Positions 1 to 64,000 of a stretch of DNA of 64,000 nt are shown one piece after another. The notes beneath the pieces are model-generated. The model had not been told where the DNA came from. It worked only from the letters and a program-made list of their open reading frames with translations, and ran no database searches. The stretch is from the NCBI RefSeq assembly GCF_963676685.1, contig NC_092352.1, positions 76,012,001 through 76,076,000 on the forward strand. Reading direction: 5' to 3'. The translations under genes and the position numbers were made by a program. This DNA is from Mytilus edulis (Eukaryota). Positions within the stretch are counted from its first letter, which is position 1. Every line of letters starts with the position of its first letter.

Positions 1-348
1 TATTAAAAAGTTTTGACGAAAATCATAGTTTAGTGGTTACAATAAATGAAATATGTTACGCGGGACAACCTAAAAATTGCCGGTTTTTTTTTAAATGAAG
101 CTTGTCGCATGCAGCATAAAACATAGTTTCAACAATTATTTTTTTCGTTTTCATTTTAAAAATCGTTATTTTTTAAAATACGTACAATAGCAATGAATAT
201 GATATCACAAAATTACATATTTTGGACTTGCATCTTGCCAACTACACCGAATTTCCAATGAGGTACGAACATCGCGCGTAACGTCAATTATTAATATGTA
301 CTATGCCATCGGTACACTTAATTTTGAACAAATAAGATAGTTAGTATT

Positions 349-630
349 AACCCCGCCGCATTTTTGCGCCTGTCCCAAGTCAGGAGCCTCTGGCCTTTGT
401 TAGTCTTGTATTATTTTAATTTTAGTTTCTTGTGTACAATTTGGAAATTAGTATGGCGTTCATTATCACTGGACTAGTATATATTTGTTTAGGGGCCAGC
501 TGAAGGACGCCTCCGGGTGCGGGAATTTCTCGCTACATTGAAGACCTGTTGGTGACCCTCTGCTGTTGTTTTTTATTTGGGCGGGTTGTTGTCTCTTTGA
601 CACATTCCCCATTTCCATTCTCAATTTTAT
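349..630 (+). mobile_element. Dispersed repeat family A starting with the 3' half of a twister ribozyme
   Basis: TT/AA-CCCC-GC-CGCAttttTGCG-CCTG-TCCCAAGT-CAGG at 347-384. Ends ...ctcaattttat. Partial copies with the same end at 5323-5561 (+), 26961-27090 (-) and 49843-49915 (-). Confidence 0.75.
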
Positions 631-1863
631 GCTAGAGTTATCTCTCTTTCTTCCTGGTTGTATCCAGGTGGTGTCCTACACGTTAAAATTGTACAGTAGC
701 TTCATTCATCAAATTCTCCGTTATAGCTCCATTAATTTAATATAATAGTAGAATTTACATTTCTATTTTCTAATTTCAGAAATTAAGATGAGGAGTATAC
801 GGCAATGAGACAGCAACCAGCATCACACATAGCCAAAAGACGTCAGAGGTCAACATGCAGTCTTTAACATAAGATATATTTGTATTACAGCAATCAAGTT
901 TTTAATCGCCAGTATTCAATAAGTTATGAATGAATTAATTATATCTTTCATTTAGGACTAGTATCTATTAAATTAACAAGTTCTAAATCGCCCGTGTTTT
1001 AAAAAGTTGTGAATAAATTATGCTGTGAAGGAATAGTTATCGTGCATAGAGATTTGATTTATAAGACATTTCCACGAGAAACCTTCAATCATTGATAGAT
1101 TAAAGCCGACAAATTCTGAAGTTTTAAAAGGTTTCTGATATTTCAGATTAAAACAGATAATATTTGTTCTCTTGCAAAATGCATATTTTTGGAACAGTTT
1201 TGAAATACAAAAGATTTTTTTATGATTTAAATCATCAATTTGATCCATCACACAATAAAACTAACCACTAAGATTCATAACAAGCCATAATATACTAAAT
1301 TATTCTCGTCTTACGAAATTTTGATTGAAAACGGTTACCGGACTTTTATTGATCTGAGAAGTCAAATTCACAATTTTTTAATTATTTCTCTTTATTTATA
1401 TAATAACTAAAGGGTATTTATTTTTAACAAACCATTAACAATCAGTTGTCAATATATATTATATATTTATACGATAGGATTATATAGTGTGTACTAATTA
1501 TTACATATATATTCTCCGCAACAACGTTTAGAGGGATTGGGATGTGTGTCAATGCAAAATCACTGGAACCAAAGCTGAACACATAAACAACAAAAATAAT
1601 GATATTTAAATTTGATATAAATTTGTCACCATTGTATATGTTTGATATGATTTCATTATTTAAACACAAAACTACCTCTTTTCTAAACATTCTATCTTCG
1701 TAATTCATTCATTGCATAAATATCATAATTCCCGAATTCTCGTCAAGTCTCGGAGAACACAATCCTTATCACTGTTGATATTATATGTAATTTTAATCCA
1801 CCATGAATAACTCTCTGTCGTTTCCATCGTTCTTAAAATTAATAAAACTAATAAATCATTACA

Positions 1864-2453
1864 TTATACTGGTGTGGTACGTCTTAATATTTGATCAGGA
1901 GGAGGTGGAGGCATAGGTAAATGGTCATGGTGGTCACGTGGTAAATGGTCATGGTGGTCACGTGGTAAATGGTCGTGGTGGTCACGTGGTAAATGTGTGT
2001 CTACAGTTGTCGAAATAGTGTTTCTTGAACATTCTCTAGGAAATGTATAATTTGATAGCTCGTGTGACGTTGTATCTGATATAGGCGTGTACGTATAATA
2101 ACTTTCGGATCTACTCATTGACGCATCTCGCGAACGCTCGCGAGAATGTGATCTATCTCGATTTTGATTAGGTGCGCGTCTATGACGCCATCTATTTCCT
2201 TTATCATTGCATTCTACTTTCAACATCTGTTGCATTTTCTTTCGTTGTGAGTGTTTATATCTAGTTATATATAAATATACTGAAAATACACCTGCTAGTT
2301 CAGTCAAACCAAACGAACACACTGCCATCATGAATGATGATCCGTATTTATAGATAAACTTTTTATCTTCCATTGGGTTTTGAGGCCCTTTATTCCCTAC
2401 TTCTTCTGTTATACTGCCTATATAAAGAATAATTCCTACTAGTGTGCAGAGTC
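1864..2453 (-). CDS. CACNG: Last coding exon of a stargazin/TARP-like voltage-dependent calcium channel gamma subunit (TM3, TM4, cytoplasmic tail)
   Basis: Acceptor ttttcag|GA at 2454/2453 (phase 1). Translation GLCTLVGIILYIGSITEEV...YKYGSSF...FGLTELAGVFSVYLYI, then an RS-rich segment and C-terminal RRTTPV-stop (TAA 1864-1866), typical of TARPs. Exon length 590 = 2+196x3, in frame with the upstream exon. Family-level symbol only. Confidence 0.95.
1916..1995 (-). repeat. In-frame 24-bp coding tandem repeat, (HLPRDHHD)x3 + HLP
   Basis: ggtaaatggtc(a/g)tggtggtcacgt three times from 1916, inside the last exon. Confidence 0.95.
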
Positions 2454-2899
2454 CTGAAAAAAGAGTTAAATTTTGTTTATCAAAATAGCCCATACATACA
2501 GTGCTCACTCAAATTTGGTCGTCCTTCCTCTACAAATTGTCTTTGACTGAATAATCATTTAAGACCTTAAACTTATAGTATCCCAATACTCTAGTGAACT
2601 AATCTGAATACAATACATATATGTAGGTACATTTTATTCACCATATAGACTAAGGTTTTGAAATCGTCAAAGTGAACACAGGTAACAACAGATTCTGTTA
2701 AACATCGCATTTTTATTTCCAGTTCTTTTTATCAAGTTTGACGGTAGACAACCACGATTTATACGTTTATTACAATCAAACAAAGTCAGTATACGGATAT
2801 GTAGAGTGCACAATAAATTGTATACAACAACTGAGTCTTATGTGCCTTGTGTGAAAGTATTTCATTGTAGAGTCAAGTTCAGATCACTGTGATACATAT

Positions 2900-3250
2900 C
2901 ATGTGCCACTCTCAAATCAATACATATTCCACTTTCAACTTAAAACCATGAGCTACGCTCCATTTGATATCACGAGCCACCATCCACTCAAAAAATATAT
3001 ATGCAACTCTTCACTTCGAATCATGTACTACCCTCCACCTGATATCCAGCGCCCCCCCCCCCCCCCCCCCCATGTGCCACTCTTCACTCAATAGCTTGTA
3101 CCCTCATGCACTATATACATGTGCATTTCTTCACTTAATATCACATGCCACACTTCAATCAATATCTTATGCAACCCTTCACTCCTTAAATGCTCCACCT
3201 TCCACCCATATAATGTGCCATCCTCCACTCAATATATATTCAATCCTCCT
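2900..3250. repeat. Degenerate ~30-bp minisatellite with poly-C tract
   Basis: Recurring atatcatgtgccaccctccact-like units; C run at about 3052-3071. Confidence 0.55.
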
Positions 3251-4109
3251 TCAATATCGTACTTTAATGAAATAATAAAATCTTAAAGGCGTAAAACGAA
3301 CACCAAACCCAAACAAATTATTCTTTATTAAAATCGGTTAATTGTTCTATTGTCGCATTGATGTTTATCCATATTATTCCGTTCATTTCTACGTTTAAAG
3401 CTTTTTTCTTCTTGTATTTGTATTGTTTTGTTTTTATTTTTCATTTCGACCAGCGAATCCTTCAGTAATTCCGCTCAAACGCAATTACGTTTCTTTATGT
3501 GATAGAATGATTGTTTTTGTTATTTATCATTTATTGGTTTACTAGTTGCATTGTCAATGGATAAACAGCATTCACAGGCATGTCAGATTTCATCATTCTA
3601 AGAAACAATAGACTTAAAATGAGAATTGCTAAATAATGCTCATCCCATTTATGTAAAGATCGGTGGGATTGGTAACTGTTTTTAAAAAGGAAAAAGTAGA
3701 AACATTTATCATTGGAACACAAAAATAACCATTTCAGTATAGTCATACCCAACGACAGTGACAAATAATGATAACCTATTTCTCAACTAGCGATAATTTT
3801 AACTCGTCTTATTGCATTGGATTAATATCGATTTACTTATTTATCGTTACATACAGTAAATAACTTTAAATCTCTTAATTTCTGAATTGGAATTCTGAAC
3901 ATCAAGAGCTATATGGTCGAACTCTCTTGTATTATGTTCATGCCATCAGTCGTTCATAGTACAAAATGTGTGCCCGAAATACCAAATTTTGAGTCGAGTA
4001 CGAAAGTGGTACTTCAAATGTTTATGACCGCAATGCTAGAAGTTTACATGAATATCCGAAGTCAGGATTCTCGTCATCTAATTAACTTTAATAATCAGCC
4101 ATTTAGGAA

Positions 4110-4440
4110 AAAAGTAAAATCACAAAAATACTGAACTCCGTGGAAAATTCAAAACGGAAAGTCCCTAATTAAATGGCAAAATCAAAAAATAAAACATATC
4201 AAACGAATGGACAACAACTATCATATTCCTGACTTGTTACAGGCATTTTCTTATGTAGAAAATGGTACCGGTGGATTGAACCTGGTTTTATAGCGCTAAA
4301 CCGCTCACTTGTATGACAGTCGCATCACATTCCATTATATTGACAACGATGCGTGAATAAAACAGACTTGATACGTAAAATTGTCAAAATAGGGGAACAA
4401 CAGTCATCACCGTGTCACAATCTCAATCAGACAAAATAAA
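4110..4440 (-). mobile_element. Dispersed repeat family B copy (degenerate twister)
   Basis: Homologous to 6100-6486, 11200-11690, 14035-14530, 21430-21760, 42019-42320 and 47635-47900. Twister at 4217-4320 has GA>GC, an L4 change and a 6-nt insertion. Confidence 0.8.
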
Positions 4441-4527
4441 GTAAGTGCTAATGGCAAATCATCATAAGAATCCATTTTCTTCATTCAAACTTTGTGAATT
4501 TCAGTTTTTGAGAATCAATCTTCACAT

Positions 4528-5010
4528 AGCACCTATATACGGAATAAATACATATATAACCCATTTGAAATAACTACATAGTTTGTATTTCCTATCAGTA
4601 TTGCTTTAATACAGATTCGTTGCTTACAGGGAAGCTACTGAACCAAGGATTTCTTATAGGTAAATTCAAAATATTTTGAAAAGGTTAACGCAAGTCATCA
4701 TGATCTGGGTGGTCGTACGGGAATATATAGGCCATATGTGGACCACTTGGTTTATAATCCTATCCTATTACGTGTCAGATTTTAATAATCTGCCATCATT
4801 ACCGAACTGAACAAAGAAATAATACGACGGGTGCCGTATACGGTGCAGGAAATGCTTACCCGTCCGGAGCACCTGATTTCACTCCCGGTTTTTAGTGGAG
4901 TTCGTGTTGTTTCTTAATTTTTTATTTTATAACTGTTGATGTAAATGTCCTTTGGTTTTGTGAGTCTTTGTTTACTCCTTGGTTTTGATTGTTATTGTCT
5001 TTTATTTGTA
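4528..5010 (+). mobile_element. Decayed Penelope-like element: RT C-terminal remnant plus downstream non-coding part
   Basis: Frameshifted translation APIYGI...CISYQYCFNTDSLLTGKLLNQGFLIGKFK resembles the PLE RT C-terminal motif APAYG.YISQL.RY..AC...DF..R..LLT.KLL.QG. Recognised from memory, not searched. Confidence 0.55.
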
Positions 5011-6099
5011 TTAACAAATACGACGGATTCTTCAAGTGAAAAAAATGTAGCTACCAAGCGCGGATTCAGGCTAATGACAGCAAATTGTGTGTTACAATGC
5101 GGTTTTCGTATTCATTATACTCTGTAACGCCCCTAATATTAAATCCCTGACCCGCGCCTGGTTACATTTTCTTCAAGAATACATAAGTTCGATATTAGAA
5201 TTAGGTTGGTCTCACGCTATTCTGTCCTACGAGTAGTGATTTTTTTGTTTTTTATTTGTTTTTCATTTGACCTTACTATTGCCTATCCTTCAACAACATG
5301 AGTTTTAATGTCCCAATGCATTGCCTTTGTTAGTCTTGTATGATTTTTAATTTTAGTTTTTGTGTATAATTCGGAGTTTAGTATGACATCCATTATCACT
5401 GTACTAGTATACATTTTTTTAAAGGGGCCAGCTGAAAAACGCCTCTGGGTGCGGGAGTTTCTCGCTACATTGAAGACTCGTTGGTGACATTCGGCTGTTG
5501 TGTACTCTATAGTCGGGTTGTTGTCGCTTTGACACATTCCCCGTTTCCTTTCTCAATTTTATTCTCTGATATCTTGTTTGTCTGCCCTTCCAAAGATTTA
5601 GAGATTTGAATATGAAACAATAAGTACACCTTCCTGTTATTATATATATATATATTTTTTATATTTTTAAATAGTTTCTTAAACAATTTTTTTTATATCA
5701 TAGTAGATGCAACAATTTATTTATGCCCAAAGTATCTGTAGTGTTGTAGATTTGCATTATACGTTCTCTTGACTTCTTGCATATAATTTTTGTTACGATA
5801 ATGCAATCCCTGTTTACTTTCATCATGAGTAGTCCAATACTTTTTACGTTTCTAACTTGCAAGCATTTCAGACTCCATCTCTTCTTTAGAAAATCGTTTC
5901 AGATGCTTTAAATTTCGTGTAAAATATTGCTTTTACAATATAATTAAAAATGAATTGTCATTCATGCTCGCTCATAGTGCTTATTTTAAAAGTTAAAGTT
6001 ACCATTATAGGATGAACAAAAGTAAAATGAAGTCATGTTATTGTTGTTTATTTTTATGGCGGGTGGCATTTCATTGTAAGAGACGCTTGCTAATGTGCT

Positions 6100-6486
6100 T
6101 AGTTTATATGTCTTTTTTTGCTTCTTTGTTACATGTGTGTATGTGTTAGTGGTTAGGATTATAGCACAATGTTGCCTGCTGTATATTTGACACTTTTACC
6201 TATTATGTCTATTTATTTTGTTTACGCATCGTTGTAAATATAATTGAATTTGATGCGACTGTCATTCAAGTGAGAGGTTTAGCTAGCTATAAAACCAGGT
6301 TCAATCCACCAGTTTCTACACAAGAAAATGATGCCTGTACCAAGTTAGGAATATGACAGCTGTTATCAATTCTTTTGCTGTGTTTGAGCTTTTGATTTTG
6401 CCATTTGTTAAGGGACTTTTTATTAGGAACTCCCCGTTTTTTGAATTTTTCCTCGGAGTTCAGTATTTTTTGTGATTTTACTTTTT
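6100..6486 (+). mobile_element. Dispersed repeat family B copy
   Basis: Same sequence as the other B copies; ends ...gtgattttacttttt. Confidence 0.8.
6258..6360 (+). ncRNA. Type P5 twister ribozyme (family B variant)
   Basis: P5 CTGTCAT/ATGACAG; GTGA-GA-GGT; L1 TCAA; TCC-AC; P3 hairpin; P4 CCTG/TAGG; L4 TACCAAGT (T1 ACC/GGT, T2 AC/GT). A 3-nt duplication lies before P4. Confidence 0.65.
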
Positions 6487-6577
6487 ACCCTGTCGATTTA
6501 TCCGTCTATTTCTATTGGTATTCATTAATGAGACTATTACCAAAACTTAGTATTATAACCGTAATAAGTTCACCTAC

Positions 6578-6718
6578 CTGCTAATACAAATAATATTCCA
6601 CATACAAATGTAAGATGTTTTCTCCTTGTGTTACACTGTCCAACGAAACATATCACGATTCCTATTGTTAATATTAATAAACTAGCTAAAGGAAACCATG
6701 TTGATCGTCGCATAGTTA
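6578..6718 (-). CDS. CACNG: Internal exon of TARP-like gene (TM2 and start of TM3)
   Basis: tattttcag|TA...GCAG|gtaggt, 141 bp, phase 1/1. Translates TMRRSTWFPLASLLILTIGIVICFVGQCNTRRKHLTFVCGILFVLAG, matching the TARP pattern R.S..FP..S..L...G...GI.FV.AG. Confidence 0.93.
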
Positions 6719-7257
6719 CTGAAAATATAAAACGCATGATCTCAAATGTATGGCTGACTTTTACAACAAAGTTTAGAAAGGCAAGAGATAAAGAAAACCG
6801 AAATATTTAGGGTCGAATTAAGTAAGTTAAAAAAAAAAAATATTTTGGGCAAAGGACATCCAATGGCCATGATAATCATCCAACAGTAAACATATCTGAA
6901 TTTAAATATACGTTTATATGTATATATCACTCTTATATTCAAGATACTACTGATTACTTAAAAGAAAATGGAAAGCCTAAATCCTTTTCCATGTTTACCT
7001 AACAATACTATAATTGCATTCATGGACGTGTTTTCTTCATATACAAATATCCCACTGGTCGAAGGAATAGCAGCTTGTGAAGAGGAATTGATCAATCGAA
7101 GAGACAAAAGTTCTTCAACTGAGTGCCTTGTTAAACTTCGGAAACTAGTGTTGAAAAAACAAGATCTCTTTAAATGACTAACTACGATTAAACAACAAAT
7201 ACATTTTAATGAAATACAGATGTGTGAACATTTAATAATTGTGTAACGAATACTTAC

Positions 7258-7350
7258 ACAAAATTGCTTGTGTAGGTGCAAGTCCCTCCTTTTCGTCATC
7301 AACAGTAAAATATTTTATATATTCACACTTTAAACTATTTGGACCACTCC
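7258..7350 (-). CDS. CACNG: Internal exon of TARP-like gene (second half of extracellular loop 1)
   Basis: tacttttcag|GG...TTGT|gtaagt, 93 bp, phase 1/1. Translates SGPNSLKCEYIKYFTVDDEKEGLAPTQAIL, including the conserved C.xI.YF motif. T|TA joins in frame to the next exon. Confidence 0.88.
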
Positions 7351-7839
7351 CTGAAAAGTAAAATATATAATGAATTCTGATTCTCGAGAAAATTTGGAAA
7401 TTCTAAAGAGTATTTTAATAATTTTTATGTCACTCAATCATTGTTTTACAAATGCCTGAAAGATGGAAGATTGAAAATAACAAAGATTTCCATAACTCAT
7501 TTGCATGTTACAACCATATCAGGAACACAAGGAGGGCGAATGTTGGAGGATCAAATGTATAATGTGTAAATTTTAAACTATTTGTTTTGGTTGTTTTGTT
7601 TTGCAAACTAATTAAGAGAAAAACAGTTTAAAAACACTTAAGATTCGTGTCTCATAGTTTGTTAAATTTTCGATGTTAAAATGGTTAAAATAAATCGCTT
7701 CAATTTGCAAAACGTAGATAACACGAATATGATTTCCAATCGCAGTCCACGTGTTTCTGAGATCTTTAAAAACTTAACATAACGTTTGGAAGATGGACTT
7801 TAAATTGTTCGACATGAAAGTTGAAATTCTGCATTGGTA

Positions 7840-7893
7840 ATTGATAGTTCTAAGACATGTAGTCATTGATAGTTCTAAGACATGTAGTCATTG
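7840..7893. repeat. 25-bp tandem duplication
   Basis: attgatagttctaagacatgtagtc x2. Confidence 0.8.
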
Positions 7894-8827
7894 ACAGTTG
7901 CACATGCTTATCTGAACTCTCAAGGATTCTATTTATTGTTTTTGTTTAAATATTCATACGTGTATCATGTCCTGTGATCTTATCCTCCTTAATATTGTAA
8001 TGATCTTTATCCAGTCACAATAATGTTGTTTTACGTTAGTCCTTAATATCAGAATAAATATGAACAAACAATATCTATCTAAAACTATTGGTCAACGTTA
8101 ATGCTCTCTGTGTATCACATTTGCATATTAGCTTAATTCTGACGTGATTTCACCAAGATGACCATTTAGTTAATGTCCAAACTAAGTGAAGGCAACCATT
8201 TTGATACATTAACTATCAACTTAGGTCGATATATCAATGTGTTTAAAAAAAACCTATGCTGTCACTTGTTATATTAAGTCTAGACAGAGAGATGTTGCTC
8301 AAAAATGTTTAGATACATTTTATAGACACAATTTTATAATGGGAAACAATTAATTACAGGGAGAAACCCTGGGAAAACTCGGAAGAAGTTTCATATTCAT
8401 ATTCAAGAACGAAGTTCATTTTAAATCCACGTTTTCACCATTAATGATCTATTACACTGGGTTTTGCTAACAAAGAGCATAACAAATATAAACAATGGCT
8501 TTTTCGTTTTTTAAAACGACAGAGTGCATACGTTGATTCAGGATTTTAAAAACAAAGATTCTTAATGTGTTGTAATCTTAACCCTTTTCCGACGTCTTTC
8601 TATTCAATAGTGTTCACTAAATTGAGATGAAATCAATTAAAAAAATTTTGCTTTAGCTTAAGTCATACACACGAAAAGCTAACACATTAACCAACAAAAG
8701 GATACCACACTTATGGTTTGACAATAAAACTGTTGATTTGCTATATTTTGAAGAGCACACCCTCTTATCCGCTATCGAGCACACCTTATTACCAGTTATC
8801 ACTACGCTAGATACAATAAGATACACA

Positions 8828-9310
8828 AAAGAAGAAGTGGTATGATTTCCAACTAGACAACTCTCAACAAGAGACCAAATAACGCAATGATTAATAACCT
8901 TAGATCTCCGTACGGCCTCCAACTATGAGCAAAGCCTATGCCTCCTAGTCAGCTATAAAAGGCTCCGAAATGACAATGTAAAACAATTCAAACGAGAAAA
9001 TTAACGTCAAATATTTATGTACAAAAAATAAAAACAAATATGTTACACATCAACTAACAACAACCACTGGTTTACAGGCTCCTGACTTGGGACCGACACA
9101 TACATATAGTATGTGGCGGGGTTAAACATGTTAGTGGAAACCCAACCCTCAGTAACCTGGGACAGTGGTGTATCAACACAATATAAGAACGAACTATACA
9201 AAAATATTGAAAAAGGCTTAACTCATCAGATGGACAGAAATAATAATACATCTAACAAAAACAGAGTTGATGTGTCCGGGTACTTGCATATCCCAACAAC
9301 AGAAAGACAC
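8828..9310 (-). mobile_element. Dispersed repeat family C' copy with degenerate twister (9063-9169)
   Basis: Minus strand ACCACTG..CAGG..GA-GGG...TTAA-CCCC-GC-CACATAC/GTATGTG-TCGG-TCCCAAGT-CAGG..CCTG..CAGTGGT; P2' and P4 damaged. Related copies at 19960-20102, 61628-61800 and 63060-63355. Confidence 0.7.
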
Positions 9311-10590
9311 TCATTACTGATGTCTGTTTCCAACTGTTATACGAAGCACACCCTTTTACCGGATGTCGAAGACACCTTATTTCCGGTTATCACTACGATA
9401 GATACATTACAATAAGATGTCTGTTCCCATGCAATTGTCAGTCATATGAAGTTTTTTCTGCCATAGTATACTGCAGATATTTGTCGGTCGGTCGTATTGC
9501 AAAAATGAAAATTTCATTCATGAAAAAAATCCTGTCTTCTATTGTATTGACTCAATACATGAAAAATTTCTGCTCAGTCTCACTTAATTAACATCATCTA
9601 TAATGAACTGATTTTAAAAAAAATGATTTCCCTAAAATAACATCGTCTTGAAATGAGATATGCGATACGACACGATAGAACGAAGGTATCCAATTAGTGA
9701 TTGTGACAGGCGAAATCATAAAGTAAGTGATTGTGGCAGGCTCACGGAATATGTGTTCATATTTAAATGGTCAAGTGTTTACTTTTTAAAGTAATACATG
9801 CGTTTTCTTCTTCGTTACAATAATTTTTAATTAGATTCTATTTCCTAGTAAAATAACACGTTCATGACTTTTTACCTATTTTTTTGTGGTACCGTTAAAC
9901 ACTGTGTTTAGAAATAATTCATCAATCAAATTCCTTTGTACGTATAATAATATATCAATAATAACACACGAACCTCGACACAGAATCCTAATCAGTGTTA
10001 TTACTTTAATTACGTTTTTCAGACTAGTTAATGTCAAACAAGGTTTCAATTAATATCTTACGGTACTGAGGACAGAGGCACTTACAGCAGGGGGGAATTG
10101 TAAGAACCGAATGAGCCTGTTAATAGTAAAATATCCTTAAATGGCCTAACCTTGAAAGTATCATCTGGATCTTGAATGTTTTAATATTTGACATACATAC
10201 ATGTAAAGCAAATTTTCTAAAGTTCATTAATGTCTGAACATATTTGTATGTAATATGGAGTTTTAAATGTCAAACAAAAGTTATATAAATGAGATTTTTT
10301 CATGTGTTTGTGTTTGCTACTTAGCTTTATTCCATCAATTCCCATTCAATAAATGTCAAAGTTGTCAACATGACATGATCGGTCTCAATAGTTTTATACG
10401 TATCAAGTTATTCCTTGTAAATATCAAAAGTTATAATCTAAGGGAACATCTGATTCACGTTTCGTAATATACATATATATATATACTGTCAAAAGTCGAT
10501 TTAATGATAACTGAAAGTAAACATGAACAGAACAATATAAGATATTAAACAAAAATTGAAATAAAACAAATTTGACCAGTTGTCCTAGTG

Positions 10591-10699
10591 TACTTTACCC
10601 GAATAATGTCAGTCGTTATATTACGCCGATCTCGTTCTAATCAACGATTGCTACAAAGGCTACAGGCCAATGCAGGAGGCAGAATTATTTGATTTAAGT
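10591..10699. mobile_element. Short TIR-bounded repeat, second copy at 30315-30439
   Basis: Shared tact(t)acccgaataa..gtca.tcgttatatt.cgccgatc...acgattgctac. In the 30.3-kb copy the ends cttaacccgaataa/ttattcgagttaag are 13/14 inverted. Confidence 0.55.
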
Positions 10700-11199
10700 G
10701 TACCTTAGTTTAAACATTTTTATGATGAGAAATAACACAATCTTTAAAATTAAACAGTTTTGTTAAGATGAGAAAGAAGTGAACTTTCACTTTTACATAA
10801 TCCCTCTCATTGTTTGCCTTCGAGATGATACTAAGCAAAAGGACTACTTGATGGCATGGAAGGGTATTATTTTTGTACAGTAGGAATTGCATTTGAAGGA
10901 GCATTTTATTAAAACCTCTACTACAAGTAATACTTATACATGGTGTAACTTTAACTAAAAAACTCGATTTTTTTTTATCTTAATAGGGATTTCATGAAAT
11001 TCATAAATACATGCAATCAAACTGCATTTTGTCGATAAAGTCTAATAAATATTTTTTTCCCAGTTTTTATAGACTCCCCCCCCCCTTTGAATTTACATTA
11101 TAGTTCCGTTCTTAGGTTAATATTTTTTTTTCATATTTTACTAATAATTTTGTTTATATTCTACTGCATTATATATATAAGTGTTTTAAGATGAAAACA

Positions 11200-11690
11200 C
11201 TATGTTGACTGCTGTAACCCTATTTTTGACATTTTAACCTATTGTGTCTGTTTGTTTTGTTCACGCATCGTTGTAACTTTAATGGAATTAGATGCGACTG
11301 TCATAAGTGAGAGGTTTAGCTAACTATACATTCACCGGGTTCAATCCACCATTTTCGACATAAGAAAATGCCTGTATCAAGTCAGGAATATGACAGTGGT
11401 TGTCCATTCGTTTGGTGTGTTTGAGTTTTTGATTTTGTCATTTGATTAGGGACTCTCTTTTTTTTTTACGCTTCAAAACCAGGTTTAATCCACCATTTTC
11501 TACATTTGAAAATGCCTGTACCAAGTCAGGAGTATGACAGTTCTTGTCCATTCGTTTTTGATGTGTTTTGTCATTTGATTTTGCCATGATAATATGGACT
11601 TTCCGATTGGATTTCCTCTGAGTTTAGTATTTTTGTGATTTTACTTTTGAATTTTCCTCGGAGCTCAGTATTTTTGTGATTTTACTTTTT
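11200..11690 (+). mobile_element. Family B, tandem partial multimer with twister at 11297-11397 and a 3'-half twister at 11476-11541
   Basis: Two successive aatccaccattttc...cctgta.caagtcagg.atatgacagt cores and a duplicated terminal gattttacttttt. Confidence 0.8.
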
Positions 11691-12654
11691 AATTCATGTA
11701 CAATCTCCTAACTATAGATGAAAACTCATTAAAAGAAAGGAAAAGATAAACAGGTAAGATAAGTAGAACGGCTTCTCAACGTCTTTGGTTTACATGATTG
11801 TCACAAGAAGATTTTATTCCTCATCAGGGCTTTGAATAACATCGATTTAAAAAAACAAATAAAAAGGAAGAGTAAGAACTAAACATCTAATTGCACTTTT
11901 GTTCAACGCGATCTCATAAAGAGTTTATGGACACACGTTATATGCCTTATCGGTTGTTATAACGGGCATTATTCCGCAAGCCCTATACACCCACTTGTTA
12001 TAATATTGTTGGAGAAAATTGCAATGTACAGAAAATAACAATTATATAAGATAAACAATTTGACTGTTGTGAACACTAATCATATAATCTCATTGTACCC
12101 TTGATAGCTTGGATTTACATCGTTACTAGGCTGCATTCCACTGATGACTTGTTGCAAAAGTTCAAAAAATTCTCCCTGGAGAATTAATTATTTCACTAGA
12201 TATGTAACAGCTAATTTTCCTACTAATAACGATAACATTAGAGATTCTAACTCGTTCTAAGAGAAAATATAAAAACACACTTTTGATTTTTGTTTTTGTT
12301 TTCTAGAGCAATGGTGTCAAATCAATAGCTGCTGCTTTCCTAGCTACATTCGATCGCATGTCAGCTGTATCAAGCAAAGGGATAAAACAGAAGTCAAAAT
12401 ACTATATAGTATTTGCAAATATTGTAATCCTTGTTGTTTAATACAATGACAATAATTTTTAAATGTATCTTCAATGACAGTTGATTGGATTTAATTTCCT
12501 ATGGTGGTACATATGCAGTGATAAATATTTACTGTTGTTTAAATCTGAAATCTGATTACAGACAGGGATTCTGTATCGGAGTAGTAGGTCGATTTACATT
12601 CAAGAATAAGTACCAATAAACTTATCATACATACAAGTCTTCATGTTGATTTTT

Positions 12655-12785
12655 TTACACCAGACGAACGTTTCGTCTATAAAAGACTAATCAATGACGC
12701 TTCAATAAAAAGCGAAAAAGGTCAAACAAAGTACTAAGTTGAAAAGCATTGTGGATCCAACATTTCGACAGGTTTTGCCAATATG
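12655..12785 (-). mobile_element. Degenerate retrozyme fragment (dead hammerhead at 12657-12700)
   Basis: Minus strand gcgtca-TTGATTA-GTCT..AGAC-GAAA-CGTTCGTC; core mutated; flank homologous to the 40.3 and 43 kb units. Confidence 0.6.
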
Positions 12786-13147
12786 TGCCCTTTGAGAAAC
12801 GTCCAATCTATGAAAAAATGGGTCAACTTCGATGTTGCATAATTTAAGATATATGCTTGGTTGGCGGCCGAAATCGTTTTTTTATAACATCTATGTTCAT
12901 TTTATTTTTATTTTTATAGAAAACATTTATCACCACGCATTATAGCTACTGAAAACAGATTTGTTGTTCATATTAAATTCAATGCTTGTTTAAACAATAA
13001 TATAAAGCTTTTTTGTGTAGATATTGATCTTGTATAAAGATGGGATAAAACAAATCCCTTGAGGGAAAATGTTAGCGACCCTGAGAAGGCGAATGAAAAT
13101 TTAAGAAAAAGAAATATAAGAACAGTAAACACTTTGATCATATTTAA

Positions 13148-13420
13148 GGTGGTACCTAACACTACAGGGAGATAACTCTGTAAAGTCAGGTAAACGTTTT
13201 AATTACGTTGTGTTGTGAAGGGAATATTAAGCTTCTCAGTGATCAAAATTAGTGTTTGTCAAACTGCTATATAACCAGTGTAATTTTTCTGATAAAACGG
13301 TTGGTTCAGATTTTTTGAAATTTTTATATTTTTGTAAAAGGGTCAAAGTAAATACTTTGTCAAAATTTTATGAAAATTAAACGAGCCAAATTAATTTTAG
13401 TGAAAGTGTTGGGTACCACC
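13148..13420. mobile_element. Non-autonomous DNA transposon (MITE) with TTAA TSD, Kolobok-like
   Basis: TTAA 13144-47 and 13421-24 flank 15/16 TIR GGTGGTACC(T/C)AACACT. RR terminus plus TTAA fits Kolobok. A fragment of the right end recurs at 54551-54634. Confidence 0.75.
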
Positions 13421-13516
13421 TTAAAGGTTTTGCCATCTACGACTGTCAATAAAAGCAACTGTTTTAACAAGTGCTTCGGAAGGGCAAACGAAATAACTTT
13501 GATACTTCGCATTTGA

Positions 13517-13594
13517 CCATCATCGTTATATTGTCCAATGATGACCATCGTTATATTGTCAAATGATGACGATCATCGTATCGTCCAATGATGA
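13517..13594. repeat. ~26-bp tandem repeat x3
   Basis: catcgttatattgtc(c/a)aatgatgac units. Confidence 0.65.
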
Positions 13595-14034
13595 ATGTAA
13601 AATTGTAAGGGATAAATCGGTAAATATACTTGCAATGGGATCAATTGTTTACAGACGAAAATCTGTGAAAAAAAAGTAGAGAGTAAAGATTGAATTCTTC
13701 AATTGTTTCAATTGAGCGGGTTAGCTAGCTGTAAAGGGACAACATAGAAATATTCACTCGTTTCCAGTTAGACGTTTGACTAGCTTCAAATTTAAATTTA
13801 ATCCATTATTTTCTGCAGAGGTAAATGCCTGTATCAATTCAGGAATATGCTAGTTGTTTTCCATTCGTTTGATGTGTTGAGCTTTTGATTTTGCCAGATC
13901 GTTGTTTTGTTATTTTACTTATTTAAAAAGGCTATACATTGGTATGGAACGTATGAAACATATTTGGATGATATTTTGTTTCTAAGCGGAATCAATTACA
14001 TTCACTTTATCCGCAGTAAATGATAGTAAATACT

Positions 14035-14530
14035 CCTATTTTTAACATTTGTACCTTTTATGTTTGTTAAATTCACACATTGTTGTCAATATAATAGAAT
14101 TGTGTGTGACTTGACATACAAGTAAGAGGTTTAGCCAGCTATATAACCAGATTTAAACCACTATTTTCTAAAGAAGAAAATGTATGAACCATCGAAGGGA
14201 AATGTTAGTTGATATATCCATTTGACGATGAAATCAGATGCGACTGTCATACAAGTGAGCGGTTTAGCTAGTTAAATGTATAAAACCAGTTTCAATCCAC
14301 CATTTTCTACATAAGAAAATGCCTGTATCAAGTCAGAAATATGACAGTTGTTATCCATTCGTTTGAGCTTTCGATTTTCTAATTTGATAAGGGACTTTCC
14401 GTTTAGAATTTTCCTCGGAGTTCCGTTTTTTTTGTGATTTTTTTTTATATGTTTTAGCGTCTAGGTTTGCTATTCGATAAGGAAACTACCTTTTTGAATT
14501 TTCCTTGGAGTTCGGTAATTTTTTTTATTT
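14035..14530 (+). mobile_element. Family B tandem/nested copies
   Basis: Two successive B segments. Twister at 14242-14348 has GA>GC and a P4 mismatch. Another degenerate piece at about 13720-13920. Confidence 0.7.
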
Positions 14531-15389
14531 CTTCCCTAGGTGAAGAAGAATTGTTTTTTACGTTCGATTTTTTTTTAAACTTACATTCTTAATGCATATT
14601 ATATTATTTTACTACATGCTTTACACTTAATGTGGTACATAATTGGTAAAACTTATATTATATTATAATCACTACATATCTTATATAAGGAATTGCATTA
14701 TGCACAGCAGATATGTCAAGGTATGCGCATACTTTATATTCTTTTCAAATAAGAAAACACTTTGCATGAGTGAGTTTTAATCATTTTAAGTACTATAGAC
14801 AAAGTTTCACATAACCTTTCATTGGTTATAAGAAAATGATCATCACTGGCAGTTAACCAATCAAAGTTCCAACCCTGTTTTTTCCTGTTGTTTACAAGCT
14901 TAATTAGTCATGTTACATCATGTTTTAAAACGTCTTTAGAGAAACACCACATAAAAACAATGGTGCTTTGAAATACTCAAGATTTATGTTTATGATTCAG
15001 AATTTACTGCAATGAAATATAGGATCAATTCCCTACAACTGTCAAATTTAATGAAAATATTTGTTCGATCCTATTTCGTATTTATCGTACTATTATTTGA
15101 TGGTATAACACTTTTATGAAAAAATGCAACATGTTTTACTGCTGCTATTAAATTTTTTACAAGCCCCCCCTTTACTTCACAAGAATTTAATTTGGCCGCT
15201 TTCTAAGTGGTTAAACTTGAAAGTAATTTCTTTATGAGATGAAACATGGTGATCGTATTTGGAAACGAGTAGGTAAACAAGTAAAAACTATGATGTTAAT
15301 TATAAGTATCTCATCATAAGAAACTTCAAGATTATAAAAAAAACGGTTTTTTTTCTAAAGTGAACATTGATTGGTTAAATATTTCTCAG

Positions 15390-15937
15390 TCATGTCCTGT
15401 GTTTGAATTTGTTTGTTAGCTTTTTGGTCATGAATGTTTGTCTCTAATATTTAATTAACTGTGCATTTGTATTCAGATATCGCAGATCAAATTTATTCGT
15501 TCATTGTTTAATCATACGTTTTTTGATTGAGTTAAGTCTGCCAATTGATATTTTATCGTATGTTTTTCTTTGTTGTGATGTTATGCTATTGTTTCAGAAA
15601 AAGGGAGAAGGTTTGGATCCATTAAAACGTTTAATCCCGCTGCAAATGTTTGCACCTGTCCTAAGTCAGGAATCTGATGTACAGTAGTTGTCGTTTGTTT
15701 ATGTAATATATAAGTGTTTCTCGTTTCTCGTTTTGTTTATATAGATTAGACCGTTGGTTTTCCCGTTTGTATGGTTTTACACTAGTAATTTTGGGGCCCT
15801 TTATAGCTTGTTGTTCGGTGTGAGCCAAGGCTCTGTGTTGAAGGCCGTACTTTAACCTATAATGGTTTACTTTTTAAATTGTTATTTGTATGGAGAGTTG
15901 TCTCATTGGCACTCACACCACATCTTCTTATATCTAT
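15390..15937 (+). mobile_element. Dispersed repeat family C, longest copy
   Basis: Ends ...accacatcttcttatatctat. Partial copies at 27150-27385, 42590-42718, 46661-46816, 47908-48095 and 49408-49600. The 5' boundary is approximate. Confidence 0.8.
15586..15687 (+). ncRNA. Type P5 twister ribozyme, best-preserved copy
   Basis: P2 TCCC 15635-38/GGGA 15603-06; G15607-A15608; T1 CCT 15660-62/AGG 15609-11; scissile T15632/A15633-A15634; T2 GC 15639-40/GT 15665-66; P3 TGCAAA/TTTGCA; P4 CCTG/CAGG; P5 TCAGA/TCTGA plus CTATTGT/ACAGTAG. Confidence 0.78.
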
Positions 15938-16060
15938 AGTAATAAGCTAAGGTACATGGAATTTTTGCAACTCTTATATACTAGTACATATTTTGTCAGT
16001 TGTCTGTTTAAATGTAAAACATGGTTTGCGTACAATGTATATATGATAGAATTTTTGTAT

Positions 16061-16695
16061 TTGATTCCACTTCCTATCGAGTCTGTTCGGTACCGTCAGA
16101 CTGTTTTTGATAAATGTTTTATTCGTATTATCTGGTCTAATGTGAATCTGATTTCACTTCCTCCTATCGAGTCTGTTCGGTAATGCCAGACTGTTTCTGA
16201 TAATTATTTTATTCGTATTATCTGGTATAATGTGAATCTGATTTCACTTCCTCCTATCGAGTCTGTTCGGTACCGCCAGACTGTTTCTGATAAATGTTTT
16301 ATTAGTATTACCTGGTATAATGTGAATATGATTTCACTTCCTCCAATCGATTCTGTTTGGTACCGTCAGACTGTTTTTGATAAATGTTTTATTCGTATTA
16401 TCTGGTATAATGTGCATCTGATTTCACTTCCTCCTATCGAGTCTGTTCGGTGCCGTCGGACTGTTTTTGATAAATGTTTTATTCGTATTATCTGGTATAA
16501 TGTGAATCTGATTTTACTTCCTCCTATCGAGTCTGTTCGGTACCGTCAGACTGTTTTTGATAAATGTTTTATTCGTATTATCTGGTATAATGTGAATTTG
16601 ATTTCACTTCCTCCTATCGAGTCTGTTCGGTACCGTCAGACTGTTTTTGATAAATGTTTTATTCGTATTATCTGGTATAATGTGAATCTGATTTC
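16061..16695. repeat. 90-bp minisatellite, ~7 units
   Basis: Unit starts tgtg(a/c)at at 16141, 16231, 16321, 16411, 16501, 16591 and 16681. Confidence 0.95.
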
Positions 16696-17394
16696 CAGTA
16701 GCTGTCCTGTCAAACATTTCTGCTCAATTATAACTTATACATGAAAACATATATTGATGTAATAAAATTGGTCGCATCGAGTTGTCCTCTGATATAATTG
16801 TAATCTCAAGGTCAAGTCTCAAGGTCATGTGGGACATATAGACTGTGAACAATTACTCTCATATAATCATTTTCTACGATGAAACTCTTCATTCAATGAC
16901 AGAAGCAGAAATGAATGTTACGTTAATGAAGAGTAACACTCTTTATTTTTTATATTCCATGGAAGAGTAAAACTAATTTCAGAATGTAGCTTGAATTCAC
17001 CAACTGATATAAATAATGATTAAAACCGACACTAGTGTTGTCAGAAAGTCAATACGATACAGAAATAATTTGCGGTTAGCTAAATCGAATTATAAATAAT
17101 ATAACTGTTCTGACAGAAATATAGCCCCGGTAGATATCTTCTAATGACAACTTCCATTTCCTATAATAAATTGCATTTTGCTTTAAATTGCACTTATATG
17201 AAAAATAGGGGGTTAGGTGATATATATGATATATAGTTGTTAAATATCGAGAGAATGACACCAGAGTTACAAATGTACATCCCAACATAAAACAGAATCG
17301 TACATTTAAATTGATCAACAAACAAGATACAATCTTAAATTATCAGATGAAGGAGTGGAGAAAATATGAAAATATGAAACTCTTTTCGAGCCAT

Positions 17395-17775
17395 TTATAA
17401 TCCTTGTACCTTATATAACTATTTACACCACTGGGTTGATGCTACTGATGGTAGACGTTGCGTCCCCGAGGGTATCACCAGCCCAGCAGTCAACACTTTG
17501 GTGTTAACATGAATATCAATCATATGGTCGTTTTCATAAATTTCCTGTTAAAAAAATGAATTTTTCGAAAAACTAAGGATATTGTTATCACAGGAATAGA
17601 TTACCTTAGACGTATTTAGCACAACGATTGGGAATTTTAGGTCCTCAATGCTCTTCAACTTTGTACTTGTTTGGCTTTATAACTATTTTGATCTGAGCGT
17701 CACTGATGAGTTTTATGTAGACTAAACGCGTGTCTGGCGTATTAAATTATAATTCTGGTACCGTAGATAATTATT
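17395..17775 (+). mobile_element. Retrozyme monomer, ~350-bp subfamily, inactive hammerhead (17697-17740)
   Basis: Terminal redundancy ttataatccttgtacc..tatt / ttataattctggtacc..tatt. gcgtca-CTGATGA-GTTT..AGAC-TAAA (G12>T)-CGCGTGTC-tggcgt. Confidence 0.75.
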
Positions 17776-20700
17776 ATCACGCCTAAAGTGATGCTTCAGT
17801 ATATATAAAGGCAACAGTATAGCGATGGTTAATCGCATTTCTTTTCTTGACATATTATTTTACTTACTGTCGAAAGAGTTGATAATGCTAAATGCAAACA
17901 AGTGTAAACATTTCAAAACGGTATGTTTTCTCTTTGTAAAACACTCTAAATGATTTTCTTTCTTTTTATGTTAATGATAAACCTTATGATCCGATACCAC
18001 TGCAATATACAATGTATTCATTTTCGATTAAGTAATTGACCATAAGTTAACCGATTTGTAGTGAGAAAAAAATATTTATCTAACATCGGAAATTATTGAT
18101 TGGATTTTGAAATGTACCACTAGACCAATGATTGGCTGAACAATACCAATGCATGTCAATTTCATCCTTTCCTGCTTACTGTGTGCTTTTTATTATAATT
18201 GAATGGTCAGATATAGATATTGAACTTCAGTTTATTATTAAACAAGAATGTAGGAATAAAGAAAACTGTTTACTCACTCTGATCTAAACTGGGTTCCTAA
18301 AGAATAAGATTACGGTAACATTTTCTAAAAGCAGAAAGTGTTTATGTGTATTGACGACTCCTAAACAAAGTGGCCAAATAACCCGTTGTATATTTGATGA
18401 TAATCTAAATTGGTTAGCTTATCGAACAGGGTTTTATATGTACATTACTATGTCCAGTAACAAAAGTTCTATTATTGGAAAATATACGATCAAAAGCCAG
18501 GGTTTTATTGTAATATCCTATGCTACAACAGTAATATTTGATTTGTAGCGTTTATATTTAAGCAATTTTCATAAACGGGTCTTTTTGTAGAAACAAAAAA
18601 AACGTCATTCCAATTTGTTGGTTCTTAAGTTGTGTTCTTTAAATGATTTTAACTTCAACATTTCCAATTTCTCAATGCAAACAATGCAAAGTTTGCTTCG
18701 ATATGCACTATGTCATTAACGTACAAGAGATACCAAATTAACTTGTTCAAAACTGAACATTTATATTCACCACCAAAGAGGGCAAAGAAAAAGCACGTGA
18801 CCAATGCACACTTAAAATACATAACAGTGAGTATATGTATCTTCCTTGCAGCGACTGTTTTATTGTCTAACGGTCAAAGTAAATTTAATTGCCAGTCAAA
18901 TGGTTTGATGGCTTTCCTTTTGTTTTTTTCCTTCATGATGTGCCATAATATCCTATCTGTAACACACTAAACCAATATGTCCCAAATTTGCTACTGATTT
19001 AGTTACCTACCAGTCTTTCTACAGTAAGATGATAAAAAAAAGTAATCAAAATACTAGTTTTATTATTGTAAAATGTTATATGCGTTAATCTACACAAGAC
19101 TCTGCAGTGATGCTGGAATTAAATTAATTTCAAATGTTTGCTTATATAAATAACTTAACATAAATACTCGGGTTATTTCATGTCAAAGTATTAACTAGTA
19201 ACCTCTGACCAGGGTAAGGAATTTGTCTTGTCATCTTTGTTTTCAAAATTATATATTAATGCCTATAATTGTAATATTGATCACCAAACTTTATTCTTAT
19301 ACCTAGGAATAAAATGTCCAAAATAGCAACCAAAAAGATGAATCCAAAAAGACCATTATAACTGATTAAATCACATGTAAGACCATATCAATCAATTGAG
19401 CGAGTGGAAAACTACAGTTATATTTTTGACTTGGTACAGATATTTCCAAAAAAAATTCCTTGTTAATAGATATAAGAAGATGTGGCATGAGTGCCAATGA
19501 GACAACTGTCTAAACCTGGTTTTATAATAGACGTGTTAGGAAAGTCAGTACGATTTTGACGCATATGTTAAATACCAATACCACTACAGGCTATAGTGGG
19601 GACCATCTCAAAAGGGACAAATAATCATTCATTATAGTTACCTGTATGGGTTTGTTTGATAATGCTGAGATGATTTTTAAACAATAAAATAAATGTAGTA
19701 ACGATTCATTCCGCAATACATGGACGAGGATCCAGCAAAACAACACGATCATTATTCTTAAAATTGCATTGTTTCATAATAGTGATCGATTAAGTTTAAA
19801 ATCGTTGTTCCTCCATTTCTTACTATTTTGTTGAACGACTACAAGGGAAATGTACAAAGCGATCAAAATAAATGAACTTCAGGAATCTAATCAAACTTAA
19901 AGCCGATTTTTAACCCTACATCATTCTTTGTTCAGAGCGTTCATTTTTTTAAAATATACTGGTTATGTCGGGCCTTTCTTAGCTTTTATGTGGGATGTGT
20001 TTTGCTCCATGTTAGGGGTCATACGGTGACCTATAGTTGCAAACATTTACGTCATTTGGTCTCTCGTATATAGTTGGCAATCATACCACATCTCCTTATT
20101 TCATATCATTTTAGAATAGAGAAATGTGTTACACAGTAGCGTAAAATTAAAGAAATAAACCAAGTTGGAAGTTTGTGTACTTGACAATTTAAAAAAAAAG
20201 AAAGAGTTTTCAATTTAATTATCTTTATATTTTTATTTTATCTAGAAATTGTAATGTTGAAAAGCGTCAATACATAAAAAAACACCGTAAAAATTTGTGA
20301 ATTAACTATTCTTATTCACATTTTCAATGACGTTTTCTTTCTATCAACTTTTATCAGTTAGTTTTTCGGAAAAGAGAGGTTATCGAATTAAGTTTTAAAA
20401 GATTACAATCAAGCATATGCATGTTAAATCTACGTTTCGATGAAAGGTCAGAAGTTTTTTTTATTGTTATCACAGCTTCCTCCTCAACAAAACAGAACAC
20501 CACGATTGAATTGAGATATTGTTGAAAGTGGCGTTAAACATTCAAATGAAGAAGTTGTTTTTATCCTTTTTGGGATCAGGAGGATATTTTGAAAATGGAG
20601 TTAGGAAATATCACAGTATTCATTTGTGCCCACTATTTATTGTTTTTATATATACATATATAACGATGTGTTTAGATTCGTACAGATTCGTTTAAACATT

Positions 20701-21429
20701 ATACGTGTTCCTGTGACACAAAATGCATGCTATTAAGTTATTAACTATATTTTGCAACGAAAATACGACAAATCTATTGTGGAGAGTTTATGTATATATT
20801 TGGACTTGTGGCCGTGAAATCAGTCATTCCCATTCTTGACTCTTACATATATTTATGTTAAGGTTTTTTTTGGCACTCCTAAATCAAACAAATACAAATG
20901 AATATATGAAGATCTACGTAAGGCCAATGCATTGCATTTTAAAATTTGGAGTCGACGTTAATCGTTCGCTTCATGTTTTATCAAACACACCAGAAAGCTA
21001 AACGAAACTTTTCAATGCAATTGCATTTTGAGAAAGTCCACACTGTAATCTTGTATCGGTATTGGTATTTAACATCAGCTCAGTATTTAAATACCTTTCC
21101 TAACACGTCTATTAGTCGTTCTCGCGAGGGAATTCATTTGTATAGTGTTCAAGTTTTGATTGTAAACAAAAGTAAACAAAAAAGAAGGCCAGAAAAAAAA
21201 CCTCAAAGTTGAATGAGGACAAGCTTCAGCAAAATATTACGAAAAATTAATGAGACAACAAACAAAAAATTACTCAGAAAACCGAGCAAAAAGTAGGAGT
21301 AATTGTTCTTACATGAAAAAGACTAACGGGTTACGTGATATGCATATACTTCATATTGACAATTTGACAATTGACTGGTTTTATATTCATCTTATGTTAA
21401 TCGTAAAACGGAAAAAATAAATTCAAAAA

Positions 21430-21760
21430 TAAAAAATGAACTCCTAGGAAAATTCATAATTAAAAGTCCCTAATCAAATGGCAATATCAAAAGCTCAAAC
21501 ACATCAAACAAATTGACAACAACTGTCATATCCCTTTACTTGATACATGCATTTTCTTATGTAGAAAATTGTGAAATTAACCTGGTGTTATAGCTACATA
21601 AACTTTTCACTTGTACGACACTCGTACAATTTTTCATTATATTGACAACGATGAGTGAACAAAACAGACACAATAGGTAAAAATGTCAAACATAGGAACA
21701 CATCAGTCAACGTATTGTTATTATCTCAATCAATATAAGAAAAATAAATATATATGAACA
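21430..21760 (-). mobile_element. Old family B copy
   Basis: Diverged homologue of 4110-4440. Confidence 0.7.
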
Positions 21761-24700
21761 AACATTTACCATGAAACAAAACGCTCACTTTTTAGAAAAT
21801 CGTCGTCTGGATAAATCGTATTGTTAAAATGTTCGATACGCATTTAGTACTCATGTTTGCCATGTTATTTGTTGCTGAATCGAATAAGGTCTTTGTAAAA
21901 CAGATATTATTGTAATATAAAAGGCAGTATTTGTCTCATTACTGTTTGGATGACGTTTGTTATCCTCTAACAATAAATACATTTTAAAACTAATTGACCA
22001 TGACATATCTATTATAAAATAGAGATATTATTATTTTCTGTCAAATCAACTATATTATTAGACTAATTTCAGATCAACTGCTAGGATTTTATAGTATTTA
22101 GCTGTGCTATGATAGTTATATTTGATTTTTGTTTTCAATAGAAGTATACTCAAATGAACTGATATCTGTATAGAAGAAAAAATATCGGTTTAAATTTTTC
22201 ATTTAATTTTCAGTTATTTTCTTCGACATGCAATAAATGTTCAAAAATGTATTTTAAAAAGATTTCAAACTCTTATTTACAAAGAATATTGAACAAAATA
22301 TGAAGAGACTGTTTGGAATATAATTAACAGATAGTAAATACAAACTCAACAATTATAATGCAAAAACTATAAATCTGACAATGCACGAATTAGGATATAT
22401 CAAAAGCAACGCAACATATTTATGATAAATACGTCCATCAAAGGAACGAAGTATACAACCATCTACTAGTATAACTACGCAATCTTCTGTATCTGCATGT
22501 CCCTATGCAATATCCTGTAATTCAGTGTTTGTGTTTTGTTGCTGTATTTCATATTTGTTTTTCGTTTATTATTGTTAACATGAATTAGGCCGCAATAAGC
22601 AATCTGTACACGGGACTACAGTATATGTCTCACTCAGTAATACACAACTTATTCAATAGGAGAGCATTTCAAAATACAATTCATTTGGGGGTATTTGATA
22701 AATGTATGAACACCACTGAGAAAATTAAAAAAAATCCAAATAAATAAATATTTGATACGTCAGTATGGTCACATGATTTTTTTTCACTGTAAACATTTAA
22801 CTGTTTAAACATAAATCGTGTTTATAAAGAATATCTTCATAAATGAGAGTCTCTAATGTGCATTAACTTTTCTATTCGAATTTATTTAATCAAAATGAAA
22901 GCGAAAGTAAAAAATCACGACAAGAGGTATATTAATGAATTTCATATATTAAGGGACTTTGTGTTATATGATGTCAAATTTCTGTAAATAATTAATAATC
23001 ATAGATATTTTCACCCTCGTGGATCGTTTTTCTTTTATTAAACATTTATACAAATATGTAAAAACTACTTCAACAGATAGTCAGATTAAAGCACCTATTT
23101 TCATGAATAGTTGTGATTCAGCAGTAACATTATCTTTTTTTTTATGTTCCCCTCTCACGACAACACATCGTTGATCATCGTTCCAATATACCATTTCAAA
23201 TATGCATAAACAGAACGTTGGAATATAATACGGCATTTTTCCTTTGAAGTTTTTACGTGATAATTTGCTTAATAGTTCGGTTTCTGAAAAACCATGGTTT
23301 AATATAAAGACTGGTATGTTATTCTATAAAAAAGAATCATGACGTACTTTGTCCTTGTAACTTCATGAAGATAGGCGGAGCTTGTACTATGGTTTAATCT
23401 GATAATTTTTATGTTAAACCATGATTTTAACTCCGCCTCTTTGTTTTACACCTCCATGTGGTTGACAGTGCACGAGGACAAGGATTTCGTTTGTTTTACA
23501 AATAAGATTTCTACTTTCTGGGAATTCCGTGCATGACTTTATAAATTTCAACGAAAACTCGGCCAGTGTTTCATGAAAAACAGAGAAGGCATCTTGTCCA
23601 GGCTTTCAGTTATAGGAACCAACAATTTAATTTTTGAGGGTAAAAAAAGAGGGGGGGGGGGGGGGGGCTGTTCACACCTGAGCCTGATTATTTTTGCCAA
23701 TGCAATTAATAAGTGCAATAAATATTGGTTTGGGAAAATCTTTTTTTAAAGATTTTTTTTATGACAAATCAGAGCCGTATTATTTTGTTCTAAAAAATTT
23801 CAGGCCCTAGAAAATCAAATGAACTTATATCAAGATAAATCGATGTCCTTGGTTCCAGCAATATCCTTCATTAAAATATACGTCTTCAAATATCACGGCC
23901 ATTCTTAACGACATGTAATCACTGAATGAACCGGCTGATTTTGGAAAAATTGTCTGGATCGCGCTGAGAAGCAGGCTAGAATGACACAACCACTGGTTTT
24001 TTTTTATTGGATAAAAAATCAGCAGGCCACTTTTCAATGATGTTACAAAACTTATACACCACGCCTTACTCATTAACATATTTAAACGAACTCATCCTAC
24101 GGATTCGTCGTTTAAATATGTTAACTCGTAAATAACGTTGTAGATATAATACTTGTGCTTTAGCCGATTATTTTGGGTATGAACACTATTTCAAGATTAC
24201 GTATATGTTTTTTTTTCTTTTTCTTTACACAAAATAAAGTAATAATACACCCCAGTAAATGTTTGTGATAATTACACATTTTATAAGAATGCCGCATTCC
24301 GATTGGTTGGTAGCCAGTGTATTTTTCACATACTTTAATCTTTATTCCTCATTTTAAACGAATTTGCATGTTTTTTTACCACTTGGGTGAATATGCCTCA
24401 AATTCCAATTTATTCCATGGTATTTGTCATTTTATTATATTCTTTTTTACCCTCGAGAGCTTTTTCCCGTCAAAAGTTTTTGGGTATGACGCTACATAAG
24501 GACAGAGCTTATGCGTATAACTACGTGTATACTTCCCGTGGTACTTACTTTGATACCCTCTACCTATCCATTCATCCATCCTATAACATGTTTATGGATT
24601 ACAGCTCACAAGTAAAAACAAACATTTTCCTTTACCTATACAGAGAGTTTCAAAATCTATTCGGTGTAATTAAACAGATATATCATATTATGGAGGAGTA

Positions 24701-25385
24701 TTTGCGAAAAATACTAGACCTGAGATCAAATTTCCTTCGCCTGGCGGCTGGGACAATTTCACAGTCCTTTGACTGTTTTTTTTTGCATATACCTTTCCAT
24801 AACAAGACATATCTGTTCAAAATTCTAATTTGCAGTACCGGATTTATCGTCGTAAAAGGTATTCTGTAGAACTTACAGAAAAGACAATTGAATATTTTCC
24901 AAAAATCTAACACAGCCGCGGTAAATTCACAAAAACATATATTTATAGAATTGGGCAACCGCAATTTATCGATGTTCCTATCTCATAAATGAAGCAAATC
25001 AAAGATACACAAAATTAGGGATTCAGATGCATCGATAGCATTGGTTCTTCTGCTATGGATGCAGTTGCCGTCATGCAAATCCATAACTGGCTGACAATTG
25101 AATATATAAGTAAGTAAATAGTCGTCATTTTATTGTCATCAATTTAAAAATCATATGCCTGCCCTTTTTACAAATGTCCCAATCTATTCCTTATAAATTG
25201 ATTTATTGATGTTTTAAGACATATATGATTAGTACACATATTCTGAACAAGAAAAGTCAAAATGAAAAACAAATACATTCGTCAAATCGTAAGATAAATG
25301 TAATTTAGATGTTTTTAGATTTTACGACAATATTTGTCGAGTACTATTTTCCGAGAACAAAAGATCATTACACCAAGGATTTCAC

Positions 25386-25415
25386 ATATACATATATATA
25401 TATATATATATATAT
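25386..25415. repeat. (TA)n microsatellite
   Basis: Direct reading. Confidence 0.85.
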
Positions 25416-27940
25416 TGATTGCTTCATTGCGTTTCGAGTTTTATTCTTTAGTAGTACATTTTGTGACAGTGTTATTTTAATTGCTAAAAAGTTACTATCT
25501 GTTTCTATATCTGTAAAATGTACCCCAAAGAAACTACTTTACACTCCTTAGAAAAAAGTTTATTGTTATGAAGATTAAATATCTAATAATTCGCTATTTC
25601 AAGGTAATAATCTGAATTCAGATATTCAAAATAGAAAAAATCAAATCCCAGTTATTAGATTATGTTGTTTAAGATCAAAGTTGTGATGTTTAATATAGAA
25701 CACGTTTTTATCATTTTTATACATTCATGTGATGAGTTTTGAGCTTTTGATTTTGCAACTTGATAAGGGACTTTCCGTTTTGAATTTTACTCGGAGTTCA
25801 GTATTTTTCTGAATTTACTTTTTTTTTTATCATTCTTTCATGTTGTCGATATCTAACGTCATGGCCATTACTGAATGACCAGATGAAAATACGTAATCGT
25901 TATATAGGTCGAGATTTGATTTCAATATGGCTGTCTATTAAAAAATAACTTCATACATTCAAAATTCAATTATTCAAAGCTTAAGATACACCTGATTGAT
26001 AAGATTTGAAAATTGGTACGACTGTTAAGGGTTTGTTTTGGACTGTCCCCGGGAACTACACAGAGCACTGACGACCACCCTTCTGATATTTCTTGTAATG
26101 GTTATTGAAAGTGCAGTTATCATGGAAATTTCCTTACACGAGGAATTGGAATTAACTCTCCTTTTTATAATGAACTCGGATGTGTATCTATGCATATAAC
26201 ACAGATAAACGGACGCACTTCTTTGGAATGGTATCTCATGTCGGAAAAAAGTAGTAAAGGTGACCATACTTTATATCCCCGTCTACCCTTGGGGTACACT
26301 ATGATCAGAATGTCAAGAATGTTACCAAATTGTATAGAACAATATTATAGCGACATGATCTGAAACAACATTGGATTTCCCCAGTGTATTGGTGTCTTGT
26401 TAATTTTGCCACATGTATCTCTTGTATTGGATCAGTTTCTATGTAGAATCTAATTAAGATTTTCTCACTAAGACATTAACTAATGCAATCTCACTTAAAG
26501 ATTTGTTCAAACCGAGTTATTGTGATATATGGCTCTTCGGTAATGTAATAGTAACTACACAGATTAATGTCCACGAAACACATTAAAATTTACCGAGACT
26601 AATGTTACTAAGAAAGAAAAACAACAGAGATGAATGTTAAAAAATTACCTAAATCTTAATTGAACAGACCGAATTTACTTCATCTGAAGTACTTTTCTAG
26701 TTTAAACTTCAACTGGAATATTTAGAGTTAAATGTCTGAAATTAAATTTAAAAATAGATGAATGCTTTGCTCTACAAAACTAACAATGGATTCAGTATAT
26801 AACGTATCCAATTCTTTGGCAGTTAGTCCATGTCTTATTCTTTGGGTATAAACATACCAACATGGGAATAGCTTAAAACAGGGGTGACAATAACAATGCC
26901 TACAAGCATAACAATTTAGTTTTTATGCACATATCATATTACTCTTTGAAGAATTTTTATCATAAAATTGAGAATGGAAATGGGGAATGTGTCAAAGAGA
27001 CAACAACCCGACCAAATAAAAAACAACAGCAGAGGGTCACCAACAGGTCTTAAATGTAGCGAGAAATTCCCGCACCCGGAGGCGTCCTTCATCATTTCTT
27101 CATCAATGCGTTATCATGCATACAGGCATTACCAGGAGCATATTGTTTAGTTGGTGTGGTTCATATGTGTTTTTGGTTTTCACGTTTTGTTTTAATCAAG
27201 TTTGGTTTCCCTGTTTAAATTGTTTAACACCGGTCATTTTGGGGCCCTCTATAGCTTGCTGTTCGGTACGAGCCAAGGCTCAGTGTTGAAGGCCGTACCT
27301 AACCTACTATGTTTTTACTTTTTATACATTATAACTTGGATGTAGAGTTGTCTCATTGGTACTCATACACCATCTTCATAATCATATACATGTACCAAAA
27401 TGTATAGGCTTATATCATCCCATTTTTGTTCAGTAGAAATATAGACACAGTAATTTTAACGTTCAAGATATTCCTGTACCATATAATTTAAACAGAATCC
27501 AACATAATATTTAATTATTTTAATCATTATATATTTTATATTATACACTTTTCTCATATATTTTAAAAGAATGTTAACTTTAATACAACAACCACTAGAT
27601 AGTGAACAGAAGAAAGGACATACACGGCTATTTGTCAAATTTTAAATTAAGGTAAGGTTGTACTAAGTAAATTTAATAAACATGAATACTCCTGAATAAA
27701 CAAAAATAAAATTCTAACGCTTTGATTTTTTTATGATTCTGATAAAACATTGTCAAAATCTGATACGTTTGTCAATTAACCAAATATAGATATGAGTGAT
27801 TTCTGACATTCCCGGTACTTCTTTTTTTTTTAAATTAAACTACGTCTCGGGAGTTATTATAATTGTTGATGTACTGTTACTTCTTTGTCGCAATTCAAGC
27901 AACACATTTTTTGACACATAAGCATTGTTTTGATGTAGTA

Positions 27941-28210
27941 AATAAAGGCAACAGTAGTATACCGCTGTTTTCGAAAGTCATAAATCAAGCGAGAGAAAAT
28001 AAATCCTGGTAACAAAGGAAAACCGAGAGAAACACGTCAATTATAAGAGGAAAACAAGGAAGCAACAGAAACACTTGAGTGCAACAAAAAACTAAATGAC
28101 AATGCAACACACAGAGAAACGAAGTATAAGATAACAACTGCCATTTTCCTGATTTGATACAGGACATTTTAAGGAAACATGGCGGGTTGAACCTGGCTTT
28201 GTGGCTGCTT
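27941..28210 (-). mobile_element. Dispersed repeat family D (degenerate twister core 28137-28200)
   Basis: Shared end aataaaggcaacagtagtataccgctgtt also at 35799, 38806 and 50384. Minus-strand core GGTTCAA-CCC-GC-P3-CCTG-TATCAAAT-CAGG. Confidence 0.7.
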
Positions 28211-31200
28211 AACATCGTAAAAAAGTTGCAATAATCCATGCATATTTATATAACCTTTGGTCATTATTTCTGACTCGCTCAATTCACACTTCAAGTCATG
28301 TTTCAAGCGAAGGTCAGTCGTTAACCCATATTCAAAGATATAGTTGCTAACTACATTTGAACCTTTATTCGATATTAGGATGACCTTATACAACATTGCT
28401 AAACTTTATTTTCTGTTGTTCTGTTATTTACAATTGGTTTTAGTGTGTGTATCTATATTTGAGTTATTTGAAAAAACAAATTACGAAACAATGTAATCTT
28501 ATCAAGTTACGTTTTAAGAATTTTACCAAACTAAAAATATAAAAAGGATCTTTTCTTTGATGTCGAAAGATCCCATTTGCTAAGAACTTATTTGATCAAT
28601 AATGTAAATGCAACAAACTTGTTTAAATTATTCTTTGAAATATTCCATGTTCCATTTTGTCAATTAATGGACCTTGTCATAACAATTAAATGCACACAAG
28701 TTTGAGCGGTTAGCAGTTAACTATATTTTTCGAAATTGAGTGCCATCGATCATGACAAAAAATGCTATTGCTCAGATAGAATACTACTGTACATGTTCGC
28801 ATGTACAGGCGGAAACCCGGTTGAAATAGAACAAACGAATCGAAGCTCTTTGTTAGAGAAGGCGATAAATGCTTACTGTAATGATTACTATAGCAACAAA
28901 AAAGTTAAAAGTTAATAGAAACAAATAAAATGACAATTTTCTTCTCAATTACGAAGTGTTCTATTTTAAAAATGCCATTTGCATAAGGTTTCAATTTATC
29001 TATTACATAGTTAAGCAGAACAATTAGATATCAAGTCGACGACATGGGTATCTATCAAGTTGGATGTAGAAAATGTATAACCTCCGATTTTGTTTTTAAA
29101 TACCACGGACGGAGAACACATCAATCTATAAGTTCAGTAATTGTCGTGTCTGCCCTTCTATTATGTGACTCAAGAAAAAAAATCTAAAAAATGGGTAACA
29201 ACTGTATCAAAAAGAGAAAATCGAGTGCATCTTTTTATGTTAGGGCGTGTTTGAGTTGAATATTTTGTCTTGAAAACGTACAAAGCAAGAATATTTGATA
29301 CATCATATCGCTTCAGATTCTTTCATTTTTATATATCAAAGCTACAGGTTGACTTTATAACCTAAATAATCACGGTACCAAAAGATGAAATATATGGGTC
29401 AAGTGAATTATCTATCTAATGAATCATAAAAACAGAGTAGGTGTGTTTATATAGCTATTTTTTTACAAAAAGTACTTGACGACAGTCTTTCAAGTTGGAT
29501 GATGAAAATGCATATCTTCGAAAATTAATATTTTTTTGTATGTGATAACTAAGGTTTATAGTCTTCAACCACTAAAAAAATCTAGTCTGCCCTTCCACGA
29601 AATATCTAATTAGAATTTTTTTTTAAATATTTATGAATTTTCAAAAAATCCACCTGACAACCGATTAGACAATGATTCTAAGTTGAATCAATGCAGACAA
29701 GATCATTAACTAATGCTCATTAGCTAGTAGATACATTTGTCTTTTAAAATACAACTGACATATAAGGATCGTAATGGTGCTATGCGGATAAATTTATCGG
29801 TTTCCAAGAGCAAAGTTGGCAGCGCGTCATCCCTACAATGGCTTCCATTTCTACGATTATGAAAATTATCTGGCGTAATGGGGAGACAATTTTGACGAAG
29901 AAGAATCCTGACTGTGTATGTCCATGATGTGTTTATGGCAGATCTTTGATAGTCTCCATTAAAATGCACAACTAGTTAACACTTGACTAATTTTAAAGCT
30001 TTGACATCTTGTATGCACACTTCTATATCATGTTAACATATGCTAAGCGCAAGATGGGGATTGTAAATGTTATTATAACGAACACACATGTTATATTCGT
30101 AAATTTTCGTGGAAGTAGTTTTTATTTGTTTTAAATCAAGCTTCATTTCAATAGTGTTTTGATATATATTCAAATTATTTCACAAGACAACACTCATCAT
30201 CAATTACCAACACAAAACTTTTACTTCAGTTACAAACTAGTAAACGGATAATATCTTCTAATTTATAGACATTGAAAACAAATAGGTTTTACGTTGTGTC
30301 CGGTATCAAGAGCATACTTAACCCGAATAAGTCATTCGTTATATTCCGCCGATCGTCGACTAATCTACGATTGCTACATTAACCCTCGATAGACAATAGG
30401 CCGCTAGAGCTAAGAGGGCGCACAATTATTCGAGTTAAGCAATCTTAAGACAATCATCAGATAGGATTACAAGGTATTGATAGGAAGAGCGAATGAACAA
30501 TTTCTACACGCTCAGTTGGAAATTGCATATGATAGCTCACAAGGTACTAGTTTCGAGAAAAATATGTCAATTTATGAAAGACTGTGAGCAGAGTAACGTT
30601 TGTTGGTATCATTTGAACATACAGTCCTTATGCAAAAAAGCAGAAAATTTCAAGCTGGTCTGTGACTAATTGAAGGAGCTCACGACTCCATAAAAATGTT
30701 ATTTTAATTGCCATGCATTATTGATAACTAGTTTCGATCTACTGTGGTTTACAGTTCAGATTTATTTGCCGTTAGCTGAGTGACAATGGAACTATTTACA
30801 ATTCCGCCTACAATAAACGCTCAGTGAATAATAAATATCCAGTATGGATTTCAAAAGTTGACGCAGTACTCCATCTTGAAACCTCCACTGTAATACTGAA
30901 TGTTGAATATACACGATGTAATCTTGTTCCAACTAAAGCCATGAACAAATTATCGCAAATACGTTCTTTAATTTCCTATACCATCAAACATGTTAAATAA
31001 TTCGAATAAATCTATAAGGTATTATGAACGAGAACAAGAACGCATTCTTACTGATAAATGTGTATAAACATATCTCTTAGCTATAGAGAACTCAATTTGT
31101 CCAAGAGGTTTCTCTCACTCATTTGGCAATTGTTATCCGAGTTTTAAAATCTAAATTTTTCTTATAATTTAAAAGGGACCGAAAAGTGTCACGTGACAAA

Positions 31201-33219
31201 AGAAATCATACGTCGAAGAAATATGGACAGTCATTATCATTGTACAAAAACCCAACAAAACAAGATAGAGTACAAAGGCTATACAGAAAACTGATGATTG
31301 AGCAATGTTTATCCTGGAACGATTTGGTTTCTGGAGTATTGATATTTTTTCTGTTGATATATGGTGTTGTTATAATTCTGCAAGTACAAATGAACGACGT
31401 TTTATAATACCCGAGTTTATGGCAAGACTTGATACATTCAACCTTTTTTGTATGTGGCCGACATATATTAGCCAAAGCCATCGTGTTTAGACTTATAATG
31501 TTATTTTCACTTATCAATGATACTAATGATTAAGCGAAATTTGTGTAGTTTGTAAAAAATATCATAAAAAGCATTCTGATGATATTGTTGTTTTCCACCA
31601 TCATTTGTATATTATATGATTTCCTATAATTAGTCATTGCAATTAATGCAGTTGCATATCTATTATAATGTTTATTTGACAAGCATTTTGATGAATTGAT
31701 AATTAACAAATTAACCTTTTACTTTTAATCAATTTATGTTTCATCTACTTCCTGATTCGTAAAATGAATTTATGTTTAAAGTATCAAGCGTTTTTATTCT
31801 GCATCAACGTCGTTTTAATGGTTGTAATACCCAAGTTTATGGTTAGATTTGATTCCATCAACCTATCCTTATATGGCCTCTGTATATTGTCTACGTCCTG
31901 CGCAGTTCATTAAAAGATGGCGATAAAGTAAATCAAACTATACTGTGTTTTCAGTCAATCACTATTGTATTGATTAATTTACAGTGTTACTTGCGTAAAT
32001 CGGGGTCTTCTCCGGCAACGATTTACGTAATGCAACTATATCATTTTCTAACAATCTGTAGACGAAGGTATTTATGGAAATATCAATTATCCGGGTCGTA
32101 AGTGGCTATTTTAAACCGGCCTTACAAGTTCAGTTCTATTCTCGTTACTTTGCTTGTCAAAGATCAAGATGCTTAATATTTGATTGCCGTGTATAAATCT
32201 GAATACCATCAAAGCAAAGCGTTGCTAAGCAACTTTTTTAGAGGTTTTATTACAAGTTTTAAGATCTAATTGATTAAACAAGGTAAAACAAGCAGGCCAT
32301 TGTTTTTTGGTAAATTTGCGGAAGTAAAGATATTTTGTTAATGTTTCCGGAGGTCTTTAATCAAACACGATGAATAATCTTGCGTTATGATTTTATGAAA
32401 ACTAATAATTCAAATGATACATTTGTTTCTGAATTTCCAAGTCTTACAATTGATATTAAACTAGGATTACAATTATATTTTATTAAGAATAAGACCTGCA
32501 TTTAGGTAATCTGTTTTCTCCATATTTCCATTTTAAACAAAACGTGATCTCAAATAACGTTAGCAGTTACTTAACAAACAAAACAATAAACTCTACTTGC
32601 ACAAGGTTTGAATGTTGCCTTGGTATCTTCTGTCACTTTTTGTCACAAAGTGTTGATGTATTCGATAACAAGACATAGATAGGGACAGGTACATTATGAA
32701 TACAGAAGATCTTAATCAATTAACAATTTTAACCATTTTTTTCGAAAAGATAAGCGAAAACTTTTAAGGGGATATTGAAGTGGATGATAAACCGACAACA
32801 CCATCGTGGAAACGAAAAACCACAAAAGGACGAAAAGACAGACGCAACATAGATAACAAAAGACTTGGCAACAGTAACCTATCCAGAAGCCGGGACGATT
32901 TGAGGTGTTCGGAAGAGTCGATAGATTCTGAACAAAACGTTAAAGCTATTCTATGATACAATAAGCACCAAAACACAGAGACTCAGAATAAAGGTCTCCA
33001 TGCTATAATTGAAATCGAAGTATAGATGCATCGAAAATTAAGGACATAATCTGAAATGGAAGTTTTATATCTGTATGTAAAAAACATACCAAAAATGGAT
33101 ATTATTTATGAGGTAGTTAATGATACGTATTTCTAAACCAAATACGATAATGAGTTTTTACATGGAAGAAAAGTAGTGACAATGTTTAACCAGTGTTCGT
33201 CAATGCAGACTATGTTTTG

Positions 33220-33402
33220 AATTCGCCTTTTAAGAATCTAAAGAATCATGGGTAATTTCATAGTTCGTACCCAAAAATGAGGATAGCGTCACGTCATTGG
33301 TTGAATTTCCATTGTTTATGACATTTTTAAACAATCACTACGTTTTGGTGTACACTTTTGAAAATATTACCCAGGATGCATTAGATTCTGAAACGGCGAA
33401 TT
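33220..33402. mobile_element. MITE with long TIRs, AATT-flanked (possibly Sola1-like); copy 1 of 3
   Basis: AATT-CGCC.TTT.AGAATCTAA...TTAGATTCTGAAACGGCG-AATT. Other copies at 47403-47588 and 53644-53826. Confidence 0.7.
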
Positions 33403-34269
33403 TCGAAGATGATCATAACATGTAAGTTTTGAAATAGCCTTTATTTGAACATTCATTGAGTTAGCAAGGGAAAATAATCTTTTCGATAATGGACGGACTC
33501 TTGATGCACAAGTTGGTTTTAAATAAACTCTTCACAGATACAAGAATATGAACGAATTTATAATTAAAACTAGTACAGTTTTTTTTCGATCATACCAATT
33601 AAAATATTGCATTTTATTTAAAAATTTAACGCAACATTATAGATCCACTGAATAACAAATGTAAATGTCTATCCCTTTTGAAAATAGTGGTCATTATGTG
33701 AAAATATAATCAAAATTATCCATCTATTTATTGAAAGTAGGAAATGTGGAGTTTTTACTAAACATTAATCATAATATGCTATATGGACAAAGCAGTAATA
33801 AACTCCTGTTGGATTTAGTTTCCTAAATTCATTCTGCATTGTGAGTTAAGGCACTAACACATATAGCGTGAAATTCACAGTGTCCATTTTAACTGTTCTT
33901 ACTCTCAACTTTGAGGAAGCGGGTCTGTATTGTATCAAGAGCACACCCCTTGCATTCAATATGAATATACACTCGAGTGAAGACAAATCACAAAACTCCA
34001 AAGAAAATTGAAAACGGAAATTCCATAATCAAATGGCAAAATCAGAAGCTCAAATGAGATATGCGAAGCCGTCATATAGGACAGAAGACATGTTACTTGG
34101 CACTTTCGTCAAGTATCATATTTTGCATTCATTCATTTGTATAAAAAAAAGGAGATGTGGTTTGATTGCCAATGAAAAAATAAAAAAAACTATGAAACAA
34201 TTCAAACGAGAAAACTTCAATAATAAAGATAAAGATTCATATACGAAGTAAAACTTCTTTTTAAAAAAG

Positions 34270-34560
34270 AACCTTTGTTTCAAGTTCCCCGGGATACATA
34301 AGTAGAAATGGGTGACTCGAATTAATGTATCTAAAAGTGTTATTAAAGTACACGTCAAGATACCTTTTATTGTATCTGAGAATGTTTTGCATGAATCGCA
34401 CTCTATATAGATATATGAGTTCAAAACAAATCTTCCATTAAGGGTTAAAAATAACCACCTAGAAAATCTACTTTTTTGCTGAAATACTAATGAAACAATC
34501 TCAACAAATATGTTGTCGAAAAAAAGGTCAGTATGTTGGTGATGTATTCTTTGGTGCATT
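34270..34560 (-). pseudogene. Highly decayed Penelope-like RT fragment
   Basis: DLFFDNIFVEIVSLVFQQ in ORF 34116..34559 parallels DFLIDNI...GRIFQQ of the 38.6-kb remnant. Confidence 0.45.
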
Positions 34561-34904
34561 TATTGGTTGAATTAGAATGGATCTAAGAAATAAACTCATC
34601 ATAGCCACCAGGATTAAATTTTGTATTTACGCTAAACACGCGTTTCGTTTACAAAAGAAATGATATTTTGAATGACAAAAATATGAAATGTTTATCTAAG
34701 ATTTCCATTTTTTTTTTCGTTATGTATATAAAAATATGGTGATGATTGCCAATAAGACAATAAACTTCCGTAAAAACCGAAGTACTGAACAATTACAGTC
34801 ATTGCAGAGCACTATACGGTTTACAAAAATAATACCATACATTAAGCCAAAATTTAAAAAAAGTAAAACGTTACATCCCTCGGATTTCAAATGTTTGGCT
34901 TTGG

Positions 34905-34946
34905 GCGTTCCTGATGAAGGTAAATCCAGAAAAGCGCTTCGAACGC
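34905..34946 (+). ncRNA. Minimal type I hammerhead ribozyme variant
   Basis: Stem I GCGTTC/GAACGC (6 bp perfect); CTGATGA; A-GG-taaat-CC-A; GAAA; palindromic stem III AAGCGCTT; cleavage after C34940. Confidence 0.65.
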
Positions 34947-37900
34947 ATGACATTATTAAACGTGTTGTTTTCAATTTTTCCATAGAACTTTACACGTGGA
35001 ATTATGTTTACTCTGTTATCTACTATTACTGAAAGAAGTATATATGCTTAACTCGTCCGCGTAATTTGAACTCTATACTAGACTATAGATGTTTCTGATT
35101 TTAGTTTGATTTTTTTAATATTCCTTTGTGGCACTTTTGAAATAAGTGTTGATGTATTACAGTTGGAGTTTCTAAATAAATAAAAAAAATCAGGAAGATA
35201 ATCAGAATTTTTAATCATTCCCCAAAAAGACGTCTTTTATTCAAAATACAAAAGTATAAATTTTTGGTGCAGATCTTCATAAGTTTTTATTTATTTGATA
35301 CGCGATCTTAAAAGGGACATTCAACAACCATTTAAGGGTGTGTCTTGTGTAAGAACATAAAGAACAATCGTTCTCTATAAGTTTGTAAATTTAAAGGACA
35401 TTTGAATAACAGGCTTTGAAAAAACGGTTGTCTAAAGTAAACTTTTTAGAGCGATATGTACGTGCATTAATACATTTAGGGACAGCATGTACGTTTATAA
35501 ATTACATTTTTGTCTCGAGATATAAAAAAATGATATATTTTTGTTGTTTCCTCAATGCTCTTCGACTTCGTACTCTATGTGGCATTTTAACATTTTAATT
35601 CGATGATATTTTTGTATCTGGCGTAAACAATCAAAAGTGTGGTGCCCTTGATAAGTTAGTTGTTTACATACTTTGATTTAGAGCACCAATCAATTTGTAA
35701 CTGCTTTATTTCGCATATGACAGAACACGCATGTTACATGTAGTATCTTTGTCTCAATTTCAAAAATTGCTATGAACTTTGCTTCTAATGGTACCTTAAA
35801 TAAAGGCAACAGAAGTATACCGCTGTTCAAATTCATAAATCGATAGGTTTAAGACGTTTAAGTTTACAAAAACAGTTGAACCAGTACATATGTTTTCGTT
35901 ACATGAGACATCCTATGTCTTAGAAAATTTCGATCAGATAATAAATTAACCTATATGAAAGAAGAAGATCTGTGTTAAAATCTTTGACTACTTAGACCTA
36001 TTGATGAATTGATTAACCATTTACGTGTCTTCTATAACTCAGACAGCAATCACTGAAGGGTTGCAATCTGGCTGTCAAAACAAACACGTATTTTCACTTT
36101 GCCGATATTTGGGTATAACTATCTACAACTGGGATCAGGCGAGGGTTAATGGCTCTTCATTTAACACCATTTTTCATGCTAAACTGAATATATCATGTTT
36201 AACGTTAAGCAGTGTTTAGATTGTTATTTTCTAATGTTGGGTTATTTTGTTTTTTATCAGAATTAGTTACTATTAATTTGATTATGGTACTTCTACTATT
36301 ATCATTATCATAGATATTTTTGTTTTTGGGGGGGAGGGGAAGTTTATATAATTAAGTATTAACTTCGTTGTCCAAATTTATATTTTTGTGTTGCTCTTGA
36401 AGTAGATCAGGGAGAATTGATTGAATGAAAGCAATACAGAAATCTCTTGGAACAAGATTAAAATATGCAAATTACTTTTTATTCTTAATTCATCTACTGT
36501 ACAAAAAAAGCAACATATATGCAAAACAAAGACACTTGATCATTATTACTTTATTGTTAGTTTATGGATATGCGTAGTAAAATATTGCTATCAACAGCAA
36601 TAAATTCTGTGTTGGCGACATTGTCATCTTTATTTGAATGTTAGTCAGTTATGATGTTGTATGCCAAGATTGACGTGATTTCTTTGATTCTTGTTTAACC
36701 TTTTTTTAAATTAATTTCCATATGTTGATATATACATGCTCATTAGTATGAAACAAATGTATTTCATCAAAGTGGATTGCGAAACTGTGTATTCTTAAAA
36801 AATGCAGACGTTGATTTTGAACGTGTGCATTTATTGTGCAGTTTGTCATCTTTCGTTAAAGTTTGACTGTCCCGTCACGTTATTTTAGTTCGGAATTTTT
36901 CTTAGAGGATATGAAGTTTTTATCATGTTTTCATAATTAACCCAGCTTGTTTTTTTCATGTAAATGAAGATTTACAAGTCTTATATTATGAACCATTGAA
37001 ATTTCTTCATATGATCTGAAAAGGCATGGGAAAGAGTTAAGTGAATGATGCAAACACGCAACACAATTGTATACTCTAGAATTAAGGATGTGTTTATCGG
37101 ACTGATCAGTGACGCTCGAGTCATAACAGTTTGATTGGACGAAGTTGAAGAGCATTCGAAACTAAAATTTTGACAAGCCGTGCTAAATACAGCAGGCAAA
37201 TATATACCAGGTGTAAGAAACCTCAGTGTTTACAGTGTTTTAAAAGTTTTAAAATAGTGAAAGAAATATCAATTTTATTCACGTCAACATTAAAGTGCCG
37301 TCTCAAGGCTAGTTTAACAACAGTTTCAGCGATTGCATCAAACCGATTATCATGCAAACATAAAAGATTTGTCTCCAACTCAACTAAAGCATTGAAATAA
37401 TGTGAATTTATTACCACTATTAATCTTTTCTCCGATGCATACATTGTACCAATCCTTGTTTTTTGGCACATATATCAAATTCAACGAAAGCTAATGCATT
37501 TAGTTTTTTAAATTGATCAAATTCAAGGAAATCTAATTGAATTTGATTTGTGAAAAATTCCACAATAAGGGTTTTACGCGTACAAATTTGCGTTTAAAGA
37601 TTGACAACAAAATTGGATACTCTACGATCATTTTCATAGAATTCGTGACAATATGTTATATTTCATAAATCATCATATTATTTTGTATTTAAAATTATGA
37701 AGACTACAACACTTGGAATTATGGAACATTTTGGATTAATTTTGCCTTTCAATGACTAAAACCAAATTATTTAATTTTCGTGCGTTTCTAGAACAACCTG
37801 AAAAAACACGCTAAAATGTGTTAATTAGTACAATGATTAGTTGATTAATCGAAGGTAGATATTTAAACATTCCAAAGATCTGCAGGAGTAAATACAAGCT

Positions 37901-38203
37901 TAATCTTGCAATGGTATTTGACTTTTTTTTTACCTATTACATAGGTATTCCCCATTTCAAATTAAACCAAAAATTGACAATAACAACAATATACCTTATT
38001 TTGAAACACTCAGACATATATTTACATGTGTTACAAGAGGCAAAATACATACTTAAAATACATAATTAAATTTATGGTTTCTACAAAACAATGCTAACAT
38101 ATAATCAGATAATTTAGAGTATAATTACGAAATTTTAAATAATTTTGTAATAAACGTTGATAAGTTCTTAAAAAATATTCTATTTGTCAACGTAGATATA
38201 TAA

Positions 38204-38345
38204 AATATAAGGTCAATGTCAGAAAAATATAAACTTTTTTGTACTCGGGACAAAACTGGGGAAGGGCTCGGTAGAACCTCGCCCTTCCCCAGTTTCTCAG
38301 CCTCATACAGAAAAGTTTATATTTTACTGACATTTACCTTATATT
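38204..38345. mobile_element. Foldback (near-palindromic) element
   Basis: aatataaggt.aatgtcag.aaaatataaactttt is inverted at the other end. The inner aaactggggaagggc/gcccttccccagttt is a perfect 15 bp. Confidence 0.75.
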
Positions 38346-38614
38346 GTTTTTATACTGCATTTAAATTAATACATTGATTATTTGCTATTTAAATTGTAAA
38401 TTCAATTTCAAACGTATTATCATCCCTCAACAAACCTCTGATTGTATGAAAAGTGATCCATGATGAAATTGACATTGCACAAAATATAGCTTGTGTTACT
38501 ATATTTAGGAAATAAACACAACTAGTTTCAGTATAAATAAGTATCGTGTCTTAGGGAGAGATAAGCCGAACATTGAAATAAATCACTTTGATATAAAATA
38601 AAATCTCTGAAACC

Positions 38615-38790
38615 TCTGGAATAGAAGTTATCAAAATACTTGATTTTTTGATTGACAACATTTGTTGCGATTTGAGGACGTATTTTTCAACAAACAATCA
38701 ATCGGCATTCCCATGGTAACTAACTGTGTTCCTCTTCTTGCTAACTTGATACTTCATCCGTATGAGGCTGACATCATATAGCAGTTTCTT
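38615..38790 (+). pseudogene. Decayed Penelope-like reverse transcriptase fragment
   Basis: EVIKILDFLIDNI / GRIFQQTI / GIPMVTNCVPLLANLILHPYEADII* with frameshifts. Matches the PLE RT motif QQ..GIPMGTNCAPLLA.L. Confidence 0.75.
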
Positions 38791-40297
38791 GTGGTGAATG
38801 GGAAGAATAAGGGCAACAGTAGTATACCACTGTTCGAAAGTCATTAATCGATTGAAAGAAAACAAATCCGGGTTACAAACTAAAACCGAGGGAAACACAT
38901 CAACTATGAGAGGAAAATGACAAAACAACAGAAACACTAAATTGAAACAAAAACAAACGACAATACAACACACACAGAAACGAACTATAAGATAACAACT
39001 GACTAAGGGACTAAAAGTATTGGTTAACTTATTTTAAATGTAAATCCCTCTTGAGCTTAAAATCTTATATTCTGAACAAAACATCAAAACTTTAGATTAA
39101 CGTTGACAGTTAAAATTGCAATTAAATATTAGAAACAAATACACAATTCCTCAAAACATGGGTTCCCCTCGAGATATTAGGTGATGTTCATCTTACCCAT
39201 TGTTTGGTTAGCTGGTTGTTTAATTGACTCTTATTTGTCTTGTCTTTTTTTCTTCTCGGTTCCCAATTTGTTTTTCTTTGGGACTGTTGGGTCTGACCCA
39301 GTAGAAGCAACAAACATAATGATATAGATTCATAGATAACTTATATATAAGATGACTTTTGAGAATTAAACTATAGGTAGTTATTCATCTCTATGTTACC
39401 ATTTTTACCTAAAAAATCAATTTAAAACAGCCCTATGAATCTAATGAATTAATTTGTAATTAAATCTAAATCAATAAAATATACGATTTATCATTTTTTT
39501 CAACGCCCTATTTTCGTATTCCCATTTTTATTTCAGTTTGGCGTATCGGGTTGTAAAGATTTATCTCAAGCACTCGTAATAGACACATGAAACCTCATAA
39601 GGCATTTGTAGGGATAACATGAAATTACTCTTCGACTAGAAACTCATTATAAGCTTTTAAGAAATTGTATGGGAATCGGATATACAGGAGATAAGTAAAA
39701 ACATACGCGACAGTCTTGGGTTTTGAAATAATGATAGGCTTAATGTGACCTGATTTGAGGAATGATTAGACAGAACTTTTCAGATACTCTGTAAATATCT
39801 ATTATACTATTTAATGAGATAAATATAAACAAAGTTTTTCACAAATATCGACCTCCAAACTAAATTACAAAAAGAAAAATCCATAAACCAAATGCTAGAC
39901 TAAATATCAATATATACACATAAACAGGAACGAACAGAAAACAGTTGGCATATTTCAGCTTGGTACACGCATCCTCGAGAAAAAGAATATGATTTACAAG
40001 CTCTATTTTTGTAAACAATCTTTTTACTTCTTACCGATAGCATATTACAATGATAATTAAGAGATTTAATAAAAATGCATAAGTATTGTCTCATATACTG
40101 GCAAAACAACATATGCATATAGCAAATAGGTTTTTTACGAATATAATTCTTTTTTTTTAATAAAGATTAAATTGAGTATGTCAATTCAGACTTATAAAAA
40201 TACAAATATTATTATATGCTAGTGCTCTTTACCGCCTATGCTTTTTCCATTGTTTACTAACATAATTTCCTATAGTGTATCTTTTATACTATATCGC

Positions 40298-40788
40298 AAA
40301 TAAACTCATCATAGATACCAGGACTTTATTTTGTATATACGCCAGACGCGCGTTTTGTCTACAAAAGACTCATCAGTGACGCTCGAATCCAAAAAAGTTA
40401 AAAAAAAAAAAAAAAAAAGGCCAAATAAAGTACGAAGTTGAAGAGCATTAAGAACCAAAATTCATAAAAGGTATGCCAAATACAGCTAAGGTACTCTATG
40501 CCTAAGGTGGAAAAGCCATAGTTTTCAAAAATTCAAAATTTTCTAAATTTATTAATATAACCATATCAATGATTATTCATGTCAGAACAAAAAGTAAGGA
40601 CTACTGGGCTGGTAATACCCTCAGGGAAATAAATCTCCACCAGCAGTGGCATCGACCCAGTGGTTGTAAATAAACTCATCATAGATACCAGGACTAAATT
40701 TTGTATATACGCCAGACGCGCGTTTCGTCTACAAAAGACTCATCAGTGACGCTCGAATCCAAAAAAGTTTAAAAGGCCAAATAAAGTA
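40298..40788 (-). mobile_element. Hammerhead retrozyme, 1.3 tandem units (370-bp period)
   Basis: Hammerheads at 40339-40382 and 40709-40752. Reverse complement of the 42.9-44.1 kb array. Confidence 0.9.
40709..40752 (-). ncRNA. Type I hammerhead ribozyme, intact
   Basis: gcgtca-CTGATGA-GTCTtttgtAGAC-GAAA-CGCGCGTC-tggcgt. Confidence 0.88.
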
Positions 40789-42018
40789 AATGGGTAATGT
40801 ACATTCGTAGAAGAATATTGTATCTAACAGTATTCATTTTGCAGACTTGAAAAAAGAATGTGGAATTGCCGTACAGGACAACTTTTTATGTATTCAACGC
40901 GAAACTTGATATTATAACACTCTGAGTTTTGACCCTGATACATCTAACGTCATTTGTCTAAAATCTTTAACTGAAGTCGCCTGACAATTCAACGTTCACC
41001 AGAGTACGCCTTTGATATAGATTAAATTAAATTGTATTTACTGAAGACCACCCTAGGAACAGAAAAGCACGCACCACTTCAGCAGCCGATAAACAATATG
41101 GCTTGATGTTCCTTTATGTAATCAAACTATTACCCTCCAAAAGGTCAACAGCTACTGCTGATGTAATATTATGTCTGTTTAAAATTCTTGATGAAAAATA
41201 TACAGTTATAAGGCGTTAAAAAATAGTGGACAGGCATATGTAAATGAATTATCATTTATTTACCTTTTTATTTCGGTATATGATGTGTGCATATGGAATT
41301 TAAAACTAAATGATCAAATAAACATTACAAGAATATAGATATTTTTTATTAAGTAGAGTATGTCCAACACAATAGAAAAAGCTTGCAATTCTTTTTATCA
41401 AATTTGAAAGATTTGTTGGACTCCGAAAAATAGAAATACATTGACGATTGGTTATGTCTATTGATTCCGTTGTCTTTTAATTGATGAAGTAAATTTATCA
41501 ACCTTTAAATATAGTAAGTGGACAAAACTGGTAGAATCGTATTACTTAACTACTTCAAAACCAATTTACATGCATGCGTTTACCGATTAAAAAACCAAAC
41601 CATTTCCTACTTCAAACAGATACCAAAGTGTTAAACCTGACAAACGTGTATGCATTTAGATCCTTCAAAACCAATCAGATTGTACTCTATTGAAAAGTAG
41701 TTCAGAAAATTAATTTGTCTGAAATCTACGGCATAAGAAAAGGTATGGTACGGCCATTACAATTCTGTACTAATCATATTATGTCACCCAAGCGGAAGAT
41801 GAAAATTTGTTATAGTCTAGTTGATCGTTGATTGCTGTACGCCCTCGCTGAAGTGTTTGTCATGTTCAATAAACTATAATCATAATTCAACTTCTGTCGA
41901 AGGAAGAGTCATCAAACGTTGACAAAGTGTCAAAACTGTAGGTGAAATTTTATTACGATTGTCATAAATCAGACGATGCTTTACTACCGTTAATCGTTAG
42001 TGTTTTGTTGTTGTAGTA

Positions 42019-42320
42019 AAAAGTAAAATCACAAAAATACTGAACTTAGAGGAAGATCAATTGGGAAAGTCCATAATCACATGGCAAAATCAAATAACAA
42101 AACGCATCAAAAACGAATGGACAAAAACTGTCATATTCCTGACTTGGTACAGGCATTTTCAAATGTAGAAAATGGTGGATTAAACCTGGTTCTATAGCGC
42201 TAACCCTCTCACTTTAATGACAGTCTCATCAATTTCCGATATTTTTACATGGATGCGTTAAATAAACAGACACAATAAATATAATAGTCAAAATATGGGT
42301 ACATCAGTCATCATCGTTTA
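42019..42320 (-). mobile_element. Family B copy with near-intact twister (42127-42224)
   Basis: P5 ACTGTCAT/ATGACAGT, P3 CATTTTC/GAAAATG, P4 CCTG/CAGG. T1 partner reads GGG instead of GGT (one mismatch). Confidence 0.8.
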
Positions 42321-42990
42321 ACAATTTTATTAATTTATAGTAATAGATTTAGATAAATAACTGATATTCAAATCTCATAAACTAAATCAAAAGATACAAA
42401 TCAAGGTTTATTTTTTTTAAATGAGGTCATCACATGAAAATGAGGCTATCACATGAAAACGAGGTTAAAATTCGGCGGAACCGGGCACGTCGGTAGATGA
42501 GCTAAAACAAAATAGTTGTTGAAATGTTCGTTGATTTTATATAAAACCAGTGTACAGAAAAAGACGTCATCATGGATAACAATACACGTAAGAAGATGTG
42601 GTATGAGTGCCAATGAGACAACTCTCTCATTCAAGTCACAATTGGTAAATGTAAACCATTACAGGTCAAAGTACGGTCATCAACACAGAGCCTTGGTTCG
42701 CACCGAACAGCAAGCTATTAATTTTTATTTGTTCCAATACCAAGTCTTTGATATAATTAAATATGACAAACGTATGTGTTATTATGGTTTAAACTGCATG
42801 CTGAACTATACAAAAATGAAAACAGAAACATCTTGATGTTTGGATCTTGAGTAAAGGGTTTTTATCTTTTCTTTATGATTTGTTCCCCTCTTGCTCTTTC
42901 TCATCAGTGTATTAAACACGTCTTCCTCATAAAAACAAATTCTCTTCAACTTCGAACTTTATTTGGCCTTTTTAACTTTTTTGGATTCGA

Positions 42991-43034
42991 GCGTCACTGA
43001 TGAGTCTTTTGTAGACGAAACGTGCGTCTGGCGT
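42991..43034 (+). ncRNA. Type I hammerhead ribozyme
   Basis: gcgtca-CTGATGA-GTCT/AGAC-GAAA-CGTGCGTC-tggcgt; GUC cleavage after 43028. Confidence 0.85.
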
Positions 43035-43663
43035 ATATACTAAATTTAGTGCTGGTATCTATGATGAGTTTATCTACAACCACTGGGTCGATGCCACTGC
43101 TGTTGGAGATATTTATTTCCCCGAGGGTATCACAAGCCCAGTAGTCAGCACTTTTTGTGCTGACATGAATTGTCATTGATATGGTTATAAATATAAATTT
43201 ACTGTTTACAAATTTTTTAATTTATTGAAATACTAAGGCTTTTCTACCTCAGGCATAGATAACCTTAGCTGCATTTGGCAAAACTTTTAGGAATTTTGGT
43301 CCTCAATGCTCTTCAACTTCGAACTTTATTTGGCCTTTTTAACTTTTTTGGATTTAAGCGTCACTGATGAGTCTTTTGTAGACGAAACGCACGTCTAACG
43401 TATATACTAAATTTAGTCCTGGTATCTATGATGAGTTTATTTACAACCATTGGGTCGATGCCACTGCTGGTGGAGATTTATTTCCCCGAGGATATCACAA
43501 GCCCAGTAGTCAGCACTTTTTGTGTTGACATGAATTGTCATTGATATGGTTATATTTATAAATTTACTGTTTACAAATTTTTGAATTTATTGAAATACTA
43601 AGGCTTTTTTTACCTCAGGCATAGATAACCTTAGCTGTATTTGGCAAAACGTTTTGGATTCGA

Positions 43664-43707
43664 GCGTCACTGATGAGTCTTATGTAGACGAAACGCGCGT
43701 CTGGCGT
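43664..43707 (+). ncRNA. Type I hammerhead ribozyme, intact with palindromic stem III
   Basis: gcgtca-CTGATGA-GTCTtatgtAGAC-GAAA-CGCGCGTC-tggcgt; cleavage after 43701. Confidence 0.9.
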
Positions 43708-46700
43708 ATATACTAAATTTAGTCCTGGTATCTATGATGAGTTTATTTACAACCACTGGGTCGATGCCACTGCTGGTGGAGATTTATTTCCCCGAGGGTA
43801 TCACAAGCCCAGTAGTCAGCACTTTGTGTGCTGACAGGAGTTGTCATTGATATGGTTATATTTATAAATTTACTGTTTACAAATTTTTGAATTTATTGAA
43901 ATACTTAGGCTTTTCTACCTCAGGCATAGATAACCTTAGCTGTATTTGGCAAAACTTTTAGGAATTTTGGTCCTCAATGCTCTTCAACTTCGAACTTTAT
44001 TTGGCCTTTTTAACTTTTTTGGATTCGAGCGTCACTGATGAGCCTTTTGTAGACGAAATGCGCGTCTGGCGTATATACTAAATTTAGTCCTGGTATCTAT
44101 GATGAGTTTATATACATATTTCTTTTAAACCTGCATCAAAAGAGCATTTACAATTTTTTTTTTATTCTTGAAAAAGTCGATCATTTACATATACATTTCA
44201 TTACAAAAGTCTTGTCCTTCCCAGAAGAATATCACTTTTCCTAAATGCCTTCATTTTGATATAAGAAACACAAACACCTATCTCTATTATTCCATTATTC
44301 TTCTTTACTGTACATATACCATTGAATACTTCTTGCCTTACAAAACAAATAATCTTTGAATTTCTGTAGCAAAAACCAATGACAAAAAAAAAACCATTTT
44401 CCTTCAGTAAATGTTAGAAATTCTAAGAAAAACGTTCTCAAAAAGAAAACGGCCTATAGTATGCAATGATTTCATTTATAATCAAAGAGCATTTCAACTA
44501 AATCACAGCACGGCAGTAATCCTCTGGGTGATTAAAACAAAGTCATCTTAAAGTTTAAAAAAGAGCTCATATTTTGCAGCAATGAAGCCATATTACGTGA
44601 AACTTGACATGGAACGAATAGGATTTGTGCGGATAACAAGAATCACTGCAGTTTTCATCATTAACTACGGGAAAAAAATACCCATTAATGATAACATAAC
44701 GACATAGTCACAAACAAGCTCATTTGTCATTGGACAATCGATAATCTCAAGGTCAAAGAGAACAAAACTTTCGTAGAAAAAATTAAGCAACATTGTCTAT
44801 TCAGTTAATGACCCAATACTGTAATGATCAATTAAATTAAAGGGAATAAACGTCCCTCTAGTCGATTATTTGAAATAGCCATGTCAAATGGAATATCATC
44901 GCAGACCTAGTAGTTGTATCTGCATCACGTGGTAAGAATTCTCTGCTGATTGTTAATCGTGTGGGTGCATGAGGAAAGCACATTAATTTCTTTCTTTCAA
45001 GAAAATGTTGTATTGTTTTTCATCGAAAAATAAATAGATTGATTCTTCATTTCATGGAATAAAAGAAAAGAATATAACATGTATACTTTCACCTCAAACA
45101 ATAAAATAGTCGGTTCAAGTGCTTATGTCTGACAAATCAAAAACGCAGTAGAATACACAGTGCAAATGTTATTACTTTCGAAGCACTTTTGTCAATAGAT
45201 AAACTATTACCAGGAATGTTAAATATCAAAACTGAAACAAGCCTTGGAAAGATCACTTAAAGCGCTTACTAAACGAAAAAATTTTGACAAGACCAATAAT
45301 ATAATATGATAATCACAACGTTTCCACTACACAGATAAAGTGAATTTCAGAAAACTATAGATTGTATTACCTCTTAAGTACCATTAAATATTGTGGATTT
45401 TAATATAAAAAAAAATATTTCAGCTACTCACTTGATGGAGTAAAGTAATCCGTCATTTTTCGGGGATTGATAATGATTGCATCAATGTTTTTATACTTTA
45501 AGGGTTTGTTAAGCTGGGTATTACTGCTAAGTAACACATTATTATACTTTTTTCATGAAACAGCTACACCATTAGAATGGAAACTCCCTTTTTTGGTCGG
45601 ACTGCGTTAAACGCGCGATAAACCTAGTACGATGATTTTGCTCGGACGGAGTGAAATGGATGCCACGTTTATGTTATTGGCTACTCCCAAAACTGCACTG
45701 ACAGGTTTCAACCATGTTGAAGTTTCAACATACTATTATGGAAGGTTTAAGATTTTTTTATCTATTTTTCTAGACCAGGTAACAGACGAATTGTTTTTTT
45801 TTTTAGCAAAATATTCTTACGAAGATTACAGTTTTGTGACCGTTTTTTTTTACCAAGATCCCTGAAAACTCACACATACATTAAAGTTGTTCAATTTTCT
45901 GACCTAGGAAATCAAGTGATTCTTCAACACAATTTGCATGAAATAATACCAAAATATTTTCTTTGAGAACAATTTACTGAGGTTGGGGGTATGATTTGAT
46001 ATTCATTTATTGTATTCATTTTTCCTGCAATTCATCTAAGTTTGGTTTAAATGGGACAAATGTCAATCTGTACTGATAAATTGTCTTCTATTGCTCAAAA
46101 CTATTTTGCTTTGATGTAATATGTATCCACATTTGTAAAAACGGTTAGCAATTTGCTGAATTTTAAATATCAATTCACTTAACTATCTATTTTGAAATTT
46201 TTGTAAACTTAAAGATATATACAAATGTACTTTAGGGCGTATCTAACTTACATATAACCATTTTTCTACAGAAGAACTATCACACACGTGGTATTACTCG
46301 TAAAATAGTTCAGTTGCCTTAGTTGATCAGTAAATGTTTACCCTTCCAAAGTATGTAAGTTCATCCCATTTGGGATATGGTCGTTGTTCTGATTTGTGAA
46401 TTGATGTTTGTTGCTGCAGCAACTTCTTTGCGTCTTAAGGCTTTTCCGTCTTAATTGACGTGCAGTTTTTTAAAATGCCCTCGTGTCTTCACACTTTTAA
46501 AGGATTAAAACCCTCACTGTTGAATAGATATAAACTGAATCAAGACTAAATTCATTGCTTACAATTCATTTTGAGATTTAGTTTGCTCTTAATAAAATAG
46601 CTTTTGTACTAGTGAACTCATGCCTCTTGTTGACCAGTCTACGATAATCAAAACATATTCAATAGATATAGGAAGATGTGGTATGAGTGCCAATGAGACA

Positions 46701-47402
46701 ACTCTCCATCTATCAAAGTAAACCATTATAGGTCAAGATACGGTCTTCAACACGGTGCCTATTCTCACACCGAACAGCAAGCTATAAAGGGCCTTAAAAA
46801 TTACTAGTGTAAAACAAGTTTGTTTAAAAAAACAATTCATACACAAAAGCACTTAATTCTTCTTCCATTGCGATTGTATATCATTTAACACACAATGAAA
46901 ATAGTTGAACATATGTAGATATAACATTGTCTACTGTATTGATATTACCAAACAGCAGACATTCCAAGATCAATACACAAGTAGATGTATATTACTACAC
47001 ATAAACATAGTAGTTATTATATTGAAACGCCATTTGACGTTTTAACTAGATTTTTAGCTTCATGTAATCAAAGCTATATTTGAGACTATCCTTATATTAT
47101 TGTTTAAGAGCTTACGGTTGAGATTTTGTCTGATATTTCCTTCTTATTCTGTTTCTCAAAGTATATAAATCAGAGTTTCCAATCACGTCAGTGAAATATT
47201 AGAACTAATATTCCTGGTGATCAGTAATCATCTTAAAAACACAATTATTTTAGAATATATCATCGATATCCATAAAAGTGGACAGACAGTCTGAAGTAAA
47301 ATTTAAGATATCAATAAATGCAATGGTAATAAGTGGATTTGAGATAAATATCTTTTGTGATTGACGACGATTGTGTTAATGAAGTAAGTAAGGAACGTCT
47401 GT

Positions 47403-47588
47403 AATTCGCCGTTACAGTATCTAATGCATTCTGGGTAATATTTCCAAAAGCGTACGCCAAAAATTTGTGATTGGTTTAAAACGTGTTTAATAATAGAAAT
47501 TCAACCAATGGCGCCGTAACGTCATTTTCATTTTGGTGTACGAACAATGAGAGTACCCATAGTCCTCTAGATTCTGAAAAGGCGAATT
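47403..47588. mobile_element. AATT-flanked MITE, copy 2
   Basis: Homologous to 33220-33402, opposite orientation. Confidence 0.7.
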
Positions 47589-47599
47589 GACTTACGACA

Positions 47600-48095
47600 T
47601 GTGCAAACAAATGCAGCTGGTTTGAACAATATTCAAAAGCACAAACACATCAAGCGAATGGATAACAACTGTCATATTCCTGACTTGGTACAGGCATTTT
47701 CTTGGATTAAACCTGGTTTTATATCTAGCCAAACCTCTAACTTGTATGACAGTCGTATCAAATTCCTTGATATTGACAACGATGTGTAAACAAAACAAAC
47801 ATCATAATAGGTGAAAATGTTAAAATAGGGGTACAACAGTCAACACTGAGTTACATTCTTAATCACTATAAAAAAAAAAAAAATGTGCAACAAAGAAGCC
47901 TTGATTGACACCGAACAGCAAGTTATAAAGGGCTCCATAATGACTAGTGAAAAACAATTCAAAAAGGAAAATCAACGGTATAATCTATATAAAAAAAACG
48001 AGAAACGAGAAACATTTATGAACCACATCAACAAATGACAACCACTGAACAATATGTTCCTGCAAACAAATGCAGCTAGTTTAAACCATTTAAAT
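47600..48095 (-). mobile_element. Cluster of family B and family C fragments
   Basis: B at 47635-47900 (twister with P3 partly deleted) abutting C at 47908-48095. Confidence 0.7.
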
Positions 48096-51000
48096 AGCGA
48101 CAACCGTCACTATTACTTGAACCAGTATATTTATCTAATTTACATAATATTGCACTAACAACAAGGAATATTGTCTTGCTCAGAAAAAAAGAAGTTTAAG
48201 TAGTTAATACTAAAGGACATACTGAGAAGGACAATATTTCTTTAAACAATAAAGTTTTAATCCTTTATACCCTTCTACTGATACAAATATCGCATTACAT
48301 AATCACTATATGTTACATCGATAACAATAAAACCAGATTTAATCTACTGTTTTCTACATAAGGAAATACCTATACCATTCGTTTCGTGTGTTTGAGCTTT
48401 TGATTTCGCCATTTGATAAGGTACTTTCCGTTTTAAATTTCCTAGGAGTTGAATATTTTCCTTTTACACACATTTGGAAAATATTTCTGAAAGTTGTTGA
48501 ATCAATGTAGAGTGTGATTATTTTACAAAAAAATGTAATAATCTACTACACCCAAGTGATTATTATTTGAAGAAAATTACTTGTATCCAATCAAAATTGT
48601 TTTAGTCCGAGTACAGAGTCTGATTATTGTAATTTTACTTTACCAAAAACAGTGTGTGTGAAGTGCGGATCCTAAAATATCATTTTCACTGTATATGCCA
48701 TAAACTTCTGATGTAGAATGATAAATAAACAGACGATTTATTTTTGATTTTTGAAGAAAATGAAGAAAATTAGTTAAAATGTATATGTTTATAAATAAAT
48801 AAAAATAGTAAGACACTGTTAGAGATGCGAACGGGGTTTTATCGCGCCTAAAGACATCCAGCTGTGAACTATATACCGAAATAGGTGAATATTTAGGACA
48901 TTTCACAAACAGATCGTGCAGGTGATTTAAAACTAGCAGGTAAGATGTTGTTGCAGAAAAATATTCATTTTAACATAATTATTAAAGTTGTATAACGTAG
49001 AATAGGTTTTGTCATTCAGTTTCTTCATATTGAACTAAATTCCACTATGATGCTTGCTTTGTGCGAGTTATGTTTACTGTCGAATAATGATGCTATACTT
49101 TTTTTTTCACTGTAGAGCGATTAATTAGTATTGTATATGCGGTGCATTTTCACTATATGAATTTTATTATTTTTATCTATTAAAGTCTTGATTTAGCCGA
49201 CTTGCTCAAACATTAGATAAAAGTAAGAAAAGGATTTGATAAAGTTTAACTTGCGGAGGAAAGTTTGATTTAACACTCTAATAAATTTAATAGAAATAAC
49301 ATATATTTCAAATGTATTCCATTTAATTTCTTATAAATCGTAGGGATGTTTATCCTTGGTTTTATTTATCCATTTCCTTGACACTCCATCACTAATTAGG
49401 TACATCTTGATATAGATTAAACCGTTGGTTTTCCCGTTTGAAACGTTTTACACTGGGGCCCTTTATAACTTGCTGTTCGGTGTGAGCCAAGACTCCTTGT
49501 TGAAGACCGTATTTTGACCTATAATGGTCTACTTTTATGAATTGTGACTCGGATGGAGAGTTGTCCCATTGTCACATATGACATCTTCTTATATCTATCT
49601 ATGGCTCAAACCTAAACGGGATGGGATAAAAAGGGATAAAAAACACACTACTTTTCTAATATTTTTATAATGGGCTTGATATGAGTGTTGTCAAATCGTA
49701 CAATTTTGCCTAACCGGTTACTCGGATAGTCGTTCGACCGATTATCCGGTTAACCGGTAGTTTTAGTTCATGTTTGAGATCCTTACCTATAGTACACTAC
49801 AAGTGTTCGTTTTCATAATACGGATGAATTTTAAAAAATATAGAGAATGGAAATAGGGAATGTGTCAAAGAGACAACAACCAAACCAAAGAGCAGATAAC
49901 AGCCGAAGGTCACCCATGATTCTGCAACGCATTTGTCCTATTGCATTATACATGTCATAAGGATTGTCTGTGAGGAATACTGGCGAAGTTTGACTTTTAA
50001 TAATCCAATTCCACCGTACATACTATGGCGTTTGAAGATCTTTATATTGAAAAAAATGATTCTTTCTCTTTCTCTTGATGTCTAGAAAATAATGTGTGGT
50101 GTTTCAATTTTAAAATTAAGCCAGTTGCATCAAGTATACATTAATAACATTCACCTTGGTTTTAGTACAATTTTTTTAAGTTGACATTTCGTTTATCACA
50201 TAAATCTACAATAAAAATTCCTCGCATCTTCGAAAATTCTACATCAGAAATGATTGCACTAATAGTTAAAATAGATCGCTTTCAATAATCGATATGCTAT
50301 ATTATGTTGCTTTTATAACACTTATTTGAACTTTAATGCTATTTTTGTACATTAAAAAGAGATATCAAGATGAAAATATGTTAAATAAAGGCAACAGTAG
50401 TATACCGCTGTTCAAACTCATAAATCCATGGACAAAAAACAAAATCGGGGTAACAAACTAAAACTGAGGGAAACGCATTAAATATAAGAGGAGAACAACG
50501 ACACAACACTACAATGTAACACACACAGAAACGGACCAAGCATCAGACACAATCCCACGAGAATAAAAAATATAACATCAAAACCAAATAAATGAATTTG
50601 GGATAGACAAGTACCGTGACACGTCTTATCGCAATGTGAATTTACACTCAAAAATAAGAGAAAACAAAACTTTCCTTCAAATAAATTATTTTAGTATTTT
50701 CGAAACGTAAACAAATACAGTTTTCCCATGATCCTTTATTCTACAATAGACATACTCGCATATGATAGTGAAAATGAACTAGCTGGATTCGCACTTTATA
50801 TACACTGAAATAGGACAAAACTTTTTAGTAAACCAAACATTTGACAACAAAGGATATATAAGCCTAAATATGCAGAGAAATATATGTCGAAAGGGACCTA
50901 AACAAATAGACAAATTCATTTTAGGTCGACATTACTAGAAAGAGTTTTAATGCTCAAGAATTTCTATATTTATCAACAGAAAAATGACGAACGTTAGTTA

Positions 51001-51439
51001 AAAATCGTGTCCGTTCCGAAGCAATGACCATTGAGTTGATGGTATCATCGGTTACCCAGCAGTGGTGTCGTCCCACTGATATTAAACGAAGAACAATTAT
51101 TAATTTCGCTTGTCCGAAAAGCTTTTCTGATTTTCCTTTATCGGGAAAGCTCACATCATTATTTTTGACAAGCAAAGGAAGTATAAGACATAACCACACA
51201 AAAATACTTATATGTATGAACACTTGAACTATGTTATTTCATAGATTTTTAATACTTTTTGAGTATCTTTTTATACCATCGCCGTTTACAACTGCAAGAG
51301 ATGTTACATTTTTCTTTTAAAATATAAAAACGTATATAAACATAGGTCAAAGTAACATTATAATTCAATGGAAATATTCAAAAATCTGACCATTTTCTAA
51401 AAACAAGAGAATCAGATTCATTATCATTTAACATTTACT

Positions 51440-52055
51440 GATACAGTTACAAGGGAGGTAATGACGTTGCTAACGTAAATTGTTATTTTCGCGACGTCAA
51501 ACTATGACTTATCGGGAACAGATTCAGTTTTCGACTGATTTTTATCATTCAAACTTATTTAACTTGAAAACGAGTTCATGGACCTTTCTTTTTTTAAAAT
51601 GCCATTTGGTTTGATTACGTAAGAAGATTATGTGTGTCAATTTTCATGAAAACGTAAATAGTGCAATTTTTTTGAATTCGATAAATATACAGCAAAAAAA
51701 TGATGTTTTTTTCTACATTCATGAACATTTGATAAATATGAGTTATTTCTAAATAAAAAATGTATAAATTTTTAGAATACTTATAAAATACAAAAATTAC
51801 AAATTAATTAACAAACAAAAATTTTGTGTTTATCTTTGAAAACAAAAAAAAGTTATGTCTTTCTTTCGAAAAAGAAAATACGGCCACAAATCCGGATTTT
51901 GAGCAAATATACAAAATTTCGACATCATTTTACTCAAAAAGTAGCACATGAAAGGTATATATCTATTACATATTTGATTTAATCAGGCAAAAAATAGTCT
52001 ATATGGAAATTTTTATCAAACTGTAAATACGGGATCAAAGCTGTATCGTATGCCC
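51440..52055. mobile_element. Probable Kolobok-like non-autonomous element, left end eroded
   Basis: Right end ctgtatcgtatgccc-TTAA. Only gatacag of the left TIR remains. Confidence 0.4.
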
Positions 52056-53317
52056 TTAATCCTCACACAAAACGTTCACAGCCAATTTCGAAACCCGAAG
52101 ATGCTCGAATAAAGGAAGGAGGAATATTATCAACAAATCAAATCTAAATATATATATCAAAATAGCAAAAAACCATGCGAGTTTCCATATCCTTAAAAGA
52201 GTTATAACTCTAGATTAAAAAAACACCTTTTCTTTTTATCTATATGAATGAAAATTTTTGAGACTTCTGTAAAATTATAACCCTGGTAGCTTTGATGAGT
52301 TATGCTACTGTTATTAGGTATGTAATAAAAAAAGATAACAAATTTGATATAACTCTCATTGTTTTTGTAAACTAAAAAACAAATTTCTAATAGTCCTGGT
52401 AACAATATTTTTATGGCTATTAAATATCCTGCACTCTTCAGAAACAGTGAGTGATTTTATGTATTGGAAAATCGATGACGGTGATAATGACCGTGGCGAT
52501 AGATGTTAGCTGCAAGCTATGAAGGAATATTACGAAAAGAGTTCACTAAACTAGATTAAAAACACATTATATTGTTTCTGCATCCCCTCCCTTGGGAAAT
52601 CTGCACTGATTACTGAAATGAAACTTCACTATCATTTTCTTGATGAATGAGACTGATCCAATAGACCATCAAAAATTGAAATTTGAGGAAACATCCAACA
52701 CTTTTTCAATTTATCTTATACCTTTATCAGTGTGGTTTCGGAATAGTTTTTATGGTTGTAATTTTGCGATATGGTTATGTTTTAGATCGTTCTGATACAA
52801 TCTGCGTCATTATAAAGTTGTTTCTAATATCTGAATAAAGATCGTATCTGTAAACTTTAACTCTAGACATCATTTTATATCCTCATTGTATTTAAAAACG
52901 ACAAAATAAAAAAAATAAGTGTATCTTTTATATATTGATATGTTTATATCTATACTTAATCAAAATGTTATACTAGTATATAAAATGGTTGTAAGGAATC
53001 AGAGTGTTATTAAAAAAATAACCATGTGGATTTCAGCAAATCATAACACGTTAATCCAAACAGTGAAAGAAAAAAAACCTTGATGTAGAAAAACATCGAT
53101 TTTTTTTTTAGCAAATATAGCAATTTTATTCAATCGTTTGCAAAATAAGATACGAGTAAATGCATTTCCCCCACAAGAAATATTACCAACATCTGTGTAT
53201 TAGACTTATTGTATCAAGGTATAGTCCTTTAATGATGCTAGTTTGTCATACTGGCATGAAAATACGGATTTTTTTGTGTTATTAAAATTTGCTGTTACAA
53301 AATGATAGAAATTTTTT

Positions 53318-53597
53318 TTTGGACCTTTTAAATTATAGCTCTTCATCTTTTATATAAGCTTTGGATTTCAAATATTTTGGCCACGAGCATCACTGAAGAG
53401 ACATTTATTGTCGAAATGCGCATCTGGGGCAAGAAAATTGGTACCGTATTTGGCTGTACTTTTTGGACCTTTTAAATTATAGCTCTTAATCTTTTATATA
53501 AGCTTTGGATTTCAAATATTTTGGCCACGAGCATCACTGAAGAGACATTTATTGTCGAAATGCGCATCTGGGGCAAGAAAATTGGTACCGTTAATTT
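53318..53597 (+). mobile_element. 144-bp tandem dimer carrying two hammerheads (53387-53430, 53531-53574)
   Basis: gcatca-CTGAAGA-GACAtttatTGTC-GAAA-TGCGCATC-tggggc in both units. Confidence 0.8.
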
Positions 53598-53643
53598 CAT
53601 TGTCATTGTCCTTACAAATTATTTTAAAATACAAATACAGAAC

Positions 53644-53826
53644 AATTCGCCGTTTCAGAATCTAATGCATTCTGGGTAATATTTTCAAAAGCGTACACCA
53701 AAGCGTTTTGATTGGTTTAAAACGTTATAAACAATGGAAATTCAACCAATGACGTAACGTTATTTTAACTTTGGGGTACGAACAATGAAATTACCCATGA
53801 TGCTTTAGATTCTGAAACGGCCAATT
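53644..53826. mobile_element. AATT-flanked MITE, copy 3
   Basis: aattcgccgtttcagaatctaa...ttagattctgaaacggccaatt. Confidence 0.75.
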
Positions 53827-54803
53827 AGAGAACAACGTATTCATAAAATCTGAAGCATATAATCTAATAGAGTTAAATGGCTTTCATGTTCGATTCTAAG
53901 GAATCAAAGGTAGTCTAAACGAATCCTTTTTAGGTGGAACCTGTGTGAACATCTCAACTAAGCATTTGACTTTAGTTCCGTTATAATGTCTTGGCTCTGT
54001 GTTTTAGCATTTATTTTCATTTAAAAAACATTGATTTCATAAAAGTTAAGTACTTTGAAAGTGAATCCTGTTGATAATGTTTAGTTCATTACATCGCGCA
54101 ACTACTGTCATACAATTAAGAAGTTTAGCTAGCTATAAAACAAGGTTTAATCCACATTTTTTCTACATAAGAAAATGTCTGTGCTAAGTCGGGAATATTG
54201 CAGTTGTTATCCATTCGTTTGATGTGTTGCAGCTTTTGATCTTGCTATTTGGTTGGGGCTTTCCTTTTCGGGTTTTCCTCGGAGTTCAGTATTTTCTGAT
54301 TATACTTCTTAATTCGTTTGTTGCATCATAAATTCCTTTGTTAAATTGTGTCTGTCAACTTTAATGTTTCATTTTTCCAGAATGATTTGCTGTATCTGTT
54401 ATTACAAATCATTATAAATATCAACTCTAATGTTTCATTTTCCCTGAAAGATTTGCTGTATCTGTATTTACAAATCTTTGAAAACATGATTGATTTAAAA
54501 CCCTAATGCCTTGATATTGAAGAGGCTCGTCATTATGGTCATTTACTTATGGTCAAAGTAAATATTTTGTCAAAATATTATGAAAATTAAACGAGATACA
54601 ATATTATTAGTCAAGGTGTTTGGTACCACATTAATTCTTTTGTTGCATCATAAATCCCTTCGTTAAACTGTGTATGTCAACTCTAATGATTCATTCTTCC
54701 CGAAAGATTCGCTGTATCTGTTCTACAAAATTTTACAAATCTTTTAAAACATGATCGGTTTTAAAACCCCAATGCCTTTATATTGAAGAGGCTCGTCATC
54801 ATG

Positions 54804-55028
54804 GAGGCCCCTCATGGGGGGGTCCTAGTAATCACATAATCACCATTTTTTTGCCAATATAATCACATAATCATTAAATATTTGCTTATCTTTAGTAATC
54901 AAATAATCATAAACTAAAAATACAGTCCTAGGTAATCAAATAATCATGAAATATTTGGCTTAATAATCAAATAATCATTAAAAAAACGGCCAAGTAATCA
55001 CATAACCAAAAACCCCATGAGGGCCCTC
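54804..55028. mobile_element. MITE, 16-bp TIR, 6-bp TSD ATCATG
   Basis: GAGG(C/G)CCCTCATGGGG TIR; TSD at 54798-803 and 55029-34; internal taatca(a/c)ataatca repeats. Confidence 0.85.
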
Positions 55029-57691
55029 ATCATGGTGTAAAATATGATAGAAGCAGAAGAACTAAAAAAAGATCTAGGAACAGTATATATAACAATATAT
55101 ATGTTCCTGAACAAATGAAGAATACTTCAGTTGTTAAGTTTTAATTTAAAAAAATTTCATACACATTTCAGAAAAATGCCAAGAACATAAAACTTTTGCT
55201 TTTATATCTTTGTAACTAATCTGTGTTGAGTCTAACGTGATATAACATGCCTTCCAAATTGTACTGAAGATATGCAAACTATAAATAAATCAATCAAATC
55301 ACATGACAAAACAACTCTGGTCTACTGAGGTGGATAAATCATCTCTAGAATTTTTGTGGAGGTCACCTTGTGATTTTTGTCGCTGTTCAATTGGCGTTTA
55401 TCTCATTTTTGTGTTTGATTTAGACTTATTTTATAGAAATGGTTAAATCTAAAGTATGATGCAAAGAGCCGAACTTTGCTGAGACAATAGAAAAAAAAAC
55501 ATAAATCGAATAGTGAATAGTGACAGACTAGGTAAGAGACGGAAGGATATCAAAGTATAAGATACATGATTCGATATATTCTGCTAAATAAGCAAAATCA
55601 ACTATACTCAATAATAACATACATCAACAATTTAAACGCTATACGACTTCATATATCATAAGTCATGGGGGATATAACATCGCCTTTTTGCACTCGTCGC
55701 GATAAAATCAAGTCTTAACTTTCCGCACTCGAACTCAATTTCCGTAACTTTAAACAAAGTACCGATAATGGTTGGAATCGCTTGAAATCATTAGCGCAAT
55801 GAATAATCAAGTCAGCTTCTTATGATTTAAATTTTACTCGACAACTTACATCACTTTCCCATTCGTCAAATTGGTCGGATTATTACAAGAAAAGTACTTT
55901 TTATGTCTACGATCATTGTCGACTGAAAAAAATCATAAATGTACTTAAAAGTGGGAATCAATTGATCAATCCAGATCGAAAGAAAATAAATTAACACAAT
56001 TGTAGAAAATACGTCACTTCCTTGTTCAATACAGAAAAGTAATTAATCTAATTTAATAAAAATTCCTCTTGCCGCTGTTGAGTATCACTGTGAAACGGGT
56101 TGATTGTTGGTAATTTGAACTGACAACATTCTGATCTATTAACCTGTTGTATAAAACTTTAATAAGACAATCACCTGCATTTAAGTGAGAAATCACTACT
56201 CAGAGCGATTTTTAACTGAATTACATTGATGTAGAACGTGATACTGTCGAAGCGGAATCGTAGCAGGATCTTATCTGGATTATAGCAAGGTCGACTCGTG
56301 GTATGAACGTGGACACTATGAAATATTGCCGAATACCATGATCTCATCGCCATCTTATTATTTAATAGATCGTAATGGGATCTTGATGGTCTTGGTCTAG
56401 TATGATGGGAACTTAAGCTGTAGCATGCAGTATATCATTAAAAAAATATTGACAGTCAAGTTGCAGTCATCTGGAGTATTAAGATAGGTCTACATCTCAA
56501 AGTCAACCTGGATATCCTTGTCCGTCTCGTCATTCATATTTCGGCATCATCTTGTCATTCTTCACACTGAATCAAAACAGTATATTGTACAACGATTTAC
56601 TCCATGCAGGATGTCAAAATATATAATCAATTAGAATTTGTGGTTTCAGGAGTTCCAAATGAACACTTGGTAATTGATAAGAGGATACGTAGGAATAAAA
56701 AAATTGAACAGAAATACCGAACTCGAAGGTAAATTCAAAAGAGGGAATCTGTAGAAACTGACAAAACAAACATTAGACTTTATAAACTAACGGAAGGAGT
56801 GAGAAAAAACTCCTATTTCTGACACTAGTTTATATCTGTCTGCATTAACCTTTGTATCAATTTAACTTAAATATAACAGATTTGTGTGGACTTCCTCCGA
56901 ATAAAGAGCGTATACGTGAAAGTACATCTTGCATATAACTTAATGAAAGTAAGTTAAATCATTTTACCATGCTTGCCAAGTTCTATTATGTCAAACCAAC
57001 TCCTAAGAGAATAATGGAAATTACATATTATTATATAAAAGTAAGTTCGTCGAGCATATAAACGAAATAAAATAAACCATGAATATTTTTCAGTCGAGTA
57101 ATGCACTCAAGTCTTTTCGATCTTACTAAAATATTTTTCATTATATCGTAAAAAAAATTGACTTTCCTCTTAATTGATAGATTTTGGTTTTTAAGTGTAT
57201 CGTTAGTTTGGTGTCTTATTTATTTAAACTCACATTTCCTTTTAACTCAGGAGTCGAACTAAAGTAACATTAACTCTGTGACGGTAAAATCCTCACTACG
57301 AAGGGATGTCCGTTTGGTTCTGCAGGGTGTACATAAATACACAACAACATCCGGTATGGATAAGACATTAAATCCAATATCTTGTGTTATAATAGTTTCA
57401 TGCTTACTGCACGTCAACTAACTCCTACCTAAACAAATCTTCACCTATCCAGCATACCCCTTTTTCTCCACGGCATTTTAAATTTCCCACCCCCTTTTCT
57501 CTCTATTCACTATGCTGAATCTACATATTAATTGTTTTGTTGATTTGTTTATGTCTTAAAAATGCTTGACATGTTTTCCACATTACGATGAGCAAACACC
57601 ACTAAAATCATCCATCCTTTAAATTGAGGTTTAATAATTATAAACAGGTGTAAGGGGTAGAATTTGACCTTGCAAATAAAGTGTTGGTCCG

Positions 57692-57776
57692 GTTTATGCT
57701 TTCAGTTTCTATATGTTTATGTTTCACATTTCTATATGTTTATGCTTCACATTTCTATATGTTTATGCTTCACATT
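57692..57776. repeat. 23-bp minisatellite x3.5
   Basis: gtttatgcttcacatttctatat units. Confidence 0.85.
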
Positions 57777-58294
57777 TTGGTGATAATTTAAACTAATCTA
57801 CATGTATTTCCATTGTTCAACATTTCTACCCGACTTTTCACTTTCCATATTTAACAAGTTGTATATACCTGCCACTCTTCTTTCGAAAAATACGAATCAA
57901 TGATAACTTTTCGCGGAGAATAATTATAGTAACTACCAATACTGGACACTACAACAGAACACACTAACCACCAACATCCGACACCTCCGAAAAAAGGGAC
58001 ATACAAACAGAGACAACAAACAATACTACGTAGTTCAAATTACCTACAAATGTACAAGTCAGACATAGCATGAACACAAACATTTTAACTGATCAAAAAT
58101 CTTAAAAATAAAAATGATACCATTTAACGCAATCAATTGATTGATACATGTATGCATATAAGTATAACGAGTGCTTCATGTGTAATGATACCCAACTGAG
58201 TAGCACTCGTTCATACGTAACATTGTCTTGTAAATGCAAATGTTTATGAAGGAGAGAACCACCAAACTCAAAAAATTGTGAGTATGTTCCAAAT

Positions 58295-59220
58295 CTCTTT
58301 GCCATTCGAAACTTGAATCCTTCTCTTTTTTACGGTATACAAACTCCTAGAGCAGTCAATTACAACATGAACATCCAGTGATATTGTTTGTCTTAAATTA
58401 GTGGAGAATAAAGGCTTTTCCCCCTGGAGAAGAATCCCAATTTGAAAAAAAATTGGCTTAAAATTATTCCCAAAAAGACAACTTTTTTCCCAAACAGTGC
58501 AGTCTCAGTAGTAATTGTGCATGAATACAAACCGAGAAACACTCATTCAAACAATTTTCTTGCCTAAAATGACTGTATGTGCACATTTGAGGGTCTATTT
58601 ATGTATCATCACTGACAAAATGGGGTCTTATTTTAAAGCAGGGTTTGACTCTTGAAAATGGGTCTGTAAATTGAAGTTTGAGTCAAATTCATGGTTTATT
58701 TTAAATTTCCCAATTTAATGAAAATGACGCATACTTTCCCCCCCCAAAAAAGGGTAGAGGTAGTTTTGAAAAAAGCCAACAATATCACTGACATCAACTT
58801 TTGTACGTCCAAACAAAAACTACTGGGAGGGTTTAAAGAACACATGTATCAAGCATATCCCCTTTCGATAAAACTTTTACAAAGTAGAGAATCACCAAAG
58901 CCCACCCTCTCCAACAAAAATCTATTCTCTTTGCCATTTGAAACTTAAATCCTTCTTTTTATTACGGTACATAAACTCCCAGAGCAGTCAATTACAACAT
59001 GAACATCAACTTTTGTACGTCCAAACAAAAACTTTTGGGAGGGTTTAAAGAACACATTCATCAAGCATACCCCCTTTCGATAAAACTTTTACAAAGTAGA
59101 GAATCACCAAAGCGCCCCCCCTAAAAAAAATCTATTCTCTTTGCCATTTGAAACTTAAATCCTTCTTTTTATTACGGTACACAAACTCTCAGAGCAGTCA
59201 ATCACAACATGAACATCAAC
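58295..59220. repeat. ~210-bp tandem repeat (2.4 units) interrupted by a MITE
   Basis: gccatt(c/t)gaaactt at 58301, 58933 and 59143. Confidence 0.85.
58376..58790. mobile_element. MITE, 13-bp perfect TIR CAGTGATATTGTT, 5-bp TSD ACATC (hAT5-like)
   Basis: TSD at 58371-75 and 58791-95. The neighbouring repeat unit has a single ACATC (59003-07). Confidence 0.88.
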
Positions 59221-60996
59221 ATTTCAACTAATCTAATTGTACAAATAGAAATGTTACAATTTTCCGCAATCAATGCAATGCTTAAACTGTCCTTATATTA
59301 CCTCCACTAATCAATTTCTCATGATTTAAGCGACTAGTGTCCTGTATTAAGGCTCTTAATCTACGGACACAAATTAGTTTATCGACCCAGTTTTGTAATA
59401 GAAAATGCACAAGGGCCGTATGACTTTAATCAACGCCAAATCACTCCTTTATATATTATTTAGTGTCTGAAGCTATTACTGTTACGTCTGCTTTCAAAAG
59501 TTAAATTGCCATAATATGGAGCTTAAACTAACTGTAATTCCGTTAATTTCATGATAAAATGACTTTTCTACATGTAAATCAAGTTGGTTCTAATTTAAAG
59601 GAATTATCTAATTCCCGTTCTCAGTACAGTTCAGAAACACTATAGATCAAATAATCATATAATCTTACACAAATAAATGAAACAAATTCGCCATTACCAT
59701 TGTCACGTGAAATTTGGGAAATAATTGACAACAGACGTAAAAATGATATTGATATCTCGACATTTTATAAAAATATTTTTTGGAACATTAATTTCGAGCA
59801 TTGTCTTTCCTGTCCAACAACCAGATCGAGTCTCGGATGTTCATGGCTTACGATTGTTTGTTGAAAAAACTTTTGTCTCCGTTAATAAGTGCGCAAGAAG
59901 TCAACGAGGACTTAAAACGAACAAGAAAGTTGCCAATGCATTCTCTTTGTAGAGGCGACCTTAATAATGAACATAAACACATACAGTGCACTAATGGATA
60001 ATTTAATCTGGGAAACATGGGTGTATCTATTCTTTTAAATTTGGCTTTTAACTGCCATCACTATTATTTTGGTACATAGTGTTCATGCGTTTCGTCATTT
60101 AGTTAATTGCATTTGTGTTTAGTACCGAAAAGCTAAATTTATGTGACTTTTTTTAAGTCTTTTTTCCAGTACCAATTGAAATTTGATGTCCTATGTCCTG
60201 GTTGACACGGTTGTTGAATTTATGTATTAATTTTTTTCTTGTCTTGGACATTCATCAAATAGTTGCCAAAGGACAAAACCCAAAAGCAACCAGTCAGCCA
60301 ATCTAACTTCCACACTGTTCGTTTACTCGACATTATTTCGAAAATAGTCGCCGAAAGAACCAGTCAATCAATCTAACTTCAACACAGTTCGGTTACTCAA
60401 CATTGTTTGATCGCGATTTAGCAGAGTTTCCAACTTTTACCATCTATGTCATTTATAAAGTTATTTTGTATTAAGAAATTATTGAAATTCCAATGCCTAC
60501 GTCTTCATTGTAATGCATTCTTAGAAATTAAACACAAACAGGAAGTACATTAACTGCGAATCTGTCACCTTTTCAGTAAATAATGGTATTCAATCGTGTC
60601 CTCCCAATCGATTGTTCGGTTTGTTTGACTATTGGAAAGCCTTGTGGTATTGAAGATTCAAAAGTCAAGTGTAATATAACAGGATCATTCTGGGATTATT
60701 CATAATACTACAAATTGTTTTATAGCATTACACAAAGATTATTTTATAGTATAACACTTCTATAAGATTTCACTAAAGGTTATTTCATTTTAAATTAAAC
60801 CTTCATTGTTTAACAAGTATAAATAGGTATAAACTAAATTTATAATTAGCATCACAGTAGAGTGAGGGTTTAGCATTATTGTAGAATACATTTTAGTATT
60901 TTTAACATTACAACATATACATGTATATATATATATATATTTGCGAAATCAAATTTACATATCTAACATTGTTGGCTTGATCAACCCAACAATAAA

Positions 60997-61630
60997 AACA
61001 AGAACGTGTTCCCAGTATACACAGTTGCCCCATCCGCACTATCATTTTCTATGTTCATTGGACCGCGGAAATGGGGGGAAATCTCTAATTTGGCATTAAC
61101 ATTAAAAAAATCATGTCATAGGGAACATGTGTACGAAGTTTCAAGTTGATTGGACTTTAACTTCTTCAAAAACTACCTCGACCAAAAACTTTAACCTAAA
61201 GCGGGACAGACGGACGAACGGACGGACAGACCAGAAAACATAATGTCCATGAATGGATCATAAAAATCTTATTTGGCATTAAAATTAGAAAGATCATACT
61301 ATAGGGAACATGTATACAAAGTTTAAAGTTGAATGGACTTCAAATTCATCAAAAACTACCATGACCAAAAACTTTAACCTGAAACTTGCACTACCATTTT
61401 CTAGGTTTAGTGGACCGTGATATTGGGGTCAAAAGTCTAATTTGACTTTAGAATTGGAAAGATCATATCATAAGCAACAGGTGTACTAAGTTTCAAGTTG
61501 ATTGGATTTCAGCATCATCAAAAACTACCTTGACCAAAAACTTTAACCTGGAGCGGGACAGACGAACGGACGAACGGACAAACGAACGGAAAACATAATG
61601 CCCCTCTACTATCGTAGGTGGGGCATAAAA
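60997..61630. mobile_element. Helentron-associated (HINE/DINE-1/Pearl-like) non-autonomous element, partly tandem
   Basis: Internal ~165-bp core repeats, (ACGG/ACGA)n microsatellites at 61206-61232 and 61557-61590, and a terminal hairpin atgcccc...ggggcat in A-rich flanks. Confidence 0.7.
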
Positions 61631-61857
61631 AGAAGATGTGATGTGATTGCAAATGAGTCAACACTTCACTAGAGACCAAATGACATAGAACGGCCCAGAA
61701 ATGACAAATGTAAAACTATTCAATTGAATTACATGCTCCTGACTTGGGACAGGCACATGCACAAAGACTATGGCCGGATAAAACATGCAAGCGGGATCCA
61801 AAACCTCCAATAGAATTTGTTTTCAAGCGATACACTAAAATCAGGTTAAGCATTATA

Positions 61858-62089
61858 GGGGGTCTCATTGGGGGGTTCTGATCCCGGATCCCGCTTACTG
61901 TTTTTTTAGATTCCCGTATCCCGCTTACACTAGATTCTATGTGCGTAAGCAATTCTCTATTTTTTTGTAATTTCCCGGGTCCCGCAAGACCTCATTTCCC
62001 GTTTTCACGACACAATAATTTGACTTTCACGTTACACGCTTACAAAAAATCGGCAATCCCGCATCACGCTTAGCCCCAATGAGACCCAC
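61858..62089. mobile_element. MITE, 16-bp TIR, 6-bp TSD ATTATA
   Basis: G(G/T)GGGTCTCATTGGGG TIR; TSD at 61852-57 and 62090-95. Confidence 0.85.
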
Positions 62090-62095
62090 ATTATA

Positions 62096-62345
62096 CAATT
62101 AGGTATTAGTATTTAGCATTAAACTAAATTGTTTAAGCATTAAATTTGAATGAGTGTTTAGCCTCACACTATAATTAGTGCTTAGCTTACACTAAAGCAG
62201 TAGTTTGCATTATACCAGAGTGGGTGTTAGGCATAACATTAAAAAAATTGTTTAGCATTACAATCATCATGATTAATATTTAACATAACACTAAAATAAA
62301 TGCTAAGCATTGTTAAACAATACATTTTATGTTGAGCATAACGCT
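62096..62345. repeat. Degenerate ~21-24-bp minisatellite
   Basis: Recurring gtgtttagcattacacta-like units; similar units at about 60840-60915. Confidence 0.5.
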
Positions 62346-64000
62346 CAGAATTTAAAATACATATGTATGATACTTTCGGTAAACATTTGTTATACATATA
62401 AGGCATTAATTGTTTAATTGCATTATATTAGAATCATTAGAAAGGGTCGATCTTATCAGATATCATTGCAGCAAGTTACAACAACGCAAACTTAAAACTA
62501 GACCCATCCTGTTCTATAAAATTGTACTCCATTTTGTCGCGGTATCATCAGAATTACTTATAACAACAGACAAATTCATCCACAAAACTAACAGGTACCT
62601 ACTTACATCCAAAGACGGTTACAATTACTCATGTTTGCCTTTTACCAGATACATTACAATTATACAATTGAATTTACTACCTCCAAATATAGTACTTTCC
62701 CACTAAATACTTTTGGAAAACATTTTTTAAATATAGAATAGTAGTAGTTATGTAAATAGTTTCAACCATATGCTTTTGTAAATATTTTTAATTATCCTTC
62801 TCATGCGAAGCAGTTAGTACTCATTAAAATAATCACTAAATATGAAGTCATCATTATGAATTATTGTTGTTGGGACAGTAACCAAGTCTTGATCACTGGT
62901 GTACGTGTGTTAACGTATTTCTTGAAAAATGGCAATTGAGAGCTTAATTACTTTTCTTGGGTATGATAAGGAAACTATTGATCCACTTAAGTAAAGCAAA
63001 TACAGGGCATTCGTGCAGTTGAATGTCTGTTGAAAAGCAGAATTTCGCTCTCAATATGAAAATAAGAAGATGAGGTGTAATTGAAAATGTGACAACTCTC
63101 CACCAGAGACCAAACTGTTGCAGAAGTTAACAATCTTAATTAGATCACTGTATGGGTCAACAATGGGCAAAACTATATCACATAACCAGCTATAATTAAG
63201 ATAGAAAAAGGCCTCAAAATGACGAATGTGTAACAAACCAAACGAGAAAACGAACTACCTGATGTGCGACATAGCAATAAATAAAAAAACAAATATGATA
63301 TACAACAAAAACGACAACCACTGAAATTACAGCCTCCTGCCTTGAAACAGACACAACCTCCCTTCTTTATGAATTTACCAATTTCTCGACAGAGAAATCA
63401 AAATCTCTGAATACGACTGTCTATTCTACCAGTAGGACGTAATCCGTCAAGAAACCATCTAGACAGCAATCGAATGGCTAGTAACCGGTAGTTTTATCAT
63501 CTTAATAAGGCAATAAATCTAAATGTCATGCTCTGGATTATTGTAAGATGAAATTTGACCGCTAATGCAGACGACAATTACATTTCCGCCATCTTTGTTT
63601 ACTTAAACGCATGCTTGCAGACGATATATACAATGCATGTCTAATAAGGAATGTCCAAATCAATACTAATCTTTAAATCATTTCATGGGCATGCATAGAA
63701 ATGACAGGCGATTAAAACAAGATGGAATGCATAGAAGAAAATTCATAAAATTCGTTAATAGGTTTTATATCAAGTTCATGCAGGGAGTGCATATATATAT
63801 AGTCTATGATTAAAACACTAACGTAGATCAAACAAGATGTACACTAGTAATTTGCTCAATTTTCTCATTTACTTGATCATCACAGAACTCCTACAAGTGA
63901 ACAAACATATATGCATTACACATATAAAAAAAAATGGCGGTTAATGATATCAATTTTCTTTTTATTTACTGTCATTGATCGTTTTTATGTTTGTGTACAA

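Follow-up and report, generated by a model that had tools for sequence, protein, structure and literature searches.

A putative type-P5 twister ribozyme in the 3′ tail of a Naiad-like Penelope-like element of Mytilus edulis

Several abundant repeats in the window (the whole 64,000-nt stretch of Mytilus edulis DNA analysed here) share a twister-like stretch, represented by the 102 bases at 15586-15687, which raises the question of whether they carry a self-cleaving RNA and what kind of element hosts it. The initial annotation had proposed a type-P5 twister at this position, and the sequence reads exactly as claimed, in the complete order P5′-P2′-GA-T1′-spacer-U/AA-P2-T2-P3-P4/L4-P5. Its parts, all on the plus strand, are as follows.

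15586-15598, plus strand: P5 5′ strand, CUAUUG-UU-UCAGA, pairing with 15673-15687; present in the MFE fold
15603-15606, plus strand: P2′ (3′ strand of P2), GGGA, whose partner is UCCC at 15635-15638
15607-15608, plus strand: G15607, the candidate general base, and A15608; all 12 representatives keep this GA
15609-15611, plus strand: T1′ (3′ strand of T1), AGG, whose pseudoknot partner is CCU in L4
15614-15621, plus strand: Pal1, the 8-nt perfect palindrome UGGAUCCA, at the expected start of P1
15625-15632, plus strand: Pal2, the palindrome AAACGUUU, its last base being the nucleotide 5′ of the predicted scissile bond
15632-15634, plus strand: predicted scissile site between U15632 and A15633, followed by A15634; aligns with UAA of Rfam twister-P1
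15635-15638, plus strand: P2 5′ strand, UCCC, whose partner is GGGA at 15603-15606
15639-15640, plus strand: T2 5′ strand, GC, pairing with GU of L4
15641-15654, plus strand: P3 hairpin, UGCAA/UUGCA, in the MFE fold
15655-15670, plus strand: P4, CCUG/CAGG, with the 8-nt loop L4, U-CCU-AA-GU; seen in the Rfam half-match and the motif count
15673-15687, plus strand: P5 3′ strand, UCUGA-UGUA-CAGUAG, in the MFE fold

All sequence-level hallmarks of the type-P5 twister are present, which supports the identity first proposed, and we consider it likely that 15586-15687 encodes a self-cleaving ribozyme of the twister class in the type-P5 circular permutation. The two adenines after the scissile position (fixed in 12/12 representatives, with U, C or A at N-1), the GA and the L4 residues U..AAG are unchanged in 12 representative copies. 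The P4 loop has 8 nt in the form N-NNN-AA-G-N, and the motif ends within P5, a closing helix of 6-13 bp that differs by family. P2 is a perfect 4-bp helix with five different sequences in families A and C and in L067, L122 and L136. In families B and E it needs a one-nucleotide bulge in P2′, which is U, C or A. Core defects occur in some abundant subfamilies, namely an A.G mismatch in T1 of B1 and C.C at the first P2 pair of E1. Known type-P5 twisters (RF02684; PMC6765202, PMC8501958, PMC11662667) have the same order, P2′-GA-T1′-(P1 region)-UAA-P2-GC-(P3)-P4/L4 with a closing P5, and their conserved nucleotides and both pseudoknots are likewise found here. The copies described here differ from them in scoring below the gathering threshold, in always having P3, in having two palindromic blocks instead of a P1 hairpin, and in residing in an animal retroelement of about 30,000 copies. 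Furthermore, the L4 consensus of the known type ends in C, whereas L4 here ends in U or G, so that T2 includes a G.U, A-U or C-G pair.

The comparison with the Rfam twister-P5 model, recommended by the initial annotation, gave a divided answer. At the gathering threshold the Rfam scan of the window returned zero matches, and no copy scored attained this threshold. Twister-P5 (RF02684) aligned end to end (model positions 1-58) with a family C copy (L038:1472-1538) at 23.1 bits (E 0.0046), which is the best score and lies below the gathering score of 37.6 bits. This alignment follows the predicted register, with the family C counterparts of the focal GA and scissile site falling on the GA and UAA of the consensus. 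The focal copy had no match to Twister-P5; it gave only a twister-P1 half-match of 14.4 bits over UAA-P2-GC-P3-P4/L4 (15628-15690), and L069 also gave a twister-P1 half-match over these parts. The genome-wide search with RF02684 found nothing at E<=10, a result that says little because only 79 candidates were scored.

No cis P1 helix was found beside the cleavage site, where the initial annotation had noted a weak P1. Instead, two self-complementary blocks, about 20 nt, occupy the place of P1 in every lineage. The Pal1 site holds a different perfect palindrome in each lineage, at least 12 in total, and the changes between palindromes are symmetric. In other lineages Pal2 reads AAACAUGUUU, AACCGGUU or AAACUAGUUU, or takes odd-centred forms such as AACC-A-GGUU. 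Direct assays have shown that twisters tolerate imperfections in P1 and P2 and G.U pairs in the pseudoknots, and earlier work has been cited for a dispensable P1 (PMC11662667); the missing P1, the pseudoknot G.U pairs and the P2 flaws seen here are therefore compatible with a twister. With two self-complementary blocks standing where the P1 hairpin would be, the ribozyme may act as a dimer, made of two RNAs or of two neighbouring copies. The palindromic replacement suggests such dimer action by analogy with the hammerheads of Penelope-like elements (PLEs), which have palindromic stem-III loops. We give an even chance to the alternative, a rival to the dimer part only, that the palindromes function at the DNA level or as binding sites for protein, and that the RNA acts as a P1-less monomer. 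The dispensability of P1 in tested twisters (PMC11662667) agrees with a monomer, as does the RNAcofold comparison, in which 7 of 8 sequences gained no more from dimerisation than shuffled ones did. Palindromes of six nucleotides such as GGGCCC or GGCGCC, however, cannot form hairpins, and the succession of different perfect palindromes at one position, with symmetric changes, also speaks against it.

The candidate ribozyme is abundant in the window and in the genome. The L4 motif CCTGTNNNAAGTCAGG, with at most 1 mismatch, has 12 matches in the window against 0.05 expected (0/100 shuffles), and a model built from own-genome copies finds 17 window copies at E<0.01. Sixteen of these 17 entered the alignment, where an automatic tally found every core feature kept in 4 rows; hand inspection added the copy at 54104-54204 as a fifth. 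Genome-wide, the half-ribozyme pattern from GA-T1′ to L4 gave 14,668 + 15,568 = 30,236 matches, against 0 and 1 in the backwards control, and intact-looking cores number in the order of 30,000. Other copies in the window are listed below.

42127-42224, minus strand: family B1 copy, core features complete (own-genome model), within a 313-bp element at 42017-42329
6258-6360, plus strand: family B2 copy with intact core (own-genome model)
11297-11397, plus strand: family B2 copy with intact core (own-genome model)
54104-54204, plus strand: B2 variant with T1 GCU/AGU, a compensatory change inside one copy
347-634, plus strand: family C copy without the 5′ half; family homology begins 2 nt 5′ of the predicted cut
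9064-9168, minus strand: family C′ copy with decayed P2′
4217-4320, minus strand: B2 copy with GA changed to GC
14243-14348, plus strand: B2 copy with GA changed to GC
47668-47753, minus strand: B2 copy with P3 deleted
28137-28232, minus strand: E-like copy with an unrecognisable 5′ half
61727-61816, minus strand: decayed copy without AA and GA, the former 'family D'

The B1 element at 42017-42329 has at least 39 further copies at 98-100% identity. A 5′-truncated copy at 11452-11541 directly follows the B2 copy at 11297-11397, forming a partial tandem. Five families (A, B, C, C′ and D) had been distinguished at first; of these, D is a decayed copy and C′ in the window has a decayed P2′, and there is a further large family, E, with 4,786 copies. 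Two groups of short repeats in the genome, B (313 bp) and E, carry the core as well. In family C the 5′ truncation varies from copy to copy, and the family is therefore probably the tail of a further long element.

The focal copy lies in the following repeat.

15321-15937, plus strand: 5′-truncated copy of the ~3.47 kb family A retroelement (a Naiad-like PLE), with the 3′ end ...CTATATCTAT

At 98-99% identity, 39 or more other copies of this repeat align with it between query position 22 and roughly position 638. Family A copies share a sharply defined 3′ end and are truncated to varying extents at the 5′ end, and a full-length element is found at L031:6368-9839 (3.47 kb). In family A the candidate ribozyme and the 3′ end are about 250 nt apart; overall this distance is about 110-300 nt. 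Family A encodes a reverse transcriptase (RT) with the motifs DKA, GPKY, LPKLHK and YLDD; L031 reads FVPADKAANNVVVV and KKGPKYRPP, and the same motifs are present in the relative L067. In Naiad RTs the DKG motif is changed to DKA and a GxKF/Y motif is present (PMC8557442), which is the combination found in L031 and L067. Pfam gave only a weak RVT_1 match to the RT (E 0.035-0.042). In family A no GIY-YIG endonuclease preceded by a Cys motif was recognisable at the N-terminus; the N-terminus of L067 appears GIY-YIG-like by eye (CNARRCLTC ... LIYVIT*..YVGET), and Pfam finds nothing in pieces of it. The size and structure expected of Naiads (3.4-4.4 kb, frequent 5′ truncation, partial tandems or pLTRs) are seen in the 3.47 kb and the truncated copies of family A and in L067, which has two ribozyme copies 3,838 bp apart; no tandem arrangement was seen at L031. 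Naiads are reported to lack canonical hammerheads (PMC8557442), and some lineages encode selenoproteins. Correspondingly, no hammerhead match was obtained in the element tails, the internal in-frame stops of the element are all TGA, and SECIS_1 scored 26.8, 42.8, 39.3 and 29.2 bits. Judged by these sequence features, the host of family A is a Penelope-like element of the Naiad type. The initial annotation took the elements to be non-autonomous, but not all of them are: B, C and E are short or 5′-truncated repeats with the core, whereas family A is the 3′ end of an RT-encoding element of 3.47 kb and hence not a short non-autonomous repeat.

Foreign contigs were recovered through the RT protein alone and then inspected for the ribozyme motif, which was found downstream of the RT and on the same strand. 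A strict descriptor run over 313 kb gave 15 matches on the plus strand and none on the minus strand or in the reversed sequence. The model built solely from the own genome also detects foreign copies, in L072 (59.8 bits, E 2e-10), L086 (32 bits) and L070 (24.8 bits). The predicted ribozyme is also present in related elements of other marine invertebrates.

The covariation listed in the initial annotation is real: T1 occurs as CCU/AGG, ACC/GGU and CCC/GGG, T2 as GC or AC with GU, and P3 and P5 are family-specific. In the within-genome alignment, T1 is 93.9% paired, with double-sided changes in 2 of its 3 pairs and a covariation score of 0.257 compared to 0.177 in shuffles (0/500 reach the observed value). 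In a further alignment of 35 distinct rows, 80.9% of cells are paired versus 74.9% in shuffles (0/500) and 28 cells are double-sided versus 13.4 (0/500), while slid controls gave 33-49% paired. P2, P4, T1 and T2 covary within the genome and much more strongly in the related elements from other organisms. The foreign contigs add UCC/GGA and GCC/GGU to T1, which has five states overall, and UC.GG and CC-GG to the GC.GU and AC-GU of T2. For P2, the states besides the focal UCCC/GGGA are CCCC/GGGG and, from the foreign contigs, CCAC/GUGG, GCCC/GGGC and ACAC/GUGU. P4, which covaries at pairs 1-3, occurs as CCUG/CAGG and GCCG/CGGC, joined by ACCG/CGGU, GCAG/CUGC and GCUG/CAGC from the foreign contigs. 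P3 is always a hairpin with a different sequence in each family, and the sequence of P5 differs by family yet its pairing holds in each. At the level of sequence, the predicted helices P2, P3, P4 and P5 and both pseudoknots are kept by compensatory changes in the own genome and in the elements of other hosts, and this covariation across families and foreign contigs is the decisive evidence for the twister reading.

If it acts as a twister, the transcript would self-cleave between U15632 and A15633 to give a 2′,3′-cyclic phosphate and a 5′-OH. Cleavage may serve to reduce tandem or read-through transcripts to unit length and might also permit circularisation, a role modelled on proposals for hammerheads in canonical PLE pseudo-LTRs and in retrozymes. 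What an autonomous element would gain is hard to see, since a cut in the 3′ tail would part the ORF from the 3′ end. We rejected the idea that retrocopies start at the cut site: 5′ ends at the predicted cut were no more common than in a control window 10 nt upstream. Counting by hand gave about 38 true junctions among 89 pattern matches in the cleavage-site window and about 20 among the first 100 of 338 matches in the control window, both counts being contaminated by indel variants. The copy at 347-634 and one other begin 2 nt 5′ of the predicted cut, and all 29 family C copies retrieved at random keep the 5′ half. That 5′ ends are not in excess at the cut would fit a twister fold, or a sequence descended from one, kept for a non-catalytic job, such as a 3′-tail module recognised by the RT. 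Such a module would also account for the core in short non-autonomous repeats, with which the long element shares the 3′ tail where the motif sits, and for the core mismatches in some very young and very abundant subfamilies (B1, E1). We nevertheless regard this explanation as unlikely. The invariant nucleotides are exactly those of the catalytic core and active site (A1, A2, the G and A after P2′, and AAG of L4), which is unexpected for a mere protein-binding scaffold, and compensatory change maintains both pseudoknots.

A chance twister likeness of a conserved transposon core, for example a tRNA-derived SINE with a B-box-like GGTTCAATCC overlapping UAA-P2, could draw on the GGTTCAATCC or GGTTCAACCC lying across the cleavage site in families B2 and E, on the sub-threshold Rfam scores and on the sequence downstream of P5 that is common to the families and makes them homologous, but it is very improbable and largely refuted by the sequence comparisons, as ARAGORN found no tRNA-like gene in the window (for which the SINE was rejected), the B-box reading is absent from A, C, C′ and the foreign lineages, helix sequences diverge while pairing persists, the motif is present in contigs found via the protein alone with controls at 0, and coordinated changes in four helices are inexplicable by chance.

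Twister variants have been described at the 5′ end of Perere-3 and RTE non-LTR retrotransposons of Schistosoma (PMC8501958; also PMC7761336), likewise inside a high-copy retroelement. In those elements the target-site duplication supplies the rest of P1, and cleavage sets the 5′ end of the element, whereas the predicted ribozyme here is P5-permuted, lies near the 3′ end and shows no pile-up of genomic 5′ ends at the cut. Canonical PLEs, in their pseudo-LTRs, and retrozymes contain hammerheads (PMC6765202, PMC7229834, PMC8557442), which occupy the same kind of host (PLE) and the same 3′/pLTR place, and are also found on short non-autonomous repeats. They have a weak closing helix with a palindrome, held to underlie dimer cleavage, and palindromes are found here too, although the ribozyme class is different. 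The initial annotation knew of no description in bivalves, where twisters have in fact already been predicted (PMC11662667); the novelty thus lies in the P5 permutation, in the element that hosts it and in how many copies there are.

Naiads have multiplied massively in bivalve genomes, although they lack the hammerhead carried by all other EN+ PLEs (PMC8557442). It is possible, and we propose it only tentatively, that the Naiads dominating in bivalves carry, in several hosts, a P5-permuted twister at the place of the hammerhead that cleaves only as a domain-swapped dimer, its P1 having been lost to two palindromes. If so, a different ribozyme class would have taken over the same retroelement niche, and this would be the first twister dependent on dimerisation. 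A twister at the hammerhead position would answer the puzzle of how Naiads proliferate without hammerheads, and would argue that PLEs need self-cleavage itself and not a particular motif. The palindromic replacement of P1, paralleling the dimer-dependent PLE hammerheads, gives a clean, testable prediction. To our knowledge, eukaryotic twisters have almost no assigned function; the candidate described here is tied to a defined retroelement clade, in tens of thousands of copies and conserved across hosts. There is room for improvement both in the annotation of these 'unknown' high-copy repeats and in the twister models of Rfam. Separately, the window contains retrozyme-type hammerhead arrays at 40339-44072.

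The predicted twister core lies within a family A repeat copy (15321-15937, + strand), and its elements, read from the sequence in RNA sense, follow one another across 15586-15687:

P5 5' strand CUAUUG-UU-UCAGA, then AAAA; opens the core
P2' GGGA, then G15607 and A15608, then T1' AGG
21-nt spacer between T1' and A15633, last base U15632
A15633 and A15634 (A1 and A2), then P2 UCCC, then T2 GC
P3 hairpin UGCAA/UUGCA, after T2 GC
P4 CCUG, loop U-CCU-AA-GU and CAGG, then AA
P5 3' strand UCUGA-UGUA-CAGUAG; closes the core

This is the order expected of a twister with its ends in P5, as claimed in the initial annotation. P5, P3 and P4 are present in the MFE folds of the focal copy, family C and family B1 (z-scores -2.2 to -2.6), and P2 as drawn appears only in that of the focal copy.

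In this genome, P2 is UCCC/GGGA in family A, CCCC/GGGG in family C and UCC/G(N)GA with a bulge in family B. T1 is CCU/AGG, CCC/GGG or ACC/GGU (GCU/AGU in one copy), and T2 is GC.GU or AC-GU. P3 and P5 have entirely different sequences in each family, with pairing always kept. Across 35 distinct sequences, 80.9% of cells were paired compared with 74.9% in shuffles, and 28 double-sided changes were counted compared with 13.4 (0/500 for each); slid-register controls gave 33-49% paired. The variation of T1, T2, P3 and P5 between families is compensatory, as first suspected. Foreign contigs were fetched with the RT protein and came from bacterial 'genomes', evidently as host contamination, and from marine metagenomes. 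A strict descriptor, demanding AA, GA and AAG together with complete pairing in P2, T1, T2 and P4, gave 15 matches over 313 kb of foreign DNA, all on the RT strand and downstream of RT, and none on the opposite strand or in reversed sequences. The foreign DNA added new states of P2 (CCAC/GUGG, GCCC/GGGC, ACAC/GUGU), T1 (UCC/GGA, GCC/GGU), T2 (UC.GG, CC-GG) and P4 (ACCG/CGGU, GCCG/CGGC, GCAG/CUGC, GCUG/CAGC), while A1, A2, GA and L4 U..AAG were invariant in 12 representative copies. A model trained solely on copies of this genome found foreign copies at 59.8, 32 and 24.8 bits. At the level of sequence comparison, these data are taken as strong proof that the twister fold is present, with its two pseudoknots.

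An Rfam search of the window returned no family at its gathering score. The anticipated covariance-model match was obtained in part: Twister-P5 aligned in the predicted register and over its full length of 58 positions to family C, the family nearest to consensus in T1 and P2, but at 23.1 bits (E 0.0046 in that search) against a gathering score of 37.6, and the focal copy matched only twister-P1, at 14.4 bits, over the UAA-P2-GC-P3-P4/L4 half. The Rfam score is lowered because of the unpaired 21-nt P1 region and the P3 insertion.

P1 had been described as weak. A cis P1 helix was absent in every family examined, and two adjoining self-complementary blocks instead occupy the region between T1' and the cut in every lineage, both in this genome and in the foreign contigs L067-L136. 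Pal1 (15614-15621 in the focal copy) is a perfect, lineage-specific palindrome of 6-10 nt with at least 12 different versions; it is followed by Pal2 (15625-15632).

Pal1: UGGAUCCA, UGGUACCA, UGGGCCCA, UGAGAUCUCA, GGGAUCCC, UAGCGCUA, UAGCUAGCUA, UGGCAUGCCA, GGGCCC, GGCGCC, GUGCGCAC, ACGCGCGU, GCAGCUGC
Pal2, ending at or beside N-1: AAACGUUU, AAACAUGUUU, AACCGGUU, AAACUAGUUU, or odd-centre forms

Shuffle p-values for the palindromes were 0.002-0.058 per sequence and ~6e-8 by Fisher's method, the lineages not being fully independent. Since 6-nt palindromes are unable to fold back on themselves as hairpins and lineages differ from one another by symmetric changes, the simplest reading is that the palindromes would pair with those of a second molecule or of an adjacent copy. 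It is the palindromes alone that suggest such a dimer; in RNAcofold, domain-swapped dimers via Pal1 were no better than those of shuffled sequences. PLE hammerheads similarly have palindromic stem-III loops and are thought to cut as dimers (PMC6765202). Some family C variants lack just the second palindrome (~10 nt), ...GAUCUCA(C) being joined straight to AACCCC (for example, G000 C10:84740913, C2339:9665, C11:55181059 and C12:65692810).

Among ~2,600 natural twisters tested directly, imperfections in P1, P2 and P4 and pseudoknot G.U were tolerated, whereas changes at A1, A2 and, partly, the general-base G were not (PMC11662667). Intact copies of this genome obey exactly those rules, and the predicted cleavage is probable. 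As a proxy for cleavage, family C genomic copies starting at the predicted cut were sought. The copy at 347-634 and one other family C copy start 2 nt 5' of the cut; family C junctions in the cleavage-site window (~38 genome-wide, counted by hand) were no commoner than those of a window 10 nt upstream used as control. At six junctions, a family A 3' end (...ATATCTAT or ...ATATCTA) is followed, after 0-1 base, by family C from predicted A1 (AACCCC...), as at G000 C3:9582317, C8:18278974, C9:2551946, C11:21816018, C715:8950 and C1159:13419. Template switching from a family C RNA after cleavage could account for these junctions, as could recurrent insertion at a single site.

The host repeat at 15321-15937 is 5'-truncated. 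Family A copies are 97-99% identical and share a sharp 3' end, with varying 5' truncation points. The full-length element spans 3.47 kb (L031:6368-9839), and its long frame bears GPKY, ADKA, LPKLHK, GIPMDTNCAP and YLDD motifs. The frame (L031:6602-8812) has two in-frame TGA codons ahead of the final TAA, and a SECIS_1 match (26.8 bits, L031:8947-9004) lies 135 nt past the stop. The element resembles the Naiad clade of Penelope-like elements (PLEs), for which the published marks are GxKY, DKA replacing DKG, elements of 3.4-4.4 kb that are often strongly 5'-truncated and dominate in bivalves, some selenoprotein lineages, and no hammerheads (PMC8557442). An N-terminal GIY-YIG domain was not recognisable in family A of this genome. 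A relative fetched by RT alone, L067, has a 1,074-codon frame (1186-4410) with five internal TGAs; in both elements, only TGA codons interrupt the frame. By eye, a CX4CxxC motif, a GIY-YIG-like core that has one TGA at a Cys position, a block rich in K and R, DKA and RT can be read in the L067 frame; a Pfam search of L067 pieces did not confirm the endonuclease. Two ribozyme copies lie 3,838 bp apart in L067, as in a pseudo-LTR arrangement. Further SECIS_1 matches follow the stop in other foreign contigs:

L068:2335-2397, SECIS_1, 42.8 bits
L070:1060-1123, SECIS_1, 39.3 bits
L069:1271-1334, SECIS_1, 29.2 bits

Those of L068 and L070 exceed the Rfam threshold and lie between RT and ribozyme. 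Naiads that encode selenoproteins have been described in clams and spiders, and the TGA-only interruptions and SECIS matches fit these. The invertebrate Naiad-type contigs L067-L087 sit in database entries labelled as bacterial genomes or MAGs, evidently through host or laboratory contamination; examples of such entries are a Paenibacillus tengchongensis contig, 'Bacterium D16-36', and symbiont bins of SUP05, Thiodubiliella and Thiodiazotropha. Relatives of the host element also occur in Bathymodiolus symbiont bins.

The ribozyme core is common to families A, B, C and E. Family B is a 313-bp element (copies 98-100% identical); family C copies reach 100% identity over the last ~285 bp with variable 5' truncation; family E has 4,786 copies. 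The description of these repeats as non-autonomous twister-bearing retroelements suits the short family B but not the focal family A, which encodes RT. In the commonest E subfamily (E1), P2' GUGC puts C opposite C in the P2 pair adjoining the active site, and sister subfamilies with P2' GCGG, GAGG or GGG are fully paired.

Allowing up to one mismatch, 12 occurrences of the loop motif CCTGTNNNAAGTCAGG were counted in the window, where 0.05 would be expected. The pattern GA-T1' to UAA to L4 gave 14,668 + 15,568 matches in the 1.37-Gb genome, and its backwards control 0 and 1. The covariance model built from copies of this genome detected 17 window copies at E<0.01, in agreement with the estimate of more than 10 in 64 kb, though only 4 of the 16 taken into the alignment kept all core features by automatic tally (15588-15681, 42127-42224, 6258-6360 and 11297-11397). 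Manual reading added a fifth, 54104-54204; the remaining aligned copies are mutated or 5'-truncated. The complete B2 copy at 11297-11397 is directly followed by a 5'-truncated copy (11452-11541) whose start lies ~12 nt upstream of the predicted cleavage site, a partial tandem as described for PLEs.

The motif is a real twister-class motif. Twisters had already been predicted in bivalves (PMC11662667), a group in which the initial annotation knew of no description but did not exclude one; new here are the permutation, the palindromic P1 replacement, the host element and the abundance. Perere-3/RTE retroelements carry a twister at their 5' end (PMC8501958; PMC7761336). Twisters go unmentioned in the Naiad paper (PMC8557442), and our literature search found no paper linking twisters with Penelope-like elements or Naiads, though other journals may hold one. 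Six Hammerhead_1 (type I) matches (21.5-33 bits; gathering score 34) lie on both strands of 40339-44072, in tandem repeats ~330-370 bp apart that resemble mussel hammerhead retrozymes (PMC7229834); the hammerhead retrozymes of this genome are ~350 bp. A B1 twister element (42017-42329) lies between these repeats.

Follow-up and report, generated by a model that had tools for sequence, protein, structure and literature searches.

The window, the whole 64,000-nucleotide stretch of Mytilus edulis contig NC_092352.1 that was analysed, contains an insertion of approximately 3.4 head-to-tail units of ~365 bp on the forward strand. Its 5′ start falls within a unit (unit position ~275) and its 3′ end corresponds to the fixed end point of the family, 45–50 nt past the last cleavage site and directly ahead of where the next hairpin would be expected to start. 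A shorter and older copy of the same family is situated upstream on the opposite strand. The features are as follows:

40300..40787, - strand: older, separate 1.3-unit copy of the same retrozyme family, with the same fixed 3′ end
42938..44116, + strand: retrozyme insertion of ~3.4 head-to-tail units of ~365 bp (bounds approximate)
42991..43034, + strand: hammerhead 1, type I, intact (Rfam 29.8 bits; predicted cut after 43028)
43082..43142, + strand: Naiad-type hairpin of unit 1, with a 2-nt insertion and one G-to-T change
43358..43401, + strand: hammerhead 2 (Rfam 25.9 bits; C-A mismatch in stem I; predicted cut after 43395)
43449..43507, + strand: Naiad-type hairpin of unit 2
43650..43651, + strand: deletion breakpoint of unit 2, with 59–60 nt lost between AACTTTT microhomologies
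43664..43707, + strand: hammerhead 3, intact, with a perfect palindrome of 8 nt in stem III (Rfam 33.0 bits; predicted cut after 43701)
43755..43813, + strand: Naiad-type hairpin of unit 3 (84% identity over 64 nt with the start of Naiad family A)
44029..44072, + strand: hammerhead 4 (Rfam 21.5 bits; stem II has a C-A mismatch and stem III a U-G wobble; predicted cut after 44066)
44067..44116, + strand: 3′ tail, +1 to +45/50 past the cut site, with the putative RT start point at its end

The CTGATGA cores start at 42997, 43364, 43670, and 44035, in agreement with the original prediction of four type I hammerheads spaced 367, 306, and 365 bp apart. All four copies keep the type I core (CUGANGA, GAAA, and NUH, closed stems II and III, open stem I), with C17 at 43028, 43395, 43701, and 44066; the cleavage positions proposed earlier, after 43028 and 43701, both follow a C17 and are correct as predicted sites. 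Taken as monomers, copies 1 and 3 are intact, and the stem I mismatch of copy 2, the stem II mismatch and stem III wobble of copy 4, and the ~60-bp deletion of unit 2 (59–60 nt missing after 43650) were all read correctly; in copy 2 the stem III palindrome is broken as well. The search with Rfam Hammerhead_1 (RF00163) that had been proposed as a check finds all four copies (21.5–33.0 bits, E-values of 1.5e-5 to 0.093), although by E-value only, as there is no match in the window at the gathering score of 34. Stem III can form either as two pairs with a tetraloop or as an 8-nt palindrome capable of pairing between copies, with duplex energies of -8.8, -3.1, -13.3, and -9.7 kcal/mol for copies 1–4 respectively. 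Minimum-energy folds of the isolated hammerheads and of the circles do not contain the active fold, which has little bearing on cleavage. The array has no ORF of at least 90 aa and has the makeup of a retrozyme: non-coding tandem units in the 150–450 bp range, one type I hammerhead in each, and a GC content below 50%.

One 34-nt variant of the hammerhead core is present in 3,401 exact copies in the 1.37 Gb genome, and its reversed control in none, showing that the array is not a chance occurrence; arrays are spread across many contigs. When compared by eye (not by a program alignment) with the 375-nt M. galloprovincialis unit Rtz in the figure text of PMC4918200 Additional file 11, the unit has ~4 differences in ~110 nt, with both body and hammerhead matching. 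The array thus almost certainly belongs to the mussel family of non-LTR retrozymes already published, and its assignment in the original prediction to a known class that includes M. galloprovincialis elements is well founded. The M. galloprovincialis retrozymes (PMC7229834; Rtz 375 nt, PMC4918200) likewise have type I hammerheads, tandem units of 350–390 bp, low GC, and thousands of copies, with ~5000 such hammerheads reported in repeats of 350–390 bp (PMC7229834). The same paper describes slow self-cleavage of a mussel family clone (kobs ~0.1/min), abundant circles that dominate the RNA pool in mussel tissue, and ligation of mussel retrozyme RNA by RtcB in vitro, and proposes PLEs as the retrozyme mobilisers. 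Class and family are already known, the novelty lying in the pairing with Naiads described below; the sections of PMC7229834 used here do not include a fixed 3′ end, a Naiad hairpin, or a specific partner.

The monomers as bounded by the predicted cuts are 43029–43395, 43396–43701, and 43702–44066. Release of any of these is doubtful, because each needs two adjacent cuts of which one is always by damaged copy 2 or copy 4; the only product bounded by two intact ribozymes is a 673-nt dimer (43029–43701). A claudin-family last exon is located at 1864–2508 on the - strand, and a first-exon-like claudin match lies 3.8 kb past the window end on the same strand. As the two matches cover complementary parts of the profile, the array is likely positioned antisense within an intron, and host read-through would then give the non-catalytic strand. 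The retrozyme reading of the original prediction therefore holds, but its expectation that read-through transcription releases unit-length monomers is doubtful at this locus, which is probably a quiet, ageing, decayed insertion and a weak or silent source.

Reads of the family are present in all three raw RNA runs, which derive from other animals, possibly of another species, and are of unestablished strandedness; short reads of this kind cannot separate circles from tandems. None of the three runs gave evidence of RNA specific to this locus, with zero depth in the flanking bins and no piling of read ends at the cut sites. Among reads aligned to the array, 95–96% continued into unlike sequence (three runs), and array-diagnostic letters are rare (e.g. 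at 43993 in run X21, in 3/146 first-mate-plus reads). Letters private to this array include those at 43224, 43261, and 43322. Five read ends at 43396 in run X24 were considered as a cut site and are better explained by clipping at the two private mismatches of copy 2.

The anatomy of insertions was determined at 102 loci, 7 of which were dropped as overlapping duplicates. Copy clusters with at least 85% identity, a length of at least 80 bp, and a position away from the locus edges number 94, or 88 after removal of 6 with shared flanks. The 3′ end is situated 43–54 nt past the cleavage site in 79 of the 88 (~3 expected if uniform), including 54/60 motif-selected and 25/28 best-hit copies. These ends form one narrow cluster, and a second peak such as would correspond to a PLE-like 30–40-bp tail is absent from the 88 copies. 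In contrast to this fixed end, the 5′ starts are scattered, with the fullest 12-nt window containing 11/88. A fixed 3′ end together with variable 5′ starts is the polarity left by target-primed reverse transcription. Copy lengths vary continuously between <100 bp and ~10 units, and a single hammerhead is present in 51 of 65 motif-selected copies, as expected for 5′-truncated cDNAs. The family thus combines the fixed 3′ end, variable 5′ truncation, and partial tandems of a non-autonomous PLE. Copies have no poly(A) tail, and there is no visible target-site preference, the AT content of 87 flanks (67%) being that of the window background. TSDs are not above the shuffled-flank control (at least 8 nt in 4/88 compared to 10/435), unlike the longer TSDs that PMC7229834 mentions ‘when present’. 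One 14-nt TSD (locus L080) may be real.

The inverted copy 2.1 kb upstream of the array is only 88% identical to it and therefore represents a separate insertion; its upstream hammerhead is intact and its downstream hammerhead has GAAA changed to AAAA. Satellite DNA, in the sense of static and locally amplified arrays, was rejected as a description of the family, which consists mostly of short dispersed copies with one fixed end and the polarity of retro-insertion.

Units are 95.7% identical within and 93.6% identical between 13 arrays. All 13 have variants common to all of their units, with a total of 60, where 60 permutations gave 3.7 on average and 18 at most; the array at 42938..44116 has three, and another (L092) has 12 shared and 0 private variants. 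These array-wide variants fit repeated copying of one template, and local duplication or the copying of a linear multimer would also be expected to give them.

Naiad family A, met through a chance neighbouring ORF, is very abundant in this genome (63,296 first-look candidates) and has intact 1000-aa ORFs with a tandem period of 3,370 bp. The predicted protein has an N-terminal GIY-YIG match at aa 135–172 (weak, E 0.04) and an RT domain at aa 645–854. Naiad families B and C encode proteins of 1007 and 1053 aa with 56–64% protein identity and GIY-YIG matches with E-values of 1e-4 and 7e-7 respectively. The translations contain an upstream Cys motif, a KR-rich block, CxC, GxKF/Y, and DKA, as judged against the description in PMC8557442. 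Copies of Naiad A share 96–100% protein identity, and the retrozyme arrays ~94% DNA identity; by these measures the retrozyme family is much the older of the two. Naiads are described as being without canonical hammerheads (PMC8557442), and CTGANGA is absent from the sense strand of the Naiad A unit; Naiad B has only a decayed hammerhead core, in a 3′ UTR that contains a decayed retrozyme body (70% identical). Naiad RNA reads span all 30 bins, are concentrated at the 3′ end, and derive from both strands, a pattern expected from passive transcription of truncated copies, such that these reads are no proof of activity.

Retrozyme monomer positions +45 to +114 match, in register, the ~70 nt that follow the tandem junction of Naiad A, with 83% identity (E ~6e-15) and a Smith-Waterman score of 78 compared to a maximum of 34 in 100 shuffles. 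A common 23-pair hairpin is predicted for the two segments (z -3.0 and -3.7), and in the Naiads it sits just ahead of the start codon. The hairpin is common to three retrozyme and three Naiad families in this genome, the further retrozyme families having units of 355 bp and 351 bp and the same end register; having a junction sequence in common with an autonomous family of the host genome is a second attribute of a non-autonomous PLE. A fourth hammerhead family (550 bp), with many copies ending in (TA)n, served as a negative control and has no match to the Naiad hairpin. Ends are located at offsets of -6 to 0 from the hairpin in 61/62 Naiad A, 15/18 Naiad C, 9/15 Naiad B, and 65/82 copies of this retrozyme family. 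The ends of the second retrozyme family are at -7 to +4 in 19 of 26 clusters, and those of the third at -3 to +1 in 7/8. The fixed 3′ end and the hairpin shared with Naiads are informative features that the original prediction, although supported in its retrozyme reading, had overlooked.

The hairpin is further supported by covariation. Among eight sequences from three retrozyme and two Naiad families, 98.9% of cells are paired and 7 of the 23 pairs have two-sided changes (0/500 shuffles as high), although this set is small and of related members, and the structure was drawn from two of them, which favours that structure. With 13 sequences, Naiad family B being left out, there are 3 two-sided pairs, which is not above shuffles (170/500), whereas the cell-level pairing measures exceed shuffles. 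The core motif of the hairpin occurs 11 times in the PMC8557442 supplement, 10 of these close to where a named Naiad consensus begins, a tally that covers motif-bearing consensus sequences; those with the motif include oyster, mussel, and two hemichordate species codes. Naiad_Mgal (PMC8557442) has a start resembling that of Naiad family C. The array resembles Naiads (Craig et al. 2021, PMC8557442) in 5′ truncation, partial tandems, 3′-end register, and the opening hairpin, and differs in being non-coding, 365 bp in unit length, and equipped with a canonical hammerhead. The passages of PMC8557442 used here do not describe the hairpin. In the literature searched, with some supplements lying beyond that search, there is no prior statement of the link between retrozymes and Naiads through this hairpin, and no earlier cis signal for Naiads was found.

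These sequence comparisons suggest that the retrozyme family is quite likely mobilised by Naiad-type elements, and that the array at 42938..44116 was likely inserted by a Naiad-type PLE RT/endonuclease recognising the shared RNA hairpin; no single partner family can be named, because all three Naiad families carry it. The younger age of Naiad A and the 83% identity of its hairpin count against the proposal. A source array would be transcribed, cut at successive hammerheads, and ligated to give ~365-nt circles. The Naiad protein would bind the ~60-nt hairpin and nick DNA, and cDNA would be primed from the nicked DNA at the hairpin base, ~47 nt 3′ of the cut and ligation junction. The RT would then cross the ligation junction, continue around the template, and stop at a variable point, which would generate fractional arrays such as this 3.4-mer. 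Binding and priming at the hairpin are proposed because it sits where the PLE of PMC11167929 needs RNA 3′ of the start: that purified protein starts RT internally and requires ~55–60 nt of RNA on the 3′ side of its start, and genomic ends mark the RT start sites (PMC11167929). With a start inside the monomer, cDNA made on a linear monomer that has been cut would end after ~47 nt, so longer copies would imply a circular template, an uncut multimer, or template jumping.

A circle is favoured over an uncut multimer as the template with moderate confidence. Less probable, but a serious possibility, is that Naiads prime on an uncut linear multimer or read-through transcript and that the hammerhead and the circles are a side product; this departs from the preferred explanation in the template alone, and most of the evidence is common to both. 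Naiads form tandems without a canonical hammerhead, mussel hammerheads are slow (kobs ~0.1/min; PMC7229834), and PLE hammerhead mutants still insert in vitro, uncut RNA being the main template for the anole PLE (PMC11167929). However, circles dominate the mussel tissue RNA pool (PMC7229834), and some arrays consist of near-identical units with many array-private variants, of which L092, with its 12 shared and no private variants, is an example. An improbable origin of the tandem form, which would make it uninformative on RT, is satellite-like local expansion of a short insertion by unequal crossing-over or slippage. The length continuum with one fixed end, the dispersal of arrays over many contigs, and the predominance of single-hammerhead copies (51/65 motif-selected), as expected for 5′-truncated cDNAs, all argue against it, even though similarity is greater within than between arrays, the unit 2 deletion is a microhomology-driven change at this very locus, and local amplification has been proposed elsewhere (10.64898/2026.07.22.740005).

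It is also unlikely, if slightly less so than local expansion, that the retrozyme is merely of Naiad ancestry, with the hairpin acting as a promoter, aiding translation or stability, or being vestigial, and that another RT, from a canonical hammerhead-bearing PLE or a LINE, makes the copies. The location of the hairpin directly before the Naiad start codon is consistent with such a role, the decayed, 70%-identical retrozyme body in the Naiad B 3′ UTR points to sequence exchange between the two, and the genome does contain intact PLEs of C-terminal-endonuclease type. Yet a translation role would not persist in non-coding repeats, and three retrozyme families, all non-coding, have 3′ ends in register with those of Naiads. 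Copies of the family lack the poly(A) tail and TSD of LINE products, and in a sample of 20 GIY-YIG loci (19 of C-terminal-endonuclease type and one Naiad, a small share of 858 candidates) BLAST gave ordinary retrozyme copies only and no common element end. 

Under Naiad-type mobilisation, the hairpin may, on balance, be a conserved Naiad RT-binding and priming signal extending from molluscs to hemichordates, with mussel retrozyme circles bearing it a short way downstream of the ligation junction and being copied by a hammerhead-less Naiad enzyme via rolling-circle RT.

Anolis Poseidon PAc (Frangieh et al. 2024, PMC11167929) similarly has an internal RT start downstream of a hammerhead and a requirement for RNA 3′ of the start, but is autonomous, belongs to another PLE clade, and uses two start sites that yield a 30–40-bp tail, whereas there is one narrow end cluster here. 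Xenopus retrozymes have been linked to PLE pLTRs (Li, Clavereau, Pollet; 10.64898/2026.07.22.740005), and similarly share terminal sequence with PLEs, for which hijacking of the PLE enzyme was proposed. The parts of that work used here focus on vertebrates, with no mollusc, a Naiad only in coral, and neither 3′-end mapping nor RNA structure; the partner proposed for the mussel family belongs to the Naiad clade, which is without canonical hammerheads, and the common part is a hairpin rather than a ribozyme. The identity of the enzyme that copies retrozyme circles in animals, and the position at which it primes on an RNA without a 3′ end, have been in question since 2020, and the pairing, if true, would provide an animal circular-RNA retroelement with a defined pair of enzyme and signal. 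The mapped start, the covarying hairpin, and the intact ORFs of young Naiads in the same genome make a direct in vitro test possible, and a short tag (~60 nt) through which a circular RNA becomes the template for a DNA insertion could serve as a tool.

Canonical C-terminal-endonuclease PLEs were rejected as partner, as none of the 20 GIY-YIG loci examined, out of 858 candidates, has a retrozyme tail or hairpin. The GIY-YIG search did find intact PLE ORFs with both RT and endonuclease, and several of the 20 loci bear hammerhead-like cores of their own.

Retrozyme sequence, Naiad ends and an exon of a likely host gene lie in the window outside the main hammerhead retrozyme array.

Features of the window (coordinates, strand, description)
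1864-2508 (-) and G000:C9:76079784-76079936 (-), the latter on the genome contig beyond the window: exons of a claudin/PMP22-family gene
12615-12781 (-): retrozyme fragment
17395-17775 (+): family 2 retrozyme copy
34588-34657 (-): retrozyme fragment
34903-34945 (+): lone motif resembling a minimal hammerhead; its stem II is short and it belongs to a different sequence type
40300-40787 (-): 1.3-unit copy of the main array's retrozyme family; one of its hammerheads, whose core is at 40746, is intact
42017-42329 and 50382-50634 (both -): Naiad 3′ fragments close to the main array, from family C (98% identity) and family B (93%); about 15 more in the window
42580-42721 and 46660-46788: separate, very abundant short interspersed repeat
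53249-53601 (+): family 3 retrozyme copy

The claudin/PMP22-family gene likely extends across the whole window. Its product has a C-terminal -TTPV and resembles calcium-channel gamma/TARP subunits. The 1.3-unit retrozyme copy is on the same strand as this likely host gene, and its intact hammerhead could slowly cut the nascent intron RNA. The family 2 and family 3 copies (unit sizes of 355 bp and 351 bp) and the two fragments all end at the fixed 3′ point of their family, and the family 3 copy contains an internal 144-bp duplication with two hammerheads inside. RNA read depth at 42548-42621, overlapping the first short interspersed repeat copy, is greater than that of the retrozyme.

Naiad ends are plentiful in the window, and elsewhere in the genome the autonomous Naiad family with a 1007-aa ORF (loci L283-L296) carries a decayed ~240-nt retrozyme body in its 3′ UTR (e.g. 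L284:5993-6233). This body is 70% identical, has a degraded hammerhead core and is duplicated in some copies; it represents either a captured retrozyme or a trace of the retrozyme's origin. At another locus, an 83-bp tandem array of at least 14 copies (L202:1-1213), composed solely of the Naiad hairpin sequence, lies immediately 5′ of a full-length Naiad ORF and may record repeated reverse transcriptase restarts or jumps.

A fourth hammerhead repeat family (L233-L262) has a 550-bp unit (found in L233) and a ribozyme closely resembling that of family 3; the Naiad hairpin is absent from this family, and many copies terminate in (TA)n. Two copies adjoin the same (TA)n runs as Penelope-like elements (PLEs) with a C-terminal endonuclease (L139, L141), a hint that this family has another partner. 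A PLE family encoding a 755-aa protein (L133, L148) contains a hammerhead-like core ~800 nt 3′ of the stop codon, and the intervening sequence is apparently coding.
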